From a virus (Duplodnaviria; Caudoviricetes): DNA of 40,410 nt. Below the pieces are notes generated by a model. The model was given only the letters and a program-made list of their open reading frames with translations. It did not search any database and was not told the origin of the DNA. Positions 1 through 40,410 of this stretch are shown here, piece by piece. The position numbers and the translations under genes are program-made. How positions within the stretch are numbered: the first letter of the stretch is position 1; the number at the start of each line of letters is the position of its first letter. The DNA lies in IMG/VR virus record IMGVR_UViG_3300005805_000005, positions 1 to 40,410 of that record; one strand, given 5' to 3'.

Positions 1-99
1 GTAAACACGGTGCCAACTCGTGGCGGCTTGCGTCGCAGCGAGTCGGTGAGCCCTGACGATACACGGAACTCCGTGCCGTCTTGCATCCGTGCCACCAGC
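1..99. repeat. Terminal 99-bp direct repeat (left copy), circular assembly overlap
   Basis: 1-99 is identical to 40312-40410; the ligase ORF reads through the join in frame. Confidence 0.95.
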
Positions 100-683
100 G
101 CACCGACAACCAGATGGTTCCGACCAGTACCAGGCTCGTATCCGACGACCGTGGCCTCGGCATCCAGAAACGTCTTCACCTTGAGGAGCGACGCAGACCG
201 CTTGGGCTCGTACGCACTGCCCGGCTCACGCAGCATCACGCCCTCGCCGCCGCCACGCACGATGTCAGACAGCATGGTTGTGAGATCATCACGGCTGCCG
301 CACCGCCGCTGCTCGAGCACAAACGCCGGCCCGGTGCTGCCGGCGAGCGCTTCACGGAGCAGCTGCTGCCGCTCCTCGAATCCGCCGGCCGCCTCTGGGG
401 CGTCGAACACGGCGTAGCGGATCGGCTTCCACGCCGCCCGGTCGATGCGTCGGTATGCACCGCTGACTTGCTGGAACGTGCCACGGCCAGCCCACAACTC
501 GCCGTCCAGGCTCACCCCAACGGGGAGCGATGTCACGAAAGACTCAGGGGCGTTGATCTCGCTGCCAGTGCGAGTCGTGAGCCGGTAGCCGTCCCACACT
601 GCACGAACGCCGTCGAGCTTTTCGCTCATCCACCAGCCGGCCGGATCGCTGCCGGCCCAGTTCTTTGCCAGCATTACCGACAT
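1..683 (-). CDS. lig: ATP-dependent DNA ligase (minimal NTase+OB type), 5' part; continues across the origin to 40245 (249 aa total)
   Basis: Manual translation from ATG 683: MSVMLAKNW..WMSEKLDGVRAVWDG (motif I KxDG), LDGELW (III), YAVFDAP (IIIa), GEGVMLR (IV), LLKVK (V). Absent from the ORF track because it spans the join. Confidence 0.92.
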   Translation of the reverse strand, partial: MSVMLAKNWAGSDPAGWWMSEKLDGVRAVWDGYRLTTRTGSEINAPESFVTSLPVGVSLDGELWAGRGTFQQVSGAYRRIDRAAWKPIRYAVFDAPEAAGGFEERQQLLREALAGSTGPAFVLEQRRCGSRDDLTTMLSDIVRGGGEGVMLREPGSAYEPKRSASLLKVKTFLDAEATVVGYEPGTGRNHLVVGALVARMQDGTEFRVSSGLTDSLRRKPPRVGTVF

Positions 684-1174
684 GCGACAGCCTCCACGTT
701 GAGATCGGCCAGCGTGATCGTCGCCGGCTCGCAGTCCACTGGCGAAATCGTCCAGCAGTACAACCGGCCACTTGGATGCCGCGACGGCGGCAGCACACTC
801 TGGGCAGGCTTGCCGCCGAATCGAATCTCCAGACCGCCGTGCTTTCGCCAGCCGCAGCACGGCAGTGACTCGGCCAGACGGAATAAGCGATGCTCGCCTC
901 GGCCGCTGGTGTACGTCGGCGTGCGAGCGTCGGCCAGGCCCATCTGCTCGAGCAGACGCCGACCGCCAGCGTCGTCGTACTCAATGTCGATCAGTGAGCC
1001 GTGGCCCAGCAGGATGCCGACGTTGTAGCCGCCGCTGATCCATCGGCCGATCACGTCGGCAACCGAAGACGCAAGCGTGTGCCACGCCATGCCGACAGGC
1101 ATCTTGTCACGCTTCGCAACACGAACGCACGCAGCACCGTGGCCAAGCAACGCAAGCATCTCGTCATCAAGCAT
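674..1174 (-). CDS. Stand-alone bifunctional primase-polymerase (Prim-Pol) catalytic domain
   Basis: YNVGILLG..LIDIEYD, TSGRGEHRLF, QSVLPPSRHPSGRLYCW motifs; GGAGG upstream of ATG 1174. Confidence 0.8.
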   Translation of the reverse strand: MLDDEMLALLGHGAACVRVAKRDKMPVGMAWHTLASSVADVIGRWISGGYNVGILLGHGSLIDIEYDDAGGRRLLEQMGLADARTPTYTSGRGEHRLFRLAESLPCCGWRKHGGLEIRFGGKPAQSVLPPSRHPSGRLYCWTISPVDCEPATITLADLNVEAVACR

Positions 1175-1498
1175 GGGGCACCTCCGATGAAGCAAACATA
1201 CGTTGCTCATCGGCTGTTTTTCAATGGGCCGTGACGCGCTTTTTGTGCCTAAAAAACAGGCTCAAAGTCGCCATGACGACAGGCAGCAAAACGTGCGTTT
1301 ACGCTTCGCACAAGAACGCCACGGGTGCCGTTTCCGCTAGCGGCTCCGACACACGCGCATTCGGTATGTCGACGCCAGGATGCACGCCACGCACTAGGGG
1401 GCACCAATTTCGGCCACGCATGCGGTGCGGAACGGCTGGTTTTCCTCAACCGGGGGTCTGGTGATCGCAGGCACCCCGCCAGGGCTCACCAGTTCGCA

Positions 1499-1828
1499 TT
1501 AGACGCCATCCCGGTTTGTCTTGCGTGTGTGGCATCCATGGCACAGGCACTGGCCTGCAGCAACGTCGTAGCGGCTCCTGCCATCCATGCACCTGTCGCT
1601 ACCTTCCATGACAGGGGAGATATGGTCAGCGTGGGCTTGCCCCTTTTGTGAGCAGATCACCCCACAGGACTGACATTGCCAAGCATCACGGGTCAGCACA
1701 GCCTGACGCCAGAGGCGGTGCTGACGTGAGCAATACCCACGGGCTGCCGCGTTTGGACGCCCCGACTCGTCTCGTCGTGGTGCGGTTCTCAGACGCAGCG
1801 GCCTGTGGCTTGGGATGCGTTGAGGCAT
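1499..1828 (-). CDS. HNH endonuclease (HK97 gp74-like, packaging associated)
   Basis: RDAWQCQSC..HADHI..CLCHGCHTRKT; position near the terminase module. Confidence 0.88.
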   Translation of the reverse strand: MPQRIPSHRPLRLRTAPRRDESGRPNAAARGYCSRQHRLWRQAVLTRDAWQCQSCGVICSQKGQAHADHISPVMEGSDRCMDGRSRYDVAAGQCLCHGCHTRKTNRDGV

Positions 1829-2184
1829 TAGCTCTTGAGCGACACGATGCCCGTGGTGCCAGTGCTGTTCGTCGTGCCGCTGACGATCTTCAAATACGAA
1901 ACACCGAACACAGCATCAGGCAGGGCATAGATGCGTCCGTCCGTGCTAGAGGCTGCCAAGGTGATGTCGGCAGCAGACCCGTCTGCGTTATACATGCGGC
2001 GAAATGCACCATCGGCAGCGGTGCTGCCCCACATCTGCAGCGTGCTGCTATTGGTGCTCATCGTGCCCAACGACACGACACCGCCAGCCATGTCGTCGAG
2101 GCGAAGTGTGGTAGCGAGCGTCGTGGTGGAATACAGCGTGACATTGACATCACGCTCGTACCGCTTGATCTTTACATGGCTCAT
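1828..2184 (-). CDS. Hypothetical protein
   Basis: 118-aa ORF, AGGAG RBS, stop overlaps HNH start. Confidence 0.75.
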   Translation of the reverse strand: MSHVKIKRYERDVNVTLYSTTTLATTLRLDDMAGGVVSLGTMSTNSSTLQMWGSTAADGAFRRMYNADGSAADITLAASSTDGRIYALPDAVFGVSYLKIVSGTTNSTGTTGIVSLKS

Positions 2185-2234
2185 GGCCTATCTCCTATGG
2201 CTCGGGGCGTGGCCCGCATCGTGGCCTAGGTGCA

Positions 2235-2265
2235 ATGGTATGGCGAAATGCTTGGCTTCTTGCAG
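2235..2265 (-). promoter_or_regulatory. Putative phage promoter CTGCAAG-N18-TACCAT
   Basis: One of four copies with identical 18-nt spacing, upstream of the 2184 start. Confidence 0.55.
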
Positions 2266-2580
2266 TTAAGGCAACGGCTGGTCGGGCGGAAGCAAGGCCA
2301 GTGCCTCGCTAATAGGTACGATTTCCACGCTCGCCATCATCTCCTGAGTGACATACGAGAACGCCTGCGACAGAATGCCGCCCTCGCCCACCTCGCTAAG
2401 AACGTCGCCGCACATGGCCCAGCGACCGTCAACGAGTTGCCGTCCAACCGGAACGTGACGCGGGTCGCCGTGTTCTTGCTGCACGCCGTACAAAGCGACG
2501 GCGATCTCGTAGGGGTAGACCAGCGCGAGGTCTTTGCAGTCGGCATATTGCACTGGGAGCGTGAGTTCTGCGAGCGTCAT
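2266..2580 (-). CDS. Hypothetical protein
   Basis: 104-aa ORF with ATGA overlap to the upstream gene. Confidence 0.7.
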   Translation of the reverse strand: MTLAELTLPVQYADCKDLALVYPYEIAVALYGVQQEHGDPRHVPVGRQLVDGRWAMCGDVLSEVGEGGILSQAFSYVTQEMMASVEIVPISEALALLPPDQPLP

Positions 2581-3470
2581 ACGCCACTGTTCCGAGAGAG
2601 CGCCGACTGAAATGCAGAAAGCGCTGTGTAATAGGCGGCGACCTGCGTTGAGTCCATGGCCGCACCAATCGAATATGATCCAAGAGTCATGTTCGCGTAA
2701 GTTTGCGCGCCGGTTCCGACTCTGTTCTCGGCAAACACAAACACGTTTCCGGCAACAGAAGACACGCTACGCGATGTTGTGTCGCTTGCCACTGACGTTG
2801 AGTTTAGGTAGGCGTTTGCGGACGATGCCGAAGACCGAGAGACTAGCATCAACTGACTGCCCGCAAGTGAATGCGCGTTGTTGCTGACCGCATCACCAGA
2901 CCCATGGCCCGCGACAAATCCTGTGCCGCCATATGACGCAATGTTTCGTCGCGTGTCGATGTAGTAGTATTGCGATGTCGGCGATGTAGACAGCACGCCG
3001 ATCATGCGGTACGGGGATGCCAGATCGGATGAGTATGTCGCGTGGCGAGCGAACACCGAGAGGTGCCCAAAGCCGCTTGCATTGACGGTGGCCTGTTGCA
3101 ATCCGGTATCCAAGTATTTGCTGGAACCGTTGCCCTTCAGCCCACCGCTCGCCCCCGTCTCGTTGTAGTCGCCACTGACAAACGGCCCGACGTTAGTGTC
3201 GGTGGTGTTGCCGTACTGCGTGCCCGACAGCGACGGCCCGCGATACAGCGGGACGAGGCAGGCGTTGAGGCCGGTGCCGCAGAAGAGGTTCAGCCGGTAG
3301 AACCGATCCCTGATGCCGGCCGAGGAGATAGCCGCACAGAACTTCGACACGGCCGAGAGGGTCGTTCCGCTCACGCTGCCGCCGTTTGACACAACCCGAG
3401 CCGCCCATGCCGCCGCTTCTGGGTGCGTCGTCTGCCTTGGCCGCAGTAACCGCGGGCTCATCGGACTCAT
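2577..3470 (-). CDS. Putative beta-rich (ConA/LamG-like) virion or receptor-binding protein
   Basis: Ser/Gly/Thr-rich beta-strand pattern (GLKGNGSSKYLDTG, YSIGAAM..YYTAL); fold is inferred. Confidence 0.5.
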   Translation of the reverse strand: MSPMSPRLLRPRQTTHPEAAAWAARVVSNGGSVSGTTLSAVSKFCAAISSAGIRDRFYRLNLFCGTGLNACLVPLYRGPSLSGTQYGNTTDTNVGPFVSGDYNETGASGGLKGNGSSKYLDTGLQQATVNASGFGHLSVFARHATYSSDLASPYRMIGVLSTSPTSQYYYIDTRRNIASYGGTGFVAGHGSGDAVSNNAHSLAGSQLMLVSRSSASSANAYLNSTSVASDTTSRSVSSVAGNVFVFAENRVGTGAQTYANMTLGSYSIGAAMDSTQVAAYYTALSAFQSALSRNSGV

Positions 3471-3676
3471 CGAGTCACCTCGCAGCGTCCTGTTTCGCAC
3501 TTCGCTTGCACCGCTTCCACGCTCGCCACGCCATCACGAACAGCAGCCTGATCCACCACGGCTGCCCGTGCAGCACTAACCGCAGCGGCTGCTCGAGCGG
3601 GTTCTGTGGCAAGGTGGTGCGGGTCAGCAGAAAGCCACACCAGAAATGAAATTACCAGATGCCAAAGCCACATCAT
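3467..3676 (-). CDS. Small membrane/secreted protein
   Basis: MMWLWHLVISFLVWLSA hydrophobic N-terminus; overlapping start/stop on both sides. Confidence 0.6.
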   Translation of the reverse strand: MMWLWHLVISFLVWLSADPHHLATEPARAAAAVSAARAAVVDQAAVRDGVASVEAVQAKCETGRCEVTR

Positions 3677-3924
3677 GGCTTCACCTCGTTGAGCTTCCGC
3701 CACACGTACATGACCAGCAGGGCACCAGCGACTGAGAACACGAAGCCAGCCGGCCGATACGCCGATCCGGTGATGATGGACCCGACAAGCCCGCCAGCAA
3801 TCGACCCGGCCACGCCGATGCCGATGGTCTGCAGTCGGTTGGCAGATGCGGCCTCTGGCCAAAGCCACTCCGCGATGCTGCCGGCGATGTATCCAAACAC
3901 GACCCAAACAACGAGAGAAATCAT
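3673..3924 (-). CDS. GlsB/YeaQ/YmgE (transglycosylase-associated) family membrane protein; holin candidate
   Basis: Three TM segments, WVVFGYIAGSIA..TIGIGVAGSIAGG..SVAGALLV pattern. Confidence 0.75.
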   Translation of the reverse strand: MISLVVWVVFGYIAGSIAEWLWPEAASANRLQTIGIGVAGSIAGGLVGSIITGSAYRPAGFVFSVAGALLVMYVWRKLNEVKP

Positions 3925-4175
3925 CACCAGCCCTCCGCGTGACAGATCATTGAATCCTCGCCGTGGTGTGCGGCGTACGTGTGATGCACTGGCGTCGGTT
4001 CTGCAAACACAGCGACCCACAGCCCGAGCTTGGCGATCTTGGCGAGGAATCGAGCGACGGGCCGATCCTTGTGTGGCTGAAAAGGATTCACTGGGTTAAA
4101 TCCCGGCACCGATGCAACGAGGTAGCCGACGACAAGACAGGCAAGGCACGACAAGACAAGAGTGGAGCGGTTCAT
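3924..4175 (-). CDS. Small membrane protein
   Basis: N-terminal hydrophobic helix; coupled to neighbours. Confidence 0.6.
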   Translation of the reverse strand: MNRSTLVLSCLACLVVGYLVASVPGFNPVNPFQPHKDRPVARFLAKIAKLGLWVAVFAEPTPVHHTYAAHHGEDSMICHAEGW

Positions 4176-4176
4176 G

Positions 4177-5337
4177 TCAGAAAGCCAGGGCGTGGTTGAC
4201 CGAGGCCGTCGTCGTGACGGTCTTCGGCGCAGGGGTCGGGTGCATCCATTCGATGTGGTTCAAGTCGCGGTATTTGAAACCATTGACGCTGCCGATCACG
4301 AAGGAGTCGCCTTGCGCCAAAATGGCCTCGGCGTCCTTTCGCGTGATCCAAAACGAACCATCCGGTTGATCGGCCGGGTGCTTGCCGCCCTGGACGTAGT
4401 TGCCCCACGAGTTCATCACCAGCACGCCGTCGCGTGGGTTTCTCATGGGCGGCTCGCCGTTCTTGCCTGAGTTCTTGGCGTACTTGACCGCCACGATGCA
4501 CATGCAATGGTTCCAAGTGCTGGCACGGCTGCAGAAACCGTCCGCGTCTCGAGCACCCGAGGCGAAGCCGATGTTGGAGCAGATAGGCACGCACATACCT
4601 GACTCCAGTGCTGCCGTCAGGCTGGCCCAGTCTTCGCAGAGTGCGACAGCCTTTGCTGTGTGCTCGTTGGCCTTGGCGGCCAACTCCTTGGGCACGCCGT
4701 ACGCTCCCCACTTCTCCGAGAGCGGGATTGAGTAGTTGGTCAGGTCAATGTCGCCGTATTTGTCTCGGTAGAGAATCCCGCCGATGCTCTTGTCCTTGCA
4801 CCGGCCCGACACCCAGCGTGCAGCTGCACCGCCGTAGCTGCCGTCGCTCCACCCGGCAAACGTGACTGGCGGCAGTCGAGCCGCCGTCCTGCTGCCGCCA
4901 TAGATCGGTTCGGTCGCCACGACTCGCGGGAGTTCGGCAAGATTGCCGGCGACGTGATCCACGCACTGGCCGATGTACGAGCCCATCGCCCATCCGAACG
5001 AGACACACGATCCATGTTGGCCTTGGTTCCAAGGCGCGAACGCCGTGCCGTACTTTTGCCGGTGGCATCGGTCGGCAAATCGGTACAGATAAGAATCGAC
5101 GCCCTTGGCGCCGGCGATGACCTCAGCGCCGGCCTGGGCAAATTTCGGTTGATCTAACTCCGACAGAAACTTGCGGACGCCTTCCGGGTTAGCCACGTAG
5201 CCGTAGTTGCCCTCGAGCCGGTCAGCGATGCGCCCGACGTACCGCGAGACAACGGAGCCAAGCACGGCCGCAAACACGACGAACGCAATCGCAGAGAATG
5301 TCCACTGCGATGGGTGCTCAGGGTCACTTCGCCGCAT
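4177..5337 (-). CDS. Papain-like (C1 family) cysteine peptidase with N-terminal TM anchor
   Basis: NQGQHGSCVSFG (Gln/Cys), WNHCMCIVAV (His), VMNSWG (Asn), GSFWI; TM at FSAIAFVVFAAVLGSVV. Confidence 0.85.
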   Translation of the reverse strand: MRRSDPEHPSQWTFSAIAFVVFAAVLGSVVSRYVGRIADRLEGNYGYVANPEGVRKFLSELDQPKFAQAGAEVIAGAKGVDSYLYRFADRCHRQKYGTAFAPWNQGQHGSCVSFGWAMGSYIGQCVDHVAGNLAELPRVVATEPIYGGSRTAARLPPVTFAGWSDGSYGGAAARWVSGRCKDKSIGGILYRDKYGDIDLTNYSIPLSEKWGAYGVPKELAAKANEHTAKAVALCEDWASLTAALESGMCVPICSNIGFASGARDADGFCSRASTWNHCMCIVAVKYAKNSGKNGEPPMRNPRDGVLVMNSWGNYVQGGKHPADQPDGSFWITRKDAEAILAQGDSFVIGSVNGFKYRDLNHIEWMHPTPAPKTVTTTASVNHALAF

Positions 5338-5869
5338 CGGTTGCCGCCCTCCCGATGTCGCGGTAGGCCGCGACCCAAGCAGCACGCACTTCAGGCGTCA
5401 GCGGCCCTCCGTCCGCTCCGACTTTTTCGTCGAGGTATCTGGCGATGGCATCTCTGGCTTTCGGCTGCCGGTCGCCGATGGAAACGCCACGGCAGCGCAG
5501 AATCCGAGCCGCCTTTCGAAGTTCGTCAACTGAGACACCCGTCGCCAAATAAGGCGTCGGCTGGCTGCCGTCAAACTCAATCTCGTCGGCGAGCTCATGA
5601 CAGAGTGCTCCGATCAGGGCGGCATCGTCACTGGCAGTCGGGGAGACGAACAAGCCACGCAGCACGAGCGGCCCAGCGTCCGGCTCTGGCGTCGGCTGCT
5701 CGTCAGCAGTTGGCCACCACATCACGGCCAGCGCCACAAGCAGCAAGGCCACGGCAAGCAACTTCTGCGGCTCTAACTTCCTCACCCAGTCCATAGCGGG
5801 GCGAAGTTTCTTGACATCGACGCCGTAGAAAAGCGCGAATGCAGCGGCCACAAGCGCAAGCGAAATCAT
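5324..5869 (-). CDS. Membrane-anchored hypothetical protein
   Basis: Two hydrophobic segments then PTPEP linker; AGGAG RBS. Confidence 0.7.
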   Translation of the reverse strand: MISLALVAAAFALFYGVDVKKLRPAMDWVRKLEPQKLLAVALLLVALAVMWWPTADEQPTPEPDAGPLVLRGLFVSPTASDDAALIGALCHELADEIEFDGSQPTPYLATGVSVDELRKAARILRCRGVSIGDRQPKARDAIARYLDEKVGADGGPLTPEVRAAWVAAYRDIGRAATDAAK

Positions 5870-5878
5870 GCGAGTCTC

Positions 5879-6151
5879 CTAGTCCGTATTTGATTCTGCC
5901 GAATCTTCCCCGTCTCCTTGCAGCGGCGGCGTCACGTTGACGATTTCGTTGAGCCAATCCCATCCTGCCCTGTAGCAGTCCATCGCCTCTTCGTGGGCGT
6001 CTCGGCGATCCAGGCGAAAAGGCTGCTTGAAAACCTCCTCATCAAGAACCTTGCCGTTGCCATCAGTGACGTAGGTGTAGACGTACTGCTGGCCGTACTC
6101 GACGACGATGCGACGCAGCACGTCCTCCTTACCTCTTGGGGCCAGGCTCAT
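5879..6151 (-). CDS. Hypothetical protein
   Basis: ORF with ATGA coupling to the upstream gene. Confidence 0.65.
   Translation of the reverse strand: MSLAPRGKEDVLRRIVVEYGQQYVYTYVTDGNGKVLDEEVFKQPFRLDRRDAHEEAMDCYRAGWDWLNEIVNVTPPLQGDGEDSAESNTD
5893..5923 (-). promoter_or_regulatory. Putative phage promoter CTGCAAG-N18-CAGAAT
   Basis: Motif copy upstream of the 5869 start. Confidence 0.55.
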
Positions 6152-6522
6152 GGGGTGGCTTCCCAGGGTTCGCAATCGTCTCCGTACTCGACGTGCTCGC
6201 GAGCCTCGCCCTCGAGCGGTATCCGCATCAGCGATACGTGCGACGTTTTTGTGACGCGGCGATCCTCGCGGACTTCATCGGTCCACGTCGACTGGATGCG
6301 AAGGCACGCCTGCTGGATCTCGGTGGTTGTCGGGTCACGCTGGCGGGCCGGCTTCTGACGCAGGCTGCGGTCGTGTCTCGGCGGGAGCCCCCAGACGTGC
6401 TTGAGCCGGATGACCTGGTCGCGGGTAATAGTCCACCGCTCGCACAGTAGCCGCATGGGCATGTGCGTCAGCCAATCTGCTCGGAACGCCGTCAGGCTGA
6501 TGGTTGCGGTCTGACCTCGCAC
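6148..6522 (-). CDS. Hypothetical protein, possible HTH (GcrA-like N-terminus)
   Basis: PMRLLCERWTITRDQVIRLKHVWGLPPR resembles the HTH-LPxR pattern of 12617-13003; start uncertain. Confidence 0.5.
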   Translation of the reverse strand: MRGQTATISLTAFRADWLTHMPMRLLCERWTITRDQVIRLKHVWGLPPRHDRSLRQKPARQRDPTTTEIQQACLRIQSTWTDEVREDRRVTKTSHVSLMRIPLEGEAREHVEYGDDCEPWEATP

Positions 6523-7382
6523 GGCTCCGGCATCCAAGACATGAGCATTCGTTGGGACGGGTTCAAGTACAGATGCTGCCCGGTCGCTTCGGCGATGCTC
6601 TGGTGAAACGAAACATGCTCGCAGTCTGCGGTGCCGTCGTACGTTCCTTGCAGGTAGGCGTCGGTGCGGTAGATCGCCATTCCACCGAAAGCACTCGACA
6701 CGAGCACTGGCGGCGAGCCGACAGGCGGCAGCCACGAGAAGCCGAAGCCTCCGTAGCCGTTTTGGTAGGTGTCGTAATAGCAGCGATGCTGGCCGAGGCC
6801 ACGCAACGCCCACAGGTCGTAGTGCACCCAGACAGGGCCGTTGCCAAAGTCGTATTGAAACAGCGACACGCTCGACATGCCGTATGCACCAGGCATCTCG
6901 ACGAGCCACCCGATGCCACTGAGCACTCCCCTTTCGTTCCAGCCGCCCCAGGCGTCGAAGTCAACGACTACCACGTAGTCGGAATCTGCCGCGCACGCCC
7001 GCACCCATCGCTGGCATGCGTCGCGGTACTCGGCAAGGGCCACGGTGCGGCGGCCGGCAAACTCTGCGCCGTACTGTTCTCGCCCCAGCAGCTGGTAGTG
7101 GAACGTCGCCTCTTTGTGCTCGCGAGCAAACGCAGCAAGAACCTCAAGCGTCTCGTCCTCGCAGTCGTTGCTCTCGATGTGCAGCTGCCAGCCCTTGCAT
7201 CGACGCCCAAGGCTTTCGGCCAGGCCGAGGTTTTGTGCCAGCCTTGCGGCACAGTTTCGCGCCAGCCCAACGACGGCAATCGTGCTGTTCCGTAGCCGTT
7301 CGGCACCCTCGGCGACACGCTCCTGGTATGGCAGCAGGAATGGCTCATTTGGAAACCAGAGCTTTGCCGGCATGTCAGGCAT
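6492..7382 (-). CDS. GT-A fold glycosyltransferase (CAP59-like)
   Basis: IAVVGLARNC, YVVVVDFD (DxD), SAFGGMAIY, DCEHVSFH. Confidence 0.75.
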   Translation of the reverse strand: MPDMPAKLWFPNEPFLLPYQERVAEGAERLRNSTIAVVGLARNCAARLAQNLGLAESLGRRCKGWQLHIESNDCEDETLEVLAAFAREHKEATFHYQLLGREQYGAEFAGRRTVALAEYRDACQRWVRACAADSDYVVVVDFDAWGGWNERGVLSGIGWLVEMPGAYGMSSVSLFQYDFGNGPVWVHYDLWALRGLGQHRCYYDTYQNGYGGFGFSWLPPVGSPPVLVSSAFGGMAIYRTDAYLQGTYDGTADCEHVSFHQSIAEATGQHLYLNPSQRMLMSWMPEPCEVRPQPSA

Positions 7383-8142
7383 ACGGCACCTGCCTCCTGA
7401 CGCACATGGCGCGACGTACTTCTTTCGGCAGGTCTGTGGCGTTCACCCACTCGCGGCACCGCCGATAGAAATGGTCGCGGCTCTCGCCCTCGCGACCGAT
7501 GGCTCCGTACCCGGCCGGATCTTGCGTAAAAACCGCGCCGAACTGCGGCACGTACGTGCACCCGTGCATGGCGGCTACAGCGGCATAGCCGATGGCGTCG
7601 CTCCACGGACCCATGCACCAGAACTCACGATCTGCGAGCCAGAGCAGATGCTCACGGCGAATGCCGGCACCGATGCCCGTCTCGCTTGGCCACTGCCAGT
7701 GCACAATGCGGTCGCAGGTTGCCGCCGGATCAAGCGTGGTGGTCTCGGTGTACCCACTGATGACACCATGCGTGACGCGATTGGACGTGTCGCAAACGTA
7801 GTAGTCCGTGAACACCACCGCAGCGTCTGAATGAGCTTGAATGTGCTCTAGACACCCATGAATGAGAGCGTCGTCTGCACCCATGCACACGACGTGCGTG
7901 CCAACCAAAGACGGGTAGACCGCAGCTGACGCTTCCTGCCAATCGTCACTTTTCTCGTCGTGCCGGACGTAACGCACGCATGAGTAGTGCTGCTGAACTT
8001 GCTGCACAACGGAAGGCGTGTCATCCGTGCTGGCGTCGTCAATCACGACCACCTCGGCCGGTCCTTGTGCCGCCGCCGACGCAATTGCTCGAGCAAGCGT
8101 GCCTGCTCTGTTCCACGTCGGGATGACCACGGACACGCTCAC
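7375..8142 (-). CDS. Glycosyltransferase family 2
   Basis: VSVVIPTWNR..AIASAAAQ..VVIDDASTD..GADD. Confidence 0.9.
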   Translation of the reverse strand: MSVSVVIPTWNRAGTLARAIASAAAQGPAEVVVIDDASTDDTPSVVQQVQQHYSCVRYVRHDEKSDDWQEASAAVYPSLVGTHVVCMGADDALIHGCLEHIQAHSDAAVVFTDYYVCDTSNRVTHGVISGYTETTTLDPAATCDRIVHWQWPSETGIGAGIRREHLLWLADREFWCMGPWSDAIGYAAVAAMHGCTYVPQFGAVFTQDPAGYGAIGREGESRDHFYRRCREWVNATDLPKEVRRAMCVRRQVPYA

Positions 8143-8813
8143 AGCTTCGCTCCAGTGCAGATCGCGAGCCGATAGTGAGCCATAGGGCCAAACCCGGTAT
8201 GAAGCGTCTCGTCGTTCATGCCGAACAGGTACACGTTTCTCCAGTAGTGGGAGAGCGTGTCGCGCAGCCCCTGCTCGGTCTTGCAGTTGATGTGCCCGGC
8301 TCGGCTCACGGCCGATGCGTACGGCTGCGACTCAAGAGACGGGCAGCCGAAGATCACCGTGCCGTGGACGCCGACACTCAGCGCCATGTTGCCCAGAAAG
8401 AAGCCTTCGCGATCTGCCGGCACATGCTCCAGCACGTCGAGAGCGAAGGCGGCGTCAAACTCCTGCAGCAAGCGGTCTGGCGGAAAAGTCGGTCTAGCCG
8501 TCATGTCGTGCTTGCGTACTACGACGTTCTCCAGCTGCCGGCTTTTGGCGTAGCTCACGAATCGCTCGTCAAAATCCACGCAGACAAGCGTGTCCACACC
8601 ACGGGCCACGACGGCCGATGCCCAAGCGTCGCCGCAGCCCACCTCGAGCACACGCTTGCAGCCGGCCAGCATCTTGGCCACAAACTTGTAGCGGGCCAGA
8701 GTGAATCCAAGTCGCTTCGGGTCCGTTCGCCATGTGTAGTTAGCCATGATGCCAAGCTCGGCGAGCCCGCCAGAGGCTAGGTCGTGGAGCGGCTGGTACT
8801 GCGTCTCGCTCAT
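8139..8813 (-). CDS. Class I SAM-dependent methyltransferase (small molecule/glycan type)
   Basis: ARYKFV..VLEVGCGDAW, CVDFD, FDAAFALDVLEHV. Confidence 0.88.
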   Translation of the reverse strand: MSETQYQPLHDLASGGLAELGIMANYTWRTDPKRLGFTLARYKFVAKMLAGCKRVLEVGCGDAWASAVVARGVDTLVCVDFDERFVSYAKSRQLENVVVRKHDMTARPTFPPDRLLQEFDAAFALDVLEHVPADREGFFLGNMALSVGVHGTVIFGCPSLESQPYASAVSRAGHINCKTEQGLRDTLSHYWRNVYLFGMNDETLHTGFGPMAHYRLAICTGAKL

Positions 8814-9208
8814 GACACTCGCACGGTCGTGCGTCCTTCGCTGCCGTAGCTCTTCTCGACTACCAGGCGAGCCACGCATGTGTCATCACCGACAACGTCC
8901 TGCAGCGCGTCCAGCACGGCCTTGCCAATGTTGTCCACATCGGGCCTAGGCAGCCGAGGTGCCGTTGGCTTCACGCCACTCTTGTTCATGTGCGACGGCT
9001 TGCGGGCAAACACGGCGTCAATCACGACGTTCAGCGGTTCGTTCGTGGCCGGCACCCCTGCAACTCGAGCCGCTGCGGCGAGCGTCTGCCGGTAGGCATG
9101 CACAGGGTGTGCTTTTGGCACATACGCACGAGCACACCCGCCGCGAGTTGAGACACGCGGCCGAGGCTGCGGAACCGGGTCGCCTTCAACGGTGAACGTC
9201 CACGACAT
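8810..9208 (-). CDS. rusA: RusA-like Holliday junction resolvase
   Basis: GDPVPQPRPR, RPDVDNIGKAVLDAL..DD..V..K.Y. Confidence 0.88.
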   Translation of the reverse strand: MSWTFTVEGDPVPQPRPRVSTRGGCARAYVPKAHPVHAYRQTLAAAARVAGVPATNEPLNVVIDAVFARKPSHMNKSGVKPTAPRLPRPDVDNIGKAVLDALQDVVGDDTCVARLVVEKSYGSEGRTTVRVS

Positions 9209-9965
9209 GCCCTGACGGTAGCGGCGTCGTCAACTCGCCGGCCGTGACGTTGGCAATCCACTCCAGATAGTCGCCGACTCTGGTGTGGCCGCTTTCCTGT
9301 CCGGTCGTGCTCAGCACCTCGCCCTTGCCGTCACGCATGACGATGGAGTGAATGCCGGCCAGCCGGCCACGCACCAAAAGCGCGCCGCCAGAGTCTCCGG
9401 GTGCAGTCAGGATTTCTCTAGCAGATGTGCCAGCACAACCGTGGCAGATCCATAGGCTGCGGTCACGCCGGCAGATGGTATTGGTTCCGGCACGACGCTT
9501 GCCGTCGATGGTGTCGTAGCCTGTCGCGAGCGACCCCGTGGCTCCGTAGCCAACGATCACCACGTCGTCGCCGATGGCCTCTGTGCCGTCCGCTAGCAGC
9601 GGATATGCCGAAAACCCTAGCGGCTCGTCGCATTGCACTAGGGCCAGGTCGTGCTCGCCCATCATGGCGTGTTTAAAACGTGGATGCACGACGATGCGGC
9701 CGATAGACCACGAGCGGCGGTCGGTGTGAACACTGGCCTGCGTGGCGTCATGGACGACGTGAGCGGCGGTCAGCATCCACTGGTCGCCGATCGCCACCGC
9801 CGAGCCGCACCCGAGCTCGCCGTCAGCATTCTCGGTGTAAATCTTGAGCACGTATCCGTGCTGCTCGCCGGCCTCAAGGTAGCGGGCGTCGTCGATGTTC
9901 GGGTCGGTCGTGCCCGCAAAGGCCGACCCAAACAGGCACAGCAGGATGAGCACGAGACGCCCCAT
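9186..9965 (-). CDS. Secreted trypsin-like (S1) serine protease
   Basis: Signal peptide; LTAAHV, HDLAL, GDSGGAL catalytic triad. Confidence 0.9.
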   Translation of the reverse strand: MGRLVLILLCLFGSAFAGTTDPNIDDARYLEAGEQHGYVLKIYTENADGELGCGSAVAIGDQWMLTAAHVVHDATQASVHTDRRSWSIGRIVVHPRFKHAMMGEHDLALVQCDEPLGFSAYPLLADGTEAIGDDVVIVGYGATGSLATGYDTIDGKRRAGTNTICRRDRSLWICHGCAGTSAREILTAPGDSGGALLVRGRLAGIHSIVMRDGKGEVLSTTGQESGHTRVGDYLEWIANVTAGELTTPLPSGHVVDVHR

Positions 9966-9971
9966 GCAGCG

Positions 9972-10002
9972 AGCATCGCATGGGCGTCACGCTGTCTTGC
10001 AG
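9972..10002 (-). promoter_or_regulatory. Putative phage promoter CTGCAAG-N18-GATGCT (leaderless)
   Basis: -10-like hexamer lies 6 nt before ATG 9965. Confidence 0.5.
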
Positions 10003-10124
10003 CGTGTTACGACGCCTGCGTAGCAGCGGTGTAGCGATCGGAGCAGCCGCAGCGTGCAAAAGCGTGGCGTGCTATGCAGCAGTCAGGCGTGCTACGGGTA
10101 ACCGCAGAAACAGTGGTTCTGTGG

Positions 10125-10481
10125 CTACTCGTCGCTTTGTGGCGGGGCCGGGAGCGGCATCCAGTGGGTTGGCGTCGCGTATGCCTTGTTTCCGCGAATG
10201 TCTACCCATCCCGCGAGCCCCTCGTGCTGTAGCACTTCGCACCAGCCGTCAAAGTCATCAACGCACAGGACCGGCTTTCCGCTTTCCGGCAGCGACTGGC
10301 CCACAGGAATCCAACGCGGAATCTTTTCCCACAGTGCCCGCATGGCGTTGTCAGTGAGCGTGTCAGTCTCGTCGTATGTCCATTCCGCTCCACAGTGGTC
10401 GCAGACTCCGCTTCCGGTGTACCCAAAGTGCGGATACGTCCCCGTTCGGCACAGTGGACATTCAATCCTCTTCTCGTTCAC
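10125..10481 (-). CDS. Zn-ribbon + DUF551 protein (cassette 1)
   Basis: CPLC..CDHC; WIPVGQSLP..VL..PTHWMPLPAPP; GAGGAGG RBS. Confidence 0.8.
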   Translation of the reverse strand: MNEKRIECPLCRTGTYPHFGYTGSGVCDHCGAEWTYDETDTLTDNAMRALWEKIPRWIPVGQSLPESGKPVLCVDDFDGWCEVLQHEGLAGWVDIRGNKAYATPTHWMPLPAPPQSDE

Positions 10482-10511
10482 GATGCGTCCTCCTCGTCAC
10501 ACTCTACGCTC

Positions 10512-10560
10512 ACAGAACCACGCGATGCAGCGGACGAGCCGCTGATCGCTGGCGTTCTGT
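10512..10560 (+). repeat. attC-like site 1 (49 bp)
   Basis: ACAGAAC-CACGC-GATGCAGCGG-ACGAG-CCGCTGATC-GCTGGC-GTTCTGT. Confidence 0.8.
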
Positions 10561-10563
10561 GAA

Positions 10564-10992
10564 CTACTTGCTATCCGTTGGCGGGGCTGGCATCGGCATC
10601 CAGTGCGTTGGCTGCCAACCGTGCTTCGCTGATCTGATGTGCCAAACCTTGTCAGAGTGCGAGTAGTACCCAATGCTCAGCAGGTGCCCGCCGTCTTGGT
10701 ATTGCAGTGCAACAAAGACATCGTCGCTGCTCTGTCCTGCGCGATGGAGAATCGGCGGAAGTCTCTCCGCTGATTGAATCCACTGCCCGACAGTTATTCC
10801 GTTTAGAACTCGCTCTGCCATGCTCTCGGCAGCCCGCTGACCAGTGCCTTCAAGCATCATGCCTGTTAGCGTGCTGGCAGCAATCAGTTCGTCGCGGCAG
10901 TCACGCAGGCACCTTGTCACTTCAAACTCTTCGATCTCAGCCTGCGGCGTGTTCGCCAGCAGGGCGTCGATTCGTGCAATGATGTCGTTCAT
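10564..10992 (-). CDS. DUF551 domain protein (cassette 2)
   Basis: WIQSAERLP..V..QPTHWMPMPAPP. Confidence 0.8.
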   Translation of the reverse strand: MNDIIARIDALLANTPQAEIEEFEVTRCLRDCRDELIAASTLTGMMLEGTGQRAAESMAERVLNGITVGQWIQSAERLPPILHRAGQSSDDVFVALQYQDGGHLLSIGYYSHSDKVWHIRSAKHGWQPTHWMPMPAPPTDSK

Positions 10993-11010
10993 GTCTCAAT
11001 CTCTACGCTC

Positions 11011-11066
11011 ACAGAACCAGCGGATGAAGCGGACGGCGAAGCCGTCGCTTATCCTGCGCGTTCTGT
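11011..11066 (+). repeat. attC-like site 2 (56 bp)
   Basis: ACAGAAC-CAGCG-GATGAAGCGGACGGC-GAA-GCCGTCGCTTATC-CTGCGC-GTTCTGT. Confidence 0.8.
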
Positions 11067-11068
11067 GG

Positions 11069-11362
11069 CTACTTGTTGCTGAACTGGTACACGGGGTTGA
11101 TGTGCGGAATCCTCGCTCCTGCCGCGACCGGTCCAAACGAGGAATCTTCCACTTGAATCATGACGTTTCCGCGTTCGCTGATTCCGCATGACGCCACGCG
11201 AGCCGTGGAAGGAATCGCATCCTCGACGCATGACAACTCCTGCCCGTTGATCGTAACCCTTCGATCTTCGTTGATGGTGAGCAGCGAAAGAATCAAGTCG
11301 GGCGTGACTTCCAGCAGCCGCAGGTGCCGAGTCTTGTCCTCGACCAACGCTTCGTATCCCAT
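11069..11362 (-). CDS. Hypothetical protein (cassette 3)
   Basis: ORF fills the space between attC-like sites 2 and 3; AAAGGAG RBS. Confidence 0.75.
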   Translation of the reverse strand: MGYEALVEDKTRHLRLLEVTPDLILSLLTINEDRRVTINGQELSCVEDAIPSTARVASCGISERGNVMIQVEDSSFGPVAAGARIPHINPVYQFSNK

Positions 11363-11385
11363 CGTCAACTCCTTTCACTACGCTC

Positions 11386-11434
11386 ACAGAACCACGCGAT
11401 GCAGCGGACGGGCCGCTGATCGCTGGCGTTCTGC
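11386..11434 (+). repeat. attC-like site 3 (49 bp)
   Basis: Near-identical to site 1 but ends GTTCTGC. Confidence 0.8.
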
Positions 11435-11436
11435 TG

Positions 11437-12309
11437 CTAGTTCCCACAGTACCCTTCGCACTCGTCTTGAAACCCTCGCAGGTGCCGGAACATATTCATC
11501 TGCCCGCTCTTCTCGTCTGCGGGCCGCAGGTCAACCTCGTCCAGCGGCACGCACGCCTTGTGGACGAATCGCTCGGCCTTGAAACTGCCGCTTCGGCGGC
11601 ACACCTTGTCGATGTAGACCGCTCGCTCCCAGCCCTTTGAGTCCTCGTCTCGCAGCCGCCGCCACTCTTCGTCGGACTTGAACGGGCAGAAGACGCAGGC
11701 CGACCGTGGCGTCTCATACGGCATACGGTCCTTCAGGTATGCCTTGCAGTCGCTGCGATCCCATTGCATTTCCCACAGCGGAAACTTTGCCAGCCAATTC
11801 GACGGCTTGGCGAGGTATCGCTGCTTCACGCGAATTACCCGCTTCGGTTCATCAAAAGACAGCCCCATGTATTGAACGATCACATGCTCTTTTGGAACAG
11901 GCCGCCCGCTCGGAACCGACAGCGATTCCCGTATCCACTTTTCAATCGGCTTGATCTTGAAGTCTGCCGTGCATTGCCGCTGGGAAATGCCTTTCTCGCC
12001 GGTCGGCAAAAGCGTATACGCCGGGATGCTGATAAAATGGCTTCCGTCACGCATCTTGTTTCCAGCAGCATCCGCCCCGTCTTCCAGTGCCTTGCCAAGG
12101 CTACCCGCCGTCGTCCGAATGATCGGCGGCCCGCCTTGCTTCTCCAGCCATTCCAGGTGCCGGTACACCTCGTCAGGCTCCTCCTGCGTGTCGGCAAAGA
12201 TGGCGGCGTCAAATCGCGGCACCTCAGGCTCGTCGCCGTCGATACTCAGGAGATACAGGGCCGTGGACTGAACGCCCGCGCCAAGATTCAGGAAGTGGTG
12301 CTCAGGCAT
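11437..12309 (-). CDS. PAPS-reductase-like / adenine nucleotide alpha-hydrolase protein (cassette 4)
   Basis: NLGAGVQST PP-loop, AIFADTQEE, RQCTADFKI, PRSACVFCPF, C-terminal ECEGYCG. Confidence 0.8.
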   Translation of the reverse strand: MPEHHFLNLGAGVQSTALYLLSIDGDEPEVPRFDAAIFADTQEEPDEVYRHLEWLEKQGGPPIIRTTAGSLGKALEDGADAAGNKMRDGSHFISIPAYTLLPTGEKGISQRQCTADFKIKPIEKWIRESLSVPSGRPVPKEHVIVQYMGLSFDEPKRVIRVKQRYLAKPSNWLAKFPLWEMQWDRSDCKAYLKDRMPYETPRSACVFCPFKSDEEWRRLRDEDSKGWERAVYIDKVCRRSGSFKAERFVHKACVPLDEVDLRPADEKSGQMNMFRHLRGFQDECEGYCGN

Positions 12310-12332
12310 TTCTCATCCCCCACGCGGACGCA

Positions 12333-12421
12333 GCAGAACCAGACGATGCAACGGACGGCCCTGCTACGTCATGTGTCATGGTGAATTCTCCGGTGGCCGC
12401 CGTTGATCTTTCGTGTTCACC
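12333..12421 (+). repeat. attC-like site 4 (89 bp)
   Basis: GCAGAAC-CAGAC-GAT(G)CAACGG(A)CGGCC..GGCCGCCGTTGATC-TTTCGT-GTTCACC; two extrahelical bases. Confidence 0.8.
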
Positions 12422-12620
12422 GCAACCTAGCAATCTCGCGCGCCTGCCTCAGTATCTCCTCGTGCAGTGCCCGCTCGTTGTCAAACGTGACCCTCCAGCC
12501 GTCACGCTCTATTTGCAGCCGCTCAATCTCGTCCGCTGCCTCCGCGAGCAGCGCCGAGCGGTCTAGCGCACGACACGCACGGACGCTCTCGCGGAGACGG
12601 TGGACGAGGTCGTCGCTCAT
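12417..12620 (-). CDS. Hypothetical phage protein
   Basis: MSDDLVHRLR..EAADEIERL motif common in phage early genes; ATGA overlap. Confidence 0.7.
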   Translation of the reverse strand: MSDDLVHRLRESVRACRALDRSALLAEAADEIERLQIERDGWRVTFDNERALHEEILRQAREIARLR

Positions 12621-13003
12621 GCCCTGGCCCCTTGCGGCGCGTACTCGCCTCGACGCCACGCACTTACCTTGCCGATGGTCGTGTTGTGCCTCTCGCACCG
12701 CCGCTGCTGATAGTGCCGCTCGCGAAGCTCTCGTGCTCGAGCCTCTACCCACGGTGACAGAGCAAGTCCGCCCAGAGAAGCCGCCTCGTCCTCCGGTGAC
12801 GGTGCTGGCGGCTCCTGCGAAACAGGCACGTAGTCAATCTTTCGCCTCGGCAGACGATACCGCTGAGCCCAGTCGTAGATCGTGCTCGTTGACACCTTGA
12901 AACGAACAGCGATCTCTGCCTTGGTGCGGCCCTCGGCCCACATGGCAAACAACGTGGCCACATCGCCGCCAGTGTGGTGATTCATCTTCGACTTTGCTGG
13001 CAT
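12617..13003 (-). CDS. HTH DNA-binding protein (GcrA-like)
   Basis: LFAMWAEGRTKAEIAVRFKVSTSTIYDWAQRYRLPRR. Confidence 0.7.
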   Translation of the reverse strand: MPAKSKMNHHTGGDVATLFAMWAEGRTKAEIAVRFKVSTSTIYDWAQRYRLPRRKIDYVPVSQEPPAPSPEDEAASLGGLALSPWVEARARELRERHYQQRRCERHNTTIGKVSAWRRGEYAPQGARA

Positions 13004-14106
13004 CAGGCATCCTCCGACAGCGGCATGATGACGCCACGGTACTCGCCGCACGTCAGCGTCACAGCGCCGCCGGGCCCGGTCGTGTGAATCGACACGTTCG
13101 GCTCCTCGTCGCTCGGCAAGCCGTGCAGGTACTCAATCACGAATCGAGGATCCATCTTGACCTTGCACGACGTGCCGGCATGCACAACGTCGCACCGCAC
13201 CTTGCTTTCGCCGTACTCCGATGACTTGCCGGTGAGCACCAGAGAATCACTAAAGTCGTACAGCACGCCCTTGGACTGCTCGCTGGTCACGACGCCGGCC
13301 GCTCTGGTGGCTGCCAAGAGCTCGCCGCGGTCAACCGCGTGCGGCTGAGTGCTTGCCTCGGGAAACACGTCACGCCACCGAGGAAACTTGCCCTCAAGCA
13401 GGCGAGCCGTCAGCACGCCACCGTCGAATGTAAACACCACGTCGCTCTTGGTGGCCTCGATCTGCACCGAGCCCTCGCTACGCTCAGCAAGCGTAGATGC
13501 GAATCGCATGGCCACGGCAGGGACCAGCGTCTGTGAGTCGTCCACCGCCTGGTCGGTTTCAGTCTGAACCGCCGAGAGCCGCCGGCCATCGGTGCCCACA
13601 AACGTAGGGTCGCCACCAGTCACGTCGATGAGCACCGCACCAAGGGCGTAGCGGCTGGACTCGCTATCCGTGGCATACGACACGGCACGAATTGCCCTGA
13701 CGAACTGGTCGGCCGGCAGGCGGCACACAGGCCTGGCGTCAGCAGGCTCCCAAATCGGGTACTCAGCCACGTCTTCGCTTGGCAGTGTCCACGATCCACG
13801 ACCGCACTTAATCTTCACGATGCCGCCGCTGTGCGTCAGCGTCACGTCGTCGCCGTGGCTGCATGTCCGCAAGATGGCCAGCAGCCTGTCTGCGGGCAGC
13901 AACATAGGCTCGCACTGCTCGCCGATTTCTCGGTCAATGCGGATCTCCAGGTTCGTGCCCGTCACTAGCCCGTCACCGATGCGGACGTTGCCCAATATGG
14001 GCTTCGCTCCACGACTCGACACGACTCTAGTCACGTCCTGCAAGGCCGCCAGCAGCGTGCCGGCCTGCATGGTCAGTCCAGTTCTCTCCCTAGTTGCTGT
14101 CGCCAT
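13003..14106 (-). CDS. dnaN: DNA polymerase III beta sliding clamp
   Basis: KPILGNV, GTNLEI, SRYALGAV, VGTDGRRL, RLLEGKFPRW, C-terminal VIMP; about 367 aa. Confidence 0.92.
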   Translation of the reverse strand: MATATRERTGLTMQAGTLLAALQDVTRVVSSRGAKPILGNVRIGDGLVTGTNLEIRIDREIGEQCEPMLLPADRLLAILRTCSHGDDVTLTHSGGIVKIKCGRGSWTLPSEDVAEYPIWEPADARPVCRLPADQFVRAIRAVSYATDSESSRYALGAVLIDVTGGDPTFVGTDGRRLSAVQTETDQAVDDSQTLVPAVAMRFASTLAERSEGSVQIEATKSDVVFTFDGGVLTARLLEGKFPRWRDVFPEASTQPHAVDRGELLAATRAAGVVTSEQSKGVLYDFSDSLVLTGKSSEYGESKVRCDVVHAGTSCKVKMDPRFVIEYLHGLPSDEEPNVSIHTTGPGGAVTLTCGEYRGVIMPLSEDA

Positions 14107-14215
14107 TCCGTGGCTCCTTTCGCGCAAGTGTCATCCCCACCAAAATGCCGAGCACGAACGTCGCGCCCAGCAGTGTTTCGCCGATCGAGATCCAGACAAA
14201 GTCGGTGATGCTCAT
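14090..14215 (-). CDS. Small single-TM protein
   Basis: 41 aa, hydrophobic core, ATGA overlap. Confidence 0.55.
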   Translation of the reverse strand: MSITDFVWISIGETLLGATFVLGILVGMTLARKEPRNGDSN

Positions 14216-14469
14216 AGACCAGACCCAGCATCGTCGTCCTCGAGAAGCGGCCAGGTCTTCGGCTGCGTCCTGGCTTCGATTTGCTCGAAATAGCACGCCT
14301 GACGCACCAGCCGGTCCTGCAGCTGCAGGATGGCGTCGGCAGCCTCAAGTGCCGTCCGCTGATTGCGGCGGATCTCTTTCCGCATCTCACGGTACGCAGA
14401 CCTACGGCACGCCTCGTCGCAGCAGCGTGCAAACTCACGCAGACGGGACACGATTACGTCAGGCGTCAT
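14212..14469 (-). CDS. Hypothetical protein
   Basis: 85-aa ORF, overlaps neighbours. Confidence 0.65.
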   Translation of the reverse strand: MTPDVIVSRLREFARCCDEACRRSAYREMRKEIRRNQRTALEAADAILQLQDRLVRQACYFEQIEARTQPKTWPLLEDDDAGSGL

Positions 14470-14686
14470 AGATCACCTCGATGTTGCGAGCCTTGCCTGG
14501 CGTGCGGCGAATGGCACCCTTTCGCTCCAGTGCGTCCAGGTGGACGGTTGCAGCGTGCGGCGACTTCGCACCAATCGCCTTGGCGATCTGCCTGACGGTT
14601 GGCGAGTAGAGCGCCATGTTGTCACGGATGAAATCCAGCACCTGCTGCTGGCGAGCGGTAAGCCGCTCCTTGGCGGTCTGCGTCAT
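14459..14686 (-). CDS. LexA DNA-binding domain-only protein
   Basis: LTARQQQVLDFI..PTVRQIAKAIG..S..HLDALERKGAIRR; no peptidase domain. Confidence 0.85.
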   Translation of the reverse strand: MTQTAKERLTARQQQVLDFIRDNMALYSPTVRQIAKAIGAKSPHAATVHLDALERKGAIRRTPGKARNIEVIYDA

Positions 14687-15546
14687 AGATCCTCCTCCTT
14701 GAGTTTCACAGCCTCGGCAAGCGCCACGACCTCGTGCGGCCGGCGGTAGGGTGCCGGCCGGTACTCGTCCTTCCACGCCTTCGGTGGCGGCTTGTCGTCG
14801 GGACGCTTGCCAGGCTCACGGTTCGTGCCGCCCTTGTCCTGGCACCGGGACAGCCAACGCACGACGAAGGCCCGCCAGTTTCGGCGGCCGGCTCGGCTCG
14901 GGTTTGCCTTGAGCCAGGCGGTGGCCTTGGCCAGTTCCTGGTCTAGGACGGCACCAGGGAACGCTTCGGCCCACTCCTGGCGGTCTGCGTCCGTGATGCC
15001 CTGCCAGCCGGATTCCGAAGACCACGACACGGCGGACTTCGCCCGCGAGCGAGCCGCAGGCTTGCTCGTGGGAACCGGCGCAGCCGGTTGTATTTCTTCT
15101 TCTCTCCTGTCCTCTCCTGTCTTCTCCTGTAGTGACGCCGCAGCGCCACCACCCTGTGACGGTGGTGCGTCACACCCCTGTGACGGTGCACCGTCACGCG
15201 AGCGCCACCGGTAGGAATCCTGCCGTTTTGCGTGGGTCGCACGCGCCTTTGCAGCCTGTGAAAACCGCTTTTCCCACCCAGCTATGACGATGGTGCCGCT
15301 CAAAAACGTCACCCATCCGACCCGCTCAACAGCCAGCCAGAACGCCTCGTCCCCGCCGGCGACAGCCGCAACACGCCTGGGCGTGGCCCGGATCGTGCCG
15401 TCTGACGAGTTGAGGGCAGCCCATGACCACAACTGGATGAGACGCCAGCAGACAACCTCAACAGGCAGCCCGGTTTCGTCCACCAGTTCGAGCACCTCGG
15501 GCTTGGTGCCGAGGTTGCAGTCAAGGGGAATCCATTCACCGGCCAT
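14683..15546 (-). CDS. Putative replication initiator
   Basis: MAGEWIPLDCNLGTKPEV N-terminus, internal repeat linker, helical C-terminal domain (WLKANP..NWRAFVVRWL). Confidence 0.7.
   Translation of the reverse strand: MAGEWIPLDCNLGTKPEVLELVDETGLPVEVVCWRLIQLWSWAALNSSDGTIRATPRRVAAVAGGDEAFWLAVERVGWVTFLSGTIVIAGWEKRFSQAAKARATHAKRQDSYRWRSRDGAPSQGCDAPPSQGGGAAASLQEKTGEDRREEEIQPAAPVPTSKPAARSRAKSAVSWSSESGWQGITDADRQEWAEAFPGAVLDQELAKATAWLKANPSRAGRRNWRAFVVRWLSRCQDKGGTNREPGKRPDDKPPPKAWKDEYRPAPYRRPHEVVALAEAVKLKEEDL
15131..15198. repeat. GTGACG iteron-like repeats, putative replication origin
   Basis: Five GTGACG/CGTCAC copies, including CCCTGTGACGGTG twice, inside the initiator linker as in lambdoid O genes. 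Confidence 0.5.
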
Positions 15547-15556
15547 GGAAAGACTC

Positions 15557-16132
15557 CTAGCTTCGGCTGACCAACTCTCGCTCAACATCAAAGCCAAGGG
15601 CCGCTGTTTCCACCACCTGAAACTTCCTTGTCTTGTGGTGCCGACGGAACGGACGTTCGTTAAATGTGTCCGGGTGCATGTCAAAACGCATCAGCTTCAA
15701 AAGCTGGTTGACGGTGATGTCTTTCCACTCCATGCCGGCCTGATGACTGCGGATGAATCGGCCCCACTTAATCCACTCGGAATCGTCTGGTGTCGTGCCG
15801 CTAATGCGGACAACGGACACGCCAAAGTTCACTAACTGCTGGCCATGCCACCTCATCTGAGGTTGAATCATTGCGTGCTTTTTTCTGTACGTGTCCGCCT
15901 GACTGTCTGTCAGATTCCCGCCCCTTGTCTTCCACTCAATCTCCATGAACACCTGCAGTTCACGGGTTCCGAGTCTGTCAACGCACGTTTTGTATCTGTG
16001 CCAAAAGGCATCAACGTCTGTCTGGACAACACCGCACTCTTGCGAAAATGCTGGCAAATCGCCCGTCTTTCCTTTTTCGCGGCACCATGCCATAAGCGGG
16101 ATGTCGCTACCGAAAAGCCTGTCCCTCGTCAT
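15557..16132 (-). CDS. Hypothetical protein, possible PD-(D/E)xK nuclease
   Basis: TDVD..MEIEWK motif; coupled to the MTase. Confidence 0.5.
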   Translation of the reverse strand: MTRDRLFGSDIPLMAWCREKGKTGDLPAFSQECGVVQTDVDAFWHRYKTCVDRLGTRELQVFMEIEWKTRGGNLTDSQADTYRKKHAMIQPQMRWHGQQLVNFGVSVVRISGTTPDDSEWIKWGRFIRSHQAGMEWKDITVNQLLKLMRFDMHPDTFNERPFRRHHKTRKFQVVETAALGFDVERELVSRS

Positions 16133-17280
16133 TTCTGCAGCTCCTTGATTCGCTCGCTCGCCTTAGCGAGATTCGCCTCGTCAATCTCAAACGCAGCCCA
16201 CTTTCGGCCGAGCCCAACGCACGCTGCTGGAGTGGTTCCGCCTCCACAAAACGGGTCCACAACAAACCCGTCTTGTTCCGTAAGAAGTTCGATGAAATAG
16301 CGAGCCTCGGCCTCTGACTGCTGCCATTCGTGATGCGACTTTTCGCGGCTTCCTGTCGCCACATCGTTCACGAATGTCGTTTTGTCTCCTCGCGTCTCCT
16401 TGACAAACCAGAGCATCGGCTTCCAGCCGTTGACGATGCCGTACTCGTTCATTCGCAGGAGCGTCGGCCCGCTGTGGTAGCAAGAGCACGTCCACCAGTA
16501 GCGCAGGTGCTTTGACAGGTCAGCCACCGCGTCTGGCAGTTGAATCTGACCGATGTAGGCAATGAGGCTTCCGCCTGGGCGCAGCACTCTCGCGGCAAAC
16601 TTGCCGAGCGGCTCGAACAGTTCGATTGCCTTTCGGTCGTATGGCGGGTCAGTGAAGATCAGGTCAACCGACGCATCGGGTATCTTGTCGCCGATCTCTC
16701 GGAAGTCGCCAAGGAACAGGCCGTCCACTGACTTCCTTCGTTTCTTCGCCTCGGCCTTTTCGGCGTCGCGTTTTGCAGACTGCTGTTCGTCGCGGATCTC
16801 CGACACGCACTTCTTGCACGAAAAGTCGGCACCCTTCTCGGTCGCCGCTGCCGCCCTAGCGTCGATCTCCTCTGGCGTCAGTGCCAACAGCTTGACGCCG
16901 GCGGCGGCGATGTTGGGGTTGATGCCTAGGTCAGACAAAAACATCACGTCCCGTGAGGTTTCTCCGGAATCATCATCGACCGTGATCTTTTTCGGGCGAC
17001 CTTGTTTCGCCAACACCCCCTCATCCCTCATCCGCTGCGTCAGTTCGCCTACCTTGCGAACGGCCTTCGTGTGTGATGCGGCGCAGCGGTTCTGAACGGC
17101 CTTGCTGGCATCGACCTGACGTGCGAGCAGTTTGCACGCCGCGGCCATGTCGTATGCACGAAGAACTTCGTCCGGCTCAAATGCCGTGGCGATAGCTTGT
17201 TCGACCTGCGCCTGCGTCCGGTCAATTGATTCGGCAGTAATCGCTGAGCGTCGCTTGATTGGTGCAATCGTCCGTGGCAT
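16129..17280 (-). CDS. DNA N6-adenine/N4-cytosine methyltransferase (beta class) with N-terminal extension
   Basis: DLIFTDPPY then VVDPFCGGGTT; AAGGAGG RBS. Confidence 0.9.
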   Translation of the reverse strand: MPRTIAPIKRRSAITAESIDRTQAQVEQAIATAFEPDEVLRAYDMAAACKLLARQVDASKAVQNRCAASHTKAVRKVGELTQRMRDEGVLAKQGRPKKITVDDDSGETSRDVMFLSDLGINPNIAAAGVKLLALTPEEIDARAAAATEKGADFSCKKCVSEIRDEQQSAKRDAEKAEAKKRRKSVDGLFLGDFREIGDKIPDASVDLIFTDPPYDRKAIELFEPLGKFAARVLRPGGSLIAYIGQIQLPDAVADLSKHLRYWWTCSCYHSGPTLLRMNEYGIVNGWKPMLWFVKETRGDKTTFVNDVATGSREKSHHEWQQSEAEARYFIELLTEQDGFVVDPFCGGGTTPAACVGLGRKWAAFEIDEANLAKASERIKELQK

Positions 17281-17331
17281 GTCTACCTCCTTGCAGTGTG
17301 TTCTGAACCCGTGCCTACCGTGGCACACCCG

Positions 17332-17652
17332 TCAAGATGCGATTCGCCACACCACCGCCATCCGCCCGCTGCTGGTCCGCCTGGTCCCGGCCTCGACCAC
17401 CATCCCGCGCCGTGCAAGCTCGATCCGCCGTGGCCGCTGCGTTGACGGGTTCATGCCGAGGGCCAGCTGCATCTCCTCGTCGGTTGCGCCAAATGCACCG
17501 CACGTCTGTAGGAACCGCAGCACCTTCGACTGCATCGCGTTGAGCGTCGCCGGCCCGAGAGAGTCGGCGGCCTGCGCCGAGGTCATCGTGCCGTTAGACG
17601 GGGCTCGCTGCGTAAAAAGCGGCAGCGGTGTCTCGCGGTAGTAGTCGCTCAT
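17332..17652 (-). CDS. Winged-helix DNA-binding protein
   Basis: GATDEEMQLALGMNPSTQRPRRIEL..G.V...G.R.T.SGR.A.VW. Confidence 0.75.
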   Translation of the reverse strand: MSDYYRETPLPLFTQRAPSNGTMTSAQAADSLGPATLNAMQSKVLRFLQTCGAFGATDEEMQLALGMNPSTQRPRRIELARRGMVVEAGTRRTSSGRMAVVWRIAS

Positions 17653-17798
17653 CTCACAGTCCTTTGTGTTTTGGCCGCGTGACGTGCGGCATTCGGCAAA
17701 CTCACCGCGCCATGGACACGCGGCATCTGCTGCGGTGGTTACTCGCCACTTCCGCTGGGCGGCCAATGCGGCTCTATGGCCGCAGCCAATGGCGTGGC

Positions 17799-18038
17799 CT
17801 AGTACCCGCTTCGATCTAGGTATGCGTCCTCTTGCTCCGTTGTTCGTCTTGAGCCAGGCCGCAGCCTGACGGGCGGCAGGCTTCTCCACCGCCGCCGGTT
17901 CTCGTCCTCGAGCCGCCGCCGCTCAATCGCTTCTGGCGTCCGCTCTTCAGCGATCTCGCGGTCGATGTCGTCCACGTACCTCGCCCACTCGTGACGATTC
18001 CGCTGCGGATCCGGCGAGAACACGATTGGCGTGCTCAT
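17799..18038 (-). CDS. Hypothetical protein
   Basis: 79-aa ORF with ATGA overlap. Confidence 0.6.
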   Translation of the reverse strand: MSTPIVFSPDPQRNRHEWARYVDDIDREIAEERTPEAIERRRLEDENRRRWRSLPPVRLRPGSRRTTEQEDAYLDRSGY

Positions 18039-18889
18039 GCCGTCACCTCGTGTTCGGCGGCCTCGTGGGCGAACTCCTGGCCGTTGTCGCTTGACTCGAT
18101 GAGCATCTCGGCCCGGTGCCGCATCAGGGCCACAAGCTCGTCGTGCTGGTCAGCCGTGAAGACGCCTTCGCCTAGGCGTCGATCAACTAGGCGACGTAGC
18201 GTGTCGAGTGCGTCCAGCGTCGCTGCCCTTGACACCGCGAGGCGTGCCTTGCCCATCGGGTCTTCGGCCGGCTGCTGCGGCTCGGCTGGCTTTACGACGC
18301 CTTCAAACTTGGGACGGACCACGACGGGCTCGCGGGCCGGATCGGGCTGCGGGTAGTCCTGAGCCTCCTCGGCCGTCACCAAGCCCTTTAGCACGTCGGG
18401 AAACGCATCCCGCAACGCGAAGCCTCGAGCCCGCAGCTGAAGCATCCGTTTCGGGTACTGCGTCCACGGGCCGCTCTTGCCCCACAGTCCGGCCTTCTTG
18501 GCGTCGGCAACGCTAAACCGTGCCACGACGTTAGCGTCCTTGCCCTTGCGGCTTGTCTGGCAGACGGCCGTCATATTGTCGCCGTCACCCTCAATCGTCT
18601 CGTGGATGCCGTCGCACACCTGGCTGGCCAAGCACAGGGCCAGGGCCGCGTCGCCCCAAATAGCAGGCCGCCCGTTGATGCAAGCAATGTTTTGCAGGCT
18701 CTGCATCGGGCTAAGCCCGATCTCGCTCCCGTGCTGAATGGCCAGCAGGCACGACTCGGGCTTCCCACGAAAGTCCTTTGGGGCAAAGTCAGACTTCGCA
18801 ACCATCTGTGCAAAGCGAAACGCATCGTCAAACGTTGCGAGTGCCAAGCCCCTGGCTGGCGTCGTGTTGGTGGAAATCTCTGTACTCAT
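18035..18889 (-). CDS. RecT-like single-strand annealing recombinase
   Basis: PKDFRGKP..G.EIGLSPMQSLQNIACINGRP, WTQYPKRML..RA..LRDAFPDVLKG. Confidence 0.85.
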   Translation of the reverse strand: MSTEISTNTTPARGLALATFDDAFRFAQMVAKSDFAPKDFRGKPESCLLAIQHGSEIGLSPMQSLQNIACINGRPAIWGDAALALCLASQVCDGIHETIEGDGDNMTAVCQTSRKGKDANVVARFSVADAKKAGLWGKSGPWTQYPKRMLQLRARGFALRDAFPDVLKGLVTAEEAQDYPQPDPAREPVVVRPKFEGVVKPAEPQQPAEDPMGKARLAVSRAATLDALDTLRRLVDRRLGEGVFTADQHDELVALMRHRAEMLIESSDNGQEFAHEAAEHEVTA

Positions 18890-19020
18890 CTCGCGTCCTT
18901 TCTGCGTGGTGAAATTGCCCGCCTAGCGTCCTGCTCAGCGGGTGGTGTTGCGTCCTTGCTGCTCGAGCTCCGCTCGACTCCTTCCGCCGACTAGCTCCGC
19001 TGGCCGGCGGTCCTGTGTGC
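18890..19020 (-). ncRNA. GGA-loop hairpin-rich leader (putative CsrA-binding RNA)
   Basis: 8 GGA motifs in about 130 nt, several in hairpin loops (TCGAGC-GGA-GCTCGA; AGC-AGGAC-GCT). Confidence 0.4.
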
Positions 19021-19022
19021 CT

Positions 19023-19250
19023 TTAGTGCGTCACGTCCTTGGCCGACACGGCGAGCCAGCCGCCGTCGATCTCGATGCTCAGCCGGTCGCCGTCGATGTC
19101 CCAAATGCGGCCCTGCCAACGCTTGCCGCAGCTGCAGCCGCTCACGAAATCGCCGATGGCGTAGACCCGCTGGCTCAGCGTCTGTTCAGGCAGGCCGCTC
19201 ACGGCGGCCAGGTACTCGTTCTCGTTGGGGCTTGTGGCGTTCTGGATCAT
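19023..19250 (-). CDS. Hypothetical protein
   Basis: AAGGAGG RBS and own promoter. Confidence 0.7.
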   Translation of the reverse strand: MIQNATSPNENEYLAAVSGLPEQTLSQRVYAIGDFVSGCSCGKRWQGRIWDIDGDRLSIEIDGGWLAVSAKDVTH

Positions 19251-19275
19251 GGGGGGGTTCCTCCTTGGGTGGCGT

Positions 19276-19303
19276 AGTGTACGCCCGTTCATCTGTCAGT
19301 CAA
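19276..19303 (-). promoter_or_regulatory. Sigma70-like promoter TTGACT-N16-TACACT
   Basis: Near-consensus hexamers upstream of 19250. Confidence 0.55.
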
Positions 19304-19399
19304 ATCGGATTTACGTGCGTGGCGCACGGGGAAAACAGCGAGTAGGGGAGTCGAAATCTTGTACAGCATTGCTTGCCGGTATCGGTAATCACGGGCAGC

Positions 19400-19427
19400 A
19401 GCATACCGATAGCGGTAAAGAAGTCAA
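19400..19427 (-). promoter_or_regulatory. Promoter TTGACT-N16-TATGCT with palindromic operator TACCGCTATCGGTA
   Basis: Operator 19404-19417 lies in the spacer and overlaps the -10. Confidence 0.65.
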
Positions 19428-19567
19428 CGGGAAAGAACGCCGGCCACGCTGGCCAGCAGTTCCAGCAGATCGTGCAGTGCTCGAGCGGCCGGTGAGTCTG
19501 TGCCGAGCTCCTGCCCGATGCGGACCAAGACGAGCGACTGCAGGGCGGCGTTCCAGCGACGTTGCAT
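19424..19567 (-). CDS. Small hypothetical protein (47 aa, below ORF-track cutoff)
   Basis: MQRRWNAALQSLVLVRIGQELG..; AAGGAGG RBS. Confidence 0.6.
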   Translation of the reverse strand: MQRRWNAALQSLVLVRIGQELGTDSPAARALHDLLELLASVAGVLSR

Positions 19568-19660
19568 TGCGTGGCCCTCCTTAGCCTGAGAATCCTGTGA
19601 GCGATTGCCACCCGTTTCGCAGCTGTCGGCAGGCCGGGTGGCCCCACCATTGAGCGTCAG

Positions 19661-20035
19661 TCAGCCGTTGATGTTCTGGCCGTCAGAGTCAAGCACATAC
19701 CACTCGCGGTCAGCATAGTTTGCCTCTGCGTATGCGTTGGCTGCAGCGTCATCGCTGACTCGTATGGAATCCAGTTCATGCCAGCCATCGCCATCTGGAA
19801 CACAAATCGAGTACGCCTTGGTGTAGGTCTCGTCTAGGCGAGTCTCAATGTGGTACACAAGGTCCGAAATCTCCTCGTCACTCCAGTTGGCATCGCCTGC
19901 CTCACGGATAGCACGGAGTTGCTGGCCGTCAATGTGCGCGCCGTTTGCGTCCCAAGTAGCAGCGACCTCATGGCCGCCAATATCAACAACATCGCGGTTA
20001 ATGGTCCGAATCTCTGAATTGCGGATAGTCAGCAT
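19661..20035 (-). CDS. Acidic hypothetical protein
   Basis: AGGAG RBS; downstream of an operator-controlled promoter. Confidence 0.7.
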   Translation of the reverse strand: MLTIRNSEIRTINRDVVDIGGHEVAATWDANGAHIDGQQLRAIREAGDANWSDEEISDLVYHIETRLDETYTKAYSICVPDGDGWHELDSIRVSDDAAANAYAEANYADREWYVLDSDGQNING

Positions 20036-20118
20036 CGTTGTCTCCTGGTTGTGTCCATTGCAGGACAAGGTGGCCAATCAGACTAGCGGCTGCGAGTCTC
20101 ATTTGCTCGCATGCCACT

Positions 20119-20146
20119 ACTCTACCGCTATCGGTAAAGATGTCAA
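20119..20146 (-). promoter_or_regulatory. Promoter TTGACA-N16-TAGAGT with operator TACCGATAGCGGTA
   Basis: Operator 20123-20136. Confidence 0.65.
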
Positions 20147-20190
20147 CAGCACTGCACGGATTTTTCTAGAACCGTGGAAAACGCGGAAAA

Positions 20191-20457
20191 TCAGCGGGCT
20201 TTTCGCCGCTTCCGCTTGGGCTTCTCCGTGGACGCCCTGGCCTGAGCTTCGGCCTTCTTGGCGTTGGAGTGCGGAGCCAGCTCCTGACGCATGGCCCGGC
20301 AGCCCTCAACGCTGACCATCCAAGCCCGCTCGTTGGCCTTGAAGCCCTGCAGGCGGCCTTCCCGCAGCCGAAGGCGAATCAGCCCATCCGTGCAGCCGGC
20401 GATCCCTACCGCCTCCTCGACGCTGCACCACTTCCCGTCGGGTGTCATCGTGACCAT
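20191..20457 (-). CDS. Excisionase-like (HTH_17/MerR-type) DNA-binding protein
   Basis: SVEEAVGIAGCTDGLIRLRLREGRLQGFK..AWMV; divergent from the integrase. Confidence 0.8.
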   Translation of the reverse strand: MVTMTPDGKWCSVEEAVGIAGCTDGLIRLRLREGRLQGFKANERAWMVSVEGCRAMRQELAPHSNAKKAEAQARASTEKPKRKRRKAR

Positions 20458-20463
20458 GCTCCA

Positions 20464-20491
20464 ACTCTACCGCCAGCGGTAGGCAAGTCAA
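20464..20491 (-). promoter_or_regulatory. Leaderless promoter TTGACT-N16-TAGAGT with operator TACCGCTGGCGGTA
   Basis: Operator 20468-20481; -10 lies 6 nt before ATG 20457. Confidence 0.65.
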
Positions 20492-20663
20492 ACTGTCCAT
20501 CGGCCCAGCAAGCCCAAACCACCGCCCCGGCACGATCCTGAGAACCAGATCGGCCGGCGCGGTAGAGTGGTCTGACGGGCCACCGTTTCACTGGAGGCGA
20601 GTACACATAAACACTTGTACAGTGGTGTACACTGGCATGGATGCCGCACGAGGAGAGGCAGCC

Positions 20664-21551
20664 ATGACGATGCGAGACTTGCTCGAGCGATACGCCCTGC
20701 TGCGGTCGCTGAACACCAAGACGACGAAGCTCTACGAAATGCTCCTAGACCGCCTAGATGCGTTTCTAGGACGTGAGGCGACCACGGCCGACCTAGATGA
20801 CCTCGTGGTCAGTCGGTACCTCAAATGGCGTGCAGAGACGCCACGGTGGAAAGGCCGCAAGCCATCGGCGGCAAGCGTGCGAAAAGACCGCGTCATGCTC
20901 CAGGCCATTTGGACGTACGCTGCTAGGAAGCGAATCGTGGCCGAGTTCCCTGAGCTCCCGAAAGTCAAGGTGCCTGCCCGACTCCCAACGGGCCGGGCCT
21001 ACACCGCCGACGACGTGGCAAAACTGATCCGGCGGGCCAGGCATCGCATCGGCAACACTGGCGGCGTGCCGTCCGCCTGGTGGTGGCAGACGATTATTTA
21101 CGCCATCTACTGCACCGGCGAGCGACTAGAGGCCACTATGTCGCTCCGGTGGGCCGACGTGGATCTGGAGCGGTGCCGGGTGGTGTTTCGTGGCGAGAAC
21201 CGCAAGGGCAGCACCAGGGACATCGAGCGGCAGATCACGCCCGAACTGGCCGCGATGCTGGCCATGCACCGCCGAGCCGACTCGGAGCTTGTGTGGCCGT
21301 CTGATCGCCGCAGCCGGTTTCAGTGGACAAGCCTAAAACTGCTCTGTAAATCGGCAGGCGTGCAGTACAGGGGCTTCCACGGGCTCCGCAGGACGGCCGC
21401 GTCTTATGCCGCTCTTGCCGGCGGGACCGCCGCCGCCACGCAGCTGCTAGACCACAGCGACCCTAAGCTCCAGCAGCGGTACGTGGATCCGCTGATTTGC
21501 CCAACGGACGCAGACTCAACAAGGGCGTTGCCGCCGCTGGACTTAAAGTGA
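20664..21551 (+). CDS. int: Tyrosine recombinase/integrase
   Basis: TGER (Arg), RK, HGLRR, LDH, RY catalytic residues; AGGAG RBS; no obvious IntI-specific insertion. Confidence 0.9.
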   Translation: MTMRDLLERYALLRSLNTKTTKLYEMLLDRLDAFLGREATTADLDDLVVSRYLKWRAETPRWKGRKPSAASVRKDRVMLQAIWTYAARKRIVAEFPELPKVKVPARLPTGRAYTADDVAKLIRRARHRIGNTGGVPSAWWWQTIIYAIYCTGERLEATMSLRWADVDLERCRVVFRGENRKGSTRDIERQITPELAAMLAMHRRADSELVWPSDRRSRFQWTSLKLLCKSAGVQYRGFHGLRRTAASYAALAGGTAAATQLLDHSDPKLQQRYVDPLICPTDADSTRALPPLDLK

Positions 21552-21621
21552 CACCAAGCCGAGCAGGCGGGGAGGCGACAGCGAAAGGGGTAAAACCGCC
21601 GCCTGCAACCCGCCGCCCGGC

Positions 21622-21828
21622 TCATGGATACCACGGGCCGACAAAGTGCCGATGCTCTTCGGCTCGCGCCCGCTCTACCGATGCCGTGTGCTTAAGCCTG
21701 CTGACCTCGGCGAGTAGCCGCAGCACGTCTGCAGCTAGCGTTCCCGAAGTTCCCGTAAACGCGCCGGAGAACCTCCGGGCACGCATCTCGCACTCGAGCA
21801 GATAGGCGTCGGCGAGTGGCTCAGGCAC
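21622..21828 (-). CDS. Hypothetical protein
   Basis: GTG start overlapping the upstream gene end. Confidence 0.55.
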   Translation of the reverse strand: MPEPLADAYLLECEMRARRFSGAFTGTSGTLAADVLRLLAEVSRLKHTASVERARAEEHRHFVGPWYP

Positions 21829-22276
21829 GCCTGCACTCCTGATGGCAAGCGGCGTAGCCAGCAATGTCAATTGCGGCGTCGTCTGTGGCTTGCGGGCCGA
21901 GTTGCCTCGCCACCTTGTCCAGCACCATGACCAGCGCCCAATCGGCCGCGGTAAACGTGGTCGCAAAGGCAGCGTTGACGAGCGCAGCGGTCCGGGCGAA
22001 ATGTTGCGTCGGCGGCCCGTACTTGCCGTGCCGATCACGGACGGCTGCGACGGCGTGCCGTAGCGTCTCCTCGGCCGCAGTGATCGTCGGCGCAAACCGC
22101 TCAAGCACCTCGGCGGCACTCGGGCCGCGATACGAAACCTCTGCCGCCGCAACTTCCGGCATAGGTTCCGTAACGTCGTACCACTCCTCGTGCGGCTTGC
22201 CGGCGGCTTGGGCCTGCATCCTGCCCTCTACCGCTCGCCTGACCATCTGATTGCGCTCCTCAATCGTCATGCTCAT
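21821..22276 (-). CDS. DUF6378-like protein
   Basis: DRHGKYG...HF.R.A.L..MVLDKVAR..D..IDIAGYAA. Confidence 0.75.
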   Translation of the reverse strand: MSMTIEERNQMVRRAVEGRMQAQAAGKPHEEWYDVTEPMPEVAAAEVSYRGPSAAEVLERFAPTITAAEETLRHAVAAVRDRHGKYGPPTQHFARTAALVNAAFATTFTAADWALVMVLDKVARQLGPQATDDAAIDIAGYAACHQECRRA

Positions 22277-22314
22277 GCTGCCTCCTTCGTGGTGCTGTCA
22301 GTTTTCCGCCAGCG

Positions 22315-23319
22315 TCAAGCAGTCCGCACCGAGCCGTCACTCATGACGCGATAGTTCTGCACGTCGAACGTGCCGCCCTTGTGAATGGTGGCCACGGCAA
22401 ACCCGTGGTTCCATCGGTTGATGATGGCGTACTCGGGCCGCAGGTCGCACAGGCAGCCGGTGCTCCAACACGCCGTCTCGTGGTGCCACATATCGGATTC
22501 GGCGTGATTGCTCGTGCGGTGCGAGTGGCCCACGAGAACGGTCGAGAGCGTTCGCAGAAACGCACCTCGAGCGACGTTGACCGGCGCGGCCATGCCCCTA
22601 GGAAGCTCGTGCCCGTGAAGCACCGGCAGTTTGCCGAGCATCACCGGCCGCTGGTCGTCCACCAGGGCCACGCCATGCTTGTCTAGGTCAAGCCACGCAC
22701 ACAGCGACATGCGGGGGTCGTCGCTGATCTCGGCGGCGTGCTGCCAGAGCCAGTGCGTCCACCGGTCCTCATGGTTGCCAGTTTTGTAGACAATTGGAAT
22801 CTTTGGGAACTCTTGCCGTAGGTAGGCGACGAACGTCCGCACCGCCTCGAGCTCGCTCTTGAAGTCCCGTTGCGTCGGATCTTTCATGTAGCGACTGATG
22901 GCGTAGAAGTCGGCAATGTCACCGTTCAGCAGCAACGCCGCAAGGTTCTGCTCCTTCAAGTAGCCAACGGCAGCCGCCACCGCGATCTCGCTGTGGTACG
23001 GCACATGCACGTCGGACAGGATGCCCACAGGGCCGAGCACATCTAGCACGTAAGGCGTCCACTCGCGAGCCACACTCTTGGGCATGGCGTATTCGACACC
23101 GGCCTGGCGTGGGGCTCGAGGTGCAGCTGGCTTGGTGCTTTTCCGGTGCTCGTTTCCCATCGTGCCGAACTGCTTGCGAATCCTGCAGCGAGCCTGCTCC
23201 AGCGTGATAGCACCGTTTGCGTCTTTGACTAGCCGCCTAGCTAGCGTGCGTGCGGGTGCGTTTGGGTGAGCCCGGCACAGCTTGCGAGCCATCTGCGTGA
23301 TCGGGTCAGCCGACGCCAT
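22315..23319 (-). CDS. Calcineurin-like metallophosphoesterase
   Basis: SDVH, NGDIAD, GNHE, HGH, GHSH. Confidence 0.9.
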   Translation of the reverse strand: MASADPITQMARKLCRAHPNAPARTLARRLVKDANGAITLEQARCRIRKQFGTMGNEHRKSTKPAAPRAPRQAGVEYAMPKSVAREWTPYVLDVLGPVGILSDVHVPYHSEIAVAAAVGYLKEQNLAALLLNGDIADFYAISRYMKDPTQRDFKSELEAVRTFVAYLRQEFPKIPIVYKTGNHEDRWTHWLWQHAAEISDDPRMSLCAWLDLDKHGVALVDDQRPVMLGKLPVLHGHELPRGMAAPVNVARGAFLRTLSTVLVGHSHRTSNHAESDMWHHETACWSTGCLCDLRPEYAIINRWNHGFAVATIHKGGTFDVQNYRVMSDGSVRTA

Positions 23320-23584
23320 CTTGCATCCTCCTATATCGCAGCGTGCTGTAGAGCAGTCGACGGAGGTCGCGGGCTCCGTTTGTGACACTCTCTTCGCTGA
23401 GGTCTGGGTAGAGGCAGTGCAGCGCCTCGTGAAGCTCAACTTCTAGCCGTCTTTGCGGGGGCAGTTTGTCGTGAATCAAGACGGTGCCATTGTCATTGGC
23501 CCACCCGTCAGCCGAGCCGCGAAGCCTGGTGTAGCACCACTGCCAAATGCGGCCGGCAAGTTTGACGCGATGACGCACTCCCAC
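23306..23584 (-). CDS. Small HExxH metallopeptidase-like protein
   Basis: ELHEALH..SEESV. Confidence 0.65.
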   Translation of the reverse strand: MGVRHRVKLAGRIWQWCYTRLRGSADGWANDNGTVLIHDKLPPQRRLEVELHEALHCLYPDLSEESVTNGARDLRRLLYSTLRYRRMQDGVG

Positions 23585-23619
23585 GGCTGACTCCCTTCAC
23601 CGGGAGTGTGGCAGGGGTG

Positions 23620-23883
23620 TCAACCGATACCGATGCGACGCCCGAGATCGTTGAGTTTTTCGGCCCGCTGCGAGCACCCGCACGGGCGGCCGATTGCCGC
23701 GCTGACTCGCTGCTCCGTGATTCCAATTGCCGACAGGACGGCTTTCACGAGGTCGCCTAGTCCACGCTTGCGTCGCCAGCAGTTCGGCCTGCCGCAGCAG
23801 TTTCGGAGAAACCCCGGCATGGACTCCGGCTGGCGGCACCGAGTGCAGACGCGACGCTCGTCGTACTCGCACAGCGTGGTCAT
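23620..23883 (-). CDS. Small Cys-rich hypothetical protein
   Basis: CTRC, GLGDLV..IGI..PCGCSQR..KLN. Confidence 0.65.
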   Translation of the reverse strand: MTTLCEYDERRVCTRCRQPESMPGFLRNCCGRPNCWRRKRGLGDLVKAVLSAIGITEQRVSAAIGRPCGCSQRAEKLNDLGRRIGIG

Positions 23884-24734
23884 GGAATGTAGATGGCCGC
23901 TGACCAGTTGATCGTCGCGTTCGTTGGCGATGTGTTCCCTGCCGTGAGGATAGATGCCCGGCAACTGCTTTCATTGATTGATGCCTGCCAGCACTGCACT
24001 CGCCCAAAACTGCCTGACGTGCTGGTGCAGCCCCCGAGAGATGAGACAGAGGTGTGGTTCACGGTGATTGTCGATCCGCTCCCGCAGCCTCTAGGAGCAA
24101 GTGCAGTCCCTTGCGTGGATGGCACGGATCCAAAAAAATAATAATCCTGCTGGCCAGTGCATCTATTGACCAGCGTATTTCCGACTCTGATGTTTTGCGC
24201 GTCGTATCCAATCGCGCAGCTCACGTACGATGGGCTGATGCGAACAAACCACCCGCACTGGCTATTGGCGGAGTAGTGGCCAGCAGTAATTTCCACGCTG
24301 TTGAAATCGCCGGGGCCGCAACTGGCAAACCGATAGGAGCCGCAGTACGTCTGGCCGACATTTGCAAGAGTAAACCCCTGCGAAAAGGTTTTTGCGCCGA
24401 CAGAGCCGTGGTACGACTGCACCGTGCCAGACGTTGGCCAGTTTGCAAACTGCGTCCGCTGCTGCACAGGAATGTCGGAAATCGAGTAGTCGACCAGCAC
24501 GTTGATTGTGCTCGGCCAATTGTCGCAGCAGAACTCGCACGTAGTGAATCCTAGGCACTGGCCGCTGGTGCATGTGGTGCCAGCGCCATGCCAGTATCCA
24601 CCCTCGGATACACACTCGGCTTCGGTTTTGCTGGAGCAAAACCACCGCAGAAACCCTAGCGAGTAGTCTGCAGTGCAGCACTTGCCTGGCTCGGTGCTGC
24701 CGCCACCACCAGGAACGCAACATGGGCAGACCAT
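23880..24734 (-). CDS. Cys-rich putative tail tip/receptor-binding protein
   Basis: MVCPCC..GKCC..C..EGGYWHGAGTTC; last large gene of the tail module. Confidence 0.55.
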   Translation of the reverse strand: MVCPCCVPGGGGSTEPGKCCTADYSLGFLRWFCSSKTEAECVSEGGYWHGAGTTCTSGQCLGFTTCEFCCDNWPSTINVLVDYSISDIPVQQRTQFANWPTSGTVQSYHGSVGAKTFSQGFTLANVGQTYCGSYRFASCGPGDFNSVEITAGHYSANSQCGWFVRISPSYVSCAIGYDAQNIRVGNTLVNRCTGQQDYYFFGSVPSTQGTALAPRGCGSGSTITVNHTSVSSLGGCTSTSGSFGRVQCWQASINESSCRASILTAGNTSPTNATINWSAAIYIP

Positions 24735-25312
24735 CACGGCACACGCATGCGTAGGTAAGACGAGGTCACGCTGGACGTGACGAAAAGCGCCGTCTGTGTC
24801 TGCGTGACTACTCGGATCGATGCCGTAGTAAGCGTCTGCCCGATCGTGATGGCGCAGTTGTTGGTGTTCAGCGTCGCCGCCAGTGACACGCCGACGACAA
24901 CCTCGTTGAGGCCGCCATCGGAAACGTATGTCCGCTGCTGGGTCTGGTAGACCGCAGCAGTCGCTGCCTCCAAACGTGGAACAACCAGATACCACGCCGT
25001 CCCGTCCTTGCCTACGAGACAGTCCTCGCTCGAGTACGCCGTCAGCGTGATCGGCCAAGAGAGGTTCACGACGCTTGCCGTGACCGCCGGCACGTTTTTG
25101 AACGTGACAGCCTTGCTGCTGCCGATTGGCCACGATCCAGAGAACGTAGCGGCGCGCACCTGTCGCGGTCGCCGGCCGTCGACGAACGGCGCAAATGACA
25201 GCGGTGGTCCGGCCGGCAGCGATGTCTCGGCTGCACGCACGACGCGGGCAATTCGCTCGCTTGACTCGCGAGTGAACTGAACAGCGTCTAAAGGCCTCTT
25301 CTGTCTGGCCAT
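24734..25312 (-). CDS. Putative minor tail protein
   Basis: Synteny; beta-rich. Confidence 0.55.
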   Translation of the reverse strand: MARQKRPLDAVQFTRESSERIARVVRAAETSLPAGPPLSFAPFVDGRRPRQVRAATFSGSWPIGSSKAVTFKNVPAVTASVVNLSWPITLTAYSSEDCLVGKDGTAWYLVVPRLEAATAAVYQTQQRTYVSDGGLNEVVVGVSLAATLNTNNCAITIGQTLTTASIRVVTQTQTALFVTSSVTSSYLRMRVP

Positions 25313-25313
25313 G

Positions 25314-26258
25314 TCAGGTCGGAGGCGTGCCAAACAGCGCCGTGAAGTCCGCCTCCCGGTTCACGCGACGAGTCAGGATGGTCGGCTGGCCGAGAGATTG
25401 GCCGCCGCTGCCGTTTAGCGCAACTGGGTTTGCTGAAGCCACCCACTCGCCGTTTTGAAAATCAAACACCATCGCCCGCCGTTTTTCAGTTCCGTTGAGA
25501 AAGTTCCAGCCAACGTCTGGCACGAGCAGTGCCCACCCGGTTTGGCGGTACATGAACTCAAACGAAGCATCCCAGTATGTGTACGTGACGCCGTTGAAGA
25601 GTTCTGTCGTGCGCCTTGCGTTGACTCCTGTGACCTTCCACGCCCAGGCCGAGGCTCCCCACCACGTCGCGTTGTTCAGACTGTTCATCGCGTTCATACC
25701 CGCAAAAAAATCGGCACTGTCCCTGCCCGCAGGGCCGAGAGCGTCTGTCGCATAGTTTTGCCGGAGCGTGGCCTTCACCATGCTCTCCTCGGCGGTCAGT
25801 CCTTGTATGTAGTCGTATGCGGAGTTGGTCAGCGATCGTCGGTCGTCATTGCCACTACCGGGATTGCCGTGGTAATAGAACAACGCTGGCACCTGCCCCT
25901 GCGTACCTTCTAGCGACCACTCGGGGGATCGTGACGTTGGTGCGACGACATCGTTGGCGGTCAGTTCTCCGTATTCCGCAACGACCTCAACGTGGTACGG
26001 CGAGTCTCCGTAGCGTTCGTTGACCTGCACTTTGCGGAGATAGGCGAACGACAAATCTGGGTGCACGTCGCCAAACGACGACATTGAACCGAACCCCGCG
26101 TTACCGATGGCGTCAAATATGTCATCGACGCTGTTGGTCGGATTGCCCTGCAGAGTGTCGTCGGACAGTGTGCAAACAAAACGCCGAACGGCAACGCGAT
26201 CAGCCTTGATCTCGTTTTCGTAGGTGCGCGCCAGTTCGCGGACTGATGTGACGCTCAT
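25314..26258 (-). CDS. Putative tail (distal/hub) protein
   Basis: Immediately downstream of the tape measure gene. Confidence 0.6.
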   Translation of the reverse strand: MSVTSVRELARTYENEIKADRVAVRRFVCTLSDDTLQGNPTNSVDDIFDAIGNAGFGSMSSFGDVHPDLSFAYLRKVQVNERYGDSPYHVEVVAEYGELTANDVVAPTSRSPEWSLEGTQGQVPALFYYHGNPGSGNDDRRSLTNSAYDYIQGLTAEESMVKATLRQNYATDALGPAGRDSADFFAGMNAMNSLNNATWWGASAWAWKVTGVNARRTTELFNGVTYTYWDASFEFMYRQTGWALLVPDVGWNFLNGTEKRRAMVFDFQNGEWVASANPVALNGSGGQSLGQPTILTRRVNREADFTALFGTPPT

Positions 26259-26260
26259 GA

Positions 26261-29026
26261 TTATTGCCCGAACGAACTGTAGCCGACGATGGCGACCGGC
26301 TGGTTGAAATAGTTGCTTGCCGCTTGGCCGAGGTTGACGGCGATCTGCTGCAGCAGTTTTGTCTGCAGACGCTGCTGAATCAGCGCCGGGTCTTGCGCGT
26401 TTGCCGTAAGGTCGAGCACCAAGGCGGCACCCTCCTGCGTTCGGATATCGGTGCCGGTGATGGTCTGCGAGCCGAGCGTGTTCAGCTGCCGCAGGCGTTC
26501 TTCCTGACGCTTTGCCTCGGCCTCGGCTGCCTTGCGTTGCTCCTCGAGCACCTTCTGCTGGTACTGAAAAACTTGCTCTTGAATTCGCTGCTGTTCTTTG
26601 GCAACGTTCTCGGCGGCCGTGCGTTGCTGCTCGGCGTACTGCTCTTGCAACCGCAGCGCCTCTTCTTGTGCAGCACGTTCGGCCGAGGCTCGCTCTTCGG
26701 AGGCCTGCGTGCGGCGTCGCTCGGCTTCTTCAATGTTGGCGATCTCGTTGTTGAAAAGCTCTTGTTGTCGCTGAACCTCCGCGTTGAACGCCTCGGCGTT
26801 GAGGATGCCGGCTCGGGCCTGCTCCTGTGCTGCCGCGATGCCCTGCTGCAATCTCAAGGCAGCGTCAAAACCGGCCTGGCCAAACTCTTGCGACTTGGCG
26901 ATCAGCGCGTTGATGTTTTGGTCTACGGCCCGAAATGCGGCTTGAAAGCCTTGGCCGAAACCCTGCTCCAGTGCTTGCTGCTGCTCCTCGAGACGGGCCT
27001 GCAGCTGGTCAAGTTCGGCAAGCCTGGCTACTGCTGATTCAGCAGCTGCAATATTAGCGCTTTCCCTTGCTTCCGCTATTTGCTGTTCAAGTGCGAGTTG
27101 CTGTTCAAGCACAAACGCGATGTCCTCTTGCAGCTTTATTGTGCCATCGTCTTGTTGCAGCAGCGTTTGCAGCCGCTTGCTGTCGGCCTCAGCCTTTCGC
27201 TGCGCTTCGTCAGCGGCACGCTTAGCTTCATCGGCAAGACGCTTGGCGGTCTGCTCGGCAATGCGGACGGATTCTTCGGACGCTTTGCGTGTTTCTTCGG
27301 TAACTTTGCGAATCACTTCTATCTGACGCTCGTACTCGGCTGTTGCGTTTGCAACGCCGCGGGCATATTGCTCTGCGTTTAGCTCTCCAGAATCAGCTTG
27401 CTCTTGAAGGTCTCTAAGCGATTCTTGGAATTGAAACGCCGCCTCAAACCCTGCTTGGCCAAACTCGCTAGCCTTAGCGATGGCACCGTCTAGTGCTCTA
27501 TTGCCATTTTCAATAGCACGCTGGAGATCAGAAAGCGCCCTTGTGTCTTCTTCTATTTCAGCGCGAAATGTTCGAGCATTATCTGACGCCTGTTCCGTGC
27601 TTCCAAAGAATGAATCAAAGACGCCGTTAACATACGCCACGCCATCGCCCAGCGCGTTGAGGCCATCGCCAATGGCGTCAAGCACTGGGGTAAGCACTGC
27701 GCCAATTGCTTGCGCCACACGCGACACCGTGCCAACAAGGTCCGCAAAGAGATTTGAAACCCCTTCGACAATGCCGGCGAAAGGCAGAACAACGTTCTGT
27801 CCAAGCCCTGCCAAGGATGTTTTGACGTTGTCAAAGGCTGTGCCGAGCGAACTAATTCGTTCCCTGTCAACGTCACTGACCGCTGCCGAAAATCGTTTAA
27901 TGGCAGCTTCGCTTTCGGCGATGGCGTTAAAGCTTGGCAACAACGTCAGCCCAGCCTTGCCGAGCGTCTCGGTGGCTAGTGCAGCACGTTTAGCCGGATC
28001 CTCAATTTGCTGCAGCGCGGCGGCTGTTCGCCGCGCCAATGCCGGCGGGTCGATGGTCAGCAGTTCTTCTTGCGTGATGCCTAGCTCACGAAATGCAGCG
28101 GCAGCCTTGCCTGTGCCGGTCCTTGCTTCGTTAAGATTGACCGACAACTTCTGAATGCCAGCCGCGACCGCGTCGATACTGCCGCCGCTTCTGCGTGCTG
28201 CCTCGTCAAGAATCTGAATCGTCTCGAAGTCTGTGCCAAGCCGCAGGGCAGCATTGCCTAGTGCCTCAATACGGCCTTCAAGGTTGGCTAGCCCTCTCGT
28301 GATTGCAGTAGCGGCGGCTCCGACACCAGCAATGCCGGCAACGGCTATCGTCAGCGGGTTGGCAAGGCTGGCCAGCTGCGACGACAGCGAAGCAATGCCA
28401 GAGCGCAGGCCACTGCCGAAAACGCGATTCAGCCCCTCGGTGGCGCTGGCGATTCCTGAAAATCGGCCGGCAATGTTTCCAAGCGGCCCAGGCAACACGG
28501 CGAGAATGCCGCTGAGTTCGTTCAGCTGCAGTCCTTGCCTTTCCAGTTGGTCGGCGTAGCCATCTGCCGACCGCGTTGCTTTCTCAAACTCAGTTTCTGC
28601 CTTTGCAACGGCCCGAGCGTGAGTCTCTTCAGAGATAGCGCCAATCGCAACTAATCTGTTCAGCCGCTCAAGTTCTGCTGCTCTTTGTTCTTCAGCAGTC
28701 CTGACCTGATTGGTGACTTGCACTCCATCAGCAAAAGCACTAGCTGTGTCTCGGACCTCCTGTTGCAATGCCTGAAATTGGTCGGCATACGCCTGCGCGT
28801 TTAGGCCACCCTGCAGCTGCTGTGCTAGCTGTGCAAACTTCTCATTAAGTTGGCCTTGGGCGGTAGCGGCTGCCTGATTCGTTTTTGCAAACTGATCAAA
28901 AACCGCAGTAGTTTTTTCGGCCTGCTTGCCAAGGTTTTCAAGAGCCCTCTCGGCGGGCGTGAGGTTTTTCGCCACGCCGGAGGCGTCGGCGGAAACCTTC
29001 ATCGCTAGCGAGAGAATGTTGGCCAT
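26261..29026 (-). CDS. Tail tape measure protein
   Basis: 921 aa, Ala/Gln-rich helical, follows the chaperone pair. Confidence 0.9.
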   Translation of the reverse strand: MANILSLAMKVSADASGVAKNLTPAERALENLGKQAEKTTAVFDQFAKTNQAAATAQGQLNEKFAQLAQQLQGGLNAQAYADQFQALQQEVRDTASAFADGVQVTNQVRTAEEQRAAELERLNRLVAIGAISEETHARAVAKAETEFEKATRSADGYADQLERQGLQLNELSGILAVLPGPLGNIAGRFSGIASATEGLNRVFGSGLRSGIASLSSQLASLANPLTIAVAGIAGVGAAATAITRGLANLEGRIEALGNAALRLGTDFETIQILDEAARRSGGSIDAVAAGIQKLSVNLNEARTGTGKAAAAFRELGITQEELLTIDPPALARRTAAALQQIEDPAKRAALATETLGKAGLTLLPSFNAIAESEAAIKRFSAAVSDVDRERISSLGTAFDNVKTSLAGLGQNVVLPFAGIVEGVSNLFADLVGTVSRVAQAIGAVLTPVLDAIGDGLNALGDGVAYVNGVFDSFFGSTEQASDNARTFRAEIEEDTRALSDLQRAIENGNRALDGAIAKASEFGQAGFEAAFQFQESLRDLQEQADSGELNAEQYARGVANATAEYERQIEVIRKVTEETRKASEESVRIAEQTAKRLADEAKRAADEAQRKAEADSKRLQTLLQQDDGTIKLQEDIAFVLEQQLALEQQIAEARESANIAAAESAVARLAELDQLQARLEEQQQALEQGFGQGFQAAFRAVDQNINALIAKSQEFGQAGFDAALRLQQGIAAAQEQARAGILNAEAFNAEVQRQQELFNNEIANIEEAERRRTQASEERASAERAAQEEALRLQEQYAEQQRTAAENVAKEQQRIQEQVFQYQQKVLEEQRKAAEAEAKRQEERLRQLNTLGSQTITGTDIRTQEGAALVLDLTANAQDPALIQQRLQTKLLQQIAVNLGQAASNYFNQPVAIVGYSSFGQ

Positions 29027-29028
29027 GA

Positions 29029-29322
29029 TTACTGCTCAAAGATGCCGGCGAGTTTTGCGAGCTCCCGGGCCATCTCCTCTGTCGTCTGCGGCGGTTTCTC
29101 AGTCGGTACGAAGTCGGACGCCTTTGGTGCTTTGCCTCGCTCGCTGTACGGTGCGAGCACGGCACTGGTGAGCAAGCCTGTCTGCTGCCACGGATCCGGC
29201 AGAGCGTGGTAGTAGCGGGTGAAGGCCACCCATTCCGACAGCTCCTGCGAATCCATGCGGCGAGACAGTTCACGCACCGTCATGCCTAGATGCCCGGCGA
29301 GGCGGAACAAAAACCTCCGCAT
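29029..29322 (-). CDS. Tail assembly chaperone, frameshift extension (gpT-like)
   Basis: LAGHLGMTVREL..MDSQELSEW; in the -1 frame of the upstream gene. Confidence 0.8.
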   Translation of the reverse strand: MRRFLFRLAGHLGMTVRELSRRMDSQELSEWVAFTRYYHALPDPWQQTGLLTSAVLAPYSERGKAPKASDFVPTEKPPQTTEEMARELAKLAGIFEQ

Positions 29323-29333
29323 CGGCCGGGTCT

Positions 29334-29711
29334 TTAGTTTTTTGCTAGTTCCTCCACGTCGCTTTCGGTCATGTTGTTGTGTTTCATCGCCTTATCAAAC
29401 AGCTTGGTCACAACGGCCGACGACTTCTTGGCCAGCCGCTTGATGCCATCCTCGTCAAACAGCCTGTCGCCGCTTTCGGGATGACACAGGCAGCGGGCGA
29501 GGTACTTCGTGCGGAAGTTTTCGATCCCACGTTCCTTGTTGCCAATCCACTCCTGCTCGTAGGAATCACGCTCCTCGACGGTCATGACTCGGATACCAAG
29601 CACCAGCGGTTTGCCGTCCTTGTCCTTCCATTCGCGGACTGTGACCTTGAGCACCGACAGGTCGTCGGCAGCGAGGATCTGGGCTGCAAGCTCTTCGACT
29701 GACAGGGGCAT
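29334..29711 (-). CDS. Tail assembly chaperone (gpG-like)
   Basis: Synteny; ends ELAKN at the slippery site. Confidence 0.8.
   Translation of the reverse strand: MPLSVEELAAQILAADDLSVLKVTVREWKDKDGKPLVLGIRVMTVEERDSYEQEWIGNKERGIENFRTKYLARCLCHPESGDRLFDEDGIKRLAKKSSAVVTKLFDKAMKHNNMTESDVEELAKN
29337..29343 (-). other. Programmed -1 frameshift slippery site A AAA AAC
   Basis: GCA AAA AAC TAA; the -1 frame is open into LKTRPMRRF. Confidence 0.8.
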
Positions 29712-29720
29712 GATCTACTC

Positions 29721-30038
29721 CTAGGGCTGGACGCGCAGCGTGACTCCGTAGCGGGCCACGTCGTTGACGTTGCCTTCAAGCGTCAACCGCTCGAGCACCG
29801 CTGTGGCCCTGTAGGCAAACCCGCCACCGGCGATGGTGACGAGCGAGCGCACGCCGTAGTTGGCAGTCGAGATGTTGGCCGTGTGAAAGCACGACATCTC
29901 TATAGTGCCTAGGTCAAGCGTCCATGTGCTGTCGCGAGCCAGCGGCAGGGCGTTGCCATGCGTAACCTTCAGCGAGGAAACCTCGCCAAAGTTCACGCTG
30001 TTCCACGTCGCCGTCACGCCCGCAGAGTAGGTAGCCAT
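29721..30038 (-). CDS. Small tail tube-like protein
   Basis: Beta-rich; between the tail gene and chaperone. Confidence 0.5.
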   Translation of the reverse strand: MATYSAGVTATWNSVNFGEVSSLKVTHGNALPLARDSTWTLDLGTIEMSCFHTANISTANYGVRSLVTIAGGGFAYRATAVLERLTLEGNVNDVARYGVTLRVQP

Positions 30039-30056
30039 GACGGTCCTCCGTCGTGG

Positions 30057-30455
30057 CTAGCTGCGAGCGATGCGAACCGTGACCTGGCCTCGGATGGCGT
30101 CCTGCGTTGCCAGAGTCAGCGTCGAGCTCTGCACCGTGCCTGCACGAGTCAGCAGCGAAGAACCGCCGACAGTGATGGTCAACGTGCCGGTCGCACGGTC
30201 AGCAATCAGAGTCTTCCCGACGTAGTCAAACTGCACGGTCTGTCCGGTGTCGCCTGACACCGAGCCAGCCAGCGGCAGGTCGAGGGTCTTGGCAGTCTCG
30301 CCGGCAGTCTGGCCCAGATGGGCCACGTTGATCTTGTCCTCCTCCGCAGTCGGATCCGTCGCCGAAACGACGATGTTCGTCACGGTGTAGACCGTGCTGG
30401 TCGAGGGCCAGCTGACAACTGTACCGGCACCATCATGCGGCGTCTCGAACGGCAT
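30057..30455 (-). CDS. Putative major tail tube protein
   Basis: Thr-rich, KINVAHLG motif, follows the tail terminator. Confidence 0.6.
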   Translation of the reverse strand: MPFETPHDGAGTVVSWPSTSTVYTVTNIVVSATDPTAEEDKINVAHLGQTAGETAKTLDLPLAGSVSGDTGQTVQFDYVGKTLIADRATGTLTITVGGSSLLTRAGTVQSSTLTLATQDAIRGQVTVRIARS

Positions 30456-30458
30456 CGC

Positions 30459-30878
30459 TTATATCTCCTGCCAGAGGACGGAATACTGCTGGTTGACGGT
30501 CAAAATCGGCGGCAGGTCGCCACCCGCGAGTTGCACCACGCCGTCAGACTCGGTGTCTAGCGACACGTTGCGAACGCTCACGTAGTTTGCCACGCTCGTG
30601 CCGTATCCATCCAGAACCGCACGGCACTTGTCGGCGATGTCTCGGGCCTCGCCATACGTCTCTGCGTACACGTCCACGGCCACCACAACCACGCTCATGC
30701 CCATCGGGCCGGCGAGCGTCTGCGACCTCTGGACGCCAGTGCGTCGCCACGTCACGAACGGCAGCGAAGCCGAGGCCGGCGCAACCACCGGAAAGATTCG
30801 CTGGCCGACAGATGATGCCACCGCAGGGTCGGCCACCAAGGCGTTGGCCAGCAGCTGCTCTGGGGATTTTAGCGGCAT
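30459..30878 (-). CDS. Tail completion/terminator (DUF3168-like)
   Basis: VGQRIFPVVAP..LPFVTW..VDVYAETYGEARDIA. Confidence 0.8.
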   Translation of the reverse strand: MPLKSPEQLLANALVADPAVASSVGQRIFPVVAPASASLPFVTWRRTGVQRSQTLAGPMGMSVVVVAVDVYAETYGEARDIADKCRAVLDGYGTSVANYVSVRNVSLDTESDGVVQLAGGDLPPILTVNQQYSVLWQEI

Positions 30879-30880
30879 GG

Positions 30881-31645
30881 TTATCCTCCGATGACGCCAG
30901 TAATGGTCCCAGTGCTGGACCGCGTAATCTTGTCCAGGGCGGCCTCTAGCGAGATGGCAAGCTCTTGCTGCAGGATCTGTGCCATCTGGCCACGCGACCG
31001 CTCGTATGCTGTCCGCAACGGTGGCACGCCAGACACGCCGCCTGGCTGAACGGCAGGAAGCCGAAGCACCTGGCCCTTCTTGCCTTTCTTAAAAAAGGCG
31101 TACGGCTGGTCAGTCGATCCGTCTTCATTCAGGCCGAACTCACCACGCTTGTTCCAGCTGGACGCGATTGATGCCCCTTGGCCAGCCTGCACCGTGTGGG
31201 CCGAGACGTTGGCGACCTTGCCGGATTTCATGCGGCGAGTATGTGCGTTCCTCTCATACGGCTTGGTGCCGGTGTTCTTGATGACTCGCTCCTTGGTGCC
31301 GAACTCAAGCCACCACTGATGGAAGCCGCGCTTCTTGCCAAGCCGCACGCTTCCAGGCCCGGCCAGTGCCGTCCCTGCTTCGCGCTGCGACTGTTCGTAT
31401 CCGACGAGCCCAACAGCGCCGCCGTCTTTGGGATATGGCTTGACCTTGGTGGCGATTGCTCGCTTGAGGTTTCCGGTCGGCCCGACCGGAGTCACGGCCA
31501 CCAGTGCCTGCTTTCCAGGCTCGACCGCTTTTTTCAACGCAGCGGCCAGAATGGCCGAAAGACCCTTGTTGTCGAACAAGTTCCCGAGCGCCTCTTTGGT
31601 GGCGGCGATCTCAGAGGCGTCAAGGCTTATTGTGATGAACGACAT
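30881..31645 (-). CDS. HK97 gp10-like neck protein
   Basis: PVGPTGNLKRAI, WLEFGT; synteny. Confidence 0.75.
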   Translation of the reverse strand: MSFITISLDASEIAATKEALGNLFDNKGLSAILAAALKKAVEPGKQALVAVTPVGPTGNLKRAIATKVKPYPKDGGAVGLVGYEQSQREAGTALAGPGSVRLGKKRGFHQWWLEFGTKERVIKNTGTKPYERNAHTRRMKSGKVANVSAHTVQAGQGASIASSWNKRGEFGLNEDGSTDQPYAFFKKGKKGQVLRLPAVQPGGVSGVPPLRTAYERSRGQMAQILQQELAISLEAALDKITRSSTGTITGVIGG

Positions 31646-31962
31646 CAGACGGCCTCTTGGCAGATAAGTTCGTGCTCGGTGCGGTTGTCGTGCTCGAGGA
31701 TCGAGACAATTTCAAGCACGCGGCCACGCCAAGAAAGCCGCATCTGCTGCGTCAGCCCGCTCAAATACCGCATCCGTACGCGATGGCTGGCCTCGGTCTG
31801 CTGCTGGCCCTGCAGGAAATACTCGCGAGCCGAAATGCCTTCCACGCTAGCCCAGCGTGTGGCGTAAGTGCCCCATGTCTGCGTTACCTCTCCGAGAGGC
31901 GTGCGGTTTTCCGTAGCCTGCTGCACGGCCACGCGCTCTCGCAACCGGCCAGCGATTATCAC
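31645..31962 (-). CDS. Head-tail adaptor/closure (SPP1 gp16-like)
   Basis: AGRLRERV..WASVE..SARE..VRMRY..MRL..LEIVS. Confidence 0.85.
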   Translation of the reverse strand: MIIAGRLRERVAVQQATENRTPLGEVTQTWGTYATRWASVEGISAREYFLQGQQQTEASHRVRMRYLSGLTQQMRLSWRGRVLEIVSILEHDNRTEHELICQEAV

Positions 31963-32369
31963 GAGTCACCCCAGACGATTACGGTGTACGTTGCAGTGTC
32001 TCCGGTCGGATTGTCCAGGGACGGCACGACAGATGCGTTCACTGGGATGCCAGTTACCGCGACCTCATTGTTTTTTGAATGAATCGTGAATGACTCGTCG
32101 CCGATGTCTGTGAGACTTGCCTCCGTTGCACCCGACCATGAAAACGCAATGCGCCGCGGATCGTTGAGCGTTACCAGTTGGCCGGCGGCATTGCGGTATG
32201 TCGCCCACGAAATCGGCAACTCGTACGTGTTCGCGGCCGCAGTGCCGGTTATGCGAACGCATACACCGCTGCCGTAGCCGGTGCTGGACTCAAGCGACAG
32301 CACTTTCAGACGACTGCCAGAAGTGTCGTGAAACAAAGCGTCAACAGTGATTCGGCCGTCGATGCTCAT
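31959..32369 (-). CDS. Hypothetical virion protein, paralog A
   Basis: MSIDGRITVDALFHD..YRNAAG.LV..YTVIVWG. Confidence 0.7.
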   Translation of the reverse strand: MSIDGRITVDALFHDTSGSRLKVLSLESSTGYGSGVCVRITGTAAANTYELPISWATYRNAAGQLVTLNDPRRIAFSWSGATEASLTDIGDESFTIHSKNNEVAVTGIPVNASVVPSLDNPTGDTATYTVIVWGDS

Positions 32370-32758
32370 GATCCGTAGATGATGACCGTATACGTGCCGG
32401 TGGTGAGGGATTGCATTGTGATTCCGTACTCGGCTTGCACAGGAAATATCAACACCTTTCCAGCCGGCGGAAACAATCGCAGTGCATAGTTTCCGTTATC
32501 ATCTGTCTGCCATACCTGACAACTGCCAGAGTGGGAAAACGCCACGAGTTCTGGAGAGATCGATACCAGTGCGCCTGATGCATCTCGGTACTGATCCACA
32601 GGCAATGGAATAGTGCCAACCGATGCGGTACCGCTGACGGATATGACTTTTCCGCTTGTGTACGCAGTGCTGCTGCTTAAAGTCAGCACATTGATCGCGT
32701 TCGTCCCGTCCTTGTCGTGAAACAAAGCGTCGACAATGATGCGGCCCTCAACGCTCAT
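32366..32758 (-). CDS. Hypothetical virion protein, paralog B
   Basis: MSVEGRIIVDALFHD..YRDASG.LV..YTVIIYG. Confidence 0.7.
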   Translation of the reverse strand: MSVEGRIIVDALFHDKDGTNAINVLTLSSSTAYTSGKVISVSGTASVGTIPLPVDQYRDASGALVSISPELVAFSHSGSCQVWQTDDNGNYALRLFPPAGKVLIFPVQAEYGITMQSLTTGTYTVIIYGS

Positions 32759-33351
32759 CGGTACGAGCCCCAGCGTTGTGAGTCGAGCAGGGCTTTTACG
32801 CCGAACGGCACATCAACACTGCCTGCGTTGTCAGCCGCGGCACGGCGCTCGTACAGCGTCCCGACAACCATCAAGATCGCGTGCCTGATGGCGGCCGGCA
32901 CGCTTGAGCCCGTGGCCCCGTAGCCAGCCCACCACGTCACCGTGACGGCGTTGTAGTCGTCTAGGTTTGCCGGCCACGTCCCGCTTCGCAGCTGCCGCAC
33001 CACGCCAGGCGTTGCCTGCCTGTCTACGCGGTAGGCAGTCGCGGACAGTGCCGCAGTGGATTCGTCGCCGAGCGTGTACGTAACTGCCACTGCCGTGGTC
33101 GTGCCGCTGGTCGCCATCGGCGGCCGCGGAAGCTCAATCTCGTAGGGAAACGAGTCGAGCCGTAGGGTCCATTGCGTACTAACCAGCGTCCGGTCTACGT
33201 ACTCTTCGACCCATTGCCTAGCGGCCGTGATGAGCGTGCCGATATAGGTATCGTCGTCGCTCGTATCCACACGAAGATGAGCCTTGGCCTCAGCGACGGT
33301 GACGGGCTCAACGGCCGGTGCGGTCGTCCTGGTCAGGCTGCGGTACTGCAC
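32755..33351 (-). CDS. Head-tail connector (HK97 gp6-like)
   Basis: EPVTVAEAKAHLRVD..DD.YI..LI.AAR, AGYG..VPAAIRHAIL. Confidence 0.9.
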   Translation of the reverse strand: MQYRSLTRTTAPAVEPVTVAEAKAHLRVDTSDDDTYIGTLITAARQWVEEYVDRTLVSTQWTLRLDSFPYEIELPRPPMATSGTTTAVAVTYTLGDESTAALSATAYRVDRQATPGVVRQLRSGTWPANLDDYNAVTVTWWAGYGATGSSVPAAIRHAILMVVGTLYERRAAADNAGSVDVPFGVKALLDSQRWGSYR

Positions 33352-33547
33352 GGGGTCTTCCTCGTTTTCGTGGCGTGGCGTCGGCAGTCTCGGCCACATG
33401 CTCGACTGCGGCCGTCTCAATCGTCTGCTGCTTGTCCTCGACGGCCAGCCCTCGCTGAATCCAATCGTTCGCCATGCCGTCCGGGGCGTCCTCAAGCACC
33501 TGGCCACGGCGGTAATGGCGGTAGCTCATCAACATTCTGATTTTCAT
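33308..33547 (-). CDS. Small head-associated hypothetical protein
   Basis: WIQRGLAVE..KRGRPR; typical post-capsid small gene. Confidence 0.65.
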   Translation of the reverse strand: MKIRMLMSYRHYRRGQVLEDAPDGMANDWIQRGLAVEDKQQTIETAAVEHVAETADATPRKRGRPRAVPQPDQDDRTGR

Positions 33548-34284
33548 TATTTGCCTACGCTCCATGCAGTTTCTGGCCGTTGTCCGCCGTTGTTGGTGAA
33601 CTCGGTCGTCCACTGAAACGAGGGCTTTGTCAGATCCTTGCCGGGCCAGGTCACCACGTATTCGCCGTGGCCAATCACGACTCGCGGCGTGATAAATACA
33701 CGGTTGCCGCTTTCGCGCCAGTTCTTCCAAAACCAGATATCAGGGTCGAGTCGGCCGTCGTTCCATGAGTTGTCAGGGCCGGGCCGGCTGTGAAACCAAG
33801 GCTTTCTGCATCGCTTCAAAGCAGCTGTGCTGATGACCGTCAGGCCAAAGTGTGCCGTGTCCACCTCCTGCACGGGCTCGCCAAACCAGCCAGCAGGGAC
33901 GCTCGTCTGGCCGCCTGGAGGCGGATTGTCCAGCGTCCCCTTAAGCGTCAGCATCGGGCGGCCGTCCTCGCGTTTCGTCTGCATGCCAGTGATGGCGTCG
34001 CACTGAAACGTCATCGCCATCGCAAACAGCGTCTCAACATCTTCGCGCGTGAAAAAACTGTCGTAGTCGATCGTCAGCAAATACTCGGCTTTGTCGATGA
34101 ATTGCTCCATCACGCGGGTATTGACCTGATCCCAGAACGCCCCGGTGCCCATCGTCGGCCGGATGCCGAGCGGCATCAGCGCCTGAGCCCACGAAAAGAA
34201 GTTAGACGTGAAGCCGAGCCGAGGCATGGAAAGAATCGCCTCGACGCGAATATCGACCTGCGTATCACCGACACGCACCAGCAT
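33547..34284 (-). CDS. GT-A fold glycosyltransferase-like protein in the head module
   Basis: YLLTIDYD (DxD), AHFGLTVI, KPWF, DPDIWFW, IGH. Confidence 0.65.
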   Translation of the reverse strand: MLVRVGDTQVDIRVEAILSMPRLGFTSNFFSWAQALMPLGIRPTMGTGAFWDQVNTRVMEQFIDKAEYLLTIDYDSFFTREDVETLFAMAMTFQCDAITGMQTKREDGRPMLTLKGTLDNPPPGGQTSVPAGWFGEPVQEVDTAHFGLTVISTAALKRCRKPWFHSRPGPDNSWNDGRLDPDIWFWKNWRESGNRVFITPRVVIGHGEYVVTWPGKDLTKPSFQWTTEFTNNGGQRPETAWSVGK

Positions 34285-34297
34285 GAGCACCTCGCAA

Positions 34298-34335
34298 CAA
34301 CGAAAACGGGCGGCCCACTTCGCGTGAGCCGCCCG
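34298..34335 (-). terminator. Rho-independent terminator after capsid/decoration genes
   Basis: CGGGCGGCTCAC-loop-GTGGGCCGCCCG followed by TTTTCGTTG. Confidence 0.6.
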
Positions 34336-34360
34336 CCTAGAGTCGCAGGGCTGTCAAGCG

Positions 34361-34801
34361 TCAGCCGGCGGTGTTGACCTTCACGCCCTTCGTGGTGGCG
34401 TCGTAGGGAGCCTCTTCGCCACGACCGAGCCGGGCGGCGACCACGATCACCGTGTCGGTGTTGGGCGACGCCTTGACCTGCAGGTATCGCTTGTGGCCAC
34501 GGCAATCCACCTCGAGCCGCGAGACAGTCATCGTGTCAGTGACGGTCTGGCCGGCATAGGCAGCCGGCTTCAGATCGCCAGAGAAGCCGGTGACGGTGGC
34601 GTACGTGCCGCCAGACGTATCCGACTCCTGCAGGGTCAGGGTCTGTGCCACGCTCGACGTGCTGGCCGCTGGGCCGAAAATCACGTCAATCGAGGCGTAG
34701 TCAAAGCCGAGGGTGTCCAGCGTCAGCGTGTTGGTCTGCGACGAGGTGTAGACCGCAGCCTTGCCCGACACGACCGACTTGGTAGCAGCGACGGAAATCA
34801 T
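34361..34801 (-). CDS. Putative capsid decoration/cement protein
   Basis: Beta-rich, LQESD..KRYL pattern, directly after the capsid gene. Confidence 0.6.
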   Translation of the reverse strand: MISVAATKSVVSGKAAVYTSSQTNTLTLDTLGFDYASIDVIFGPAASTSSVAQTLTLQESDTSGGTYATVTGFSGDLKPAAYAGQTVTDTMTVSRLEVDCRGHKRYLQVKASPNTDTVIVVAARLGRGEEAPYDATTKGVKVNTAG

Positions 34802-34834
34802 CTCTCAGGTTCTCCTAGAGGGTCAGAGTCAGGT

Positions 34835-36151
34835 TCAGGACGCAGCGGTCTTAAGGGCGATCACCGGGCCAACCGTGCTGGTGTCGCCGAGGCTGTGGAA
34901 GTTCGCCGTGGCGCGGACGACACCGGAAACCAGCGTCTGGTCAAGCTCGACAAACCGCTCCGAGGACACCCGCAGCTGGTAGCCCTGGCGGATGCCAAGA
35001 GCACCGGCCATAGCCAGGTCGCCGAACAGCACCTTGATCTTCGACACGTCGGAGCCGAGCGTGGCGTTCATCGGATGCACCAACGTCACGGGGTAGCCCA
35101 TGAACGTCAGGCCGAATCCGTTGGCCACGCTGGCGTTGCCGCCCTGCGCCAAATCCAGCCGCTGCATCGCCGCGTGGTAGCCGGCCGGCGAGATGTACCA
35201 CCGAGCGCCTGGCAGGGCGTAACGCGGAGCCTTCGCGAGCACCGACAGGAAGTCTTCCTTGTCGAGAGTCTCAAAGCTCACGTTGCCGCTGGCAGCCGTC
35301 ACCACGCTGGCCGAATAGGCCGAGGTGTTGATCTTCACCGCGACGCCGTGATGTCCGCCGTAGCTCGAGGTGCCGTCACCGATGAAGGCCGCCTCGTCGA
35401 GAGCCTTGGCGACCGCGAGGGAGTGCTCGGTCGCGATCAGGTCAGCGATCCCAACGCCATCGGCGAAGAGCTCGTTGCTGACCTTGGTGGCCACGCCGAA
35501 CTTCTGAGCGACCAGCTGCACCTGCGTGCCGGTCATGTCGCTGTAGGTGAACTCGGCGTTTTCGCCCATCCACGCGCCGCTGACGCCGCTGACACGCTTC
35601 GGGATCGACAGCACGTCCGAGGACATCGAGAAGTTCTGCAGGGCCGTGGGAGCCACGCCGTACGTCTCGACGTTGCGGATGATCGTGTTCGAAAGCTCAT
35701 CCGGCACGCTGAAGCCGCCGGCCGAGTTGACGCCTTCAACCATCGCACGGGCCTCAACGCCGTGGTCGTTGCACCACCGGCGAGCATCGGCGTCACCGCC
35801 GTAGGTCGCCTGCAGCCACTTGCCGACACGGTACGCCTCTTCATGAGAGCGGAAAGCCTTCAGCGTACGACCGTCGCGGACGGGCTCGATGCGAGCCTTG
35901 GGCTCCTCACGCACCTCGGGAGCCGGGCTGCACCGCTCTGCGACGCTGCGAAGGTTCTTGGCCGACTCAGCGACCTTCGCCTCGAATTCGATCTGGCCGG
36001 CGAGCTTCTGGGCACGCTCGGTAAGTCCCTTGAGCTCCATCTCGCGGGCGTTGGTGTCGCCGGCGTTGTCGGTGGTGTCGAGGGAGGTCAGAGCCTCGAT
36101 GCGAGTCGCGACCTCGGTGGCCTCGTTGCGCAGGGTGGTGAGCCGGTCCAT
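34835..36151 (-). CDS. Major capsid protein, HK97 fold
   Basis: Coiled-coil delta domain, GGFSVP, W.GE, VSNEL, D.A...GDG, LFGDL. Confidence 0.95.
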   Translation of the reverse strand: MDRLTTLRNEATEVATRIEALTSLDTTDNAGDTNAREMELKGLTERAQKLAGQIEFEAKVAESAKNLRSVAERCSPAPEVREEPKARIEPVRDGRTLKAFRSHEEAYRVGKWLQATYGGDADARRWCNDHGVEARAMVEGVNSAGGFSVPDELSNTIIRNVETYGVAPTALQNFSMSSDVLSIPKRVSGVSGAWMGENAEFTYSDMTGTQVQLVAQKFGVATKVSNELFADGVGIADLIATEHSLAVAKALDEAAFIGDGTSSYGGHHGVAVKINTSAYSASVVTAASGNVSFETLDKEDFLSVLAKAPRYALPGARWYISPAGYHAAMQRLDLAQGGNASVANGFGLTFMGYPVTLVHPMNATLGSDVSKIKVLFGDLAMAGALGIRQGYQLRVSSERFVELDQTLVSGVVRATANFHSLGDTSTVGPVIALKTAAS

Positions 36152-36187
36152 ACGTGATGTCTCCAGGGCGTGATTGCCGTGGAGTTC

Positions 36188-36218
36188 ACGATGCCACTAC
36201 GACCGGGGTGCCTTGCAG
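36188..36218 (-). promoter_or_regulatory. Putative phage promoter CTGCAAG-N18-CATCGT upstream of the capsid gene
   Basis: Motif copy 36 nt before ATG 36151. Confidence 0.55.
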
Positions 36219-36367
36219 AACCGCACTTGAGAAAGTGTTGTTTTCACAAACGCCACCGCGCGAGCGCCGCACTTCGGGCACCGCAGATACCGCTGCCGCT
36301 CATCGCCGCATGGACGAGACGACCGGCACCGCAGACGTTCGCCGCAGGTGCAGCGGGCTTCAGACAT
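36197..36367 (-). CDS. Ogr/Delta-like zinc-finger protein (56 aa, missed by ORF track)
   Basis: Manual translation MSEARCTCGERLRCRSSR..RQRYLRCPKCG..; fills the protease-capsid gap. Confidence 0.65.
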   Translation of the reverse strand: MSEARCTCGERLRCRSSRPCGDERQRYLRCPKCGARAVAFVKTTLSQVRFCKAPRS

Positions 36368-36995
36368 TTCGCAGCCTCAGCAGGGCAGCCCACGCCTGGG
36401 CGACGCCCCGCGGGGCCGAACGCACGGCAGGCGGGGCCGCTTGCTCGTTCTGGCTTGCGAGCCACGCTTCGTAGGACCGCATGGCAACGCTGGCGCTCGT
36501 CTGCGGATACGCAGGCACAAGCACCGGGCCAACGTCGTAGAGGCCCGACACCTCGCGGATCTGGCGCACAGCCTTGCCGTCCTCGCCGGTGCGGAACGAT
36601 TCGCCGCTCTTGTCCACGGTGAACGCGAACGAAGAGCCACGCACGTCACGCCGTTGGATGAGCTCGAGCACGTCGCCCCGGCTCACCGGCGGCGTCACCA
36701 CGTATCGCAGCCCTTTGTCGTCGCTGGAGAGCTCCAGCGTGCCAGACGAAGTGCGGCCCAGCACGATGTTGCTGTCGTGGTTGAAGAGTGCCACCACGTC
36801 CTGCCGGCCACGCTGGCGGCCGAGGATCTTGTCGAACGCCCCTGGCAGGATCTCCTCGCGGAACCCGCCCAGGTCCAGCGACAGCCGGTTGTAGACGGCG
36901 GCGTAGCCGACAATGGACGTGCGGCCGTCGGCGCGGCTCTCGACCACGAGATCGGTGTCGTCCTCAAAGGCAAAGTCGCGGCGTTCAATTTCCAT
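36360..36995 (-). CDS. HK97-family prohead protease
   Basis: IVGYAAVYN, FREEILPGAF, LFNHD..LGRT, SSFAF, VPAYP. Confidence 0.95.
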   Translation of the reverse strand: MEIERRDFAFEDDTDLVVESRADGRTSIVGYAAVYNRLSLDLGGFREEILPGAFDKILGRQRGRQDVVALFNHDSNIVLGRTSSGTLELSSDDKGLRYVVTPPVSRGDVLELIQRRDVRGSSFAFTVDKSGESFRTGEDGKAVRQIREVSGLYDVGPVLVPAYPQTSASVAMRSYEAWLASQNEQAAPPAVRSAPRGVAQAWAALLRLRNV

Positions 36996-38280
36996 CTGTC
37001 TCGTCCTCCTCGTCGTCCTCAACGTCGTCTTCCGGGCTGTCTTCGACCTCGACCACTGGCGGCTCGGGCATCGGCTCCGGTGCAGGCGGCTCCTCGCCAG
37101 CCTTGTCCAGGGTGGTCATGTTGAGCTGAATAAAGTGCTGATCGCCCTCTGGGCCGAGCGGGTTCATGTTCTCGAGCTCGCGGATCTCGTTCACGCTCAT
37201 CCAGCCGTTTTGGAAAGCGGATACGTAGTAGGCTGACCGGCTCGCGTGGTCGCCACGCAGCAGTCCCGCGACACTGTGCTCGGCGAAGTACCGCTCGTCC
37301 TCGCCTTCGGCGAGCAGGTCGCGGGAGATGGCGGCTTCCCACCGCTTGAGATGCGGCAGCAGGCAGTGCTGCACAAACTCGGTGCCTTGCACCTCTATGT
37401 TGCTATACGTGCTGCGGGTGAGATCCTGGATCATGTGGGGCGGCACGCGGAACGCCCGCGCTATCTCAATGCACTGGTAGGCTCTTGTCTCCAAAAACTG
37501 GGCCGCCTCGTTGCTCTGCGACAGCTCGTGGGCCTTCACGCCGGCAGGCAGCACCGCCGTGCGATGGGCGCGATCCGGCCCCCTGTGCATTCGCTCCCAC
37601 GACTCACGAAGGCGCTCGGCAGCTTCAACGGGAACCGGGTTCTCGGACTCCAGCACGATGCCCGGCCGGGCACCGTTGCCGAAGTACGTCGCCCCGTGAG
37701 CCTCAAGCGCTTGGGCTAGGCCGATGGCATTGGCGAAAAGCCGGTACGTCGGAATCGGGTGAATCCCGTCGTCCGTCGTGAACCGCAGGGCGAAAATCTG
37801 CTCCTGCCTGTACACCGTCTGCCGACCATCCGGCTCGCGGTAGATGTACCGCAGCCGGCCGTTCTCCAGCCGCTCCACTTCCATGCGACTCGGATGCAGC
37901 GGCCACAACTCAGATACCGGCCCGCGAGCACCGGCACGAATCTCGGCGTAGCTCGCCCCGTAGTGCAGGTACAGCCCCGTCATCCAATCCCTGAACTCTT
38001 GGGCCGTCTGCCACGGGTTCGGCTGCATGTGCAGGATGCGGTACAGCGGATGCTCTGGCACCTTTCGCTTGCCGCCGTTGGCCTGCCGCTCGTAAAGGTG
38101 CAGCGGCAGCGACGATACCGAATCCGATATGACGCGGATGCACGCCGTGTAGGCCGAGCACGCCATCGACGTGTCGGCAGTCACGCGCACGCCAGATGCC
38201 GTGCGACCACCGCCAACGCCGCTCCAATCAATGCCCCGGAGCTCGTGCAGGCGGAAGTCGGCGATGGTGGTGTCACTCAT
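36985..38280 (-). CDS. HK97-family portal protein
   Basis: ACIRVIS..SLPL, PNPWQT, YFGNGARP, QFLETR..EIARAFRVPP, NEIRELEN. Confidence 0.95.
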   Translation of the reverse strand: MSDTTIADFRLHELRGIDWSGVGGGRTASGVRVTADTSMACSAYTACIRVISDSVSSLPLHLYERQANGGKRKVPEHPLYRILHMQPNPWQTAQEFRDWMTGLYLHYGASYAEIRAGARGPVSELWPLHPSRMEVERLENGRLRYIYREPDGRQTVYRQEQIFALRFTTDDGIHPIPTYRLFANAIGLAQALEAHGATYFGNGARPGIVLESENPVPVEAAERLRESWERMHRGPDRAHRTAVLPAGVKAHELSQSNEAAQFLETRAYQCIEIARAFRVPPHMIQDLTRSTYSNIEVQGTEFVQHCLLPHLKRWEAAISRDLLAEGEDERYFAEHSVAGLLRGDHASRSAYYVSAFQNGWMSVNEIRELENMNPLGPEGDQHFIQLNMTTLDKAGEEPPAPEPMPEPPVVEVEDSPEDDVEDDEEDETDGN

Positions 38281-39836
38281 AGCGTGATCAAGTCCCAGTT
38301 GTCGTTTGGCGTGGCAGAGGTGGCATGGACGCCGGCCGCCATCACTAATGCCACGATGGCATCTATACGCTCGTGGCTGCGCTGCTTGCTTGGCTTAATG
38401 TTGTGACCGTCTGTTTGGATAGCGACGTTTCCGGCCTGCCAAGTTAGTGGCTCATTACCGCCATGAAGCAGAAGGCCACCTGCGATCCATGCCTCAACCT
38501 GACGTGCCGGCGCTGACATTTGGCCGTATCCCTGCCCGTAACCTACGACGGGCAGCCCGTCCTCTTGCAGAAGTTGCACTAGATGCGTGGAGTTCCATCG
38601 ATCCACTGCCACCTGTCGAATCGTGTATTTTTTGGCAAGCTCTAGGATGCTGGCACGCACCGCCGAATAGTCTGTTACGTTGCCCTGCGTCACGTTAAGC
38701 AGCCCCTTTCGCTGCCAAACGTCGTACGGAACCTTGTCGCGACGAACCCGCTGGCGTAGGTTCTCTTCGGGTATCCAAAAATGCGGTTCCACCCAGAAGC
38801 TGCCGTTGTCAAGCGGAAAGAGCAGCACAAAGGCCGTGGTGTCAAATGTTGTCGCCAGGTCTAAGCCAGCGAAACACTGGCGGCCGGTCAAATCCACTGG
38901 GCACGGCTTGTTGCCCTTCGCCCACTGGTGCATTGCAATCCAGCGGTTTTCCTGCTCGGTCCAGCAATTCAGATAAAGTTGCTTAAAAGTGTTTTCATAG
39001 GCTGGCATTTCGATTGCCCGCTGACACTCACTCCGCAGGAAGTCGAGTTTCACAGACACGCCGAGATTCGGATTTGCAGCGGCCCATGTTCTTTCGTCCT
39101 GCCAATCGGCCGCAGGATCTGCACAGTAAATCGCCGGCAGGAATGACTCGTCTTTGATCGCACCAGTGCGGACAGCCTCGGCGTATTTCCACACTTCCCA
39201 GCAGACGCTTTTTTTGTCGTGGCCAGCCGTTGTCAGCGCGACCGTCAGCGGGTTGCGTCGAGCACCTTGGCTCGACAGCATGACTTCCCACATTTCCCGG
39301 TTGCTCACATGGAGCTCGTCAAAAATCACAGCGTGAGCCGAAAGCCCGTGCTGGATTCCGGCCTCGGCGGAAAGTGCCTTGTACGTGGCGTGCGTTGACT
39401 CTCGCACGATGGCGTTTCGGTACACCTTGAGGTGCTGCCGCAGCACCGGCGACTGCTCGACGGCGATCCTTGCGGTATCGAAGACCAACCGTGCCTGATC
39501 CCTTGAGGCCGCACAGGAATAGACTTCTGCCCCCGGCTCGTCCTCGAGCATGCACCTGAGTGCGATGCCTGCCGCTAGCGTGCTCTTCCCATTTTTGCGA
39601 GGCAGGGCAAGCAGCGAGGTACGCACCTTCCGCCGGCCGCCCTCCTCAGCGAACAGCGCCCGCAAGTAGTCCCGCTGCCATGGCTGAAGCAGGAACGGCT
39701 TGCCACCGAGCTCGCCCTTGGCGTGCGTGAGGTGCTTTTCAAAGAACCGCACAGCCAGGCACGACGAGCACCGATTGCACGGCTTTTCAGCCGAACATGA
39801 GCCGGTCTTCGTCGTCGTTCGACGCTGCTTGCTCAA
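38277..39836 (-). CDS. terL: Terminase large subunit
   Basis: PRKNGKS Walker A, VIFDELH Walker B, GLDLA, RIDAIVA; start uncertain. Confidence 0.95.
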   Translation of the reverse strand: MSKQRRTTTKTGSCSAEKPCNRCSSCLAVRFFEKHLTHAKGELGGKPFLLQPWQRDYLRALFAEEGGRRKVRTSLLALPRKNGKSTLAAGIALRCMLEDEPGAEVYSCAASRDQARLVFDTARIAVEQSPVLRQHLKVYRNAIVRESTHATYKALSAEAGIQHGLSAHAVIFDELHVSNREMWEVMLSSQGARRNPLTVALTTAGHDKKSVCWEVWKYAEAVRTGAIKDESFLPAIYCADPAADWQDERTWAAANPNLGVSVKLDFLRSECQRAIEMPAYENTFKQLYLNCWTEQENRWIAMHQWAKGNKPCPVDLTGRQCFAGLDLATTFDTTAFVLLFPLDNGSFWVEPHFWIPEENLRQRVRRDKVPYDVWQRKGLLNVTQGNVTDYSAVRASILELAKKYTIRQVAVDRWNSTHLVQLLQEDGLPVVGYGQGYGQMSAPARQVEAWIAGGLLLHGGNEPLTWQAGNVAIQTDGHNIKPSKQRSHERIDAIVALVMAAGVHATSATPNDNWDLITL

Positions 39837-40245
39837 CGGCTGAGACTCTCGCCAAAGCGGACGCCGTCAAGCCGAACTGCTCGGCAAACCGCAACATGTG
39901 CAGTCGGGCGTCCTTCTTTCGATACCAGGCCGGGTGATTCATCACCCTACCCTTATCGTCCATGAACGTAGCCCCATGCTGCTTGAGTTCCGCCTCGGCT
40001 TTGACCATGTCTGCCAATGCGTCGCAGTAGGCGGCCAGTGTGTGCTGGTGCCGCAGGCTCATCACCTTTGACGCCTCAAGCATCGGCACGATGCGTTCCC
40101 ACTCGGCCCGGCCGATGTCGCAGAGGTAGGAAGGCGGCTCAGGAATGCCAGCGGGTGCGTCTATGCCGCTCTTGTGCGGCCCTCTAACGCGAGATCCTCG
40201 GAGCTTAAGGATCGTTTTAGGCGTTGGCTTTCGGCCCTTACCCAT
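39787..40245 (-). CDS. terS: Terminase small subunit, P27 family
   Basis: GRKPTP..K.LRG, PPSYL..EW.R, LAAYC, HPA, FGLTASA. Confidence 0.9.
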   Translation of the reverse strand: MGKGRKPTPKTILKLRGSRVRGPHKSGIDAPAGIPEPPSYLCDIGRAEWERIVPMLEASKVMSLRHQHTLAAYCDALADMVKAEAELKQHGATFMDDKGRVMNHPAWYRKKDARLHMLRFAEQFGLTASALARVSAVEQAASNDDEDRLMFG

Positions 40246-40410
40246 CACGCTATCCGTAGGAACGACGGGAACCGTGGCACACCGGCGTCTGTCATTTGCT
40301 GGAACTTGAACGTAAACACGGTGCCAACTCGTGGCGGCTTGCGTCGCAGCGAGTCGGTGAGCCCTGACGATACACGGAACTCCGTGCCGTCTTGCATCCG
40401 TGCCACCAGC
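40245..40410 (-). CDS. lig: ATP-dependent DNA ligase, 3' part (OB domain end)
   Basis: FRVSSGLTD..PPRVGTVFTFKFQQMTDAGVPRFPSFLRIA-stop; TGATG overlap with the terS start. Confidence 0.9.
   Translation of the reverse strand, partial: LVARMQDGTEFRVSSGLTDSLRRKPPRVGTVFTFKFQQMTDAGVPRFPSFLRIA
40312..40410. repeat. Terminal 99-bp direct repeat (right copy)
   Basis: Identical to 1-99. Confidence 0.95.

Follow-up and report, generated by a model that had tools for sequence, protein, structure and literature searches.

The occurrence of integron-type recombination sites within a phage operon raises the question of what moves the genes that lie between them, and whether these genes were drawn from the host or from other phages. 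The whole stretch of DNA analysed here (the window, 40,410 nucleotides) comprises positions 1 to 40,410 of IMG/VR virus record IMGVR_UViG_3300005805_000005, and a first-pass annotation, based on the sequence alone, had placed in it an array of four attC hairpins with phage genes as cargo. The four hairpins were found at the coordinates given there, and were scored with a covariance model of our own, trained only on 28 attC sites beside host IntI genes:

10512-10560, top strand plus: attC1, G|TT at 10554, 47.3 bits with the host-built model on the minus strand
11011-11066, top strand plus: attC2, G|TT at 11060, 32.9 bits
11386-11434, top strand plus: attC3, G|TT at 11428, 46.9 bits
12333-12421, top strand plus: attC4, with a long loop, G|TT at 12415, 42.7 bits

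Each site has the AAC and GTT cores, the 5- and 6-nt spacers, the L stem with an unpaired base and the variable loop of an attC site, in the order that had been claimed: AAC, 5-nt spacer, 8-nt L'' box whose fourth base is unpaired, loop, L' box, 6-nt spacer and GTT. The three variants of the covarying L stem are present exactly as they had been written, and the predicted folds show an additional bulge at sites 2 and 4, where a second unpaired base had been noticed. The proposed fit to an attC model was borne out on the bottom strand at all four sites; the host-built model gives exactly four matches in the window, all on the minus strand and at 33-47 bits, with the next best at 13.5. A pattern scan in which the letters of the L boxes were left free found four sites on the plus strand and none on the minus strand of the 40.4-kb window, compared with a mean of 0.11 sites and a maximum of 1 in 100 shuffles of it. 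Predicted fold energies of the top and bottom strands differ by at most 0.3 kcal/mol at all four sites, and an Rfam search of the window gave no match. As judged from sequence, the four sites are confirmed as attC-type hairpins inside a complete temperate phage.

The array is located within a single-direction phage operon, with the beta-clamp/HTH genes on one side and the protease/RusA genes on the other. Its intervals had been described as bounded by hairpins, which holds beyond the first; that one begins instead, at the downstream end of the operon segment, at a different kind of site:

10068..10122, plus strand: attI-like site, crossover G|TT at 10116/10117 in the R core

This site stands at the head of the array and is made up of two 7-bp direct repeats (10068-10074 and 10088-10094), a 7-bp L box (10104-10110), a 5-nt spacer and the R core. 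It is conserved in related phages and is homologous to a site found just after intI in Planctomycetota integrons. A profile trained on 21 phage attI-like sites, and on phage sites only, matches 4 of 37 host IntI loci (E 9e-6 to 5e-3; 33 have no match at E<0.005, and the best of 15 shuffles reached E 0.069), and all four matches lie 130-330 bp downstream of intI and can be aligned with the phage sites. The profile also matches in 9 of the 13 clamp relatives tested, five of which belonged to its training set. Some of these nine contain no complete attC by the family pattern, which misses some variants (for example in L009), so that counts of 'no attC' are lower bounds. No sigma-70-like promoter was found at attI by a scan that is weak for this host group. 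The first-pass annotation contains neither this site nor the reversed polarity of the genes, the two most unusual features of the locus.

The array and its genes can be listed as follows:

10117..10554, plus strand: cassette 1, 438 bp, closest to attI
10125..10481, minus strand: DUF551 protein, reversed relative to attC (PF04448; phrog_924/60/7704)
10555..11060, plus strand: cassette 2, 506 bp
10564..10992, minus strand: DUF551 protein with a different N-terminal part, reversed (PF04448 by Pfam, with PHROG searches)
11061..11428, plus strand: cassette 3, 368 bp
11069..11368, minus strand: protein without family, 97-99 aa, reversed, likely ATG at 11362
11429..12415, plus strand: cassette 4, 987 bp
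11437..12309, minus strand: PAPS-reductase-like protein, reversed (phrog_424)
12302..12379, minus strand: 25-codon ORF, start within the attC4 loop, preceded by a GGAG motif
12417..12620, minus strand: operon gene that directly precedes the array, with its TGA inside the final core

The four interval lengths agree with those first read, and the TAG of each main ORF lies 2-3 nt from the 7-nt core, as had been noted. The claim of exactly one ORF per interval holds for the main ORFs but has to be amended for interval 4, which also contains the 25-codon ORF, whose stop codon and the start of the following gene overlap. In the related phage locus L002, a DNA-methyltransferase-like gene is joined in frame to the same start in an attC4-type loop. 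The order of parts in a cassette is TT-core, stop codon, gene, start and leader, R'', L'', loop, L' and G, so that the gene is preceded at its 5' end by the cassette's own attC, which in many cases contains the ribosome site and start codon. The cargo was correctly recognized as two DUF551 proteins and a PAPS-reductase-like protein; the fourth protein, that of cassette 3, has no match in Pfam, PHROG or NCBIfam and none in a search against the viral contigs, and its seven homologues are unnamed or labelled only 'hypothetical protein'. For the PAPS-reductase-like protein a sequence search of the PDB gave no significant match, so the assignment of its chemistry reflects family likeness only. The DUF551 protein of cassette 2 has two relatives (50-52% identity) without flanking attC by the family pattern used.

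All four main cassette genes of the window are on the minus strand, opposite to the canonical direction, which follows the attC top strand; the forward ORF ending before R'' and expressed from Pc that characterizes a canonical cassette is absent from the window. Because the genes point towards attI, a Pc on the attI side would be unable to drive their expression. Across viral arrays, cassette ORFs with a PHROG match are reverse in 23 of 80 cases and forward in 0 of 68, whereas bacterial cassette ORFs with a Pfam match are forward in 20 of 45 and reverse in 0 of 42, the two sets having been scored with different libraries and the bacterial one without contigs L094, L111, L133 and L139. Phage core genes near arrays are opposite to the attC top strand in all 81 locus-gene pairs. 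The orientation of the longest ORF alone is noisy, and gives 73 of 90 reverse for viral intervals and 31 of 46 forward for genome loci once the same four contigs (7 of 8 intervals reverse) had been set aside as phage-like; with them included, 32 of 54 are forward and 22 reverse. Only L133 among these contigs shows phage structural genes, as judged by eye, and none of the four matches the core genes of the window. A ribosome motif with an ATG that opens an ORF of at least 60 aa is present in the loop of 43 of 63 long viral attC sites versus 2 of 109 bacterial ones, again with these contigs left out. Inversion of ordinary cassettes by top-strand recombination was considered and is ruled out by geometry, since gene and attC would invert together.

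Relatives with the same flanks contain different cassettes, and L002, which is 83% identical on the left flank, diverges directly after the attI core. In all four runs of one other study, left-flank contigs ~97% identical to the window end at 10122, the last core base. The expectation that breakpoints would fall at GTT cores thus holds on the left but not throughout: the right flank of the ~97% identical relatives resumes at 12520, within a gene and not at G|TT, and L310 also departs from it. With such breakpoints outside GTT, processes other than site-specific recombination must also contribute. L002 has an attC4 body of 95% identity, yet joined to another gene, the cassette-3 gene bears an attC2-type body in L310, and comparison of shared cassettes gave mixed results as to which attC body accompanies a gene. 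The cassette-3 gene itself recurs as a cassette beside other neighbours in L309 and L310. One joint that appeared to reflect reordering (11377 to 10504) lies inside a 33-nt exact repeat at a depth of 5, and is likely an assembly chimera; runs were compared as contigs, and at the remaining joints the two sides, from other phages, are separated by unknown sequence. A DNA search of positions 9900-12500 against INPHARED phages gave no match.

The cassettes themselves are units bounded by G|TT, have ends that form one attC in a circle, and occur at differing array positions. Over 83 distinct viral intervals, taken from related phages and not mutually independent, and from loci mostly collected with a pattern derived from the attC sites of the window, a cassette start pairs with its own R'' over a mean of 7.8 nt and that R'' with the next start over a mean of 5.0 nt (2000 permutations gave a mean of 5.3 and a maximum of 5.8 nt). 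Pairing with the own end is better in 65 intervals, equal in 11 and worse in 7, and in cassette 4 it extends over 10 nt versus 4 nt only with the next start. Such pairing would be useful only in an excised circle.

The PAPS-reductase-like gene links this pool of cassettes to ordinary phage genes. It is a cassette in L247, L248, L249 and L253/L259 and an ordinary gene in other phages; as a cassette it adjoins attI in L248, is enclosed by a pair of attC sites in L247, L249 and L253, and takes the final place in the window's array, with its boundary at the GTT core in every case. Only a few bases of homology are available at attI, which favours site-specific insertion there. The cassette alleles do not form one clade (p-AU 0.039). 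That the cargo consists of phage genes was upheld, as cassette genes are drawn from a phage gene pool and have free relatives in phage operons. When 68 phage cassette proteins were searched against 1.15 Mb of genome-collection loci, with the four contigs above left out, a single match was found, in a contig that is possibly itself phage.

The absence of IntI was likewise confirmed in the window (TIGR02249), and no IntI was found among 48 phage records, only 9 of which are at least 90% complete; intI adjoining attI, as in a complete integron, occurs neither in the window nor in these records. A planctomycete IntI had been suggested for recombination tests, and sites of the same attC family are indeed found beside IntI in Planctomycetota genomes. 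The likeness of the attC and attI sites, together with phage-like contigs (L133, L280) binned in Planctomycetota genomes, points to a probable host in this phylum. A portal search of 301 genomes of the order of genome G001 returned relatives that are at closest 33-40% identical and no close prophage that would fix the host, and IntI is present in 34 of 201 genomes of that order, many of which are probably incomplete. The phage encodes two proteins of its own that are relevant to recombination:

18035..18889, minus strand: RecT-like ssDNA annealing protein (phrog_561, PF03837), candidate for homologous exchanges
20622..21551, plus strand: phage tyrosine integrase (phrog_1), not IntI, no TIGR02249 match

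These proteins provide the basis for two other accounts of the locus. If the sites were derived from an integron in the past but their modules are now shuffled only by RecT-like homologous recombination at repeated leaders and attC sites, then the RecT-like gene, the 17-33 nt leader plus R''/L'' that three cassettes share, the exchange of attC bodies between genes, the lack of a single clade among the cassette alleles and the right breakpoint within a gene would all be accommodated. This account is nevertheless unlikely, as the attI-like site is retained in 9 of 13 relatives, the L248 cassette adjoins attI, a position that offers no repeat for recombination, relatives of 97% identity break at the core, and own-end pairing and the unpaired L'' bases are maintained throughout. 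It is less probable still that the chemistry is integron-like while the enzyme is the phage tyrosine integrase or the recombinase of a co-infecting element; the presence of that integrase and the detection of IntI in just 34 of the 201 genomes from the probable host order would agree with it, but the integrase gene lies 8 kb away and lacks a TIGR02249 match, and genuine IntI genes are accompanied by attC and attI sequences that match those of the phage.

Capture of a host integron piece (attI plus host cassettes) that was inverted and is now decaying would explain sites of host type, and prophage capture of such pieces has been described (PMC9892861). It is largely refuted and very improbable, because the reversal sets each gene against its own attC and is more than the inversion of a block, family-matched bacterial cassettes are all forward, relatives of the cargo occur as free genes in phage operons, at most one counterpart was found in the genome-collection loci, and the loops contain start signals. 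An even smaller chance attaches to the hairpins being purely RNA elements (terminators, processing sites or translation enhancers): on the mRNA strand they do occupy the 5' ends of genes, many with a ribosome motif and start codon, yet fixed spacers, the unpaired base, AAC/GTT cores, own-end pairing and the attI-like site have no explanation at the RNA level. A scan of the gene strand over 9900-13100 found no terminator, and the terminator reading is rejected. Besides recombination, the hairpins likely function at the RNA level as well.

The preferred reading, to which we assign a probability of roughly three in four, is that the phage maintains an attI-like site and four attC cassettes with backwards genes but no IntI, and that an IntI of the likely Planctomycetota host adds, drops and reorders them. 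This supports the earlier proposal of a plug-in accessory locus, in which a host integrase would be the agent. From known integron chemistry, IntI would fold and cut the bottom (minus) strand, excise circles at G|TT and insert them at attI, perhaps in lysogens or in infected cells upon IntI induction; new cassettes would arrive at the distal array end, and the genes would be read by run-through of the phage operon, without a Pc at attI. The mosaics suggest that gene interiors and attC bodies are in addition exchanged by homologous recombination, in which the RecT-like protein of the phage is the probable agent. The cargo found so far (DUF551, DNA methyltransferases, Mom-like and PAPS-reductase-like proteins) likely has a putative role in tuning host range or countering restriction. 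More tentatively, and with somewhat less than an even chance, Planctomycetota phages may run a mirror-image integron on the host integrase and act as cassette factories that turn ordinary genes into cassettes, the attC loop serving as translation start, with polarity separating phage and host pools. If so, host defence or toxin cassettes would be silent in a phage attI, and phage cassettes likewise silent in host integrons.

Phage attC clusters without IntI, with methyltransferase cargo as is also seen among the viral arrays compared here, are already published, and IntI1 recombined 5 of 6 phage attC sites with attI1 (Qi et al. 2023, PMC9892861); the first-pass annotation did not know of them. 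In that study attI is described only for class 1 and Shewanella integrons, the main text and supplement describe no reversed gene polarity, and related phages, or a gene in both free and cassette form, are not compared. Phage TJE1 of that study has the canonical gene direction at the two sites inspected here, unlike the window. A literature search on reversed or attI-bearing phage arrays, with subscription journals mostly outside its coverage, returned only that paper on the topic; phage CALINs are thus known, and the reversed, attI-bearing form was not found in print.

By its sequence, the window array counts as a CALIN as defined by Cury et al. (2016, PMC4889954), with at least two attC and no nearby intI. 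CALINs can be mobilized in trans by an integron elsewhere and are described as remnants or secondary-site insertions (PMC4889954; PMC11389934), but the window array differs in its own conserved attI-like site, its recurring place in phage operons and its reversed genes. Sedentary integrons of Planctomycetota (L100, L125, L132, L140, L239, L294) share the attC family and a homologous attI, and have intI in line with the array, as in the 'inverted integron-integrase group' (PMC4889954). Their cassettes differ in being forward and longer (median 686 versus 376 bp), in carrying toxin-antitoxin and metabolic genes, and in having loops without start signals.

Genes can also be inserted by an integron integrase in the opposite orientation, through recombination of the top strand (Nivina et al. 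2016, PMC5027507), or outside integrons, at secondary attG sites (10.1101/2022.09.11.507474). The window differs from both, as its attC sites are normal relative to attI and only the genes are reversed, and as its target is a full attI-like site rather than a short attG motif. Strand selectivity is held to exist to point genes away from Pc (PMC5027507); reversed polarity would break this rule, and the attC loop would gain a second job as translation start. The making of new cassettes has been called an unknown mechanism (PMC4889954), and one gene family that is both plain phage gene and cassette in close relatives makes their origin testable. One class of variable regions in phage genomes may likewise be explained by site-specific recombination. 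Integrons were recently shown to be stores of anti-phage systems (10.1101/2024.07.02.601686), and should phages retain an attI of their own and employ the host integrase to rearrange accessory genes, DNA-modifying ones among them, one enzyme would serve both sides of this conflict.

The window takes in a record in full, 40,410 bases that include a terminal repeat of 99 nt, and its genes, nearly all on the minus strand, encode terminase, portal, capsid, tape-measure, tyrosine integrase, RecT-like, replication, LexA-like, beta-clamp and RusA proteins, so this set of structural, integrase and replication functions marks it as a complete temperate tailed phage. The sequencing run that matches it best comes from a metagenome of lake water and may be its sample of origin. 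After RusA, the same operon continues with two genes for glycosyltransferase-like proteins and one for a SAM methyltransferase (6492-8879), a cluster that recurs, at least in part, in relatives, and the phage's own beta-clamp (13003-14127), LexA-like repressor (14459-14776) and N6/N4 DNA methyltransferase (16129-17328) genes lie outside the cassette array, which contains the following elements.

10068-10122, attI-like site: a pair of direct repeats, then a 7-bp box, a spacer of 5 nt and a GTT core (G at 10116)
10512-10560, plus strand, attC1, ending cassette 1 (DUF551 gene, minus strand); crossover G of GTT at 10554
11011-11066, plus strand, attC2, ending cassette 2 (DUF551 gene, minus strand); crossover G at 11060
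11386-11434, plus strand, attC3, ending cassette 3 (unknown gene of 97-99 aa, minus strand); crossover G at 11428
12333-12421, plus strand, attC4, ending cassette 4 (PAPS-reductase-like gene, minus strand); crossover G at 12415

When the sequence was re-read, the four hairpins, with their layout and the variants of their stems, were as the first-pass annotation had described them, and so were the lengths of the intervals and the places of the stops, with the amendment that the first interval begins at the attI-like site instead of at a hairpin. A scan based on geometry alone found 4 attC-type sites in the window, compared to a mean of 0.11 across 100 shuffles. An independent set of host attC sites was gathered, again by geometry alone, from regions around IntI genes in genomes of the order of G001 (a bacterial genome labelled Pirellulales, which holds locus L100), and a covariance model was made from 28 of 50 clustered sites. 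Against this model attC1 scores 47.3 bits, attC3 46.9, attC4 42.7 and attC2 32.9, each on the minus strand, with the next-best match in the window at 13.5 bits; these scores agree with the proposed identity of the four as integron attC sites. Decayed attC sites and half-sites were observed at the old end of arrays in two viral loci, L002 (8420-8575) and L007 (11495-11529).

The named parts of attI1 are an L box, an R box and two direct repeats (Figure 4 legend, PMC9892861). Among the loci scanned, an iterated profile of the attI-like motif matched 36 places: one in the window, 5 in genome loci and 30 in viral loci, some of which are duplicates. A second profile, remade from 21 phage sites only, matched 4 of 37 host IntI loci (E 9e-6 to 5e-3; best E on 15 shuffles, 0.069) and had no match in most of these 37. 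The four matches (L140, L239, L230 and L204) lie 130-330 bp downstream of intI, which looks frameshifted in L140, and weaker ones coincide with the stop of intI in L227 and L229; when aligned, the last 30 bases of a host site in genome G019 and the phage site are near-identical. Of 13 relatives found via beta-clamp and examined for this motif, 9 matched (5 of them training members) and L007, L018, L021 and L022 did not; L007 keeps a truncated attC site. In L100, L125, L132, L140, L239, L230 and L204, intI and the array share one direction and the attI-like site comes downstream of the gene (an inverted-integrase layout); the usual divergent layout occurs in L158 and L235. In L129, L135 and L147 an attI-like site of host type precedes forward ORFs and attC sites, and a search of the locus gave no intI motif; in L135 an integrase-sized ORF lies immediately upstream of the site. 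The gene just past attI also varies: in the window (9186-9965) and L002 it encodes a trypsin-like protease that has a hydrophobic stretch at its N terminus, and an unrelated 100-aa protein with a similar N-terminal stretch takes its place in L004, L007, L009-L011, L014 and L018.

A canonical cassette has a gene that ends ahead of R'' and, through selectivity for the bottom strand, faces away from Pc (PMC5027507). The window cassette genes stop in or just past the GTT core and start at the cassette's own attC. When the longest ORF on each strand of every interval was scanned, viral arrays gave PHROG matches for 23/80 reverse and 0/68 forward ORFs (submitted from 87 and 72, after exclusion of window genes, PAPS-reductase-like cassettes and one duplicate), whereas bacterial arrays, with four phage-like contigs (L094, L111, L133, L139) set aside, gave Pfam matches for 20/45 forward and 0/42 reverse ORFs. 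A ribosome motif and ATG in the loop open an ORF of at least 60 aa at 43/63 viral versus 2/109 bacterial long attC sites. Top-strand inversion of normal cassettes was rejected as a source of this polarity, since by geometry it would turn attC along with the gene. Searching with the attC pattern of the window sites yielded 61 viral loci; in 29 of them a window core gene has a homologue no more than ~3 kb away, and every one of the 81 locus-gene pairs is oriented opposite to the attC top strand. Reversed-gene stops fall mostly at three fixed offsets, +1, +4 and +9, in or just after the GTT core (L010-L083 and the window), so the recombination core is often a stop codon as well. From the attC4 loop a 25-codon ORF (12302-12379) overlaps the PAPS-reductase-like gene start, and in L002 (8870-9745) a near-identical loop start is joined in frame to a methyltransferase-like gene.

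Across 83 distinct viral intervals, which are not independent, pairing between a cassette start and the R'' of that cassette averages 7.8 nt, and pairing between this R'' and the start that follows averages 5.0 nt (permutations: mean 5.3, maximum 5.8); own-end pairing was better in 65, equal in 11 and worse in 7, or 62, 13 and 9 in a looser set of 84, and window cassette 4 pairs 10 versus 4. This test locates crossover between AAC and GTT without single-base resolution, and the position is better fixed by attI junctions: in L248 the PAPS-reductase-like cassette directly adjoins attI, in L247, L249 and L253 it has an attC site on either side, and in the window it comes last. Cassette 3 is likewise found beside different neighbours in L309 and L310.

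The beta-clamp search returned 22 loci, and those extending to RusA retain both flanks, differ in the genes between and have 0-3 pattern-matching attC sites, antisense to genes in every case. For example, L002 tracks the window through the attI core and thereafter carries a methyltransferase-like cassette. In another study, 4/4 runs contain a contig ~97% identical to the left flank whose match ends at 10122, the end of the core, but the right-flank match restarts at 12520, within the upstream gene; the predicted breakpoint at a GTT core thus held on the left and failed on the right. Besides this break within a gene, other results count against a pure IntI reading: attC bodies swap genes (the attC4 body is 95% identical in L002 on a different gene, and the cassette-3 gene of L310 bears an attC2-type body), and a shared-cassette test of which body accompanies which gene was mixed. 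From these sequences, homologous recombination evidently also works on the array locus, with the RecT-like protein as its probable agent.

The cargo was proposed to consist of phage genes, and it is phage-derived: viral cassettes match DUF551-type families, DNA methyltransferases, Mom-like enzymes and an excisionase-like protein, whereas host cassettes contain toxin-antitoxin genes, dehydrogenases and ankyrin proteins; 1/68 phage cassette proteins was matched in 175 genome-collection loci; and free relatives exist in phage operons. The one match (L103, 890-1129; 94% identity, adjoining one attC) is in a Cyanobium assembly, in what is probably a phage contig. Phages are known to carry homologues of PAPS reductase, whose role may lie in DNA modification (PMC11437467). 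In a tree of this family (25 of 34 loci, excluding duplicates, near-duplicate distant members and a fragment), 5 of 20 close members are cassettes and 15 ordinary operon genes, and 6/6 distant members are free, which makes the free state the likelier ancestor. The cassette forms require 3 changes, a single clade is weakly rejected (p-AU 0.039), and the window allele has a free allele as sister and shares its ends with other cassettes; repeated packaging, or a single packaging followed by gene conversion, both fit.

As first annotated, the phage lacks IntI: its tyrosine integrase does not match TIGR02249, against which the IntI proteins that accompany this attC family score 387-454 bits (four full-length proteins; one fragment, 212). 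A search of 48 phage records, 9 of which are 90% complete or more, gave no IntI; 2 loci fell outside this search. IntI was found in 34/201 genomes of the order of G001 (Planctomycetota), which indirect evidence points to as the likely host order; in one bacterial genome, G124, three IntI loci (L288, L297, L298) each carry arrays of near-identical 115-bp attC sites. The reversed array is real, and we put at about three in four the probability that host IntI acts in trans on the phage attI-like and attC sites, where it would add, drop and reorder the four reversed cassettes. For bacteria it is accepted that CALINs are acted on in trans (PMC11389934, PMC4889954), SOS and stringent responses induce IntI (PMC8618304), and prophages are also induced by SOS (PMC9892861), so shared induction might give a time window for cassette exchange.

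The literature searched contained no conserved phage attI of host type, no reversed phage cassette genes with starts inside attC, and no gene in both free and cassette form in phages. In TJE1, a phage with a published CALIN (Qi et al., 2023), genes are canonical in direction at the two sites inspected, whereas those of the window are reversed. By definition the window array is a CALIN, here one carried by a phage, and elements of this kind are known (PMC9892861; PMC4889954). Unlike a complete integron, it has neither intI nor Pc-driven genes, yet it putatively works like one.
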